Assembly (NCBI GenBank): GCA_951406725.2
Contig: OX597822.1
Location: 72,540,001 to 72,604,000, forward strand
Direction: 5' to 3'
Origin: Octopus vulgaris
Taxonomy: Eukaryota
Length of the DNA stretch: 64,000 bases
The notes under the pieces were generated by a model. That model ran no database searches. It was not told the DNA's origin and saw nothing but the letters and a program-made list of their open reading frames with translations. How positions within the stretch are numbered: position 1 is the stretch's first letter; every line of letters begins with the position of its first letter. The position numbers and the translations under genes are program-made. Positions 1 through 64,000 of this stretch are shown in pieces.

Positions 1-468
1 GCAGTTCTTCGCGCCGGAACTAAGACATTTGAAATTTTATACCTAATGTAATCGGTAAAACTAAACACGTGTCTGTTTTGGCACAGAAAGCTGGGCTTAG
101 TTTTTCAGATTGCATTTACACTGAACAATTGTACTGATGAGGCCACGGACATTTGAATTACGTATGTAATTCTTTTGTTAAAGGCCGAAACCGAGGTATG
201 CAATTAATTCTGTTTTTTATATAAATTTTCATCTGTCCTGCCCGCCAAATTTGGTTCTGGTGTTCGCTGAATTTTTCCTCTAGAGAACTTTCTTTGTAGT
301 TTGATCGTTGATGATCTATTTCTAGTATACGGCCGACTACCTAGCAGTCTTGCCCTACCAATATACACATATATTAGAATTTTCTCTGATTTCTCAGATT
401 TTTTGTATGCTAGACTACTGGTTTTAAATTGATATTAAAATTAATATTAATTTATCTCCCTCATTATT

Positions 469-470
<2 letters not shown>
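1..470 (+). mobile_element. 3' end / pseudo-LTR of a Penelope-like retroelement, ending at a (TA)n tract
   Basis: Contains a complete type I hammerhead motif (127-205). It ends in CCTCATTATTTAAATA, similar to the PLE tail at 19253-19270, and abuts (TA)n at ~471. Confidence 0.65.
127..205 (+). ncRNA. Type I minimal hammerhead ribozyme
   Basis: Stem I AAUUGUA/UGCAAUU; core CUGAUGA (134-140); stem II GGCC/GGCC enclosing an internal hairpin; GAAAC-CGAG-GUA with predicted cleavage after A198. Confidence 0.85.
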
Positions 471-514
<44 letters not shown>

Positions 515-515
<1 letters not shown>

Positions 516-716
516 TCTTTTACTTATTTCAGTCATTTGGCTGTGGCCATGCTGGAGCACCGCCTTTTAGTCGAGCAAATCGACCCCGGGACTTATTCTT
601 TGTAAGCCTAGTACTTATTCTATCGGTCTCTTTTGGCGAACCGCTAAGTGACGGGGACGTAAACACACCAGCATTGGTTGTCAAGCAATGCTAGGGGGAC
701 AAACACAGACACATAA

Positions 717-748
<32 letters not shown>

Positions 749-845
749 GTATACATATATACGACAGGCTTCTTTCAGTTTCCGTCTACCAAATCCACTC
801 ACAAGGCATTGGTCGGCTCGGAGCCATAGCAGAAGACACTTGCCA
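515..845 (-). mobile_element. tRNA-derived SINE family A (CORE-like), 5'-truncated
   Basis: Body and tail match the copies at 3162-3572, 39480-39875 and 42331-42968 (GGCAAGTGTCTTC ... GGCGGTGCTCCAGCATGGCC). Confidence 0.85.
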
Positions 846-882
846 CATATATTTATTTATATAATATATATACATATATATT

Positions 883-935
<53 letters not shown>

Positions 936-1054
936 ATATATATGTATATTTATATTATATATATATGTATATATATATATGTATGTGTGTGTGTGCATTG
1001 CACTGTTCCGTGATGGGATCAAAAAAAAAATACTCCATGTGGTGAAAGATAAAT

Positions 1055-1304
1055 AATATTTAATGAATACAATATATAGTTTTACGAGCAGCTAACAGTT
1101 TCATGCGAGGAAAACTTCGCAGATAACATTTCTTAACATGCCTGGTGCCTTGGACACAGTCTGAGGAGTGAGTGAAGGCCCTAAACACGTTAAAAAATGC
1201 AGTCAGATAAGCTTCCATCACATGAAATTATTAGCAAAATATATATTGTGCATATTAAATAATATATATATATATATTATTTAATATGCACAATATATAT
1301 TTTG

Positions 1305-1305
<1 letters not shown>
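1055..1305. mobile_element. Decayed PLE pseudo-LTR fold-back, including a perfect 72-bp palindrome (1234-1305)
   Basis: 1060-1105 is an imperfect inverted copy of 1221-1260. Decayed HHR core GCAGT-CAGATAAG...CATGAAA. Related to 36197-36260. Confidence 0.5.
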
Positions 1306-1367
<62 letters not shown>

Positions 1368-2021
1368 ATGTAGATACACTCACAACATGCTTCTTTTAGT
1401 TTCCATATACAAAATCCACACAGAAGGTGTTGGTCTGCCCGGGGCAATTGTAGGAGGCATATACACAAAGTGCCATGCTGTGAATTTGAATCCGAAAAGA
1501 CATGCTCGAGAAGCAACCTGCTTACCACACAGCCACGCCTCCGCCTATATTTCGATGCATTGATTTCGAAATCTATTGTTGCACATATATAGTTTAGGTA
1601 AGTAATTGTTATCAGTCCATTGACCCTGTGGACATTGCCTGGGTAATTCTGATCTATGTTTCTTTAATTACCATTAAACTTATCTCGGAAATTGTCAACT
1701 AAACTTTCTTAGTTTTTAACAGAACTTTAGGATGCGAATTGAATTAGAAAATAATCAATCCAAAATTCTAAGATTAACAGAAATGTGACACGAATACACT
1801 CGGCAATATACACTTTGGTTGATTACGAATTTCACGGGAGCGATAGAAATCAGACACATTTTGTCAAAATCTACGTCGGAATACTAATCTCTTGGGAAAA
1901 AAAAAACATGCTAACGTTAGCACACATTCTAAAAGCCAAAAGCCATCACTAATAATATTAGTGTCAACTTTTATCTCTCTCACTCACTCTCTCTCTGTAT
2001 TGTATATATATATATATATAT

Positions 2022-3058
2022 ATATGTTAATAAAATATATGCATATATATAAACATATATGTACGTACCTACCTCTACATGTACATATACACGCATATAT
2101 GTGTACAGGACACCAAAAAGACGTCGAACACATAGAGAGACGAAAAACATAGACACAAACCAAGGAACAAGACAGGCAAAAAAAAAAAAGGAGATACAGG
2201 ACAATAAGCACAACGAAAAATCCCCTTCTTCAGTCGCTAAAGTTTCATCTACTAAACGTTTCGAAGGATAAAAGCGAGACGTATACTTCGAAGAAAAATT
2301 CCTTCCTGAGAAAAGCAAATCAATTAAAATTCTGAGATCTTTTCGCAGAGGGGTAAAAAAAGCAAGACGGTAACGACAGTACAAACATATAAACAGTAAA
2401 AAATATATATATAAACAGTTGAAAAATAAATATATAACAGTGAGAGACAGGACAAGGAGAACAAGATAAGAAGGGCTGTTAACGCCAGACGAAAAAAGTA
2501 TTGCAAACGCTGGATTATAGTGGACGACGAGAGAGGAAGATGTCGACCAGTAGCCTTAGAAGGCGGGCGAGAAAGGACAGGATAGCAGTTACGACGGAAG
2601 TAAGGTCGCAGATGGACGACGGGAATGGGGGAGGAGGAGCAAGAGGAAGAGAGAGAAGAAGGGGAATGGTGCGAGGAGACCATGAAGAACAGTGAGGGGG
2701 AGAGAGAGAGGAAGAGACAAGTTAAGTGAGGGAAAAAAAGACGAAAAAGGGAATGGGAGAGAAAGAAAGAAAGATGCAGAGTCGCGTGAGAGTTAATATC
2801 AAGGCGAACTTGATAAACAGAACAATCTTACTTAATAGGGTGCGTGCGTTTAGTCGTATAATATGTTAATAAAATATATGCATATATATAAACATATATG
2901 TACGTACCTACCTCTACATGTACATATACACGCATATATGTGTACAGGACACCAAAAAGACGTCGAACACATAGAGAGACGAAAAACATAGACACAAACC
3001 AAGGAACAAGACAGGCAAAAAAAAGGAGATACAGGACAATAAGCACAACGAAAAATCC

Positions 3059-3062
<4 letters not shown>
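2022..3062 (-). mobile_element. Non-coding ~0.84-kb retrozyme-like / non-autonomous PLE-like element with direct terminal repeats (copy 1)
   Basis: ~205-bp direct repeats at 2022-2227 and 2861-3062 (period 839). Flanked by (TA)n on both sides. Homologous to ~50540-51395 and 62912-63860. Confidence 0.8.
2212..2304 (-). ncRNA. Candidate non-circularly permuted hammerhead ribozyme (copy 1)
   Basis: Minus strand reads ACGUC^UCGCU-uuuau-CCUUC-GAAACGU-linker-AGCGA-CUGAAGA-A-GGGG. Stem I UCGCU/AGCGA, stem III ACGU/ACGU. Confidence 0.65.
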
Positions 3063-3131
<69 letters not shown>

Positions 3132-3161
3132 TATGCGTGCGTGCGTGTGTGTGTGTGTCTT

Positions 3162-3570
3162 TACCTGTTTTAGTTATTTTACTGCGGCCATGATGGAGCA
3201 CCGCTTTTCAGTCAACGAAACCAACTCTAGGACATATTCTTTGTAAGCTAGTTAGTTAGTAATTCTATCGGTCTCTTATGCCGAGCTGCTAGTTTACGGG
3301 GACGTAAACACACCAACATTGGTTGTCTAACGATGTAGGTCACACAAACACAGGCACAAAAACACACTCATAATACAATCACGCGCTGACGCACACATAT
3401 ATTTATATACGACGGGCTTCTTTCTGTTGCCGTCTACCAAATCCACTCACAAGGCTTTGGTCGGCCCGAAGATATAGTAGAAGACACTTGCCCAAGGTAC
3501 CATGTAGTGGGACTGAACGTGGAACCATGTGGTTGGAAAGCAAGCTTCTTACCACACAGCTAAGCCTGCG

Positions 3571-3572
<2 letters not shown>
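3162..3572 (-). mobile_element. tRNA-derived SINE family A, near full length
   Basis: Pol III A/B-box-like head, CORE-like ACCTTGGGCAAGTGTCTT segment and the shared tail. Confidence 0.85.
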
Positions 3573-3654
<82 letters not shown>

Positions 3655-3884
3655 TGTATGTATGTACACCAGCGAGACAAACGTAGCAAGTCAGAGCGAC
3701 TTATGAATCAATATGTATGCGAGATGTGCATGATATATGTACAGCCACGCTGCGAAAATGTTTCGCGTGGATTATATTTTTGTAGCGGGATTTAAGTATT
3801 TTCAGTATCATTTCCGTAAGCATATTCATCACATTTTTTCATAAACATAATGTATTTTAGGTTTACTAACACATATATTTATGT

Positions 3885-4125
3885 ATATTTTTTTATTATT
3901 TATGCGCCCTATTCAAGCCTAGCCAGGCTCATGGGCCCGGTTTCCCAGTTTCTGTGGCGTATGTGTTCCCCGCAGCTGGACGGGATGCCAGTCCATCGCA
4001 GCGTTACTCAAGAAACAGGAAGAAAGAATGAGAGAAAGTCGGGGCGAAAGAGTATAACAGGTGTCGCCACCACCCCCTTCCGTAGCCTCGTGGAGCATTA
4101 GGTGTTTTCGATCAATAAACACAAA
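3885..4125 (-). mobile_element. SINE family C body with V-domain-like core
   Basis: Minus strand has GCTGCGATGGACTGGCATCCCGTCCAG, resembling the V-SINE central domain. Its GTGTTTATT end overlaps the end of the tRNA-like head at 35411-35502. Confidence 0.6.
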
Positions 4126-4559
4126 CAATACAAGAATACTTACATACACACATACATTCCAGTAGTTTGGAGCTTTTTAGTAGAGGCAGCTATAACTGTC
4201 TTAGATTATTGTAAGTTTATTATATCATGACAACACATCCAATACGCCAACATTGTTATTCCATATTGGAGGAGGAGGTAGAAACAGCGCTTTGAACACA
4301 ACCTACTAAACACTTTTAGCCATAACTGACATGTTTGTAGAAGACAATCGGGACAGAAAGACAACTGAGAAGCTCGCTATGCAATTAAGACATATACACA
4401 TGCACGCGCATGTGTATATGTCTGTGTGTATTAAACTAAGCAAACAATCTAAAGAGACTTTTGGAATGTTTAAGACTGCTTCTGGATTAATAGGTATGTA
4501 TTGAGCATCTGTTATTGTGCTGGCATAAGAGGGCAGGCAAATCAAGATAATCCCCTGTT

Positions 4560-4835
4560 TTGCAACAGCAAAGTATTATCTACGGCCACTGGTTTCCCTT
4601 TAGTCAGACGATAAACAAAGAGTAATCTGTAGAGGTTTTGAGGTATTTCAGGAGAAGATTGCTTTGTAAAAGGCAACAGTCCACAATTCCAAATTGTCCC
4701 TCACCACCCGCTCTACAGTCCCTTGCTTACTCTGAAGGTGGAGGATATCCTGAAGGAGTCTGTAACAAGGGTCCTGAACACCTTCATTTTGGTGAACTTC
4801 CATGTGGTCTTGGAGTAGTGGATGGAGTTCTAAAA
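4560..4835 (-). pseudogene. Heavily decayed RTE-like LINE 3' fragment
   Basis: TKMKVFRTLV-like peptide in a broken frame, resembling the post-RT region of RTE elements. Confidence 0.35.
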
Positions 4836-4960
4836 TAAGTGCTTTGAAGTAAGAGGATTCTATTTCGAAGGAGATTAGAGATTTGTATTTCTTTGCAGTT
4901 ATAAATGTTTCTCCGGAAAATGTCTCAACATTCGGGAATGCACCTAGTATATACATTTAT

Positions 4961-5148
4961 ATAGTAAATCTAAACATGAAAACACAAAGAAAAAACACAG
5001 CCACGCGAGGACGTGGAACAATTATAGTGTTACTGGACGCTCAGGAAAGGAAAGAAAGGAGGAGGATTTAACGTTTCAAGCGGAGCTCTTCGTCAGAAAC
5101 ATAGAAATAGGAAAGGTCCAAGGAAGGGAAAACGGAGAAAGAAAATCG
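4961..5148 (-). mobile_element. PLE pseudo-LTR fragment with minimal hammerhead (5066-5100)
   Basis: Minus strand GUUU-CUGACGA-A-GAGC-UCC-GCUU-GAA-ACGU-U-AAAU. Same family as 44813-45015 and 55985-56190; flanked by TA tracts. Confidence 0.7.
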
Positions 5149-5184
<36 letters not shown>

Positions 5185-5819
5185 CACGTATATTTATATA
5201 TACACGTATATAAGAATAGATCAATGAAGTGTAATATGAATGTGAGATAGAATGCTGAACTGCATATTCCACCAAAGGTACTGTACTGTTATGCTACCAA
5301 TTCACCTGCGAAATAAAGGTGAGAAGTAATAAAACGAGAACTAATATATCTGCGAGAAGAGCTAGAGATGTTATTTTGATCATAGCGTAGGTTCCAAATT
5401 AATTCCTTTTCTGTTTGCTATTGTCTTTCGCAAGTGAACAAAAAGCTTTACTTCTCGTTTCCATGTTATCTGTAAATCTGCGCCTTTGTCACTATGAAGT
5501 ATTGTATTCTAATTTGCTATCAATACATTCAAGCAACCAGCTTTCAAATGCCTGTTCATTCTCTTTCTCTTCACTCACGTCATTATCCTTGTGTATCCAA
5601 GAGAGACATGGGAAGGTTTAGCTCATCGAGTTTTCCATTTCCTCCTGCTGCAAATACTTGAGTGTTGGTTATCTACATGTTAGCAATATTACTGTTTTGC
5701 AGGTGAGGATCGATAACTTTTTTCTCTTTTTCTCACTCTCGCCATCTCCATCTCTCTCGCCACTCTCTTTTGTCATATATATTACTATATACGTGCGCGT
5801 GTGTGCGCACATGTGTATA

Positions 5820-5861
<42 letters not shown>

Positions 5862-6614
5862 TACATACATACACACATAAATATATAATGTATACACAGC
5901 TAACGCAGATGTAATCTACTAATCTACCGCCAACGTCTGTGTCTCTGTTTTATGAGTGGATGAAAAGCAAAGGAAAGTCCTCAGGGATTTGAAGACATCA
6001 AATGATATTAGTTTCTTTATAATTCATGGATTAAATGCCGAAACCGATGAAACCGTTGAGATCTGCATGTTTACATACTGGTGCTAATCAACTGACGTGA
6101 GATTATTTGGTGCTAATAAGTTCGGTGACCGCTCCTCATCTCAATCGAATTGATTGGAAGCCAGCAGCGCCTCACCAGTTTATGTTTATATTATTGATGG
6201 CTTAAGGAATATAGCACCAGTTTCTTAAAGCAGAATTTCGTGCATCTTAGAAAATATGCATACACATTTTTAAGATTTTAAAAACAAAATGCTGTAGTTT
6301 AATATATTTTTGTTTTGTTTTTTTCAGGACGCTTTACAAAATATCAAATTTACGCATTTCTCCGCATTCAATATTGTTGAATCGCCGATCAAGTTGTGTT
6401 TGATGTCCAACACTTTAACCGTCACAACGTCTACGTATGAAATGAAGGACCTCCAACTTATTTCAGCAATGTACTAACAAAAAGCCGGAAACATATGGGT
6501 GGAATCGAGCATCACGTACATGCTCGGTCTAGCAAAGGCAGAATTGTGAATTTCTCGCCACGATGGGCTTCTGTCTCTGGGGACCACCGAACCAATATTA
6601 TTATAATAATATTG

Positions 6615-6950
6615 GTTTCACATTTTTGGCAAAAGGCCAGAAATTTAGGGTGGAGATGGAGGTCGATCACATAAACACCAGTGCTCTACTGGTACTTATT
6701 TTATCGATCCTGGAAGGATGAGAGGCAGAGTTGGAAGAAATGCCTTCTAATGATGATAATAACATTAATAATAACTGCTGCAAATTTTAGTACACGACCA
6801 GGAAAATTTTAGAGGGAGGGTAAACTACATACATGCCAATACTTAAGCGGTACTTTGTTTTACCGACCCTGAAATTATGAATGCCAATTTGACCTCGGGA
6901 GGGTTTGAACACGGAATGTAAGTAGCTGGATGAAATGCTGCTATGTTGTT
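6615..6950 (-). mobile_element. Two old SINE family B (Nin/Deu-domain-like) copies
   Basis: Degenerate GGTACTTATTTTATCGA...GGATGA.AGGC motif shared with the younger family B copies. Confidence 0.6.
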
Positions 6951-9900
6951 CGAATTTCTGAAGGTGTTCTATCGTCGCTGGCTACGTTAAATCCTGGTAA
7001 TTTCTTACCAGGACAGAGTGAGAAACCAAGAGGGGAGAGAAGAGAATAGATAGGAAGTCTTCAGGTCATGGTGACTAAGCGGCGGATACGACTTACTGAC
7101 GATGTGCTTCGATTACTGCAGGAGAGACATGCTACCATCATGATAGAATGGACGCCGCAACGAAGAAAGTACGTCTCCTGATGACATCATGATAGCGTGG
7201 TGAATTCGCCTGAGTGGAAAGGCAGGAGGAAGGCGTTCTCCTCAACCCTTTCTTTTGTAGACTGCTGTCTTTATTAGCATTGTTAACGATGGTGGTGTTG
7301 TTGCCGTTTCTGTTCTCCAGTCCCCGCTCTCTATATGAAGTTCGTGACAGTGCGAGGGCTTTAATGCGGCCACATTCTAGAAGGAAATATGACCCAGACA
7401 GGAGCGAAATAAAATGACATCAACTGTGCTCTTTAGGGTACAATTTTGCGAGCCTCCTCTCCAACAATTACTGAACAAAAAAATCTCCAAAAATAAACAA
7501 CATTTTACATACAAAATTTTACAAACTTTTTAGAGCCGATGTAAACACGCCCGGATAAATCGATAATCCCGCTCCCACCCGCAACACAATGACAACAACA
7601 ACAACAACAACAAAAACAACATCGACAACAACAATAATAATAATGATGCAGAAGACAATTTTCAACAAGTAAATATTTTACCCGATGTCAAAAGTTCATG
7701 CTTTGGTTTGAAATCAACAGTTCTTCCTCCATTCATTTAAATAAAAACAATTTTTAAATATATATAAAAAAAAACGTTTAGGAAAATATAACACACTTCT
7801 TTTTATTTTGCATTGTGTATCAAATAATAAAACGACTCACGTAAAGTAGCTACGCTATTATTTCGATTGTAATTGATGACACTATATTAGACAGATTATC
7901 AAGAGCTAGACAATTTTTTTTCAATATAGACACGCACCAAAGCGCCGCTAAGGAAGGAAAGGAAGGAAACGGAGACAAAATATATAATGCAAAAAAATTC
8001 GGGGAGGAAGAAAATAAAAATATAAATAAAATCACTTTGCTGGATATAAAGTCAATTAATCGTGATGTTTGAGAAGTTTTATTTGACGCTTTCAGACACA
8101 TTAGTATTTTGTTGTTGGGGATATCAGTTACTGGTATATCCTGTTGGAGATATCTGAATAACTTCCGTAGAGAGATGCATATATCTGAGTCGATGGAGTA
8201 TGGAAGTATCAGACGAATTATCAGTGGCTTACATTCCGTCATTTGATATAATTTTAACTGTTGACAAGATTCCGAACACCATTAGGTTTTCTTTACTATC
8301 TAACTTCAATCACGGAACATATAAAGCAATGATGAAGTGAAGTGTATAGCAGACCTACTGAAATCACATAGTTAGACATTGAGGGTGTTTATAATCTTGG
8401 CAGATTTTTAAATTTGTCAAATTTGTGTGATACGAGAGGAGTCACGAATGCGTAAGGTAACATACGTAGCGGCACTTTTTACGGCTCTTCGTGTTTTGAG
8501 CTCAAAATCTCTGCAAGTCACCTTTGTTTTTCATTTCGATGAATAAAGTATAAATTGATCCCTGGAGTAGATATAATCGACTTGCTTCCTAACCCTAAAT
8601 ATTGGCTGCCATTTTGTTAAAATTTGAATCGATTATTTGTGCATATACCGCCGAAGACGAGCCACAACTGTTAGTAAAATAAGTACCCATAACATATCAA
8701 GTACATACAGTCGATTCCCTTTTTTCTTCCGAAAACGTCGAATTTATCTCTATTCAAAACAAGTCAATATCCATAACACTCCGTGACAAAAGATTTTATT
8801 GGTGATTTTTCCGTTTGTTTTGATATTTTACAGAACAAAGGCAGGCAACTACCTGAATAGAATGACATTTTGTTTAAATCTAATTTATAGGACAATCGAG
8901 TACTCAAACAATATTCAAAGCAACGCTAACTGAGGTGTACCGCGCAAACATTTTGGTCGATATTTGACCATCACACTTCAACAAAGATTTATTGTATGAG
9001 ACGTCATCTTCTTCCGCTACTCACAGCATACAAACATTCTGACACCCAGTAAACACCCGGGTTTAAACACAAAACGGCTGCTATAGATTTGAAACTGAGT
9101 TGTACCAAGTAGTAACGCAAAAAGTATACGCCATCGATTTCACTGTTACACTCATTTGGTGCCTAAAACTGCGGAGATAGCAGTCGAGTCTACTGAACTT
9201 TTACTCTGTACGTAAGCACAGAGGAGATTCTCTTGGTTCCTAAAGTACTTACGTAATATGGAAAAGACAAAGAATCCAAAAAAAAAAAGACCTTCCATAA
9301 ATTTTCACTAGTCTGAAATTAATTTCATTTATAATTTTAATGAAATATCTCTCTTCATTCGTTAAATCATGGCTGGGATTCCTAAAAAGAATAAAATAGT
9401 GCTACATAAAATTATAATCAACATGAAATTATTACAGTTTCTTAATAGATAAAAACAGAAGTAAATGAGCTGTATACAGGCTCATGATTCCTTAATTTCA
9501 AGTTGAAATTTCTAATCCATCATGTTTTGAGGATATGCTCCCCGTCCTCGTATAAATGGCAAACCCAATATTTACACATTTGCATTCCTAAATCCATATG
9601 CTTCAGAATCCACTATTTTAAAAAAGAATTATTTCACGTTATAAAATTCTTATGACGTCAACAAATTCTCGTTGGTAAGAATTAAATTTTTTAAATGGAC
9701 AAAGAAATTCAAAACATAGCTTTCGTCCAAAGGTACATATTTCTGTCTAAACGGATTCGTAACCCAGTACTTTATCTGTCATTATTTATAGCTTTATATG
9801 TCATTGGAGAACCACTATACATAAAAGGATATATATGAATTTGTAGTGTAATAGACGGATTCATAAAATTGTGTGGCTATCACAGAAAGCTCCTCTAACG

Positions 9901-11367
9901 GAGTCGGCTAACAAACCACATAATAATCTAATATAAAAGAGTATAATACAGAGTTACTTGCAGTTGACATCCAGGAGATCCGAGCAAGGAGATTATTCCT
10001 TGAGGGAAATATAAGCCAAAGAAAATCAAGAGGTTTGTGAGATGAATATATTTATTTACCATTTCTCATCCTTATGGTTACGGCCGTTTTGTATCCTTCT
10101 TCATATCTTAGTAATTTCAGTGTATAATAAATTACGGGTAAATGTCTGCATTGATATGCATAGTACACATTATAACAATACAATTGTATATTCACAAATC
10201 AATGAAGATACAGAAGGTTAGCCCATCAGATCTCCTGAACATCATGGCTACACCAACGATTCCACTCTTGATTCCAGAAATGAATCATATCTTAAATAGG
10301 TCGATCCACTATTTGAAAGCAAATAGCTTCCTTGCATTGAGAAAAAATGTAGAATATTAACTTTTATAATTTTATAATTTTGTTAAATTCTGTTGTTTAA
10401 TGACTTTGTTTTTGTAACCATTTAGAGGCCTGCAAACCAGTATATCTGTAATATACTGGTTTAGATTTAAATGGATATAGCTTTTGCAGTACAAAATTTG
10501 GCCTACTGCCGATTCAAAACATAATCTATAATAGTATTACTTTGTGTGTGTATAAGATAAAGAGCATCTTATAAATGTTTACTCTCAACGACCTTAACAC
10601 CTCCTGACTTGTGAATTATTGTTTTATTAGCTTCTGACATATTGAAACGGAAATAACTTACTAATAAAAAAATCATTTCAATATATCAGAATTTTCAATG
10701 CAAAACTGATTTTTTTTCTTTTTGTTTTATTTCAAACAAGTTGGTGTATGGTCATGAAATTCCATTCCGTAACTAAAAAAGTAGAATTTTTCTATAATAA
10801 AATTTCTATTCTTGTATTTATGATGTATAGACCAATATTATTGATTAAATAGAGTAGAGAAGCACTTCTTAATTTAGATCCAAGATATAACAGAGCAAAA
10901 TTTGAAATAATCGTCGACCATCACCGAATTGAACAGTGTAGACGGCAAATAAACTTAGAGATTCAGTGAGATGAATTTAATTCTCGTTTCTAGCCTGTTT
11001 AACAATAAATACTGCAGTATATAACCAGGAATATCTCATTTGATAGCGACTCAGCTTTTTACGGTTTATATCCTGTCAATAACATTTCGTTGTATCCATA
11101 ACCAAATCATTAGACTCTGAACGCGCTAATATATTCCCCTAGAAGCAGGCCCCAGCTACGTATCTACAAGGACCTACAAATCCCAGATTACAATGGCCAT
11201 GAATGTTAAAATGCTTCATTAGCTTCTATCTTGCTATAGAAAATATGATGATAGAAACACAACAACTTTGCCATAGGCACTATGAAATGAAATGGACCGG
11301 AATATACTACTTCTTAATATCACGATTTACGCTACATATTATTATTATTATCATTATTATTATTATT

Positions 11368-11905
11368 GAGTGAGAGAGCAGTACATGCCATCAAAGTGAC
11401 ACTGGGGTGAAATATACGAAGCCCAGTAAACCCTTCATGACTACCCGTCTGATAAGTGTACACCAAGCACATGCATCACAACCATATGTGTGCGACATAG
11501 TGATCTCATATCAAGATAAACAGCACATGACCTTGCAGGTGGGGGCCCAGTTAAAATTTTCTTCAGGTCGAGTAACCCATCCCGCTCAAAAGGTCTCTGA
11601 ATAAGGGTTGTTTAAGGATGATGAAAGAACCACCCATTATTCAAACCACAAAGAATCCCTCTCAACACATGGCTATCATGCTCCTCCACTACTTCTACTC
11701 CTGATCAGAGATGCACATACCGTCAGCCACTAAGGGACATGCTCAACTGGTTAAGATCAAACAATTGACAAGCAAATTTGTGGTAATGAGCAGGATATTT
11801 AATGTAGCCATCTTTTATACAAAGACAAAACAATGTACATGATAACACTTCCAATCAGTTAAGATCAGAAGCCACGAGAGCCACTGCCTAGTACTGCATC
11901 AGGGC
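11368..11905 (-). mobile_element. Non-coding interspersed repeat with (AAT)n tail; second truncated copy at 13644-13725
   Basis: GAGTGAGAG...CATCAAA.TGACACTGG...TATACGAAGCCCA occurs twice, each time directly after an (ATT)n tract. Confidence 0.6.
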
Positions 11906-11923
11906 ATTATCATTATTATCATT

Positions 11924-13592
11924 CAGTAGTTTTATTTTTATAACGTGCTTTCACTTCCCTACCGAGCGCAGCTTTGTGTGCCTTGGGTATGTGCTGTGAT
12001 TTGTTGTGATGCCCTGATGGTTACTGTATTGAAAGTGTTCTGCGTAGGATGTGTGCAGTGCCTAGTAGTGCAATTTTCTGTATGTTATATGTGTTTGTAA
12101 GTCCTGGTGTTTTTGTTATGTATTTGTCTGAATAATTTTCTATCATGCCTAATTCACCTACTATGAGAGGAATTGTTTCTGTTTTTAGATTTCACATTCT
12201 AGTTACCTCTATTTCCAGGTCTTTGTATTTTGAAAGTTTCTCCATTTCTTTTAGAGACGTGGTCATCTGCTGGTATTGATACATCAATTAGAAAGCATTT
12301 TTTTCTTCATGATCTCTGAAAACTATATCTGGTCTGTTGGCCTTAATTTCTCTATCTGTGTGTATTGGCATATTGGTTGCTTTCTCGCGTTCTGTGACCT
12401 TCTCTGGTGTGTGCCTATACCATCTTTTTTCTGTTGTTATTCCATAATGTTGGCATAGCTTCCAGTGTATGTAGTTCCCAACTCTGTCGTGTCTGTGAAT
12501 ATATTCCTTCTTAGCCAGGACTGGGCAGCTAGAGATAATATGATTTATTGTTTCTTGTCCATCTCCACATATTCTGCAGTTACTTGTAATATTTCGTTTC
12601 ATTACATGTTTTTGGTAATTTCTGGTGGGGAGGCTTTGGTCTTGTGCTGCAATTAAAAATCCCTCTGTCTCTGCTTTGAGTCCTGAGCTTCTCAACCACT
12701 GCTGGGATTTTTCTTTGTCTATTTCTTTTGCATTTAGTTTAGTCCAGTACTTGCCATGAAGAGGCTTTTCTCGCCATCGTTTTATCATGGTTCGTTGCTG
12801 TTCTAGTTTTAGTTTTGATTTCATTTGCTTTATAGCTTTTGTTATGTCTTCTTCTTCTTCTTCTTCTTCTTCTTCTTCTTCTTCTTCTTCTTCTTCTTCT
12901 TCTTCTTCTTCTTCTTCTTCTTCTTCTTCTTCTTCTTCTTCTTCATATTTGTTAGGTGGAATGATTTCTTGTTTGTATTTGTCAGCTTCCTTAAATACTG
13001 AGAACAATTTTTTGTTTTGCTCGTGTTTTGCCGCTATTTGTATCAGTTTTCCTTGCTTCTGAAGTAGGTATTTTTGCAGTCCTATGGTGGTTATTTTATA
13101 GTAGTTTTCCAGCTTTATAAGGCCTCTACCACCTTCTATACGTTGTATATATAGCCTTTCTATGTCAGATTTTGGGTGATGCATCCTAGAACCTGTCATT
13201 ATTTTTCTTGTTTTCCTATCTATTTTGGTTAGTTCATTTAGCGTGCGTCCAGTTAAGGATATTATACCTGTAACTTATAACTGGGACGGCTAAAGTGTTA
13301 ATACCTATTATCTTGTTTTTAGCATTGAGCTCTGTTTTTTAGTATTGATCTAACTCGTCTATAGTATTCTTTCTTTATTTTCTTTCATTTGTGTGTGTTG
13401 TGTCTTATCTAGTTCATGGATTTGTAAATATTTGTAAGTTTGCTTTGGTCTAATTCTCTTATTTCATTGGTTTTATCTAGTGTGATGTTGCTACTCTTAA
13501 CTAGTTTTCCTCTTTTCATGGTTACTTTGGCGCATTTTTCTAATCCAAATTTCATATCTATTTCTTCGGTGAATCCATGAAACGTCTTTAAT

Positions 13593-13597
<5 letters not shown>
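11924..13597 (-). mobile_element. 5'-truncated Dong/R4-clade non-LTR retrotransposon (RT C-terminus, CCHC knuckle, restriction-like endonuclease), frameshifted
   Basis: Motifs MKFGLEKCAK, ERLY..R.EGGRGL, LHG, AAQDQ, CRIC...ETINHIISSC, RHD, NRPDI and HILRRTL, with stop at 12021-12023. Flanked by (ATT)n, the known Dong target. Confidence 0.88.
12848..12944 (-). repeat. In-frame (GAA)n expansion encoding ~32 Glu inside the LINE ORF
   Basis: (TCT)n on the + strand; poly-E in ORF 12288-13199. Confidence 0.95.
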
Positions 13598-13643
<46 letters not shown>

Positions 13644-15289
13644 GAGTGAGAGCAATGCATGTCATCAAAATGACACTGGCGTAGAATATACGAAGCCCAA
13701 TATACTCATCATGACTACTTGTCTACTCGTACCATCAGGCTTTCCTTAACTAACAAAATCAACTACGTTTATGTGAAAGTGTCACCTACTCAGTCAGTTG
13801 TCACTGTATATAGAGACATAGAGATGACAAATATGGGGCACAATGACATGTTTGACGATACGCAGGATATATATGGAAAACAGCGCCGAAACAAATGAGA
13901 CTCATAAATTTTACAATACCAGTTTTCATTTACTGCTGGGCTTATTTAATTATCGTTGCCAGGGGTACAGTATAATGCGATAAGATAAGGCGAACTACCG
14001 AAAACTTTAGCTAGCTGTTCAGTATCATTAGTAATTTGGTTATCAATAGTTTTCCAAGATTGGGTAAATAATTATGACTCAAAACATGGAATCGAGTCAA
14101 TCGGCTGTATTTTTATATATGTTTTATGGCAGGAAAAGATAAGAAAACACTGCACCCATCACACTTTCCAGAGATATTTAGCATATTTTAAGATCCTGAA
14201 ATTGTAAACATAACTTGAATACTTACAGGAAAGTGAAATCTGCAAATAGAATTGAAGTGTCAAATGTTGGTGTAAAAACAGATCAAAGATTAAATCTAAC
14301 ACCCAAGAGGTTAATGTTTTTCCCACGTTTTACATAAAAATCTTCCTGAAAATACTAGCTGAAGGTGTTGTATAATTATCTTTAATTAAATCAAATCACG
14401 GATATTACAACCTAGGATTACAAAAAAACTTAAAAACAAACACACATACATCAAATATACCTGGTTGGTGTTCTGTGGGTGTCTGCATGTGTGCGCGCGT
14501 GTGTGTGTGTGTGTGTGTGTGCGTGTGTGTGTGTGTGTGTTTGTGTGTGCGTGTTTATGTCTCTGTGTCAGTGTGTGTACAAAACCACTCAGATTTAACG
14601 GCAATATTATACAAAAGATCATCATTTCGTAAAATTAAAGCAACAATCAATAACAATTAATAGAAATGAATGTAAAAACCAGAAAGATAACATAAAATGC
14701 AACGCATGCTGATTCGCAATTCGTTCATGATTAGCGAAGACACGTGAATTATATAATAGATGCATTTTTTCCGGACACAACTAGATTAAGATTTAGTGCT
14801 AAATAAACCTGTATTGAATACATAATTCGAGATAAAAACTAATCCTGGCATTCATTCCTAAGTAATTTTGATGAATGGTCACGAAATATATATTCGATCA
14901 GAGTTGAGTTGTACTATAATTATTCAGTGAAACAGTCGTAATTCTGTAGTTAATACCTATAAAATATTTTTACACGTTTTCTTTATCTATTTTCACATAC
15001 AAAACAGTTATGTATTTGCTTGAAATATACAAATCAGTTGCTTCCGTACTTTCTTTCTTCAATAACTGTATCTATGTGTGTGTATGTGTGTATGTGTGGG
15101 TGCGTGTATCTATCTCTAAGACGTATAAACATATAACAATGCATATAATTATCTATAATACGAAAGAGATGAAATATAGAAATATATGAGCATATAAATT
15201 TATAAATTTACTATGATATATTTATAAATATATATATGTATATATATGTATGCATATATACATAAACATACACACAAAGGCACATACAA

Positions 15290-15341
<52 letters not shown>

Positions 15342-15636
15342 ACATACAAGCATACATACGTATTAGTTTAATGCTACACGCAGTTTGGCGAAAGTAATAA
15401 GTAAGGAAAGGGGCTGAATTAAAAAAAAAAATTGAGAGAATTTTCCTAGATTGTGCCTTTCTTGTAGGTATATTCAATCCACAAAAATTTTTATGTGTGC
15501 ATTTAATTCCGATAATAAGGATTGTAGGCACAGCACTTGATAAGTTAGCTGAATCGCAGAAATACGATGTGCCTCCGTCATGCACCTATACTTCTATATT
15601 GCCTTTCATTTATAAATATGGATCCGTGTGTATCTA

Positions 15637-15692
<56 letters not shown>

Positions 15693-16097
15693 GTATATAT
15701 AAATATATATATATAAGAATATTTTGAATGAGATAAAAAACCAAGGCTGTGTAGATATTAGAACATTTATAGATAGAAGGTCTTAAGCTGTTTCCAGATA
15801 TTTATTAATTATATACCTTTAGCGAAGACGGTGAGAGGATGGTTAAGTAATAGTTAATTTAAACAGGATACAAATAGTGAGGTGGAGGAAAGAAAACAGA
15901 TGTGAGATATGTGGGGGTATATTGAATTTGTAGATCCATTTTTTAGGCAGAAGGGTACATTTGTAAGATTCCAATACCTTATCAGTAAAATCCAAACAGA
16001 ATTTGAAATGGGTCATTCCAGGTATAGAGTTTATACATAGTTTTGCACGGTCAAAGGTTTTTATTTATACATATTTTATTTTATATTTTATTTATAT

Positions 16098-16142
<45 letters not shown>

Positions 16143-17024
16143 CATGTGTGTGTGCCTGCACACGTGTATATTTAGGCATCATGTATAATTTCAGTTTGCC
16201 TACATAATATAAGACTTCAAACATTAATTCATCGCGCATACAGACGAAGTTTTCAACACGTTGCCAAGGCTAATCTCACTATCCGCCCTATATCTCTGCA
16301 GCTTCGTACTTTACTGTTTTAGGAATGCAATTCTATTAGTACTAAAGATACTTCTTATAGCTGTTTAATTTTAATTAATTAAAATAATTGTTTCTTGCGA
16401 ACTTAAGGTAACCAGTATTTAACTAGATGTTTCGCTTATGTAAACACGAGAAGTTTCGTATAAACGTTCGAAAAGGAATAAATATTTTATGTGTATATAT
16501 GTATATATATAAATATAAATCTGTGTGTGTATGTGTGTTTGCGTGCGTGTGTTTGTGTGTTTTTGCAAAATCTTAACTTCAGTATTAATTGTTGTCGAAT
16601 ATCTTTTTGTATTATCATTTAGATCTCAACATTTATTCGGCTTAAAATGTCGTTGTCTTCTGTCTATTATCCCTCGCTGGACCAAAATGTCACGCTTTTC
16701 CTTAACATCCTTTTTACGCTTTATCGAAATTATTTGTCACTGCACTTCCTCAGTAATGTGGTCTGTGCTTCCTTATTACTTTCAAACACACGCATACGCC
16801 CAAACTACAACACAACAAATGCACTGACACACACATACACACACATACATGTTAAAATACACACATATATGCCTTCTCTCCTCTTTCTCTTCCCTTCTCT
16901 TTCTACCAAATCTCATGATCTTACTGATCCTGTAAAAACATTTGCTAATGCTCGTACATGGATATCACCATCTACCAATCCTTTTCGTCTTCGAATATTC
17001 ATTAATTAATATCGAAAGGAAAAA

Positions 17025-17245
17025 AAGCGGTGAGCTGACAGAGTCGTTCCTTAGCACGCGGAACAAAAATATTCAGCGGAATTTCATCTGTTTCCGTTCC
17101 GAGTTCGAATTCCGCCGAGGTCAACTTTGCCTTTCATCCCTCTTAATGGCGATGAAATAAGCATCAGATGAGCACAGGTATCGATTTAAGCAATTTGCTC
17201 TCTTCCTCGAAATTGATGGCCTTGTCCTAATATTTGAAACCAGTA
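17025..17245 (+). mobile_element. SINE family B (Nin/Deu-domain-like)
   Basis: GCGGTGAGCTG head, B-box-like GAGTTCGAATTCC and GCCTTTCATCC domain. Confidence 0.75.
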
Positions 17246-18674
17246 TTGAAGGGAATAAAGGAGGTCTACGGGACTTCATCTGCTAGAAATAACAGCCGAT
17301 ATTCCTTTATCTCATACCCCATTGCTTTAAGAATATATATTCTATAAGATACTATTAAACACCTCATATTCAAGCAAAAGACATAGTATACAAGGGAGAT
17401 TTTTCTTAATCAGTGATGCTTAGTCACCATCGTCAGTAATTGCAATGAATACAGTTAAAATGTCAGTTATGCGACTGGGGGTGGGGTGAAGAAAATTCTC
17501 TTTTCTTGATTGGTTCTCTAACCATGAATGAAAATTTCAGTGAGGAAATATATTGAACTATAAGGTATTGCTTTTCTTAACATTTTCAACCTTTAAGTGA
17601 ATTAACTTCCGCTTGATACATGATTAAATTGTTCTCTTTAAAGTCGAGACATTATATTTTATTAGAAGAGGTTTCTTTAACAACTTATGGAAGTACCTAT
17701 TTGGTGGTATCTTTTCAGTTGGTGTGATTACTGCATGGACATTAAATCTCATTTAAAGCCGAAGCGTTGCTATTTTTATTAAGATCGTTGATATATCAAA
17801 ATAACTGTCAGCCAATTGAAAATCGATTGTTAGTGCGAGAAGATTAGGAAGAATTACTTACCTTTCGACTATTCTGAAATTTTATTTCAATTTCTTTTGT
17901 TTCCATAAATTTTAGTGACTCGGACTTTCAGTAATGCTACTACAATTAGAGGATAAAATTATGTGTCATCTGTACGCAATGATGACAACATACTGATATT
18001 TATTCTGTCTCCCACAATCAACTCTATAATGAATCCGTCTGTAACTATAATACCTATTCAAGTCCGTTGTTCACTCCTTGACGATGTTAGATATTCAACC
18101 ATTTGTCTGAAAATTGACTTCGTCAGAATCGAAAAGGTTATCATTATAATACGGATCATCATTTTTCAATAAAACTGCTTAAACCAAAGTCAGGCATTGA
18201 AAGACGTATATTCTTCAAACTTGCATTGATATAAAGATTTAATATATTGGAATCAGTTATTTCGAGACATTTATTTGTCACTAAATTATTTTAATATTAT
18301 CTATCGTTATTTACACGGTGAACAGCGCAATTCGAAACGATGACTTGCGTACTTATCTTTAATAATTTCGGCAGATTACAACGTGAATGTGCTAATCGCT
18401 CTTGTTTTCTTCAAGGGAGGATAGCTTCTCTCTAACGACCACTATGAGTTCACAGTACAATCGATTCATTAGTACAAGGGATTCTAGGACACCGATGTTT
18501 CTACACGCTGTGCCCCGTCAACATGAAGTATTTGGATCAATGAAAATAAGAATCGATAGCCTTGATTATAATCTTAAGCAAACAAACTTTTCGCTGAAAC
18601 ATGCTGATATTTTTCCGACCGAAATCGTTATCTGCACGGTAAACAGCGAGGTCTTAATATTAGGAAACTCGAAG

Positions 18675-19095
18675 ACGATGAGCTGGCTGACTCGTTAGCG
18701 TGACGGGCAAAAGGCTCAGCGGCATTTCGTCCATCTTTATGTTCTATGTCCAAATGCCTTCGAGGTCGACTTTGCCTTTCATCCATTTTGGGGTCCATAA
18801 CATGAGTGCTTCTTGAGCACTGGACTCGATGTAATCGATTTACTTAACTCCTCTCCGAAAATTTTGGCATTGTGCCAAAATTTGAAATCAATATTAGAAT
18901 ATTCGAAGACAGTGAATTGGCAGAAACATTAACTGCTCCGGAAAAAAATTGGTTAGCGGCATTTCTTCGGACTTTACGCTCCACGTTCATATATTGACAG
19001 GGTCGACTTCGGAGTCGATAAAATAAGTACCAGTCGATGAAAGGGATTTCCCTACTCCCCCGAAATTGCTGGCCTTGTACCAAAATTTGAAACTA
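18675..19095 (+). mobile_element. Two adjacent SINE family B copies
   Basis: GAGCTGG head, GGTCGACTTTGCCTTTCATCC and the GCCAAAATTTGAAA tail each recur. Confidence 0.75.
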
Positions 19096-19106
19096 ATATT
19101 CAGATA

Positions 19107-19276
19107 CATTATTTACATTTGACGGATATTTGTCCTCATCTTGTCTGTTGTTAATACACCGTTTCGGCTGATATACCCTCCAGCCGAAACGTTGCGTTAA
19201 CAACAAACATGATGAGGACAAATATCCGTCAAATGTAAATATGTACATAATTCCTCATCTCTTAAATATAGATCTG
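19107..19276 (+). mobile_element. Mini PLE insertion: fold-back pseudo-LTR with 3' tail and 13-bp TSD
   Basis: Inverted arms around GGCTG-ATATACCCTC-CAGCC-GAAACG, plus an unpaired ~31-nt tail. TAATATTCAGATA is duplicated at 19094-19106 and 19277-19289. Confidence 0.8.
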
Positions 19277-19834
19277 TAATATTCAGATATACAAAAAGAA
19301 GCACCTTATGAAATCTGTCTTGGTTCATAAAGAACATCTGCGTGGCAAGCGGACGCTAATGTCAGTGGACGAGCATTACCCGTCACAAAGCACTAATAAT
19401 CCTTTCTACTACAGGCACAAAGCCTGAAATTTTGTGGGAGGAGACAAGTTGACTACATCGACCCCATTGTTTCGCTGGTACTTAATGTATAGACCCCGAA
19501 AAGATAAAAGGCAAAGTCGACCACGGCAAAATTTGAACCCAGAATGTAACAAACCACTAATAATACGATACTTCATCACGGCACGATGCATGACCGACTA
19601 CATAAAGCTAAAAAGACGACACTGCAGGTGGAAATAATTATCTGAGTCTGAACAGGTGTGTGAACATGAACGCACGAGTCGCAGAGAAACTTTCAACTCT
19701 CCAAATCTATCGATTCAAACATGCAGGTGGGCCTGTACAACATCGAATAAAAAATATGACTATTGCTTGTTAGTGAGTCCGAAAGAGGCTTCTGTGTTAA
19801 AAAGCAATACATATGTCTAAATTGTCATTATTAT

Positions 19835-20075
19835 GTGTCATCTGCTCTCAACAGATTGAATATTATGGTTCTCCATCCGGGCCTTTTCTTTGCCATTCTG
19901 ACACATTCACCATATGATAGATTTGGCCAGTCCTTGGTGTTATCAATCAAGTTCTAGATATTGTTTTGGAGCATCTGCCATTTAGAGTAACACTCGAATG
20001 AAAGGTAAATGGTAAACGCCATGTTATATCCAGTTTTCTTAATATGTGACCAAAGTATTTTAGGCCTCTTTTATA
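19835..20075 (-). pseudogene. RTE-clade LINE 3' end remnant
   Basis: KRGLKYFGHILRK ... VRMAKKRPGWRTI peptides typical of RTE C-termini. Confidence 0.55.
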
Positions 20076-20748
20076 TGTGTTCAGAGGTAAGACACACACA
20101 ATAACAGGAAAATATGGTTCAGATATCACAGCTAAGATGGGAAGATAGAATAGAAAAATTCCTTTTTGCACCAGAAGTTTTGTATGTGACCATGATTTTC
20201 AACATCAATCCTATTTAATCGTAACAGTGAAACCAACAAAAGAACTGTGGAAAACATTTGGTAAACATCAATAACGAACTTCATATCTGTGGAATGTGAG
20301 ATCACAATAACCAAAACAACAATCTGCATCCTAACAAGCAGCAAGTCAATCGAACCCGATTGGATTCTGGCTGAGATATGTTCACATTTTAACTCAGGAA
20401 TGAAACACGAGAAGCAAGACGCCATACTCTTGATATGAGAATAGCTAACAGCTGACCTCAGACGTACAAATACTGTTGACCATTTGCAGGAAGAAGACAA
20501 ATCAGTTACTGAAAACTACCGAAGGATTTATATTTATCGGGTCTTGGAAACGTTCTGGTTTTACAATAATATATATGCCACTCATTCAAACCCACACTCA
20601 AGTGCTCACACAAATACACACATACCCACATATACACACACATACATGTACACTAGCATAGAGACACGACAACAAAGAGAAGTATAAGCATATGTACTTA
20701 GGATTGGATGTGTGTGTGTGCGTATATATATCTATCTATACATACATG

Positions 20749-20790
<42 letters not shown>

Positions 20791-20890
20791 TGTTCATATA
20801 TTGGCATATATACGCACATACTCTCACACACATATACACATGCATATACATACATTCATATATATATATATGTATATCTATATCTATTTA

Positions 20891-21013
<123 letters not shown>

Positions 21014-21949
21014 CTACAAATACACATAACCTTGGATGAGATTGTTATCACAAATATCTATCTTTGATATTTTGTCCTATGCAGTAACAAAATGAGGGAG
21101 AGGAAAATATTGTCAATACGTCTGTTTTTAGTGGAGTAAGCAATATGAAGTCTCTAAAAATCGATACAATCCCTTTTTTAATGTAACAGTTTAGGATATT
21201 AACATAGTTGGTGTGTTATCAATGTTGCAATAAAGATTGGTGAGATTTATCATAAGAGATCGTGTTACATAAATTTTACAATATTCAATGTAAAGCTTTT
21301 CGGCTAATATCTCTAATCTTTAACCAACGCCATTACGTGACTTGTTAAATGGAGATTGACAAGATGGAAAGCAAAATCATTCTGAGATTGTAATCTCGTC
21401 GTAGTCAGAATAAGAAAAAAAAACAACACATAATAAAAAAAAACAGTGTTATAAAGATATAAATGTACTTACATATATTAAATATTTCCAATATCTTTCT
21501 ATAACGGAAGAATAAAGTAAATCTATATTCTACTTATAAAATATATGAACGCCCTGTGTAAATACCAATCATTAAATTTTAATAGACACAGTCAAAGCAT
21601 GATGAGACCAGATTACGTCTGAAAGTATTCATTAGGTTGGTGGGGGTTAGACAGTTTATTGAACCAAGACCTTGAATTATCTCTCACTATAATATTTAAT
21701 ATTTCGTGCTGCACACCTATGTCTGTGATGTGTCATACACAATGAATGCCAGAATAATTCTTTTACGAGTAATGTGGGTAATCTGAGTGAGTAAATTTAA
21801 TGAGTTTGTCAAAGATATTAGTGGATCTTACAAGTTTATATTTGTGCACATCTCTGCTTAGCATTTCTAATCCTTATGTTGATTAGAATATAAGAAGAGA
21901 GAGATGTAGTCTCCCGTTGTCAGTTCGTAGTAGTTCCCTTTCCAATGCT

Positions 21950-21992
21950 TGTGCTGAAAATGAGTTAACTGCTCCGAAACGCATGCATCCAT
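21950..21992 (+). ncRNA. Degenerate hammerhead motif, probably inactive
   Basis: CTGAAAA-tGAG...CTCC-GAAAC-GCAT-GCA, with core and triplet mutated. Confidence 0.35.
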
Positions 21993-22779
21993 CAATCTGA
22001 GTAGGGAGTGCCTCGAACTGACTTCCTGTATTTACACAGATTTATTTACTGCAAGAATTGTTCTCCATTACAAATAACATTGGATCACATTCCCACAGAT
22101 TCAAATACGTGTGAAGCATATCTGTATAGGTAACTAATTATAGTTGTAGTTTGAGTAATCAACAATACTAACGTTTACTATGAGAGGAGTGACTATTGTA
22201 TCAACATTGAAAAAGAATGTATTATATATTTTCATTTCTGTGAGTGCTGTGGATGTTAATTCTGTTCTGATTCCGAGTCCCACTTTTCAGTAATTATTTC
22301 GCTTTCAGAAATCCACAATGGTGATACTTGGCTGGGTTCAGTCTTGATGGAGCAAACTTATAAAAGAGTGCATTCTCTCAGAGGCTATGTCGTCTTTTTC
22401 TTTTGTTACATTTAGAACTGCATTGGATATGACCTTCCATTTTTAAGTGCATTCTAAGAGAGCGTGCGATTGCATAGTGTCTCTCTTGCTGACTCGTAAA
22501 AAGTCAATTTTCAAAAAGAGATACAAAGTAGTTTCAAATATTGGGCACAAAACCATCAATTTTAGGAGAAGGGTTAACTCGACTACAATGTTCAATTGGT
22601 ACTTATTTTATCGACCCTGAAAAGCTGAAAGGCAAAACCGGCATCGATGGAATTTGAATTCAAATTGTAAAGAACGAGAAGAAATAGCACTAAGCACTTT
22701 TCCGTCGAACTAATATTTTTGCCTAAATAAAATGTTAGATTTATTGTATTGCATCTACAGTTGTGAAATGGAATATTAG

Positions 22780-23392
22780 CTTCAAATTTTGACACAAGGC
22801 CAGCAATTTCGGAGGAGGAGGGTAAGTCGATTGCATCTACCCCGGTATTTAACGCGTACTTATTTTATGAGCCCCAAGAGGATGAAAGGCAAAGTTGATC
22901 TTGACGGAATTTAAGCTCAGAACATGAAGACGGACGAAATGCCGCTAGACATTTTGTTCGGCGTGCTAACGATTCTTATTTCTTTACTGCCCAGAAGGGG
23001 CTACACACAGAGGGGACAAACAAGGACAGACAAACGGATTAAGTCGATTATATCGACCCCAGTGCGTAACTGGTATTTATTTAATCGACCCCGAAAGGAT
23101 GAAAGGCAAAGTCGACCTCGGCGGAATTTGAACTCAGAACGTAGTGACAGACGAAATACCTTTTTTTTTTACTACCCACAAGGGGCTAAACACAGAGGGT
23201 ACAAACAAAGACAGGCAATCGGATTAAGTCGATTATATTGATCCCAGTGCGTAACTGGTACTTATTTAATCGACCCCTAAAGGATGAAAGGCAAAGTCGA
23301 CCTCGGCGGAATTTGAACTCAGAACGTAGCGGCAGACGAAATACCGCTAAGTATTTTGCCCGGCGTGCTAACGTTTCTGTCGTTTCGCCACC
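22780..23392 (-). mobile_element. SINE family B nested trimer (two young-tail units on an old-tail unit)
   Basis: Junctions tail|GGTATTTCG at ~23160 and tail|AGAATCG at ~22976. Confidence 0.85.
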
Positions 23393-24493
23393 TTTGTGAA
23401 AATCAACAAGAACAATTTTTTATCTCAGAAACAATTACTGAGACAAAACTACATTCTGGCAAACAGTCTACTTATTAGTTCACCCGTTAATGATTTTAAA
23501 ATATGAATAAAATTACGTATTGAAAAAATTCGTTCCAACTCAATTTTAACATAGGATTTTAGGAATAGAAAGGAGGACGCTTTCTAAAAATATAAATGAT
23601 ATATTTGGTCTGGTAAAGTGTATGGCATTAAATCAGATTAAAACAAGAAACGGATTTATGGGAGAAGGCATAATAAAGTGCTAGGTAGGAAAATTCAATT
23701 TATTTGGACAGTTTATCACAGAGAATAATCTCAATATGGAATGTAAGGATCCACAGAACCTAATGGATTCTGTGATATTTTAACCAGAATTAAAAGTGTG
23801 AAACCATTGGATGGGAGTTACATATAATATGTTCATACACAATACAGACAAAAAAGATATATAATTCTAAACAAATCTGTCAGATAATTTATAGTGAATG
23901 AATCTAAAAGGTAGTGTTGATTCAACCGCACGAAAGAGTGGATGGAGAAGAATGTAACAAGCTAGATCAATGCAACGTAGTTTGAAAAAAAATATTATAA
24001 TGACTTTCGTCAAAGGACTTAATGTGGCTCCAAAAAAATAAACGAAACCAATAGCAAATAGTTTTCTTGTTCAAATGAATAGCTGGTTATCTATTATAAT
24101 TTTCTTCCTGGTTTTCTCTTCTTTAACCTATTAACCAAAGTTATTTTATCGGCGCTATGTTGATATCTTTTGTTTTTCCCTTCTTAACATCTTTAATAAA
24201 TGATGAGTAGAGAAGACTTACTCGAGATCGGGTTTTTATAACGTTCTAAAAACTAAATCATTTACATATGGTAATATAGTTTAAAGAAGAGACATACGTA
24301 CATATATACATATACACATACACACGTTCTCAAAGGTAGTCCTTTCTAAATGTCTCATGCCCTGTCTCTTTCTCGTGCATTTCCCCTCTTACCGAGATAC
24401 ACAGATCTATACTCACGAACACATACATACAGATATACATACATATGTGCATGCATAGCAATATATATGTATGTACATACATACACACATGTA

Positions 24494-24536
<43 letters not shown>

Positions 24537-25007
24537 TATATATGTATATGCATATATATACATATGTATATACAGATATACACACACACATATATATATA
24601 TATATATATGTATATACATACAAATATATACATGAATGCTTACACATTCTAGCATGTGTACATGTACATGGATGCGCGCGGTGTACTGATTATGGTGAAG
24701 CACTCATGATCACAAGTTTGCGGTTTCGAATGGTGGGCCGAGCAATGCATTCAGTCACTGAGCAAAGCACTTCATTTCATATTGTACCAGTTCCCTCAGC
24801 TAGCAAAAATGAGTAACCCTAAGACGGACGTATGTCTCGATTTCCAGATTCCGGGAAACCATCCTTACGTCCCTTTCCAAACCACATGGCTCCATGTTCA
24901 GTCCCACTTTGTGAAGCCTAGGGCAAGTGTGTTATACTATAGCCCCGGGCTGACCAAGGCCTTGTGAGTGGATTTGGTAGATGGAAACTGAAAGAAAGCC
25001 ATCGTAT

Positions 25008-25063
<56 letters not shown>

Positions 25064-25188
25064 ATGTATATGTATATATATATATATATAACGGGAAGCT
25101 TTATGAAAATAAACAAAAGACGAAGGCAGGTGGAAAACAAACGAACAATTGTATTAGTATGGCGCTCAGGAAATATAAATAAAACAAG

Positions 25189-25226
25189 TCTTTAACGTTT
25201 CGAGCCTACGCTCTTCAACAGAAAGA
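25189..25226 (-). ncRNA. Minimal hammerhead with variant core CUGUUGA
   Basis: UCUUU-CUGUUGA-A-GAGC-GUAG-GCUC-GAA-ACGU-U-AAAGA; 5-bp stem I. Confidence 0.6.
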
Positions 25227-26041
25227 TACACAGAGAGAGAAAAACACAGAAAGAAGGAGAGAAAAAAATGCGTGCAGTAGCTAACGAATCAACATGGCGA
25301 TCTGATTTCGGCCAGAGGTCAAAGATCAAACATGAGACGCGAGAGCGAAATAAGGGGAGATAATAGGGTTGATAAAAGGGTTGAGGGACCAGCTAAAAGT
25401 GCGTGGGAGGGGTCTGGATGTGTGTATGTATAGGGTTGGTGTATGTATTAGTATGTATAAGGGTGTGTGTGTGTGTGTATGAGAGAGTATTAGTGCGTAA
25501 GATTGGTCTGGACGTGCGTATGTATGGGGTTGGTGTATGTATTAGTATGTATTAGTATGTATTAGTACGTATTGGTATGTATAGGTGTGTGTGTGTGTGT
25601 GTGAGAGAGTATAAGTGCGTATGCGGGGTCTGGACGTGTGTATGTATAGGGTTGGTGTAAGTATTAGTATGTACTGGTATGTATTAGTACGTATTAGTAT
25701 GTATTAGTTGGTGTGTGTATTAGTATGGCACATCATATGTGATGTGATGTGTAAAGTCATGTGGTGTAGTGAGGAGAAGAGGGGGAGGGGAGAAGAGGGG
25801 GAGAGAAGGCGAGGGGAAGAAGAGGGGGAGGAGAAGGGGGAAGAGGAGAGGATGGGGGAGAAGGAAGGGGAGGAGGGGGATGAAGGAGGAAAGAGGGAGA
25901 GAGGGAGTGAGGGAGCAGAGGGAAGGGGAAGAGGGAGGGAGAAAGAGGGAAGAAGGGAAGGGGAGTAGGGGTGAAAGGATGAAGGACTGTAGAAGTAGGG
26001 GTCGGGGGGAGAAAGGATAGGTGAGGAGGGGGGAGAGGGGG

Positions 26042-26459
26042 TTAGATGAGGAGGGGGAGAGAGTTGAGACCAAATGGCGTATAAGAGCGAAGAGAGAAGA
26101 TTAATTCTTGTTCACGGCGCAAACGGGAATCCGGATGGCCTCTGTGTAAGGACAAACCGAACACAGATAGGTGTTGCAAGGAGTGACCGGTGGAGCGGAA
26201 ATGGCGTGAGACCGGTGTGTCGTTCGCAAGGTGGATGTCACGAAGGTGTTCCGCGAACCGAGCGGCGTCCCGTTTGTCCGATGTACAAGGAATTGCAGAG
26301 AGAGCAAGAGATGCAATAGATAATATTGCTGGAGGTGCAGGTGAAGGAGTGGATGATGGGATAGGGTCGATGGTGGGTGCTAGTGAGGCGGGTGGTGTTG
26401 GAGAGGTAAGGGCAAGTGCGGCAACGTGGGCGGGAGCAGGGGAACGAGCCGGGTTGGGA
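26042..26459 (-). pseudogene. PLE Cys-rich linker plus GIY-YIG endonuclease remnant (one frameshift)
   Basis: Manual translation: PGSFPCSRPRCRTCPY...FTCTSSNIIYCISCSLCNSLYIGQTGRR / RFAEHLRDI...EQELIFSLRSYTPFGLN...stop. Confidence 0.9.
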
Positions 26460-26533
26460 TATATATATATATATATAACATTATTGGTGAATTGAAGAAA
26501 TGGAGCTGAACGCAGATTGAACAGAAATCGTTT

Positions 26534-26627
26534 TATTTCATTCTACACGTGTTTCGAAAGGCACAAATTACCAAAATCCGATTGAATAATGGGACCATAT
26601 TGTGTCTTTCTCTTCAGGAAGAAAATA
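26534..26627 (-). ncRNA. Mirror copy of the type I hammerhead in the left palindrome arm
   Basis: Reverse complement of 26888-26981. Confidence 0.85.
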
Positions 26628-26887
26628 GGAAATCCGTTGGAAAAACAAAAACAGAACAGAGGCGGAGCAAAAACAAATCGAACTATGCTCCTAAGAGCCC
26701 ATGGCGAAACTGTTTATCAGTGTATGTTGAGAACCGGTGGCTGAAGAATTAACGGGTCAGCCATTAATTCTTCAGCCACCGGTTCTCAACATACACTGAT
26801 AAACAGTTTCGCCATGGGCTCTTAGGAGCATAGTTCGATTTGTTTTGCTCCGCCTCTGTTCTGTTTTTGTTTTTCCAACGGATTTCC

Positions 26888-26981
26888 TATTTTCTTCCTG
26901 AAGAGAAAGACACAATATGGTCCCATTATTCAATCGGATTTTGGTAATTTGTGCCTTTCGAAACACGTGTAGAATGAAATA
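26888..26981 (+). ncRNA. Type I hammerhead ribozyme with palindromic loop III
   Basis: Stem I UAUUUUCUUC/GAAUGAAAUA; CUGAAGA (26898-26904); stem II GAAAGACACAA/UUGUGCCUUUC; GAAAC-ACGU-GUA with cleavage predicted after 26971. Confidence 0.88.
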
Positions 26982-28864
26982 AAACGATTTCTGTTCAATC
27001 TGCGTTCAGCTCCATTTCTTCAATTCACCAATAATGTTTTAATTTCAATTATCCGCACCAACGCACGGTTGCAACACCATATGGTTGTACCTCCAACCGT
27101 GCTGTTTACTGCTGTGATGTTTGCTACTAAGGTATCGGTTAAACTTTTGATTAATCTACTACAAGATTATTCATCTTTCTATTTCACATAATATTATATA
27201 TATATATATATATATACATATATATATGTATTTATGTGTGTGTGTGTGTGTCTGTGTATGTTCTCCACCCCCCTGCTATCGCGTGACAATCGATGCTGGT
27301 GTGTTTATGTCCCCCGTAACTTAGCAGTCCGGCGAAAGGATCCGATACAAAGTACTAGGTTTACAAGAAATAAGTCCTGTGTTCGATTTATTTGACTAAA
27401 ACCCTTTAAGGCATGACCGCACTCAAAGTGCATGACCGCACTCAAAAAACTGAAACATGTAAGAGAATAAAAGAATGAATATATATATAATTTCGACTAG
27501 AATAACGTAAAAAGTATATATTTAAATATTGCACAGGAAATATGCATTCTGTCGCATTCATATTTCGCAGTGTTTATAACATTTTCTCTCTAAACATGAA
27601 AAGGGTCACACACAGACAGACACAAACCCTCTATTTCTCTCTCTCATAAACACGGATCATACATATGAAAAATAATAACATGCGTATGGGTATAGGAAAG
27701 TATGGTGCTAATGTTTAAGTTAATGTGCATGTTAGTGTATAAGGGAAATGTTATGTATGTAAAAGTTGATCTAACAATATGTATTTATATTTTTCGATGG
27801 CGTAAGCTCATTTAACAACTACAAAGTTATTAAGATCGTAAACCACTAAGATTAGACTAGCATTTTTATGCCAGGATGCCAAGTATAATTATTTCCTGTT
27901 GCGTGAGGGAAAATTTATTGCTTTACCATATTATCAATGGGAACGTCTCCATAAATTTATACTGTCTACAGTTATTGATGTGTTCTTCAATTGTTTCAGT
28001 TTTTCTTTGGTATTTAGATTTTTGCCTCATTAAATGATTAGTTTCCATGCCTACCCTCACCTATAATCATAAATGTTGAGTAATGCCTAAAAGAGCACTT
28101 TCGTGAATACAGGCACTCTAAATGGGTTACTCCAAAGGATCCTTGAAGTAACATTACTAGACAGGATCCGTACTCGGAGATTAGCGAGTTTCTTAGGAGA
28201 AACCGCTATTTCTCCGCAATGAGAGGGAACAGCTCTGGTATTACAGAAACATAATTAGAATGATACTTGAAAGATCGCAAGACAGATTATTGAATCTGAA
28301 CCTTTCGACCAAGAACAACGTAGTTAGATAATATCCATTGTCTCTCTTGATCAGGTTTTCGAATACATTAGGAAATTGTAACGACAGTTGCTTCTGATAG
28401 AACCCTATAGATAAGATGTCTGAGGAGACTACGTCTTTGACCCTCCTAGGAATAGAAGGTAGTGACAATGGATGGATAGATAGATGCTTAGTTTTACACC
28501 AAAGTGTACATTTTACCTAAAATTAGATCGATACTTAACAGAGACATATAACGAGACGGCACACCAAATCCGACCCATGAAATTTTGTATCTCGCTTATG
28601 GAAACTTGGTGAGTTAAATATATTCCTACATTTGAAAAATCCTTATGTTCTACATGTGAGTTGAGGTGCTACAGTTAGCTGCGATTTCATTCTTTAATCG
28701 AACATCTGAAAACCTGAAGAAAGGACATTTCTGAATAAATACATAGTTTGCGTTACTACTATACAGCCTTAAATGCATCAATGGCTAAGTGGGACTATCT
28801 TTTGTATCTTTTCGTGCGAGAAAAAAACCCAATAGAAATTAGTACTCCTGCGAGTATTATATTG

Positions 28865-29415
28865 TTTACTTGTTTCAGTCGCTTTCGACCATCGTTATGT
28901 GGCACAAGCTTGAAGGGTGTAGTTGAATCAATCGATTCCATTGCACTTTTAAAAGCTGGTAATTATTAATTTGGCTATTGTTTGCTGAACAGCTAGGCTA
29001 CGGCTATGTAAACGTACCAACACCGGTTTTTTTTTTGGTATTTAGATTTTTGCCTCATTAAATGATTAGTTTCCATTCCTACCCTCACCTATAATCATAA
29101 ATGTTGAGTAATGAGCGCTATCGTGAATACATGCACTCTAAATGGGTTACTCCAAAGGATCCTTGAAGTAACATTACTAGACAGGATGCGTACTCGGAGA
29201 TTAGCGAGTCTCTTCAGGTAAAGCCGCTAAACGGGAACAAACACATACTCAGAAACATAGCGGACTTCTTTCAGTTTCCATCGACTAAATCTACTCACGG
29301 GGCTTTCTTCGGCTCGGGGCTATAGGAGAAAACACTTGCCAAGTTGCCACGCAGAGGGAGTGAATCTCGAACCATGTGGTTGAGAAACAAACTGGTAACC
29401 ACACGGCAACGCAAG
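28865..29415 (-). mobile_element. Old SINE family A copy interrupted by a ~200-bp local duplication
   Basis: SINE halves flank 29026-29229, which matches 27999-28208. Confidence 0.7.
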
Positions 29416-30077
29416 CGTGTGTGTGTGTGGAGGGCGGTTGTGTCATGTATGAGTGATTGTGTATTTGTGTGCCTGTGTGTGTGTGTGTGTGTTTGACTAG
29501 CTTGTAGTCAAAATTAAAAGTTTCGACGACAGTATATTTATTTAGGAAGGATGCGGAATAAACAATGACAAACAAAACGTTAACATTCTGGAGATGGACC
29601 TCAATTTCTTCAGAGACATTGGAACAATGTAACGGAATAAGCTTAAGCTCCAATACATATTCCCTGACTCCCTTTTATTCAACGAAAGTATTATTGGTAA
29701 CAATAGCAAAGTTTTGTAACCTCACAAGTGACACTTCCTGTTTTAAAACATTACATACGCTTTCTATAACAATAACAAAAGAGAAGAAAGAGGTTTCAAA
29801 TGAATGACAATAGATAACGGATGATATTAACGTTCAACTATACTTTGGACAGAAGAAATTGTTTGCATTACAAATGTTTGTTTACAAGGCTGATGACGAT
29901 TATACAAAACCGAAAACCAAATAAAGAGGGCATTTTTCTCTTTTTTTATTTTTTTTCATTTAACAACTTGACATAGTTTGAAAAAGCTTTAACAGATTCA
30001 GTGACAGCCAATAAATTTTGTTTGTTTGTTCGCAAGAGTGTAATTTCAATTGTATTGTCGTTATTATTATGACACGT

Positions 30078-30632
30078 GTACGACGGATCCGGCTATCGCC
30101 CGAGTCCATTTTGGAGATCGCCCCGCTTCTTTCCTTCGGTCGGGAAGGGAGGCCAAGTTATTTTTGCTCTGTCTAGTGGCTTTGGTAAAAGAAGTTGTGT
30201 GGTGGACCCGATTGAAAGGGTTGAAGGCGTGTACCTTCCTCTTTGGACAAGACCTCATTGACTTTTTCAGGTTCCACCTGAAAACAAAAGTGAGGCTGGA
30301 GAGGGAAATACTGTCACCCAGTATGTTCGTTGAAAGGTGGGTGAATGTGGAAAGAATGGCCTGCATGAATGGGCCTGTTCTAAGTGAGCGCCTCTAGGCT
30401 GGATGGAAAGGAGAAGAGAGTATGCCTTCCTGAGGCGCCCTTGGTTTTTAGGGGTCCAAAGTGCATGAGGTCTCTTTGGTCACCTTACAGTGGAACTAGC
30501 CCCTACTGGGGAAGCATATTGTTAATCTTTGTTAATCGTGGTTGTTGGCTGTTTACACGTTTAACCTCAATATCCCTCGCCTGTGTATCGTCCTCTGTTT
30601 TGTGTTCGGCCCTGGTGGCAAATAAAGAAAGA
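30078..30632 (+). mobile_element. Tx1/L1-like LINE 3' end (ORF2 C-terminus plus 3' UTR) before a (TTA/TTG)n tract
   Basis: LVALVKEVVWWTRLK...FFRFHLKTKVRLER...FVERW peptide resembles Tx1-type ORF2 C-termini; 3' UTR ends AATAAAGAAAGA. Confidence 0.6.
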
Positions 30633-31789
30633 GTTATTGTAATTAATTTTATTATTATTATTGTTGTTATTATTATTATTATCATCACTATTATTATTGT
30701 TGTTGTTGTTGTTGATGTTGTTGTTATGATCTTTTGCAGTGGGCGTCATGTCAGCTCCTAAAGGTTTCTTGAATTTTATTAAAAACTTGCAAATTTTTGT
30801 TAAAAGAGCCCCTGCTTCACTGAGTGAAGAAGAGACTGCAGAAGTTTAATCTAGGAGGCAGAATTATGTGGTAAGTAGCACCTCCCATGAGTCTCAGCGG
30901 CAAATGAACAAAGAAAAGGCCTGATGCCATATCTTAGAGCATATTTTATCAGAGCACATTTCACGTCAGCGAGAATTGAATCGAGAGATTTGTAACAAGG
31001 TATGATTAAGGTAAGCGCAAAGAGAAAAAATAGGAAATAATAATAAATACTAGAGGAAAGGAATGAAATTACTCCAAGAAATGGAGTTACGTTTTATATG
31101 ACGAACGATGAATTTGAAGTTAATATGGAAAGAATGAGAATTGTTAATGAAATATCGGGGTAAAAGTGACCAATGATGAATGACAAGATTATTTTGCAAA
31201 ATCCCGAATGAAAAAAAAAAACAGACTAGAAGATAAAACCGGGAAGAATAGACAAAATTTCCAAGAAACTATCAAAGGATGATGAAGGAAATGGCAAGTT
31301 GTCGTTACCGGATAGGAAAAGTGGTGAGCTAACAGAATCTTTTCCACGCAGGACGAAATGCTTAGCGGCATTTCTTTATGTTTTCAGTCCGCTAAGGCCG
31401 ACTTTGCCCTTTATCCTTTTGGGTTTGATAAAATAAGTAGGAAGTGATCACTGCGGCCCAGGTAGTCGACTTGTCATGTGTATATAGCTTGAAAGATTAT
31501 AATAAAAGATTATTCCCACAGAGTATGAAGGATTATTCCCACCGAGTGAGAAGGTGTTTATGTCTTACATTGTACATCAAAGTGGCATGTGCAATTTTCA
31601 CGTGTATTCCTACTAATAATAATAACTCTTTCTACAATATGCACAAGGCCAGCAATTTCGGAGGAGAGGGCTATTCATACATCGACAACACTTCTCAACT
31701 GGTACTTCAGCGGAAGGATACATATATTGAGACAAGTGGATAAAGCGGCAAGTTGTATAACCATGAAAATTATGTGAGAATCTTAGGAG

Positions 31790-32007
31790 ATAATGGCTTC
31801 AAATTTTGCCTCAAGGGCAGCAGTTTTGGGAGAGGGTATGAGTCGATTGCATCGACCCACGTGTTCAACTGGAACTTATTTTATCGATCCCGAAACAATG
31901 AAGGGCAAAGTCGACCTCGGCGGAATTTGAACTGAGAAGGAGCGACGGGCGAAATACTGGTAAACATTTCGTCCAGCATTCTAACGATTCTGCCAGCTCG
32001 CCGCCTT
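31790..32007 (-). mobile_element. SINE family B, full length
   Basis: GGCGGCGAGCTGGCAGAATCG head and Nin/Deu-like domain. Confidence 0.85.
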
Positions 32008-32479
32008 GAGGGTTCTTAAGAGATAATATTTACATCTGTAACTTGGTCACAGGCCAAACCGCTACAGCCACTCAGTGTATTAAATACTGACATCTCTTGA
32101 GTAATTTCCAAATGTTTACGCGTTTTAAAAATTCTAATTCATTAAAAATTTATAGATAAGAATTGCTATTGGAATTACGAATAAGTAGCAACTTTACACC
32201 CGGTCGATATCACGATTAGTTCTTAACTATTTACCGAAATAATATATTATAGCACGCTTCTCACCTTCAACCTGCACCAATGTTTTTTTTACTGTATACA
32301 TGCATACACACACGAAACACATACATATATGTGTATATGTATCTATAAATGCACGTATATATGTAACGATCAGTAATCGTTGCGATTGCAATCCTACTAT
32401 ATATATAATGATATATATAAGAATCTGTATATATATACTATATATGTTTATATATTATATATGTGAGTGTGTGTGTGTA

Positions 32480-32812
32480 TTTCAGTTATTTGACTGTGGC
32501 CATGCTGGAGCATCGCCTTTAGTAGAACAAATCGACCCCAGGACTTATTCTTTATAAGCCTAGTACTTATTCTATCGTTCTCTTAGGCCGAACCTTTAAA
32601 TTACGGGGACGTAAATACACCAACATCGGTTGTCAAGTGATGGTGGCGGGAGAAACACAGACACACACATATTTTTATATATACGACGGGCTTCTTTGTT
32701 TCCATTTACCAAATCGACCCACAAAGCTTTGGTCGGCCCAAGGCTAGAGTAGAAGGCACTTGCCCAAAGTGACACACAGTGGGATAGACCCCGGGACCAT
32801 GTGGTTGGGAAA
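32480..32812 (-). mobile_element. SINE family A
   Basis: Colinear with 3162-3572. Confidence 0.8.
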
Positions 32813-33041
32813 CAGCAGCCAAATTAGAAGTAAAAAAAAAAAATAGAAATATTCTCCCATGACCCTTAATTCACCTGGTGATGAAGGATCTTAACTTCCA
32901 TTTCACGTCCTGTCGTGAATCTATTTCCATTAGGACAGGTACTTTACTAGATTTCTTTAAATCTATATATGCAGAAATTCACACACACACACAAACACAT
33001 ATATAAACGCACACACGCACTAACACACACAGACACACACA

Positions 33042-33087
<46 letters not shown>

Positions 33088-34261
33088 CACACGCAAACAT
33101 TAGTGGCAGTCAGAACCCAAAAGATGACTAATAACCAGCAATGAAACAGGCCTGAAACAGCCAATTAGCCTTCAAGCCGTTAGAAAATCAAGGGAAGAAA
33201 TATTCTAACGAGAAACCAAGCAAAGAACATAAATCTATCGACATGAGATGTAGAGGAATTAATATGTTATCTCATATGGAAGGAAGAAAGAAGAGGTGAA
33301 AGAAAAGATGAAAGGGAGGCAGAAGTGATGAAAATTAATAAGAAAAAAGAAATGGAAAAGAATTTCAAGAACAAGAAATGAGGAGAAGAAAGGGAAGGAG
33401 AAACAGGAGAAAGAAGAGGACTTAGTGAACCTAGGAGGAGATTCTGAAGATGAAGGCTCGTCAAAAGAAGAACCATAGAGTTATTTAGAGAATATAATGG
33501 AAGATTGTGAACGTGGGTTCACAAAGCAGGGCAATTTTAAAAACCGGCTTTTAATCTCAATCACGGTGAGGAAGAACACCAATAGAGGCACGGCCATAGT
33601 ATTAAATACACAGGAGATCATAGCGCTTGTAAAGACGGGGACCATATCGGTTCCAATATACATCTCACGATGCACTTGGACATATTACCAGCGATGTCTC
33701 TGGTTTCTGGGTGATTCAAGCGGTTTCGGATCTTTCAGTATCAGGTGTTATTGCCCGGTTGACACAGTAGGAGTTGATCACATCTCAGGTTTTTTTTTTC
33801 TAAGTAACAGCAAACCACCGGTGTGCTGAATTTATACAAAGCCACCTTGTGGTCTTCTTTGCTGCATCAGAAATGAAATCTACGACACCTTCTTCGTTGC
33901 TGCACCAGCAAAGAAACATATTCACGAACTTTGAATAGTGAACGAAATTTCATAACAGCACACGTAATCATTCAAAATAAGGCTTTGCTAAACTTTTACT
34001 ACAACACAGAGATCGACGAATAGAAGTCAAAGAAACAAGAATATTCGAGATAAAAATATGAATTTCATTAGAATTTCTGTAATGATTAATGGAAAGACAG
34101 GAGGGGCTCTTTTTCAGAGTTGAAAGTAACCGACCAGCGAGAACTCCAGTTAATCAATAAATACTTCTATGTTGTAATAATTTTTTCCCTTCGTTCATCC
34201 ACTCGCATCCATATAAATTCATATATACATACATGCATACATACAACTCATGCGTGTTAAT

Positions 34262-35129
<868 letters not shown>

Positions 35130-35130
<1 letters not shown>

Positions 35131-35364
35131 CTCTCCATATAAATGGCAGTTTGTCTGTGCGTGTTTCTGTGTGTCTGTTTGCTTGTACCCTCACCCTGAC
35201 CACGGCTTTCAACCGATTCTGATGAAACTTGACACACACATAGCCCAATGTCATAATTCAAAACTAACGCAGCGAAAAATTTGAAAAGTTCCCCCAGTTC
35301 TGAAAAAATCGATAAATTCGACATGGGGTCGAGAATCAGGAATACGAACCACAAACTGTCTAGG

Positions 35365-35370
<6 letters not shown>
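35130..35370 (+). mobile_element. Non-autonomous Helitron-like 5' fragment
   Basis: TC start, GTCTGT-rich tract and CCGATTCTGATGAAACTTG, typical of non-autonomous Helitron ends. Confidence 0.45.
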
Positions 35371-35406
<36 letters not shown>

Positions 35407-35410
35407 TAGG

Positions 35411-35502
35411 TGGAGGCGCAATGGCCCAGAGGTTGGGGCAGCGGACTTGCGGTCGTAGGATCGTGGTTTCGATTCCCAGATCGGGCGTTGTGAGTGTTTA
35501 TT
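35411..35502 (+). mobile_element. tRNA-derived head of SINE family C
   Basis: A-box-like TGGCCCAGAGG and B-box-like GGTTTCGATTCC; ends GTGTTTATT, matching the start of the 3885-4125 element. Confidence 0.6.
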
Positions 35503-35569
35503 ATATGAAATAGGTAAAATTAATAATGTAAGGAAATGGAGAGTTGAGGGTGTGTAGTTAATTCATGTG

Positions 35570-36045
35570 CAGTGTAGTTTGTTAAGATATAAACACATAT
35601 AAATTTTTAAGAAACACAATAAAAGCCTCAAAAAACTTACATATGTTCAGATTCTGGCTCCTCGGTAATGCATAATTCAAAGCATTTCGGGTTAAATCCC
35701 ATGTTAAAAATTTAAGCTGTAAGGGGTCGTATCTCACCAGGGTTTTTGTTTTAACGATATCGAAGGTAACATCTACCTTTGAGGAATTTATATCCTCAAC
35801 TAAAGAAGTCTTTTAGTTGGGGATTTGAATTCATTCAAAGAAGATGTAACCTTAGATATTGTTAAAACAAAAAGGCCTGAAGAGATTCTACCCCTTACAG
35901 CTTAATTTTGTAACACTGGATATAACTCAAGATGTTCTGAATTATGCATCACCAAGGGGGCAAGAATCGAAATATATGTAGGTTTTCTATTGTGTTTTTT
36001 TTAAAAATTTATTTGTATATATATGTTAACAACAAACTATAATGC
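35570..36045. mobile_element. Old diverged PLE fold-back palindrome with hammerhead remnants
   Basis: Imperfect inverted arms centred near 35806. The + arm has CTGAAGA-GATTCT...AGAATC-GAAA-TATAT-GTA-GGTTTT (35871-35986). Confidence 0.7.
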
Positions 36046-36559
36046 AAATAAACTTCACACATGTGAAATTTTGTTGTAATAATTACTGCTCTATTCTTTA
36101 GAGTGGTCTTCTTTCTGATATATGTTTTTTAACTATATACAAACATACATACATATGTATATATACATGTGTGTGCGTGCGTGTGTGGTGTGTATCTTAA
36201 TGAACACAGTATAGGCTTTTATGAGCTACTAACAATTCCATGAGAGGAAAACAGCTTAGACAGCATTTTACATCACATCTGATGCCTTCATCCAATCTTG
36301 AAGCTATATTCGCATAGTATATACACTATAAAACAGGACGATACAAAAATAGAATTAGCGAAAAAAGACAAGAATAAGGTAGAAGGAAAAGTGTTGCTAG
36401 GTTGAAAATATCTGGAAATCGAAAGGAAAAGGTAAAAAGTAAAAGAACAAAGAAAAAAGTTGAAGAATTATAGTTTATGTTTCCTTTGACCGTAAACAAT
36501 AATAAGGTTGCATGGATAGATAGATGTCCAGTGTGCAGTGCAGCTATTCAATTCGGAGA

Positions 36560-37062
36560 CAGTGGTATTTTAAAATTTGCCAACAAGAATTTATCTATAT
36601 CTTTACATCCACTAAAAGTCTCAGATCTGGAATTCAGCCATGTAGGATTTGCTATTTGGATTTGGGGTATTTCAGCTACGCTTTGATATCTGTTAAGATA
36701 TGGTATGGAGTTTCCAACAATTTTTCACTGGATCGTAACTTGTGTGGTGTTAAGCTTCAAACCTCATTCGACGTCAGCCAAATTTTTGGCTTTACTTTTG
36801 TCCCTGTGCAGGAAGGGAGATAACCCGATGTAACTGTTATTTTCCATTAGGCTATAATCTAGCCGTAAATTCTGCGTCATATATGACGATTTAATCATGC
36901 ACCCCTGGTTAAGTGGAGAAGTACCTGGGTATCGACTGTTACAATTGGGAGTAAGCTCTTGGTGGTGTTTGCGTGTAATGATATTCTTCATATTGGGGCT
37001 ACAGCTATAAGATAATTTAACCGGGCGCCTGTTGAATGTTTTTCTGTACCTGATTTACGAGA
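36560..37062 (-). pseudogene. Decayed PLE GIY-YIG endonuclease region (different lineage from 26042-26459)
   Basis: FNRRPVKLSYSCSPNMKNII, CNSR...PL..GC, SYIG and WLNSRSETFSGC....KFLLANF across frameshifts. A pLTR-like segment follows at ~36197-36300. Confidence 0.75.
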
Positions 37063-37897
37063 AAATATTAATATAATAGAGACAGATAAATGTTGATAGA
37101 ACATATAGTGAAAAGACGGGAGGTGAAGCAAATAATTTTCTTAGGTCGATTTTTTATACTTATATTATTACTTGAAGGGTTGTAAAATAATTTATCTATC
37201 TATTTGTCGGTATCTGTCTATATCTATCTAGAACTATGTGTTCGATGTGAACCCCTAAACCACATCATAAAATATTTAGAGATGGCCTATATTTCATTTC
37301 ATCCCTTTGATTAAAAAAATATTAATTATAATGAACAATATATTTTCATTATATGGCGTTATGAAATAACAATCACGTTATCTGCATCATATAATTGTTT
37401 GATTTCTTCTCTCTGTGAAAGAATTGGGAACAATAGATATAAGTTTAAAAGAAAACTTTATCAAAAAGTAAAGGACCAAAGTGGTACAAATCAACATGAA
37501 TAAGAAAAGAGAAGAAACAATAGATTCAAAGACTACAAGAAATGTGTTCAATGAAAAAAATAGCAGACAGTCAAGCACTGATTTTCGATAAGACAGGTCA
37601 AATAAGAACATTTCTATTAAATACCGTTAGAGATAAAATTAAAATATAATTAATTCAAAAAATATAAATACATTTAAGGAGGGAATTCAGAGACTGAAAT
37701 AAAAACTAATTTGCTATTTTGACAGTTAATTGTATGTATAAAACTGAAAATTAGTAATCTACACAAGCACACGCACGCATATTTACACATATGCTTATAA
37801 ACATACACTTACACAAATGCACATACATACACCAATACATGAATACATGAAACACAGGGATACAACCTAAGTCTCTTCATATGATATATACATACAT

Positions 37898-37933
<36 letters not shown>

Positions 37934-37968
37934 CTATATCTATATATATATTATATATGTACGTTTAT

Positions 37969-38455
37969 ATATTTTTTGTGCAAGATTTTTTAAGTGAAGT
38001 CGTGTGTTGAAACAGATATTGTTATATTTCGGAATGGTCATTTTGCCAGTTTAGCCAATAAAATCACACGCACTATATATTTGGTGTTACTTTGCTTCAG
38101 TGTTTTTCTCAGTTATGCTTGTTGCTGGCCTCTCAAAACGTTCGCTAATATCGACATTTTTTGACCATCTTGGAAATATCTGAACCTCCCGTACCCTTGT
38201 GTGCGGCTCATACACTCTTCTCCATACACTATCTCTAACTTTGCGTAAGTCTCTGAGCAAGTATCGCCATGACATCTTTCTCTATCATAGTCAATGTGAC
38301 GATCGATCACACGCTACACACCTTCTTTCCAAGCATTGCTGTAAACGATTAATGTAAAAAATAAATAACACTGAAGCAAAGTAACACCAAATATATAGTG
38401 CGTGTGATTTTATTGGCTAAACTGGCAAAATAACCATTCCGAAATATAACAATAT
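37969..38455. mobile_element. PLE-end-like 89-bp inverted repeats enclosing an inverted copy of neighbouring DNA
   Basis: Arms 38016-38104 and 38367-38455 with one mismatch seen; a 42-bp piece of the same arm recurs inside (TA)n at ~48716-48757. Confidence 0.7.
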
Positions 38456-38616
38456 ATATTATCAATATATATATATATATATATTCACACAGCAGCTATT
38501 ATATACGTTTCTCTGCTTGTGGAGGGATTAAAACTTGACGAATTCTCTATCCTTCTCTCTCTCTCTCTCATACACACACTCCATCAATGTTTCACACACA
38601 CACATATTTATATTTA

Positions 38617-39463
38617 CGAGGTCTGATCAGTAAGTATCAGAACTGTTGCCATAGTAACGAAGCTAATGAACACAGAGTACTGCAGCTGGGCACAGATTTA
38701 CCGTCTTTCGTACTAAGTTTTAGCTTTTTTGTTTACTTCCGTCGTTTACAGCAATGCTTGGAAAGAAGGTGTGTAGCGTGTGATCGATCGTCACATTGAC
38801 TATGATAGAGAAAGATGTCATGGCGATACTTGCTCAGAGACTTACGCAAAGTTAGAGACAGTGTATGGAGAAGAGTGTATGGGTCGCACACAAGGGTGCG
38901 GGAGGTTCAGATATTTCCAAGATGGTCAAAAAATGTCGATATTCGCGAACGTTTTGAGAGGCCAGCAACCAGCATAACTGAGAAAAACAACGGAGACTTG
39001 CATGAAGCTGTGAGTTATTAGACGTGCAGGTTAGTTACGGTTTAGTTCATTACCATTGAATATTTTGATATGATATGCGTGTCTGCTAAGTTTGTGCCAA
39101 AATTGCTTTCAGCTGACCAAAAATACATTCGGGTTTCAGATGCACAAGGTCTCCTTGGTTGTGTCTAGAATGATGAAAACTCTTTGAAATTTTTACGTAG
39201 GCCACAGAGCAAGTATCGCCAAGCTTTTGGCAAAATTTGATACAGATTCTCTGCTCAACTTTCTGTCATGGTCAATGCAACAATCACACGCTACAGACGT
39301 TCCTTCTAAGTATTGTTGTAAACAGCAGAATTGAGATAGAACGTTGAAGATAAGAGTGCAAATACAGCAGTATTCAAGGTCAATCTGTACCAAGACGCTT
39401 TACTCTGTGTGCTTTTGTTTCGTTACTATAGCAACAGTCCGGATACGTATTGATCCGACAACG
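38617..39463 (+). mobile_element. Mariner-derived non-autonomous element with long inverted arms
   Basis: TA-flanked ~45-bp TIRs; transposase N-terminal remnant (ETYAKLETVYGEECM...F.DG...RPATSITEKN); the 5' region is repeated in inverse at ~39205-39320. Confidence 0.85.
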
Positions 39464-39479
39464 TATATATTCTATTCTT

Positions 39480-39875
39480 TTTACTCTTTTACTTGTTTCA
39501 GTCATTTGACTGCGGCCATGCTACAGCACAATGTCCAGCCAAGCAAATCAACCCCAGGACTTATTCTCTGTAAGCCTAGTACTTATTCTAACAGTTTCTT
39601 TTACCGAACCTCTAATTTATGGAGACGTAAACAGACCACCATGGGTTGTCAAGCGGTGTTGGGGGGACAAACAAAAGCATACAAATACATACACATACAT
39701 ACACACATGCACATATATATGCGTATACGACGGGCTTCTTTCAGTTTCCGTCTACCAAATCCACACGCAAGGATTTGGTCGGCCCGAGTCTATAGTAGAA
39801 GACACTTGCCCAAGGTGGTACGCTGTGGGACGGAACCCGGAAACATGCATGCTACTTACCACACAGCCACTCCTG
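39480..39875 (-). mobile_element. SINE family A
   Basis: Colinear with the other family A copies. Confidence 0.85.
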
Positions 39876-40027
39876 TATATATATATATATATACATATAT
39901 ATCGCCGTGATCACCGTGACTGACCAGGCTATCAGATGTTGCTACACATCGCTGTTCAAAATGCGCTCCGTATTGTTTTAGCCTTCAAATGACGCCACCC
40001 CGCTGGCTAAGTGAGCAGGCCAGCATG

Positions 40028-40078
<51 letters not shown>

Positions 40079-40112
40079 ATTTATGCATTTATATATATAT
40101 ATGTATTTATGC

Positions 40113-40161
<49 letters not shown>

Positions 40162-40197
40162 TATATATATATGTATTTATGTATGAGTATATATACG

Positions 40198-40235
<38 letters not shown>

Positions 40236-40764
40236 ACATTCTCTGTCTATATATATGTGTATGTGTGTGCTTCCGCATGTATACCTACATCTTTATGGTA
40301 TTTTCTATATGTACTTATTCACAGAAAGGAAGGTAATTTCTCTTCGACAAGATGGAAAATTCAAAGTTCGTTTTACATCAATCAGGTGAGGTTCTATGTG
40401 GTCCAGCCATGTTACTCATAAATGTACACCGGCGCCAAATGTATTTCGGTTTCTTATTTTTTATTAATACTCATCGTTACAATTTTCGCAATTTTGTCTT
40501 GTTCAGAGAAAATTCAATTTCGTTGTTGTCCGGGAAGAAACAACAAATATGCGTTCTTGATTAACATTTGCCACCATTTCTAAGGCAGCTGAAAGAACGA
40601 ATCTAACTTTACCTATAGTAATTCCACTCTCGCAACAACGAATATAGGCACTTCAAAGTGAATTATAGAATCCGCACTAATTTTTATTGTACTTCAAGGT
40701 GAACTGACCTCTAATCAACTTTGACAGGAAAATAAGAAAAAAATTATATAATCCAATTAGCAAA

Positions 40765-41365
40765 TAGGAGAAGAGGTTTCGTATCGACTCCAGTACTTGA
40801 CTGGTATATCATTTTGCCAACTCTGGAAGAGAGGGAAAGTCACCCTCGGTAGAATTTGAAGTCAGAAATTAAAGATCCGGAACGAATAATGATAAACATT
40901 TTGTATGGTGTACTAACAATTTTGTTAGCGAAATATCGTTAAACATTTCGTCCGGTGTTCTAATGATTCTTGTTTCTTTATTGCCCACAAGGGGCTAAAC
41001 ATAGAGGGGACAAACAAAGACAGACAAACGGATTAAGTCGATTATATCGACCCCAGTGCGTAACTGGTAATTTATTGACCCCGAAAGGATGAAAGGCAAA
41101 CTCGACCTCAGAACGTAACGGCAGACGAAATACCTATTTCTTTATTATCCACAAGGGGCTAAACACAGAGAGGACAAACAAGGACAGACAGGCGGATTGA
41201 GACGATTACATCGATCCCAGTGCGTAACTGGTACTTATTTAATCGACCTCGAAAGGTCGAAAGGCAAAGTCGACTCCGGCGGAAGTTGAACTCAGAACGT
41301 AGCGGCAGACGAAATACCGCTAAGCATTTCGCCCAGCGCGCTAACGTTTCTGCCAGCTCGCCGCC
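40765..41365 (-). mobile_element. SINE family B nested multimer
   Basis: Junctions tail|GGTATTTCG at ~41134 and tail|AGAATC at ~40970. Confidence 0.85.
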
Positions 41366-42330
41366 TGTATTTCGACTGTAATAATTGCAATATCACAAGA
41401 AAAATCATCAACACCAATAACAGTAACCAATAATAGAAAATTACCGCAAACAGTAATACTTACAGCAATATATTCAGTAATAAATACAACAAATACGGTG
41501 AGAATAAGAACTATACAATTTCACAAACTATGAGTATATTAAACTCCCTTTCGTTAGGAAAAAAGGAATTGGTTTTTGTTTTCATTTTTGAAAAATTGAC
41601 CGAGTAATTATGTTTCATTTTCTTACTCTGTCGAGTTCTGTTAACTCGTGAAAAGAGCCAACAGTTTTAAGAGATCTATATGTTCAAAGCAATCGATCCA
41701 ACTATAACATATAGTTATATATTATTGACTTGGGTACTTATTTTGTTGAAAGTTAGTTCTCCGCTTTCTCTCCCTTTTTCTCTTTCAGTCATGGTTATTA
41801 TTATCCACATCGATTCCTTTTCACTAGACATGACGGTAATGCTTATTAGTTTTGAGTATGATCTTCAATCATTATTTTCTCCTGCGTGTATATATTGTTG
41901 CTGCCTATTGCCACATCAGTCCTGGTTGTGTTACCAAAAAGCGTTCACATCGTTCACTATGCCATATCTTCCCAAGATATATTTAACCAAGAATTACATT
42001 ATTAATCTATTATTTCTTTCCCCATTTAAGGCTATAGGGTGTGATTTGAGTAAGATTTTGCCTAAACACACGATAGATCGTGCACCCGATTAGGAGGTCC
42101 TGTATTCGGTTTTCTGGTACATGTTACCGATGAAAGCAAGACACCATTTCAACAGTGTTTGAACACAGAATGTAGAGAGACCAAAGAAGACTCTGTAATG
42201 TATTCACTATGCCTTTCTACTATCTTGGAATGTCTATCGATCATTTCCCCCTCATATACCGAGCATGAGTATAGACAATTTTGTATAACAGGGTAAAGTT
42301 GAGAGTATTTGTGCCAATATATTACTATAA

Positions 42331-42968
42331 AGCGCAGAAGTGGCTGTGTGGTAAGTAGCTTGCTTACCAACCACATAGTTTCGGGTTCATTCCCACTGCG
42401 TGGCACCTTGGGCAATTGCCTTCTACTATAGCTTCGGGCCGATCAAAGCTTTGTGAGTGGATTTAGTAGACGGAAACTGAAAGAATCCCGTCGTTGGTTC
42501 CAGGTTCAGTCACACTACGTAGCACCTTGGTCAGGTGTCTTCTACTATATCTTCGGGCCAACCAAAGCCTTGTGAGTAGATTTGGTAGACGGAAACTTAA
42601 AAAAGCCCTTCATTGGTCCTAGGTTTAGTTCCACTACGTGGCACCTTGGGCAAGTGTCTTCTACTATAGCCTCGGGCCAACCAAAGCCTTATGAATGGAT
42701 TTGGAAGACGGAATGTGAAAGAATCCCGTCGTATATAAGTATATATATTTATATGTATGTGTGTGTATGTTGATGTTTGTCCCCCCAACATCGCTTGACA
42801 ACCGATGGTGTGTTTACGTCCCCGTAACTTAGCGGTTCGGCAAAAGTGACCGATAGAATAAGTACTAGGCTTACAAAGAATAAGTCCCGGTGTCGATTTG
42901 CTCGACTAAAGGCGGTGCTCCAGCATGGCCACACTAAAATGACTGAAACGAGTAAAAGAATAAAAGAG
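42331..42968 (+). mobile_element. SINE family A with a triplicated internal ~120-bp segment
   Basis: One head, three B-box/CORE-like bodies restarting at TTGGT(T)CC (~42493, ~42614), and one tail. Confidence 0.88.
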
Positions 42969-43061
42969 AGAGTAAGCGTCAGAAAGATAAGCGCCTGATA
43001 TCATTAGTAGTATTTATACTTTTACTTCTTTCCATTGTTCGCATGACTGGGAACCGCCTAT

Positions 43062-43458
43062 AAGGCGGCGAGCTGGCAAAATCGCTAGCACGCCGGACGA
43101 AATGCTTAGCAGTATTTCGTCTGCCGCTAAGTTATGAGTCCAAATTCCGCCGAGGTCGACTTTGCCTTTCATCCTTTCTGACTCAATTAAATAAGTACCA
43201 GTTACGCACTGGGGCAATATAATCGACTTAATCCGTTTGTCTGTCCTTGTTTGTCCTCTCTGTGTTTAGCCCCTTGTGGGTAGTAAAGAAATAGGTACTT
43301 CATCTGCCATTATGTTCTGAGTTCATATTCCGCCGAGGTCAACTTTGCCTTTCATCCTTTCGGGGTCGATAAATTAAGTACAAGTTGCGAACTGAGATCG
43401 ATGTGATCGACTATCCCCCTCCCCACAAAATCCTGGCCTTGTGCCTAGAATAGAAACG
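43062..43458 (+). mobile_element. SINE family B nested dimer
   Basis: The young tail ...GTAAAGAAATA is followed at ~43294 by GGTACTTCATCTG and a body with the old-type tail. Confidence 0.85.
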
Positions 43459-44812
43459 GCTGGGAATCACCTATAAGGGTTTGTGGTGCCCCAAGCGCAT
43501 TACTTATTTCATTGTCGTGCTGTTTTGTCCACCCTATTTATCGAACTGCTAGGTTGCAGTTTGACATCAGAAGCGAAACTGGAGACACCGGCTTTATATA
43601 TTTCCCTTCACTAAGTATTACTTATAAGGCATTAGGCCAGAAGAAATATAAGAGTGAAGGTGCGTCTCCAGAACTCCAAGGTACGTTGCAGCAGGATCGA
43701 ACCCCGAATACAAGATTGCGAAGCTAAACTTTTAACCAGATAGCTATGACAATACCAATATTGTTTAGATATATTTTCAGTAACTGATGTCATGTTGTAC
43801 TCTAGCTGGTAATCTGCATCCTGTTCACTTTACAATTTTGACTATTTCAATTATTGAACCACAATATAAAGGCGAGGTCATCGAAATGCCGGAAATCGCA
43901 TATCGAAACCTTTGTTTATTTCCCGTCTTATTCCAAAATTCTATTAAAGTATCTAGGTAAAAATTATTCCAGTTCCACTATTGCTTACTAAAACTTATGT
44001 AAAGATTTGTTTTTAAATAACACTTCCGCTAATTTTATTCAGTGTATTCACCAACCCGAACATTGCGTGTGTTGATTATAGTTATTAAGAGAGTAAATTA
44101 AAAATATTCATTAGTGAATAATTATAGCATTTCAGCGAAATCGTTAGAAATTGGCACCGGTTCCAGTTAACCAAACAATAGCACTTAGATTTTAATTATA
44201 CGTACAATAATTGTTTGGAAATTTTACACTAAATTATTTACTGCTGTAGCTGTAACATTTCACTCTTGTGAAGTGTATTGCCTACGTCGCTTATATCATT
44301 ATCTAAAACTATATACACGATTGTTGTTTAGAAGTATATGATGTTCTGCATAATTATATTTGATGCATATAAACAAATCAATTGAGTAGCATAAATATGA
44401 AAAGCAACGGATGTAAAAGAAATGTGAATAAATGTTTATGATACATAATGTGGTAAAAACTATTAAAGGGCTAAATGAAGATCTTTGAAAATACATTAGA
44501 AATTGGTTGGTAAATTGAATAATTATATTGGTTAAGAAAGAGCATTGCTTTCCCATTTTATCACTTTATAGAGTCACACACTTGCTCATATGTATTGCCT
44601 TATACATACATACATACACCCATACATAAATACATGCATATTTAGATACAGAGAGAGAGAGGGGGGAAAGAGAGAGTGAGAGGAAGTCACAGACATACAC
44701 ATATATGCTATTTTCAGTGAGTACATTTAGATGTATAATGGCGATGAGCAATAGCTAGAAGTATATTGAGTTCTACATAACCAGCTGATCTAGCAAGCGG
44801 GGCCTCATATAT

Positions 44813-45015
44813 ATAGTTAATCCAAACTACAAAGAGAAAACACAACAACGCAAGGACGTGGAACAAGTATAGTGTTATTCGACGCTCAGGAAAGGAAAGA
44901 AAGAAGGAGAATTTTAACGTTTCGAACGGAGCTCTTCGTCAGAAACATAGAAAAAGGAAAGGTCCAAGGAATGAGAGACGGAGAAAGAAAATCGCCAACG
45001 ATACACACGTGGTCA
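44813..45015 (-). mobile_element. PLE pseudo-LTR fragment with minimal hammerhead (44912-44946)
   Basis: GUUU-CUGACGA-A-GAGC-UCC-GUUC-GAA-ACGU-U-AAAA; homologous to 4961-5148. Confidence 0.75.
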
Positions 45016-46713
45016 CCCCACCACACATATATATATCTGTGTGTGTGCGTGAGTGTGTGCGTTTGTGTGTCTGTGTGTATATGTGTCTATGTGTATTTGT
45101 GTGGTTCAATACATAAATGTAATATGTTACTGATGGATATAGTTCAGCAAAGCGATTTCTTCTCAGCTACAATCGTTTACCAGATTTCATTAGAGGTTTT
45201 GTCATATAATAGAGATAATAAACCATAATGTTTAAAAATGTAAAGAAACAGAAAATGAGATTAAAATCATGAGAAACGGTAATTGTAAAATAACTGTAAA
45301 ATTGATCTTTTATTGCGACAAGTTGTCAGAATGCATAATGAAAATGTCAAAATTTATGTTGGATTGAGGCAATATTATTAGCAGGATAGAAAAAAAAATC
45401 ACCATGATGAGGATAAAATGAAGGAAAAACGTATTTAAAAAATTAACGACATGCCATGCATATTTGATTGATAACATATTGTTCGAGTGAAATATGCTGC
45501 AAAAGAACTTCCAGATGTTAAGTGAAGTGCGAACTCTATATATTTCTTAATTACAATTTTACTGTATAGAAACCTTTGTAGCAATTCAACGTAATAAAAT
45601 GTAATACTATAAAACCGATTCAATGTTAGCAGTTAAGATTTACTGGTGATAGGTTATTGCTTTCATAATCAACCAAAACATGTTGGTACTTGTTATTTAT
45701 CATCATACTATACATTAAAAGCAATCCATTATTTAATTGTGTGTTCCGTTTCCTTTTTCTTTGCTATATATCAGATGATAAATCATGTCGAAATATTAAT
45801 AGATTAGATGTGTTAGAAAACATTAGCAGTTTCACAATTGTGCATTTGATCCTTGTAGAAATCATATCCAACGGAGAGACTGGTATTAGTAGAGGGTGAT
45901 TATAAGTATAACAATGCACAGCTACCCTTAGACTGCATATAATAGCAAAAGATCGAATGTTCATTCCAAAAGTTATTCAATTGATCACATATCACAATTA
46001 ATCACACCATATTGCAAAATACATTTAACCTTTGTCTACAATATGCTGCGGGTGATAATATTTAAAAATAGAAAAAAAATAACCGAATCTAAGGAAACGA
46101 GAAATCAAAAGGATACAATCCTATTCTTAATTGAAGCAAGGGAAAAAGCATACTCATTGTGCTTACATATACACACGCATACATACATACATACATACAT
46201 ACATACATACATACATACATACATACATACATACATACATACACACATTCATACTCCCCGCCCACACACAAACACACACATAAACACATATTCACATACA
46301 CACACACACACACACATATATATATGTATAATGGTCGAAAGAAGTAAGAGAGGGAGGTGTAGTTTGATGAAAGTACTAAAACAAATCAGGTATAGTAATC
46401 AGTGAAATAACTCTTTCACGTATATAATTTAGGCAATAAAGCAAAGATATTTACTGCATAAAAATGAGAATGGATTGTTAAGATTAATATTATCGAAACG
46501 GAACACTAGAACAACAAAATAAACTTATAATTATTTCTTCCCGTTTTCAATTTGAGAGAAAAGGGTCTATATCCAATATTGTAATTAGAAATTATGTAAT
46601 ACTATATATATTTAGATAGATATATGTATATCATGTGTATGTGCGTGTGGGCGTGCGCGTGAATACACGTACATGTATATGACTAACTATACACATAATT
46701 CCATATATATATA

Positions 46714-46749
<36 letters not shown>

Positions 46750-46755
<6 letters not shown>

Positions 46756-46930
46756 GAATTTACAATAAAAACAAAAGAATTTACAATAAAAACAACAAAC
46801 AGATATATTAGTTTAACGCTCGGGAAGTAAGAAATTCTTTTACGTTTCGAGCCTACGCTCTTCAACAGAAAGGAACACAAACATAAACAGAGAGACAAAA
46901 AAAAGGTCTACTAGCTAACGATCATTCATA
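46750..46930 (-). mobile_element. PLE pseudo-LTR fragment with variant hammerhead (46837-46872)
   Basis: CUUU-CUGUUGA-A-GAGC-GUAG-GCUC-GAA-ACGU-A-AAAG; homologous to 25091-25290. Confidence 0.7.
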
Positions 46931-47430
46931 GATACAGGACGATTTGTGATAGGTGTTCAGTGGCGTTCAGTGAAAGCTTCATACTAGCTGCTGCTCCGGA
47001 ATGAAAGATGTCATACTAAACACCCAATCGTAGTTGTAACTGTCGAAACATAGAAGCGTGTGAACTCTACCGGGAATGCATAATCGGGTCAATGATTTAA
47101 AAAGGGGAAGTCACAGCTTCAGTGCTTGACAATGAAGAAACCCGAAAGAAAAATTACATTGCTTTATGCGACGTTAGATTTAAAGATAGATATGCAAACC
47201 ACCAGTCTTCTTTCCGTCACGTGCACCTTGAATTAGAACCCTTTATATAGGTATACAGATATGTAGACACATCTTGCTCTCCATTCACGTGCTCTTGGTT
47301 TCTGAATTACTGCTTTGTATCCTGAGCAAGTGTCTTGTATTATAGCCCCGAGCCGATCAATACCTTATGTGTGGATTTCGTAGATGGAAACAAAGACACC
47401 TGTCGTACATATAATATATATATATATATT

Positions 47431-47782
47431 CGAGGAGGTATCGAAAGGTCCACGGACTAGTTCTGTACCACACCAACAGATGGCAGCACACAGTTGCGTG
47501 CGGACAGAGAGCTAGCAGTAGCCTTCATGTGACAGTGTGCCGTGTGACGCCGTTGTGTTTATTTCGTTAGTTGTGAAATTTGTGTTTTAGTCATCACATA
47601 TATCCTATATTCTGAGATTTTGTTCTGGACAGCATGATGGAACAAAGAGCCAACGTCAAAGTTTGTGTTAAGCTTGGAAAGCCAATAGGTTTTACACAAT
47701 GCTGCGAGTGGCACCGGGGCTTCAAAAGCGGAAGAGCATCCCTGGGAGGCGATGAGAGATCTCGAAGAGTTGCCACTAGCGT
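47431..47782 (+). mobile_element. Mariner 5' fragment
   Basis: CGAGG TIR-like start; MEQRANVKVCVKLGK...EWHRGFKSGRASL..DERS is a mariner transposase N-terminal HTH remnant. Confidence 0.8.
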
Positions 47783-47789
47783 AACCTGC

Positions 47790-48045
47790 TTATACTCTTT
47801 AACTCTTTTATTTGTTTTAGTCATTTGACTGCGGCCATGCTGAAGCATCGCCTTTAGTCGAACAAATCGACCCCAGGACTTATTCTTTGGAAGCCTAGTA
47901 CTTATTCTATTGGTAAGTTTTGCCGAACCGCTAAGTTACGGGGACGTATACACACTACCATCGGTTGTCAAGCGTCCATTTCCCCGACTATAGGCGGTGC
48001 TCCAGCATGGCCGCAGTCAAATGACTGAAACAAGTAAAAGAGTAA
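47790..48045. mobile_element. Two SINE family A 3' ends fused in inverted orientation
   Basis: ~47800-47858 and ~47985-48043 are inverted copies of the tail. Confidence 0.75.
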
Positions 48046-48241
48046 AATAATATATATATATATATAATATCATATATGTATATATATATCATATGTACAT
48101 ATGTGTGTCTGTATACATATATGTATATATATATATATATATACATATATATGTCGTATACATCTACATATGTATATACATATATACATATATATATACA
48201 TATAATTCGTATACATCTACATATGTATATGCGTTGTATAC

Positions 48242-48289
<48 letters not shown>

Positions 48290-48751
48290 GTATGTATGTA
48301 TTTGTAGAGATATATGTATATAAGTGTATATGTATATCTCTGTGTGAGCATTTTTGTGTCTATTCTAGTGTCCCTTCCCACCCCCTGTCAACCTGTGTTG
48401 TTTCAGATTAAGAGATTGAATAAATAACTTTTTTTTGTTTTCTTCTACTCTAGGCACAAAGTCCGAAATTTTGGGGGAGGGGGCCAGTAGATTGCATCGA
48501 CCCCAGTACTCAACTGGCACTTAATTAATCGACTCCGAAAGGATGAAAGGCAAAGTCGACCTCAGCAGAATTTGAACTCAGAACGTAAAAATACAGGAGT
48601 CTATTAGTTCGACTATAATTCAGCAAGGTGGTGCCACAGCATGGCGACACTGTAATGACTGAAACAAGTAAAACATTTAAACATTAAAGGTTAAAAGATA
48701 TATATATATATATATTGTTATATTTCGGAATGGTCATTTTGCCAGTTTAGC

Positions 48752-48844
<93 letters not shown>

Positions 48845-50539
48845 ATGTATATGTATAATTGTAAGTTTGTATGTATGTATGCATGTATGTATGCATGCAT
48901 GCATGTATGTATACAGTGAGTAAGGAAGAAATTTAAATGCACATCGTGACTTTTAGATAATTTATTAACATTCACTTAACCGGTTTCATATTTTCTTGAC
49001 TTCAAATCTGAGTTGCATAGAGGACACTATGCCATATAATCACATCACTCCTGGTTGTCCTATTTGACAGCATTTGATGCCATTACCGTAATACTTTTGA
49101 TGTTACACCTGGCTAATTTCATTTGATCTATCTATCCAAGTACTTCTTAAATAATTTCATGTTAGATGTGAGCAATCAAGATTGTTTCGTTACCTGATAA
49201 ACCCATCAAAAGTTGACGCCACGTTAGTTACTCAATTCTTTATTTTGCCGAAAGAAAGCTTTTGGTGAGATTGTTGATGATGTCATTGCTCCATTTGAAA
49301 TGTCACAGTGCTATTCTTCAATATTCTACTAGAATAATTATATAAGGGCACGTCTGTCTTGTAAAAGAAGCTCTTCACCTCTTCATAAAAAAATTGTCAT
49401 TTATTTCATTAAATATGATGTTGTAACTAAGATTACATAAACAAACAAAACTAGATTTGTTTCACTATTCATAGGCAAAAAGAACAATTTTCTGAGAGAA
49501 GATAGATTTTTCTGGAAGGGAATATTTAGATGGATGTAGGAAATAAACCAGCAAAATTTGTTTCGATAAAACCACAGATTAAATAGGGACAAATACAGAA
49601 AAAAATGTTTATTAAAAAATATAAACCACGATTGAATAAACTATAACAGTATATCAAGTAAATATGTAGCGCCTCCCTGTCTATAATTGGAGATCAGGGA
49701 TCATTATTTTCCAGTTATTTTCTTTAAAAACAACAACCGGACCTTCAAAATTATGTAATGACGTCATCAATTAGCTGACCAATAGATTTCATTCGAGAAA
49801 CCACCAACAACACTAATTGACGTAAATAAAAAATTAACCAGAATGGGATTCTACAAATGCTTTTTGTAGCATCACGAGGGAACTAATTAACCAGGATTGC
49901 TCATCACTAATATCAAACTAGTCAAAGCTACCAAAACAGAAAAAAAAAAGAATAAAATCAAATCAAAAGCAATCAAGCGTAATACCAAAAGTATTTCTAT
50001 ATTCAGCTTTAAATCAACTGCTCATACAGTCAAATATGAACTACCAGAATAACAGTCTGTGTTAAACTTGCAATAAAACTTTAGAGTCGAATATATTGCG
50101 TTATAGAAAACTTCATCTCACACTTCTTTCGAGAATCATGAAATGACGTAGACGGTTACATAAAGGCACGTCTAGTGCATTTTCAATTGTTTTCTTTTAT
50201 ACTTCGACTCGTTCTGAAAAAATAATTCGCCTGTATAATATGTATATCGATACATACGTACATATACATATGTATTCATACGCTCACAAAGAAACACTTA
50301 TACATATGTATGCTTACATTTGTAGTGTAAGGTTTCAAGTCGCTATGTTTGATAAAACTGTTTAATGTGTATGTATCTATATGTATATATGCATACATGT
50401 ACATAACATATATACATTAATACATACACAAAAATATATCTTATATATATGCTTATATATATATATATGCACACAGGTATATGTGTGTATGTGCGTGTGT
50501 GTGTCGTGTGTGCGCGCATGTGTGTCTGCATTTTTGTGT

Positions 50540-51395
50540 ATGTAGAGAGGTCGGTAGGTAGGTACGTTTACTTTTCCGTACAAGAAATACATACAAATCA
50601 CTTTTAAATATGACGGAACGCACGCATCCATTTCTAAATAAGATTGTTCTTGATATTAATAATGATGCGCACTCTTGACCTTTCTGTCCCCTCCCTTTCT
50701 CAGCCTTCATTCTTTCTGGTGTCCTTTTTTCTACCTTACTCTATCTCCCTCTCTCTCTCATTCTTAATGGTTTCCTCACAACCATTCCCTTTTTTTTCTC
50801 TCCCTTTCTCTTGCTCCTCCTCCTCCCTCCCGTCGTTGATCCGCGACGAGAGCTTTGCTACTGCCTTTCTGGCCTGGCGGCCTTGATGTGTAGACGGCAT
50901 TTTCTGTTGCTACTTCGCCGTTCTAAAAACTAGCGTTCGTAACACTTTATCTCGTTCGGTTTAACAGCCCTTCTTGTCTTGTTATTCTCCTTGTCCTGTC
51001 TTTTACTGTTTATATTTTGTACTGTCGTTACTGTCCTGTTTTTGTTACCATTTTTACCCCTCCGCAAAAAGATCTCACATTTTATTTAATTTGCTTTTCG
51101 CGGGAAGGAAAGTTTCTATCGAAGATGCGTATCGCTTTCACCTTCGGAACGCAGAGTAGATGAAACCATGGCGACTGAAGAAGGGGGATTTTCCTTGTGC
51201 TATTTGTCCTGTACTCTTTTTTACGTTGTTTAAGAAAAGTGTCCAGTTCCATGGTTTTGTGTTTATGTTTTCGTTTCTCATTGTGTTCGACGTTTTTTTG
51301 GTATCCTGTACCCATATATGCATGTATATATACATGTAGAGGTAGGTACGTACATATATGTATGTATATATGCATATGTTTTATTTATTAACTTA
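50540..51395 (+). mobile_element. ~0.85-kb retrozyme-like element (copy 2)
   Basis: Colinear with 63050-63860 and with the reverse complement of 2022-2900; ends at TTTATTAA before TA-rich DNA. Confidence 0.8.
51105..51196 (+). ncRNA. Candidate permuted hammerhead (copy 2), GAAA mutated to GGAA
   Basis: UGCGUA^UCGCU-uuca-CCUUC-GGAACGCA-linker-GGCGA-CUGAAGA-A-GGGGG. Confidence 0.55.
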
Positions 51396-51418
51396 CTATA
51401 TAGATATGTACACATACA

Positions 51419-51458
<40 letters not shown>

Positions 51459-52418
51459 TGTATATATATATATATATGTATATACACACAAACATATAGC
51501 AAATTAAAAAGGGTGGCTTATTAGTAATACAAATCTAAAGGTAAATCTATCTATCTATCTATCTATATATATAAAAATGAAGTTGTGTGAGTGTCTGTCT
51601 CCTACGATTTAGATTCCTAACTACTCCCACATTTTGCGGTGCAGTTTAACCAAATTCGGGTATCTTATAGTCGTGATTCATATCAAACCCGTCTGGATAT
51701 TAGCGCGCGTCTACGGTGAGTCTACGATTTTAAAAATAATTTACCATAATTTCTTTCCATTTTAGCGCATATATTTTCGTGTGTCGATGGCGTCGGAGTT
51801 GGCGTCCATGCTCACACCTGCACCTGCGTTGCTTCTCCCCCTTCTTCCCTCCCTCATGAAGCTGTGGGGAAGGGAATGTAAAGAAATCAACGTCGTAAAG
51901 CGTTGTCAAGGAGACCAGCGTTCTTTTAGAACAACGACTTCATGGCTTGAAGTCGCCAAAACAGAAATCGCTAAAAAAGCTGAAACAGATCCACAAAAAC
52001 GGCAAAAACCGCCACACAGGGCAGGTTTCCTGTGCAAACAATTTGCACAACCGAATGTTTTAGTTGTTGCACAAATCTTTATATATAAAAGTGAAGTTGT
52101 GTGTCTGTCTCCTACGATTTAGATTCCTAACTACTCCCACATTTTGCGGTGTAGTTTAACCAAAACCGGGTATCTTATAGTCGTGATTCATATCGAGCCC
52201 TTCTGTGTATTAGCGCGCGTCTACGATGAGTCTACGATTTTAAAAATAATTTACCATAATTTTTTCCATTTTAATGCATTTTGTTGCTATTATATAAGGG
52301 AAGTAACTCTCTTAAAATGTCTACGATGAGTCAACGATTTAAAAAAAATTTACTATAATTTTTTTTCCATTTTTAATGCATTTTTTGGCTATAACTCTCT
52401 AAAAATGCTTTATAGTTA

Positions 52419-52992
52419 TTACTAAGTCTCTCTAAAAGAGATCGCGACAGCGCTACTGGAAATTAATTGATATCGCCATACTAATATGGTAGTCTTGTTT
52501 GAAGGCTTAAAATGGATACAGTTTGTGTATCAAGTAGCTATCTTAAGGCGGATGGCCTCATGGAGCTAATAAGCGACGGTTTTAGTCTTATATAAGACTA
52601 CCATATTAGTATGGCGATATCAATTAATTTCCAGTAGCGCTGTCGCGATCTCTTTTAGAGAGACTTAGTAATTTTAATATTTCTATTATTGAAAACAAGT
52701 GGATGAATTCCACCGAAACTAGGTAAATAAAGGCCTTCGAACAGAGACGTTAGTGGTGACACCTGCTGGGTCTGGCTACGCTACATTGACAAAGGGCAAA
52801 TACCCTGAAACGCGTCTGTAGCTGTTGGACTAGCAGTGTGAAGCGGCTGACCTCCCTTGTTCGAAGGCTTAAAATGGATACAGTTTGTGTATCAAGTCGC
52901 TATCTTAAGGCGGATGGCCTCATGGAGCTAATAAGCGACAGTTTTAGTCTTATATAAGACTACCATATTAGTATGGCGGTATCAATTAATTT
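52419..52992 (+). mobile_element. PLE/retrozyme-type insertion: 78-bp inverted end plus 362-nt partial tandem unit with a decayed hammerhead (52780-52822)
   Basis: IR 52419-52496/52594-52671; direct repeat 52494-52630/52856-52992; GCUACA-uUGACaA-AGGG...CCCU-GAA-ACGCGU-C-UGUAGC. Confidence 0.75.
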
Positions 52993-53101
52993 GTATATAT
53001 ATAGATGTACATGTAATATGTACACATATATATATATACACATATATACATGCATAATATATCTACCCATACACACATACGCACACACACACACATACAT
53101 A

Positions 53102-53235
53102 GGGGCAGGTGTGGCTGTGTGGTAACAAACTACGTTCCAAACACATGGTCCTGCGTTCAGTCCCACTGTGTGGTGACTTGGCATGTGTCTTCTGCTGTAG
53201 CTTCAGACCAACAAAAGCCTTCTCAGTGGATTTTG
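53102..53235 (+). mobile_element. SINE family A 5' half
   Basis: GCAGGTGTGGCTGTGTGGTAA head and GTTCAGTCCC B-box-like motif. Confidence 0.7.
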
Positions 53236-53249
53236 TACATATATACAGG

Positions 53250-54360
53250 CATTCATACATTCAGGCAGGGTCAAATAGCCTCCCCACTGCTGTCATTCGT
53301 GAAACAACCTACGACACTCAAATGCCTTCATGCAACATCAACAAAAGCTGCACTATGGCTCACAAGGGAGCTTTGGAAGCATTATATAGAGCCCTGAAAG
53401 ACATCCGAGACTGTCAGGCTCCAATGGGAGATGTAACGCTTCTGTTGTCAGGTGATTTCAGGCAAACTCTTCCTGTCATTCCGAAGACACTAGAGCTGAT
53501 GAAGTTCAAGCACGCCTAAAGTCCTCTACCCTGTGGCATCATGTTACAATCTTTAGTCTCACCACTAACATGAGAGCCCAGCTATACGGCGACAAAATGT
53601 CCACAAAGTTTGCACAGGACATTTTGACACTTGATGAATGCAAGATGCCTCTCGATGCTGCAGGACAAATGGAAGTGTGGTCATTTTCCTCTGTTGTTAA
53701 TTCTGTAGATGACCTCAAAAACAAAGTGTTTCCCAACTTCACAGAAAACTACCAAAATCACAATTGGCTGTGTGAAAGAGCAATATTAGCTCCAAAAAAC
53801 GTCGCTGTTAGCAAAATTAATCAACAGCTAATGCATTCTCTTCCCGGCACTATACACACAAGTCTGTTGATACAATTCCTGACATAAATGAAGTTGTGAA
53901 CGATCCTCCTGAATTTCTCAATTCACTGGAGCCTCCTCGACTACCTCCACACATATTAGCACTTAAAGTTGGTACTCCTGTAATGCTACTCCGCAATCTG
54001 GAACCACCAAGACTTTGCAATGGAACACGAATGGTGATAAAGAAAATGATGTCACACGTTATTGAGGCGATCATTATTTCTGGATGTGGAAAAAGTGATG
54101 ACGTCTTTATTCCAAGATTTCTTCTAACTCCATCAGGAGCAGAAATTCCATTTACATTCAGAAGACTGCAATACCCACTTCGTGTCAGCTTTGCCATGTC
54201 CATTAACAAATCTCAGGGTCAAACCCTCTCTGTAACTGGTCTTCTCTTGGAAAAGCCCTGCTTCTCGCATAGGCAACTGTATGTTGGCTGCTCAAGAGTA
54301 GGAACCAAAAGAATGCTCCACAAGGAAAAACAAGGAACATTGTTTACAACGAGGTGTTAT
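53250..54360 (+). pseudogene. Helitron RepHel PIF1-like helicase C-terminal remnant, frameshifted
   Basis: GDFRQTLPVIP, ERAILAPKN, PPHILALKVGTPVMLLRNL..PRLCNGTR, QYPLRVSFAMSINKSQGQTL, QLYVGCSRV. Confidence 0.93.
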
Positions 54361-54572
54361 CATCTCAACAGCCAGGAGGTATATACATGATCCCCTTGTT
54401 TGAACAAACTTCATGTACTTTCATGTATTTATATTAATATACATATATTTGTGTGTGTGTGTGTGTGTGCGTGTGTGTGTATATCCATATATATATATAT
54501 ATATATATATATAACACAAAAGTATAATTCTTCTATTGAATGTAACCGGGCAACGCCGGGTATCTCTGCTAG

Positions 54573-54603
<31 letters not shown>

Positions 54604-55468
54604 ATGGACTCTCCTGTCATAGACCATGCATGATTATTTGGAATTTTGCCGAACGACTAGCGCAAATGATTTGTGTATACTATTCAAAATGTAGGTCACG
54701 TACAGTAGCTCACTCCTTTCATCAAATGGACGTTGTGTGTACAGATACGCGGTGTAACACGGACCAGTTATCGAAGTGGTGGCAGAACAGCCTGAGCTGA
54801 AGTGTTTTGCTCAAGAACACGACACACCACGCGATCTACGAATTGAAACCACGATCTCACGAGTGCAACACCTTAACCGTTAGGTTAAGCGTCCTCGTGA
54901 ATACAGAAAACAATAACAATAAGGCTCTAAACAAAAAAAAAACCCCACCTGGTTACAAAGCAAGCACTTTAAGCCTGTAGCCACGTCCGCGAGGAATAGC
55001 GATCATTTATATAATACACAATAACGGAGCAGCGTCTATATTTCATTCACCACGACTTTAGGTTAAAACCTCGTCATACGGTCTAGTCTTCAATATAAAT
55101 ACAAGGGTGCAATACAGCATAATAAGTTTTGCTACAATTTTACCAGCATAGTTGTGTATAAGAATAAAATTACAGATGTAGTAATCTTTGAATTCGTTTG
55201 ATAGTTAAGAGCGCTAACTACTTGACGTAAATATGAATAATAACAGATAGCAATATTCGAAATAAAAACAAGTCACAAGAGATTAAAGTGTGTTGTATTC
55301 AGAGATGTTGTCTCCCAAGCATGTAACATTGAATGCTAATACAACCTTTCTGGACGTTTACAAAATCTAAAAGAAAATTTTTCAAACAACAATACGATAT
55401 CAATGGAAATTATATATTCTCTCGTTTGCTATAACTTTCTAACCGCGGAATTTCCATAGGGAATGTTA

Positions 55469-55577
<109 letters not shown>

Positions 55578-55984
55578 GCGTGAACGCACACTCACATATG
55601 TGTGTGTATTTATACGTAGACATGTGTATGGGTATTCAGTAATATATATATATATCCTTACGCTTGTGTGAACGCCTTTTATATGAATTGGAATATACCA
55701 GTTTGCGTAGATGTGTGAGTTGGTTTGTGTGTATGTGTGTAGGCATTGATAACGTTAGTTTTACACTAAAAGTACATTGGGCGAGGGTGGAATAGTATTC
55801 AGCTAAAATACGTTGACTTTTTGACATTCTTCCGAATGTATACATTACTGCAATCACATTTTAATTATGACCTACCTCCAAATCGATACAGTAGCTTGTC
55901 CTGAACTAGAACATTGAAGACATTTGATACTCACACATACCCCACTCCCATCACATATATATGGACAAAATGTATGCATGTATT

Positions 55985-56190
55985 ATATGTAAATTGAATC
56001 GTTGCCGATCTCTTCCTCTGTTTTCCTTTTCTCTTGTACTTTCCTCTCTCTCCCGTTTCTGAAGAAGAACTTTGCTCGTAAAACCACCTTTTTTCCTTCA
56101 CCGAGCCTCTGCTAATACTTTGCATGTACCACGTCCTCGCGTTGTTATTTTTTTTCTTATGCCTGTTCTTCGTCTTTTGGGATTTACTAT
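55985..56190 (+). mobile_element. PLE pseudo-LTR fragment with partly deleted hammerhead
   Basis: Reverse homologue of 4961-5148; CTGAAGA present but GAAAC deleted. Confidence 0.6.
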
Positions 56191-56365
56191 ATATATATAT
56201 ATATATATATATATTCGAGCTAATTGCATATTTCCACATATGGTATTTAATTTACTGGCTCATTTACTGAACTTGCAAGAATGAACGGTGTGAGTACAAA
56301 CATAAATACAGATATACGCACGCAAATACACTCACACGTGCATATTCATCACACACACACACACT

Positions 56366-56419
<54 letters not shown>

Positions 56420-58317
56420 AAAGTGGTTTCTCCCTGTTTCTGTCTACCAATTCGCTCACAAGATATTAGTCAACCAGGGACTATATTAGAAGATGCTTGC
56501 ACGAAATACCTCGGTGTAGGATAAACCTTGAACCTACCTACCTACAAAGTGGTCTTTAACTAGAGAGCCCTATCTCCACTTATGTACATATAATTGTAAT
56601 CTCCCGTTAAACTACTCGTTGAAAATTCATTACATCTCGTATATACATTTTCCCAAAGAACAGAAACATATTTCTGATAGTATCCTGGTTGTTCGAGGGG
56701 AAACATAGGCGAAACCTGTAGCATGATTACGGGGTTCAGATGAAGATGGTACAATCTGGAAAACGTTTTTACAGACGCGGTACTTTGGGGTTTGTTGTAT
56801 AAACCTCTATGAAAAAAGTGGGGCGGAAAACTCAAGGGCATGCACTTCAGCTACTCCACTAGTGAAAACCACAAATGTTTTAGCTATCAAGGTTACCGAT
56901 CCAATCTAAAAGATTTGTAAATGTGGAACTATGTTTTAGCAATACTAATTATTTTTGCAAAGAATTAATCGCTATTTAAATATGTAGCAGGATCAGGTAA
57001 CCCAGGAGAACTGCACCTGGGTTTCCTGCGCTTGCTAATTTGATACCACTGCATTGATTTAGTCTCTCTTAATATATATTTCATGAAAATTTTAGATCAA
57101 GTCTGAACATCTGACATTGCATATAGAGAGAATACATTATCTTGTCAGGAGACAACATTTAGTTATATAAGAGAGAGCCATATGTTACAGGAAAGCCTGC
57201 TGAACCATTATACTTCGTTTATATCCTAACTACCGCTATCAGTATTTCGAACATCACAAAATTCCGTTTCTTTATAAATCAATAGCGCTTTTCATTACTG
57301 TTTTTCTGTTTTAAAAGAAATATTTTTCAGTATATTATTCTATATACTTTATGACTATATATGATATTACGCCTTTATTACAAATACGGATAAAATAAAT
57401 TACATTTATATTGATATTATACATTTTTTATCCATTCTCTTTATCATAACATTCGATGATGAAAAATTGGGTTGTTTCGGATTTTTGAAACGGCATTATA
57501 AAAGAAAAGCCCGGTGCATACATGAACAAATTAATAAACAGATAATATAAAAAGTTGTCTTCTTTAGTAAGCATTACCAAACAACATACGGTAGGAGGAG
57601 AAACTGTGTACAATAATTCATCTTCCAAAGATATTTTGGTTTATAGTATGGCAATAATTTGCATAATTCCTTGCGATCACCTTTGCTAGATTCCATTACA
57701 ATACTCTTTGATTTCATGCATTTATATACAGTACCTTTGCGCAATTTTAGTATTTATAGCTCACTTTTTATATCTTCGGTTCTTCGAATATAGCAGTCTA
57801 TTACATGAATACTCTTCGCTACTCTGTCTGCTTGCTTTTCTGTTATATATTTCTTTTTGTTCTTTTTTTTACCACTTTGCCTGGCTCACTAACTTGCTGT
57901 TTCAGAAACATGGTGTGTGCTGATTATGGGAATATATAGTAAGTTACTTTTTAGTAGGAGTCTGTAGAGTCGTATATATCGATGCTCAGGCATAGCTGAT
58001 ATTTGCACGCGCACATATATAGCTCACTCGCTCATTCCCAATCTTTCTCTCTATCTCTCACGTTCTCCTCCATTCTCTCTCTCCCCTCTCTCCTTTTACA
58101 TGTGTGTGTTTGTGTATGTATATATATATGTGTGTATATATATATAAGTAAATATGTATATGAACAAAAAATTAAGAGAAAGAGAGACTTATAGACGCAG
58201 TTAAAATTATAAACGCTGCTCTTTACACCTGAAACATTAAATTGCGTCTTATACAGCTGCAAAGTATTTCATAAATAGTAATCTCTCTCTCTCTCTCTCT
58301 GTATCTATCTATCTATC

Positions 58318-58410
<93 letters not shown>

Positions 58411-58707
58411 TAGTGTCCTGTAGATTTTCTTTGTGATGCCATTTAAAACACTGCATCGCTCTGAAAGCACATGTCAAAGGCACGAAAATAGACCAGCTGA
58501 CTTCATTGGACGACTGTAATTAGAACAAAGACAATGTATGCAATCAATCTGTCACTAAAAATAAAAAGGAAAACTGTAAATCACCCTTCAGCATTCCAAT
58601 AATGAACAGAGACAGGATAAGATTCGACTCAGGCAGTGTGTGGCGCTCTTTTGTTGCTTTATAAGTGCATATAAAATACGGAGAATCACACTGAGTAATA
58701 TTATCAT

Positions 58708-58759
<52 letters not shown>

Positions 58760-60229
58760 TGTATGTATGTATGTATGTATGTATGTATGTATGTATGTGT
58801 GTGTGTGTGTGTGTGTATAAAGTCAATAAAAGAAAATAGAGAAGAAAAATATAATAGACGCTTGGTTCATTTTATTTGTATCATAATGGCAATGGAAAAG
58901 CAATGCAAATTAAAAGAGATACCTATAATAACAAGTATAACAAAAACCGCATCAACAAAACAATCTAAAAATATCCTCCAAAAATTCCAACATATGTTTC
59001 AATCTGACAGTATGTTTGAATCCTCAATATTCTAACTATTATAGATGTAATAAACGATATATTGCCGGATATCTTCAAGGAAACGTATGTATATTTTCAG
59101 GTCTTGAATTACGAAATAACTTATTTGAGGAGTATGTTTAAGAATTTTCAAATGTAAACAACTTATTAGGACGCAGATTTCAAGTAATTAGAAATTGATC
59201 GTTTAAAATTTAGCTAATATTGAACGTGGAAAATGCTGCTAAAACATGAAATTCATTTGAAAAATATATCTATAATTATATCTAAATATATTTATAAAGT
59301 GTATGTGAGGGAGATGATAGAACGATAAATGAACGATATCAAGAAGGGTGTAATATACAAAGAATTAGATCGAGAAATGTTAATAAAGATGGGATGAAAT
59401 GTTTTATATTATCATACGATAATTTGTTTTTATAAATACTACAGAGAAATATATTTATATTTATAAAAGTTTATGGAAGGAAGATGGGATAAATACTAAG
59501 AATGGTATAATATTCAAGAATGGTATAATATTCAAAGAATTAGATTAAGAAATGTTAGTAATGAAGGTATGGTAAATTTGTTTGTATTATACAACGACGA
59601 TGTTTCTTAGAAGTACTCTCTCTCTCTTTCTCTCTCTCTCTTGTGTCATGCCATATTCATGCCTTTGATGAATCTTGGCTTGTTCCTCCTCCATTTATTT
59701 CTGTCTTTCGCAACATCACCCTGGTCTTTCTCACTCTGCACGTTCATTCCCTTCTTCATCCAGTCGAAGATCTTCATTCATTTAGGAATTGTATGTGTGA
59801 GTATGCGTGAAAAGAGAGAGAAGAGAGACAGTGTGGGATGAGAGAGTATTCTACATGTAGTATTTTGGAATTAGATTTCTTCTGATTCTTACAACATGGA
59901 TTCAGTATTTAAGTTCATTTGCATCATGACAGCGAATATACCCTTACCTGAAAAACTGACACAGTAAAAATATGAATAAATGTAATGATATGCATGTGTG
60001 TGCGTAAGCGTGTATTATTAGGAAGGTATTTATGTTTGTGCACGAATATATGTATCTATCTAACATGTGCATATATAGAGAGATAAATAAGTAGATAGAA
60101 AGGCAGTGAAATCGCAAGATATTGATATATATATATGTACAAGTACACACATACGTGTGTGTGTGTGAGTGTTATACACATTCAGACCTCTAAGCTGAGT
60201 TGGGACCCATTTCACAAGAAATTTAAATA

Positions 60230-60274
<45 letters not shown>

Positions 60275-61096
60275 AATGAAACATTTACAAGAGAGATGTA
60301 ACAAGTGGCATCGAGGAGATTTCCAGGTGACGCAACATCATGACCGCAGTCTGACGAACGAAACGATTAAAATATGCGCGCGCATGTTTTCGTAAGCCTC
60401 TTCACATTTCTGTATACAAATGCGAGTTTGTACTTATATACATTGGTATTTGAGTTTGTGTGCATGCTCTTTGTATGTATGTATGTATGTATGTATGTAT
60501 GTATGTATGTATGTATAAATGTATGTATGTATGTATGTATGTGTGTGTATATATTTATATATATATATATATATATATGTATGCGCATAGTTTTTGAATA
60601 TGTTTTTACTGTGTGTCCTTCATAATTCATCACCTGCAACACATTATATAAAGAATGCATAAATGTTACTTTAAATCATTCAGATATTCGTGTTATTTCA
60701 CGTGGGACCATTTTCTGCTGGAAGCCAGAGATTAATTTTCAAATTCACACGCAACAACAAACCACAATAAATGAAAAAAAAAAAGTGAAATAAAAATTGG
60801 CACTCATACAATTCTTGTAACTTACCAACCTTTCTCTCTTAACATTACCTTAATTAAAATGGAACTTGGCAATTATTGTCCTCGAGCAATATTTCAGTTC
60901 AGTGGGTTAGAAGGTGACACGATTTAAAACATTAATATTGATGTCTGCATAGAATACGAAAAATAATCATATTTGTCTTTTTTTCTGTTATACGGGCATT
61001 TCCATAAGCTCGATAAATTTCAATATCTTAAACCAATTAATATTTAAGATTATGTATTTTCGTTGCTGTCTTTTTATTAACCAGGTTCGTACCGTA

Positions 61097-61222
61097 CCAG
61101 AATACTCTGTTGCTGTCCCAGAATACACCGCTGCTGCCCCAGAATACTCTGTTAATTTTCCAGAATACACTGTTGCTGCCTCAGAATACACTGTTACGTT
61201 TCCAGAATACACTGCTGCTCTT
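61097..61222 (+). repeat. 21-bp minisatellite, 6 copies (CCAGAATACWCTGYTRNNNNN)
   Basis: Six indel-free units; see the finding on a possible exon. Confidence 0.9.
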
Positions 61223-61714
61223 TCAACTTAGACGGTAGCACTTTATTCTGTACAAAACTGTGGCTTTCCCTTTCCTTCTTCAGAGATACAGCTGTTGTTT
61301 ATGGAAGAAAGAAATTCTTCATTTGCAAGAGTACATTTCAAAAAACATTAAAAAAAAATATAAAACTCAATTTCTTTTGTGATAGAATTTTCCACCATCA
61401 TTACAAAGATGATTGTTATTTAAAAAAAAAAATTAATGCCGTGTAGAAAATACAAAAGGGGAATCAACAAGAATAAATGACAAAGGCTTTTGTTTTTATT
61501 AAGGAGATCACAAATTTACAGGAGACGTTGTAGTTCATAAAATAGACTACTAATAATAAATAATAGTTTTTTTTTTCGTTTGATTATTTTATCCGGCTCT
61601 GCAGTGAATACTAAAGCAAATCGTTTTTGAGAAGTGTTGAATAACATCATGCAATTTACATATTTTTGTTGTCATGTATTTGTAATTATATAACTCGAAG
61701 GGTGGTATGATATG

Positions 61715-61755
<41 letters not shown>

Positions 61756-61869
61756 CAAGATTATATATATACATACATGCTCACACATATACTCGTATAT
61801 TATATATAAATATATATGTACATAGTTACATATATATATTATATCATATATCAAACAATATATATGATT

Positions 61870-61900
<31 letters not shown>

Positions 61901-61909
61901 ATATTTATA

Positions 61910-61990
<81 letters not shown>

Positions 61991-62170
61991 GTACATATGC
62001 ATGTATATATGTATGCATGTCTTAAAATATATGTATGCATGTCTTGAAATATATGTATATACATATGCAGTCGCACACTTATATATACATACAAACATAT
62101 ATAGTCATATATATATATATAGATAGACAGAGAGACAGATAGATAGATAGATGGACAGACCTATAGAGAA

Positions 62171-62216
<46 letters not shown>

Positions 62217-62847
62217 TTGATAGACAGACAGATAGATATAATACATACATATATACATATATAGAGAGAGATATAGATATGATGACTAGAGAAGAACTAA
62301 AAGAAAACAATAAAGGTTTCAGTCTTGCCAGTCACATGAATTTAAACAAAGAAGACTAAAATGTGTATTACATGCCATACATGATAAATGCTTATTTTAA
62401 TGAAATTATAACCCTTGCATTAATAAATTGTAAATAGTTAACGTGAATAGAAGCTGAAGAGAATAATTAGTATAGGGTAGTAGTAGTAGTATGAATTTGG
62501 TAAAGAAAAATGAATAAAAGAAATTAAATATCATGGGAGATTATTTCTTGTTCTGAATTCGTGAGAAAGTAAGCCAACACCTGGTGGCACTTTGTAGAAA
62601 CTATTCCATGCGTGTGCGTGTGTGTGAGTGCGATCGTTTGTGTGTGTGCGTGTGTGCGATCGTTTGTGGGGGTGTGTGGGGGGTGTAATTCACTCAGGAT
62701 TGGTATATGGAAACTATATTACATATATGTATATGTCTTTATAATATATGTATATGTATACATAAATCTAATATATAAATATACACGTATATATATATAT
62801 ATATATATACATATGTATATATATATATGAAATTTATGTTTATGTAG

Positions 62848-62882
<35 letters not shown>

Positions 62883-62911
62883 CATGCATGCATACATATA
62901 TATATATATAT

Positions 62912-63860
62912 CTTGTTTGTATGTCCTGTACTCTACTTTTTCGTTGTTTAAAAAAATGTCCATTTTCTCGGTTTTGTGTTTATGTTTTCGTTTCTCATTG
63001 TGTTCGTCGTTTTTTTGGTGTCCTGTACCCATATATGCATGTATATATACATGTAGAGGTAGGTACGTACATATATGTATGTATAAATGCATGTTTTATT
63101 TATTTATTTATATATGACTGAACGCACGCATCCATTTCTAAGTAAGATTGTTCTTAATATTAATACTGATGCGCACTCTTAACCTTTCTCCCTCCCTCCC
63201 TTTCTCAGCCTTCATTCTTTTTCTTCTACCTTACTGTCTCTCCCTCTCTCTCTCTCATTCTTCATTCTTTTCTCTACCACCATCCCCGTTTTTTCTCTCC
63301 CTTTATCTTACTCCTCCTCCCCCCTCCCGTCGCGGTCACGTGATGAGATGCCTATTTCTGTCTTTTCTTCTCCAGCTTCCTCCAAGTAGGGACGGTAAAA
63401 TCTGTTGCTCTGCCGATCCCAAAGAATAGCGTTCGTAAAAAAAATTCTTATCTCGTTTGGCTTAATAGCCCTCCTTGTTTGTGTTACTGTTATTCTCCGT
63501 TGTCCTGTTTATATTTTGTACTGTCGTTACTGTCCTGTTTTTGTTACCAGTTCCCCCCCCCCGCAGAAAAATCTCAAATTTTATTTAATTTGATTTCCGC
63601 GGGAAGGAAAATTTCATTGAAGTCATGTATCGCCTGACCTTCGAAACGTGGAGTAGATGAAATTAAGGCGACTGAAGAAGGGGAATTTTCCTTGTTTTTA
63701 TGTCCTGTACTCTATTTTTTCGTTGTTTAAAAAATGTCCATTTCCTCGGTTTTGTGTTTATGTTTTCGTTTCTCATTGTGTTCGACGTTTTTTTGGTGTC
63801 CTGTACCCATATATGCATGCATGTATATATACATGTAGAGGTAGGTATGTACATATATTA
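62912..63860 (+). mobile_element. ~0.78-kb retrozyme-like element with direct terminal repeats (copy 3)
   Basis: Direct repeats starting at 62912 and 63691 (period 779); (TA)n on both flanks. Confidence 0.8.
63604..63693 (+). ncRNA. Candidate non-circularly permuted hammerhead ribozyme (copy 3, core intact)
   Basis: CAUGUA^UCGCCU-ga-CCUUC-GAAACGUG-linker-AGGCGA-CUGAAGA-A-GGGG; predicted cleavage after 63629. Confidence 0.7.
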
Positions 63861-63865
63861 TTATG

Positions 63866-63909
<44 letters not shown>

Positions 63910-64000
63910 ATTTCAGAGATGGAGAAATGAACACATATATATATATATATATGTATATATAACTTTATTTATTGGCCACACAGGGCTGAACACAGAGGGG

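Follow-up and report, generated by a model that had tools for sequence, protein, structure and literature searches.

A non-coding, retrozyme-like element of Octopus vulgaris found in (TA)n repeats and carrying a predicted, non-circularly permuted hammerhead

The genome of Octopus vulgaris contains a young family of non-coding, (TA)n-flanked repeats whose units carry the parts of a putative hammerhead ribozyme in permuted order. The element is probably a non-autonomous, retrozyme-like parasite of Penelope-like elements (PLEs), rolled from an RNA circle by way of the permuted hammerhead; both the cleavage and the circle are predictions made from sequence. The analysis covered a 64,000-nt stretch of contig OX597822.1 (positions 72,540,001 to 72,604,000 of GCA_951406725.2; hereafter the window), which holds three copies (Table 1), and genome-wide searches over 2.8 Gb in 227 contigs.

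Copies 1 and 3 had been described from the window as a unit plus a direct repeat, and this is confirmed. The repeat at 2865-3062 in copy 1 is 98% identical to the 202 nt at 2026-2227, with a period of 839 nt; the repeat in copy 3 is 94% identical, with a period of 779. The (TA)n flanks on both sides of copy 1 and the CT-rich centre also stand, and the start given at 2022 took in 4 nt of TA flank, the element proper beginning at 2026. Unit coordinates 1-839 run along the minus strand, from window position 2864 to 2026. The 5' end of copy 1 is AAGGGGATTTT, the first base of which is A9 of CUGAAGA. Likewise upheld is the lack of a credible open reading frame: the longest ATG frame has 119 aa and its length is unstable, ranging from 30 to 146 aa across 67 young loci (119 aa in 14 and 55 aa in 33), and a Pfam search with its first 73 aa matched no family. 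Protein-coding capacity is absent, as in non-LTR retrozymes. With a single complete ribozyme, copy 1 could not itself free a unit circle through two cuts. Identity to copy 1 is 73-77% for copies 2 and 3; an internal repeat was sought in copy 2 at E<1e-3 and none was found, and the 5' end of copy 3 (CTTG) lies about 12 nt beyond CUGAAGA.

Table 1. Copies of the element in the window and predicted parts of the copy 1 ribozyme
Feature	Position	Strand	Remark
Copy 1, 1,037 nt (1.24 units)	2026..3062	-	
Full unit, 839 nt	2026..2864	-	3' end ..TTATTAAC at 2026 is the family's fixed priming end
Second lap, 5'-truncated, 198 nt, starting at the ribozyme A9/P strand	2865..3062	-	
(TA)n target, 3' flank	2003..2025	none	
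(TA)n target, 5' flank	3063..3134	none	
Central CT-rich tract, 82% C+T on the sense strand	2520..2780	-	
Y strand CCCCU, predicted to pair with P and close the ribozyme	2349..2353	-	Little covariation within the family
Hairpin H, lying between Y and U and with a single mismatch in copy 1	2306..2348	-	Three lower-stem pairs changed on both sides
U strand GAAGGA, proposed stem II 5' strand, supplying G10.1	2300..2305	-	Invariant in the family, covaries across families
X strand UUUC, partner of L in the helix that bridges stems I and II	2293..2296	-	
Block S: stem III 3' strand ACGU, triplet GUC, stem I 3' strand UCGCU	2273..2282	-	
Predicted cut	between 2278 and 2277	-	Placed by analogy
Block G: stem II 3' strand UCCUUC, GAAA, stem III 5' strand	2256..2268	-	
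L strand GAAA, partner of X	2243..2246	-	
Block C: AGCGA (stem I 5' strand), then CUGAAGA	2227..2238	-	
P strand AGGGG, predicted to pair with Y	2222..2226	-	Stem II 5' strand in the rival model
Copy 2, older subfamily, about one unit, start approximate	50530..51392	+	GAAA damaged (GGAA)
Copy 3, older subfamily, 779-nt unit and 165-169-nt repeat	62912..63858	+	

At least 1,673 exact matches to a tight pattern of the ribozyme-bearing unit occur genome-wide, and these are not chance matches since the reversed control gave none. With the stem II strand left free the pattern matched 1,809 times (control 0), and the exact junction of the 3' end with TA is found 375 times (control 0). The family comprises several subfamilies, the youngest copies being 96-100% identical to copy 1 and some of them mutually identical over about 660 compared sites; insertions are single and dispersed over many contigs. 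Among distinct near-identical loci, all 29 with a visible end (a thirtieth was cut at its edge) end at ..TTATTAAC followed by AT repeats, and 24 of the 28 loci chosen by the ribozyme motif alone reach the same point. Of the four exceptions, two extend about 55-60 nt beyond it, one is interrupted and one continues into a partial unit. The AT-rich 3' point at which all three window copies were said to end is thus fixed in the family, although copy 3 itself stops about 25 nt short of it. Older-subfamily copies or inverted pieces at four loci (L053, L055, L034 and L035) end about 55-60 nt beyond the usual point, at ..GATTGTTCT(TA)n, which suggests a second priming site like PLE tail extension.

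Inverted 5' pieces, a hallmark of PLEs according to the accessible text of PMC8557442, occur in 1 of 100 young loci and in 4 of 28 loci of mixed age; two of these four look like a single locus that was duplicated. On contig C2 two young insertions, at 83365000 and 83365676 (L139/L247 and L140), lie tail to tail 650 nt apart, and one of them, an array of 6.2 units, carries an inverted piece at the 5' end. LTR termini, which the preliminary description had named as evidence against its reading, were looked for: the element's termini have no TG..CA and no LTR ends, the 5' ends being variable and the flanks TA. The PLE-type, partial-tandem behaviour proposed earlier is thereby borne out, with 5' truncation, partial tandems, inverted 5' pieces and a microsatellite target all present together with the fixed 3' end. 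The element behaves as a non-autonomous PLE derivative, for which the 3' UTRs of Naiad and Neptune-type elements yielded no partner sharing 3' sequence.

The hammerhead core (CUGAnGA, GAAA and UH) is present in the order cut site (GUC), GAAA, CUGAAGA, that is, S-G-C as in the type-SGC hammerhead, and it is intact in 112 of 118 young units. Judged from these blocks, the order of the putative ribozyme is a non-circular permutation. Covariation was assessed in 25 sequences, namely the three window copies and 22 of 28 distinct motif-chosen variants, the other six being truncated upstream or redundant. The proposed structure, composed of Y:P, H, U with the 3' strand of stem II (U:II3'), X:L, stem III and stem I, pairs 93% of cells, and 9 of its 41 pairs are changed on both sides, a value reached in none of 500 shuffles and to be set against at most 4 in slid controls, although relatedness among the sequences biases tests of this kind upwards and parts of stems I and II were prescribed by the search pattern. 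Covariation is shown for stem I (one pair), stem III (two pairs), H and the X:L helix bridging stems I and II, which is 82% paired with two pairs changed on both sides. RNAalifold, unaided, recovered Y:P, H and stem I and not the crossing helices, and RNAfold, for which pseudoknots are impossible, favours other hairpins for copy 1. No hammerhead was among the 150 of 188 Rfam matches listed for the window; those listed are of miRNA type, lie on microsatellites and were dismissed as spurious.

Copy lengths and 5' ends were mapped in the first 100, in genome order, of the 375 exact 3' junctions, a sample that avoids length bias. These young copies range from 27 to 5,214 nt (median 945; longest 6.21 units), with a few calls below 60 nt uncertain because the unit's end is AT-rich. 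Forty-one copies extend up to one unit, 51 from one to two and 8 further; 59 exceed one unit and 26, with two complete motifs, could release a unit circle by cutting twice; there is one hammerhead per unit, head to tail. TA lies on the 5' side of 77. The "1.2-mer" of the preliminary description is accordingly not a fixed form and is one draw from a continuum, and the end map expected from it was found in part: 3' ends are fixed, but 5' ends are scattered over unit positions 1-825. Ten of the 100 fall in the 23 nt at the ribozyme 3' edge (638-660), threefold the 3.1 expected (p=0.0016, uncorrected for nine bins; p=0.034 against the neighbouring 661-760). There is one end at 607-637 and there are four at 594-606; the stretch around the predicted cut site (583-593) has none. 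Ends at the ribozyme 3' edge, correctly noted for copies 1 and 3, are therefore not general, and a stall of the RT at the ribozyme is a modest hotspot rather than the rule, since 90 of 100 copies end elsewhere. In a sister family that shares the ribozyme layout the pile-up is stronger, 5 of 15 5' ends lying within 6 nt of one point inside the motif, so the pause is real. The share of copies that terminate rises from 41 of 100 in lap 1 to 51 of 59 in lap 2 (p=9e-9, Fisher test). In the studied family four of 100 ends cluster at CCUUC/GAAA, which is not significant (p=0.09), and TA microhomology (29/85 against a background of 0.28) gave no explanation of the 5' ends.

The units inside one array differ by 0.28% (93 of 32,984 sites in 83 pairs from 51 loci), a figure in which artefacts at the ends are included and one array is counted two times, and the difference between loci is 1.45% (2,145 pairs). 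Comparisons within arrays at 30 polymorphic sites number 980, of which 960 agree (194 of these on a minor allele); the 20 disagreements stand against 277 expected from independent draws. Thirteen of the 20 are at a poly-T tract; the seven real ones, in five loci, show some template mixing or conversion. The units of an array share one haplotype, which fits derivation from one template. The simplest reading is that this template was a circular RNA copied by rolling reverse transcription, because priming lies 252 nt inside the cleavage-defined monomer with free passage through the cut site, and because arrays reach six units though all family copies are 5'-truncated. The ribozyme-processed circle of the preliminary description thus survives as the best account, shorn of the stall as a general rule.

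The alternative that comes through best has no circle: a PLE RT would copy linear read-through multimers, or jump repeatedly to the 3' end of a linear RNA, and the ribozyme would be weak or would trim precursors. Partial tandems are indeed standard for PLEs for which the accessible part of PMC8557442 demonstrates no circles, a few arrays do mix haplotypes, and homogeneous parent arrays would give homogeneous daughters as well. However, on a cleaved linear template the RT would run off at the cut site, and none of the 100 5' ends lies there; the priming site is inside the cleavage-defined monomer. Many haplotypes exist, each with homogeneous arrays of up to 6.2 units, and since every copy is 5'-truncated array length must be regenerated; moreover, termination doubles in lap 2. 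We therefore hold the absence of a circle to be doubtful.

With a circular template, the cycle would begin with transcription of copies that have two complete ribozymes (at least 1.39 units). The permuted hammerhead would cut after GUC in each unit and the monomer of about 835 nt would be ligated into a circle. Insertion into (TA)n, visible at the DNA level, would be the work of a PLE endonuclease/RT that, to judge from the DNA, begins every time at one AT-rich site, which lies 252 nt 3' of the cut site, with priming expected at ..UUAUUAAC. The RT would then pass the ligated junction and go round the circle, most cDNAs stopping in lap 1 or, far more often, in lap 2, with few reaching three to six laps and the 3' edge of the ribozyme acting as a mild pause. 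The drop in lap 2 may arise because an RT lacking RNase H must displace its own cDNA strand. The sequence of the element is also present in assembled contigs from four runs labelled as four organisms, in which strand, ends and circles are not readable.

Stem II appears to be split, being completed by an upstream strand and not by the bases that follow CUGAnGA. The chain of the S-G-C hammerhead would, on the covariation evidence, be opened between A9 and G10.1: strand P after CUGAnGA would pair with the upstream Y, hairpin H would follow Y, and strand U would complete stem II. An upstream strand that starts with G pairs in this way in 26 of 28 sequences of the studied family, and in 16 of 20 (at the same spacing) and 8 of 11 of the other two families with this layout, the misses being mostly truncated copies; the probability of finding a partner of this kind by chance, calculated post hoc, is 0.013, 0.015 and 0.11 for the three families. 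Since U:II3' is invariant within the studied family and the search pattern fixed CCTTC, support for it comes from the other families. The inner GAAG beside the cut site was also considered as stem II partner and dropped in favour of the invariant upstream GAAGG. The rival is an ordinary type-SGC hammerhead in which AGGGG after CUGAAGA makes stem II with A.C at 10.1-11.1, and Y, H and U are alternative or regulatory, a model that leaves the carrier mechanism unchanged. According to the accessible table S2 of PMC8557442, PLE hammerheads commonly have a mismatch at 10.1-11.1, the duplex energy is -4.5 kcal/mol for the contiguous stem and -6.5 for U:II3', and Naiad-1_Dst apparently has a contiguous stem II (by eye). 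A very young haplotype (22 of 118 units) has C11.1 changed to U, giving A-U in the contiguous stem, so that the pair is better in that model and weaker in the split one. Against this, the contiguous stem has A.C at 10.1-11.1 in 25 of 25 sequences, includes two G.U pairs, is only 74.6% paired and shows no change on both sides; none of the 28, 20 and 11 sequences from the three families forms its 10.1-11.1 pair, and the stem is impossible in the other two families of the octopus genome and in four published Naiads of other species (by eye). The contiguous form, though formable in the studied element with these A.C and G.U pairs, is unlikely, and the upstream U strand fits better.

Helitron derivatives have one fixed and one variable end, head-to-tail arrays, a TC start and a CTRR end, and frameshifted helicase-like ORF fragments that we take to resemble the Helitron PIF1 domain do lie in the window (53103-54390, plus strand), but a DNA-level rolling-circle element of that kind, or a satellite made by unequal exchange, with the motif incidental, is highly improbable given the RNA-level covariation and intact catalytic core on one strand, the lack of TC starts and CTRR ends at the element's termini, inverted 5' pieces and TA flanks that match a PLE of the octopus genome, and single insertions dispersed over many contigs.

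The split S-G-C layout, with unrelated sequence, is found in two further families of the octopus genome. One is Naiad itself: a short 3' motif taken from the Naiad_Ovul consensus has 286 exact matches genome-wide, and at locus L082 a Naiad RT is linked to the motif 1,459 nt downstream. The other, the sister family, is again non-coding and TA-flanked, with at least 494 copies and units of about 490-710 nt (L196, L218-L232). It has a fixed 3' end about 80 nt beyond the ribozyme layout, partial tandems and a CT-rich centre; Y is present and hairpin H absent, and X:L is 8 bp long with compensatory changes. Besides its five clustered 5' ends, three more lie 21-29 nt upstream.

We also judged by eye 21 published Naiad 3' ends, with record identity taken from file order. 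The full Y-H-U-X-S-G-L-C-P layout is seen in Ovul, Obim, Bfor (a ctenophore), Movir-2 (a cubozoan) and Dst-4 (an ostracod), and with one mismatch in Esco, which makes 6 of 21 Naiads, from four phyla. Dst-4, for example, has GGGG as Y and CCCC as P, an 8-bp H, GACGCC/GGCGUC at U and a 10-bp stem III. Dst-1 (Naiad-1_Dst) instead has an apparently contiguous SGC motif, with stem II directly after CUGAnGA, and Smim and four nematode Naiads have the order C before G. In three nematode 3' ends (Hpol, Nbra-2 and Nbra-3) the strand after CUGAnGA pairs upstream and GAAAC comes later, possibly another pseudoknotted form of the hammerhead. No hammerhead layout was evident within about 600 nt in the remaining ends. 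According to the accessible portion of PMC8557442, Naiads encode EN-RT, prefer (TA)n, lack canonical hammerheads, some being flagged HHR_core or half_core only, and persist as remnants in cephalopods. Naiad PLEs with this layout are the likely source of the element's ribozyme. Evenly balanced, in our judgement, is the wider proposition that Naiads of ctenophores, cnidarians, crustaceans and cephalopods carry an active split, non-circularly permuted hammerhead outside the six permutations considered, that non-coding circles derived from them, in their thousands, carry it too, and that these have persisted beyond their Naiad source, a different PLE clade now rolling them into (TA)n.

The preliminary description had pointed to an autonomous PLE sharing the element's 3' end. 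No such partner emerged: the unit has no alignable match in Naiad or Neptune-type 3' UTRs, similarity being confined to AT-rich and low-complexity matches, and a driver can for this reason be assigned by target and age alone. The enzyme now at work is somewhat more probably than otherwise a near-intact PLE with C-terminal EN and a CX4CXXC linker, assigned to the Neptune/Nematis type by that motif as given in the accessible text of PMC8557442. It has open frames of up to 767 aa, 99.1-100% identity among seven loci and 3' ends that enter TA-rich sequence in 10 of 10 cases (9 by strict match), and agrees with the element in age and target, not in sequence. An unassembled Naiad is a possible but weaker candidate; the search for an intact one returned only broken copies in 19 RT-motif loci, in 134 of 752 candidates and in 54 of 2,819 at a stricter first look. 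Naiad RT copies are about 70-90% identical and every scored copy is broken. A 695-aa frame on contig C11 was rejected as an intact Naiad at the locus examined, and 18 further regions around RT matches, mostly of low identity, contained neither the motif nor a long Naiad ORF. Less likely still is a further PLE, Hydra for example; Hydra-1_Obim is also (TA)n-targeting in the accessible part of PMC8557442.

Several other elements of the window were noted. The region 25091-27041 has a 5'-truncated young Neptune/Nematis-type copy on the minus strand, ending at 25091, with the GIY-YIG end at 26042-26293 and a type I hammerhead of changed core at about 25190-25225; the copy adjoins an inverted repeat (26474-27041) with type I hammerhead-like motifs at 26617 and 26898. 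A TA-anchored family with a minimal type I hammerhead (5096 and 44942 on the minus strand; L076 and L220 elsewhere) ends at ..GGATTAAC(TA)n, and its last six bases, ATTAAC, are those of the studied element. At 134-200 (plus strand) there is a type I hammerhead-like CUGAUGA..GAAAC with a long stem II loop, and at 12288-13274 (minus strand) a retrotransposon ORF fragment, presumably the C-terminal zinc-finger region of a non-LTR retrotransposon, broken by a (TCT)33 tract that translates as poly-E.

Animal non-LTR retrozymes, as presented in the accessible parts of PMC7229834 and bioRxiv 10.64898/2026.07.22.740005, are likewise non-coding with tandem hammerhead units and no LTR, PBS or PPT, and PLE-mobilised circRNA intermediates have been proposed for them there. 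They have type I hammerheads in units of 150-450 nt, with a consensus of up to 972 nt (Li et al., in the text available). In contrast, the octopus element has an 839-nt unit, a putative motif that is non-circularly permuted (S-G-C rather than type I), strict (TA)n targeting, a mapped fixed 3' end and lap-dependent truncation. It works like a non-LTR retrozyme but falls outside that class by hammerhead type, and the fixed-end LTRs, type III hammerhead and 4-bp TSD of plant LTR retrozymes are not found in it. The closest ribozyme is type-SGC HRIMA-1 (Eckert et al. 2023), which in the available text of PMC10085705 has the same S-G-C order and full catalytic core, likewise with a short linker from stem I to stem II and an extra helix bridging these stems. 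Eckert et al. assumed stem II directly after CUGAnGA, whereas the octopus motif is apparently split, with P:Y and H between A9 and G10.1, and sits in an animal retroelement. Type-SGC was validated in vitro and, in that text, was unreported from known organisms' genomes, with the exception of one bacterial GCS candidate. Naiads, as covered by the accessible part of PMC8557442, share the (TA)n preference, partial tandems and 5' truncation of the octopus element, and Naiad_Ovul/Obim have the same ribozyme layout near the 3' end, verified in the octopus genome. Unlike Naiads, the element is non-coding, young and without alignable shared sequence, the cephalopod Naiads being described as dead. Chlamys elements such as MRC1 are, in the same source, also non-autonomous PLE derivatives with head-to-tail multicopy insertions and pLTRs, but they have 3' sequence in common with an autonomous partner and no hammerhead reported in the part available, and for the octopus element no partner sequence was found.

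A prior description of the element was sought in the accessible literature, and none was found there. The term "type-SGC" occurs there in one paper only, and the available texts of PMC13725137, PMC10162972, PMC7936874 and PMC6155905 give no such hammerhead variant.

Bacterial hammerheads with an extra helix somewhere in the core exist. If our reading is true, a non-circularly permuted hammerhead so far metatranscriptomic or metagenomic would be present in animal chromosomes at thousands of copies, and the assumption that CUGAnGA and stem II are contiguous would be broken. The view that Naiads lack hammerheads, and the conclusion derived from it that hammerheads are dispensable for PLEs, would then need revision. 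The end map makes the long-open origin of PLE partial tandems and retrozyme arrays directly testable, and a defined RNA and a near-intact candidate enzyme are available from the same genome.

Follow-up and report, generated by a model that had tools for sequence, protein, structure and literature searches.

The window analysed in this work, a stretch of 64,000 nucleotides of Octopus vulgaris DNA, contains three homologous loci in which the conserved pieces of a hammerhead ribozyme follow one another in the order cleavage-site block (block S), GAAA block (block G), and CUGAnGA (Table 1). In the copy at 63603-63678 of the plus strand, the complete order is GAAGG, a 16-nt linker, CAUGU-A-UCGCCU, GA, CCUUC-GAA-ACGUG, a 15-nt linker, and AGGCGA-CUGAAGA. 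The three copies are parts of a high-copy unit of ∼800 nt rather than isolated motifs.

These loci had been pointed out by a sequence-only reading, and we have found the same order again at all of them. Stems I and III and the triplets (GUC, GUA, and GUA) agree with the sequence, and the predicted cleavage positions (after 63629, and between 2278 and 2277 on the minus strand) are correctly placed. The copies had been numbered in reverse, as the stems attributed to copies 1, 2, and 3 belong to 2212, 51105, and 63604, and the leader starts at 63603, 51104, and 2305, in each case one base beyond the range given. The GAAA ascribed to the three copies is present at 63604 and 2212, whereas 51105 has GGAA (A13G, found in 2 of 30 family-B loci) and, given this change, is probably inactive. 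Similarly, the covariation noticed among the three copies is partly decay, the G-U pair in stem I of 51105 being a private change, although stems I and III do covary across families. In the case of the family-C copy, 12 of 40 scored genome matches, itself included, are 100% identical over 131 nt.

Table 1. Features of the three ribozyme loci and the insertions that carry them (window positions)
Feature	Positions	Strand	Basis
Stem II 5' strand GAAGG (from G10.1), putatively supplied by the leader	63603..63607	+	pairs with 63638-63642; between-family covariation
Linker-helix 5' strand (stem I-II 'I' helix), then GAA	63610..63621	+	9 bp with 63656-63664; family-specific pairing
Block S: stem III 3' strand CAUGU, A17, stem I strand UCGCCU	63624..63635	+	sequence; covariation; predicted cleavage after 63629
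Block G: stem II 3' strand CCUUC, G12-A13-A14, stem III strand ACGUG	63638..63650	+	sequence; invariant GAAA
AGUA facing GAA, and linker-helix 3' strand	63652..63664	+	seen in families A-G
Stem I strand AGGCGA, then the CUGAAGA core, which the chain would leave after A9	63666..63678	+	sequence; covariation
Tail after A9: GGGG (stem II strand of the sequence-only reading) and leader-pairing strand in the competing fold	63679..63693	+	weak covariation; leader pairing in minimum-energy fold
Family-A insertion, ∼1.2 units of ∼780 nt, flanked by (TA)n; 3' limit approximate	62912..63860	+	direct repeat 62912-63116 ∼ 63691-63902, 89%; flanks
Family-B ribozyme copy, A13G core change, predicted site after 51131	51104..51181	+	sequence
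Family-B insertion, limits by self-comparison	50603..51401	+	79.5% identity to 63107-63961
Intact family-C ribozyme copy whose leader starts at 2305; cleavage predicted between 2278 and 2277	2227..2305	-	sequence, pairing
Family-C insertion of 1.25 units, flanked by (TA)n	2017..3062	-	direct repeat 2017-2227 ∼ 2857-3062, 97.6%; locus L038

Families of a probable permuted hammerhead

Searches of the 2.8-Gb assembly gave 1,200-2,000 candidates for each window copy, and the pattern CGAAAC-N16-32-CTGANGA matched 13,571 times compared to 2,475 in the reversed control, a count in which the site block is unchecked and which is a lower bound, as GAAAU families and decayed copies are excluded. Regarding decay, 16 of 47 pattern matches in 40 chosen regions passed the site-block test. 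From pattern and similarity searches we have obtained nine families with 13-30 copies each (A-I), whose best matches are 0.6-9.4% away from the majority sequence of the family, along with six families known from one copy each (J-O). Outside the ribozyme, sequence similarity connects families A-H, and about half of the family-C words occur in three further organisms. Eight loci were left out of the families: L223, L242, and L253 belong to a different dispersed repeat that has the G...C pattern without a site block, and L101, L127, L234, L241, and L251 are probable chance matches.

A complementary site block lies upstream in 15/15 families, though it was absent from all the search patterns. A six-permutation descriptor run on 832,985 bases of selected loci gave 48 unique matches in S-G-C order and, on the reversed sequence, none of any order. 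A complementary site block was found in 0/81 G...C pattern matches of the viral collection (80 of 110 stretches; narrow patterns) and likewise in 0/81 of the metagenome collection (80 of 81 stretches; narrow patterns), so that the octopus matches are far beyond chance.

The hammerhead core (C3-U4-G5-A6-N7-G8-A9, G12-A13-A14, A15.1-U16.1, and H17) is present in 15/15 families, with the 51105 copy failing at A13; its CUGAnGA and CGAAAC parts belonged to the patterns that recovered families D-O. N7 can be A, U, G, or C and H17 can be A, C, or U but never G, while the rest of the core is fixed. In A3, an alignment of 13 natural copies that MAFFT produced blind to structure and that represents 9 families, the core columns are invariant, with GAAA in 13/13 rows. 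The 15.2-16.2 pair shows a linked switch from C-G to U-A (in family F, 13 U-A, 8 C-G, and 4 other, n=25), and AUA is a natural cleavage triplet (PMC1636495).

In A3, 95.4% of the cells are paired in stem III and the same proportion in stem I. Within families, 72/75 cells of stem I and 56/60 of stem III pair, compared to 65% and 50% across families. The covariation that the sequence-only reading had proposed to look for in genome-wide copies is strong for these two stems (0/20,000 permutations). Taking stems I, III, and a leader-based stem II together, 94.4% of 195 cells are paired in A3 with 52 double changes (0/500 shuffles), counts that are not independent events since the families are related. 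Some stems are weak: stem III has just 2 bp in the single K copy, and stem I has 2-3 bp in M and O.

Rfam, through which alone other ribozyme classes were checked, gave no hammerhead in the best 150 of 276 rows for the window, where nearly all rows are noise of microRNA models on (TA)n, and in 10 loci nothing reached the gathering score. Together with the covariation, this supports the proposal of a non-circularly permuted, multiply pseudoknotted hammerhead that is missed by Rfam. Energy folding did not recover the intended fold (z-scores -1.84 to 0.34 in five stretches, two with imprecise limits, one ending short of the core), as expected because this fold is pseudoknotted. An antisense ribozyme as in viroid-like circles was sought in the family-C unit, whose other strand has no CUGAnGA. 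The core and the abutting, covarying stems I-III that define a hammerhead are thus all found when the leader provides a strand of stem II, and judging from sequence the motif is very probably a real permuted hammerhead.

Stem II and the probable opening of the core

The sequence-only reading had formed stem II from GGGG, directly downstream of the core, and CUUC. This pairing is probably wrong, as the left arm of block G pairs better with a leader located 21-29 nt upstream of the cleavage site. In A3, where the leaders occupy the same columns, 60/65 cells of the leader stem are paired (92.3%), with 21 double changes and a covariation of 0.882 (0/500 shuffles), and slid registers fall to 31-48%; the downstream GGGG/CUUC register has 73.4% of cells paired, 4 double changes, and a covariation of 0.297 (0/500 shuffles). 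The leader pair is GAAGG/CCUUC in families A-D, H, and O, GAGCA/UGCUC in E, GCACC/GGUGC in G, GGCUGG/CCAGCC in I, GCCCAA/UUGGGC in J, GCGCU/AGCGC in K, and GACAC/GUGUC in L. As a first comparison between families had taken the best leader register, every cross pairing was then given equal freedom. In this test with 10 families that have distinct arms, the leader of family F being set by hand, the leader makes 4.8 Watson-Crick pairs within families compared to 2.1 across (0/50,000 permutations), and the downstream strand 2.0 compared to 1.89 (19,044/50,000). The helix formed by the leader begins at G10.1-C11.1 and ends exactly beside G12 in 15/15 families, as expected of stem II.

The downstream strand retains a weak signal when G-U pairs are allowed (95/50,000 permutations). 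Counting Watson-Crick pairs alone, it gives 14/60 cells and does not exceed the pairing between families. Just 1 pair forms directly downstream in G, I, K, M, and N, which nonetheless keep the full core, while in family F the 5 bp formed downstream beat the leader pairing, which needs a bulge. We found 128 unique copies in the genome that have a site block, of which 86 can form a leader stem of at least 4 Watson-Crick pairs and 73 a downstream stem (G-U allowed); in 19 the downstream stem is the only one. Finally, in the minimum-energy fold of the A and B copies the leader is paired with the 3' tail. All these data make a two-state switch possible in some families.

In every family the strand 3' of the leader arm of stem II forms a linker helix of 4-9 bp with the strand 5' of the downstream stem I strand, and this helix is family-specific (6.2 bp within families compared to 4.9 across; 2/50,000 permutations). 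It agrees with the connection of helix 'I' in the published hammerhead types SGC and CSG (PMC10085705), which is an independent fit for the leader as stem II. In families A-G it ends in AGUA facing GAA, which we take to be a loop-E/sarcin-ricin-like motif (AGTA was part of the search pattern that found families D-G); H has a variant and I-N are without it. The base before G10.1 is G in 14/15 families and the base after A9 is a purine in 14/15, hinting at a contact that could seal the A9/G10.1 opening, and a helix closing it had no family-specific support (35,746/50,000 permutations).

Reading along the RNA, there would be the 5' strand of stem II (from G10.1 on), a linker, block S, 1-5 nt, block G, a second linker, and the stem I strand with CUGAnGA. 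The RNA would form a long hairpin, made of the linker helix, the AGUA/GAA hinge in most families, and stem III, whose terminal loop would dock back by two pseudoknots (stems I and II) and restore the standard core, opening it at A9/G10.1. With the leader as the partner of stem II, the order is therefore IIa - S - G - (Ib+CUGAnGA) and the chain is open between A9 and G10.1. From the lengths of the linkers this fold should be sterically possible, and on the pairing evidence we hold the split core to be quite probable. In CChMVd there is an extra A at the A9/G10.1 step, and a U there raises the rate 3-4 fold (PMC3705267, PMC1636495); Perreault et al. list other insertions in the hammerhead core and, in the text available, describe no break at A9/G10.1 (PMC3088659). 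Known tolerance is thus of one inserted base, and in the literature we have found no precedent for a full chain break at this step.

The mobile unit and its neighbours

The family-C unit has 834 nt, is 68% pyrimidine, and is non-coding, and in families A-I the units that bear the ribozyme have a period of ∼700-840 nt. Of 30 chosen family-C loci we mapped 28 (25 distinct), and all of these end at unit position 252-256 in (TA)n. Their 5' end is variable: 13/25 exceed one 834-nt unit and the longest has 1,367 nt (1.64 units), although crossing of the site is due to selection, since these insertions were chosen for having the ribozyme. In families A-I the insertion pattern is similar, with (TA)n mostly 130-270 nt downstream of the site. 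Folded as a circle, the family-C unit has -136 kcal/mol compared to -118 +/- 5.6 for 30 shuffles, with 46% of it paired. Contigs of four runs (three presumed RNA, one unlabelled) cover the unit, without ends or informative joints.

We have also seen that the upstream partial units at 62912-63116 and 2857-3062 end short of, or within, the ribozyme core and that other insertions start within the ribozyme (L031, L035, L042, and L053), which may reflect stalling of a reverse transcriptase on the structure or locus selection alone. Around 140-170 nt upstream of the site there is a small hairpin of the GGC-UUAACA-GCC type in families A-G and I (window ∼63459-63472 and 50957-50970), whose stem differs from family to family, and still further upstream a CACGUGA motif (window 63338-63344) that families A, E, F, and G share and that is less clear in I. 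It is possible that they are a promoter or a protein site.

The unit itself has no reverse transcriptase or GIY-YIG frame; where such frames occur, they are neighbours that (TA)n separates from the unit. Two copies have beside them, across (TA)n, a Penelope-like frame whose linker is CX4CxxC and whose end is GIY-YIG-like, with a weak RVT_1 match below cut-off; it is a candidate helper, and no autonomous partner is linked to the unit by sequence. That the unit is a terminal repeat of a Penelope element was considered and rejected, as (TA)n comes between the unit and these frames and both orientations are found. The frames at L069:2096-3127 and L142:2419-4450 (both on the minus strand, the latter broken by stops) combine a Penelope-like reverse transcriptase, a zinc-finger linker, and a GIY-YIG-like end, and have in their 3' region an inverted terminal piece and a degenerate minimal hammerhead; weaker relatives were seen in L014, L163, L200, L241, and at 26268-26438 of the window.

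Motifs of canonical order are also abundant, with 29,706 matches genome-wide compared to 4,128 in the control, mostly minimal Penelope-type hammerheads in which A9 is followed by an extra A. In two of the abundant motifs stem II has the sequence of family I or E, with stems I and III unlike theirs. The commonest motif (as in L494-L500), which makes up about half of the first 100 matches listed, has GGCUG/CAGCC, the stem II of family I, and most of its copies are without a close downstream (TA)n. It is a possibility that the split-core ribozyme was assembled from tandem Penelope hammerheads.

In the window, a canonical minimal hammerhead-like motif of a Penelope-type repeat (44876-44947, minus strand) has CUGACGA-A, a stem II hairpin, and GAAAC, followed by ∼110 nt of pyrimidine-rich tail and (TA)n, and it has relatives near 4954-5148 (minus) and 56011-56203 (plus). 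Long inverted repeats, which are frequent at Penelope-like insertions, were observed at 26474-27041 (98% identical over 569 nt), 35550-36060, 38101-38989, 52418-52672, and 19105-19245. A minus-strand frame of 328 codons at ∼12290-13274, with an inserted run of glutamates, is presumably a fragment similar to the last part of the frame of a non-LTR retrotransposon.

The anatomy of the insertions agrees with an RNA, circular or multimeric, being copied as in Penelope elements, and also with the retrozyme model (PMC7229834). Cleavage of multimeric transcripts after H17 would give unit-length RNA with its ends held by stems II and III and the linker helix, while both strands of stem I would remain on the 3' product; products paired in this way would favour sealing and circularisation. 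A Penelope-like reverse transcriptase/endonuclease would nick (TA)n and prime 130-270 nt downstream of the site, always at one fixed point; copying round a circle or along a multimer would then produce the partial tandems. As a cleaved linear monomer primed at 250 yields only 250 nt, the template should be circular or multimeric, and we consider a circular intermediate likely.

Competing explanations and known systems

The explanation that we favour, and rate as having a good likelihood from the sequence evidence, is a split-core hammerhead ribozyme, predicted to cleave, that is carried by a non-autonomous retrozyme-like element. The same loci could also be read as an ordinary type-SGC hammerhead with stem II after CUGAnGA-A, whose leader would act as an off-switch by sequestering the stem II arm until it is displaced by the tail. 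The extra base after A9 is indeed as in SGC, a downstream stem of 4-5 bp can form in A, B, C, E, F, H, L, and O, and the residual downstream signal, as well as the leader-tail pairing of the A and B copies, by which the stem II arm would be freed, go in the same direction. However, this stem cannot form in G, I, K, M, and N, the 14/60 Watson-Crick cells contrast with the ∼5 mostly Watson-Crick pairs in the published rows of SGC variants (PMC10085705), and a leader helix that ends exactly at C11.1 leaves the core uncovered, which makes this reading unlikely.

The pairings could otherwise join adjacent units within a multimer or two separate molecules, as in the dimeric Penelope hammerheads, and then a double pseudoknot in a single unit would not be needed. 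Covariation is blind to cis and trans, tandem units exist, and dimeric hammerheads are known in animal retrozymes (PMC7229834). We find this very unlikely because the linker helix and the spacing from leader to site are conserved as a compact unit, the stems are mostly non-palindromic, and the SGC RNAs of the literature, whose strands cross in the same way, are able to cleave as monomers (PMC10085705). It seems even more improbable that the structure is kept for another role, like recognition by the reverse transcriptase or stability, with cleavage lost: many genomic copies are decayed, but the young identical ones are intact, and all 15 families retain each catalytic position even though the stems turn over, with H17 never being G. 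Beyond the split-core hammerhead itself, we lean towards the broader view that it would be a seventh hammerhead architecture, a non-circular permutation opened in the core (A9/G10.1) and braced by the helix of its two linkers, and the first such family of a cellular genome, with >10,000 copies that make and re-seal an 800-nt circular RNA copied by Penelope-type enzymes.

If so, an animal genome contains, in a very large number of copies, a family that appears to break the rule of unbreakable blocks, which suggests that whole classes are missed when hammerheads are counted across genomes. Its 15 or more diverged versions are a test set for the structure and origin of hammerhead permutations, a ribozyme with products paired by three helices is a candidate tool for the production of circular RNA, and the insertions offer a direct way to address the mobilisation of retrozymes by Penelope-like elements.

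The survey of Eckert et al. (2023; PMC10085705), the only one on rearranged hammerheads that we have found, considers six possible hammerhead types made of three blocks that are assumed to be unbreakable. Types I, II, and III have the circular order C-G-S, and here it is S-G-C. This order is their type SGC, known from metatranscriptomes alone, so that the topology presented as possibly novel by the sequence-only reading was, as drawn, a published type, including the extra base after A9: SGC ribozymes mostly have an extra U there (PMC10085705), and as the SGC search pattern permits it, the extra A is not a defect. It is the leader stem II that would give an order outside the six types, since the opening would break an assumed unbreakable block. 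The linear order of SGC is present and so is, with the leader strand, the helix at the tip of stems I and II, but a stem II strand within 1-2 nt of CUGAnGA is probably not: it is impossible in G, I, K, M, and N and could form as a second option in A-C, E, F, and H. Like SGC and CSG, the octopus ribozymes have a reversed cyclic block order, a short link from stem I to stem II, an irregular A9/G10.1 step, and a helix joining the strand 5' of stem I and the strand 3' of stem II (PMC10085705). SGC opens between stems II and III, and CSG, from metagenomes, between stems III and I, both with block C intact (PMC10085705), whereas here the II-III and III-I links would be closed and paired and block C open. 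A puzzle in that survey is that the stem I-II helix is directly connected to the far end of stem III (PMC10085705), and the split-core fold may explain it. The RNAMotif pattern used, with CUGAUGA(U)G followed by stem II and linkers of up to 15, would miss split-core copies, and in the text available the non-circular types come from environmental sequence, the genome of a known organism being represented by one weak GCS case (PMC10085705). In the literature, with thin coverage of subscription journals, we have found nothing on split-core hammerheads or genomic SGC-order ribozymes.

The element resembles the metazoan non-LTR retrozymes in being non-coding and of low GC, with tandem units, one hammerhead each, and thousands of copies (PMC7229834), and Penelope-like elements have been proposed as helpers of these retrozymes (Cervera and de la Pena 2020, PMC7229834). 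Those have 150-450 nt, type I hammerheads, and from dimers up to 62-mers, and are highly self-paired (PMC7229834); here the hammerhead is permuted, the units are longer (700-840 nt), 68% pyrimidine, and 46% paired as a circle, and we have seen only partial tandems of <2 units with the 3' end fixed in (TA)n. Stems I and III are not common to the split families and the Penelope-type minimal hammerheads (Craig et al. 2021, 10.1101/2021.04.23.441226), and, unlike the Penelope-like pseudo-LTRs, the unit has no reading frame and its ribozyme is full-sized and permuted, not minimal (10.1101/2021.04.23.441226). Nevertheless, it shares with them the partial tandem insertions, the microsatellite bias, and a hammerhead followed by a pyrimidine-rich tail that ends in (TA)n (10.1101/2021.04.23.441226).
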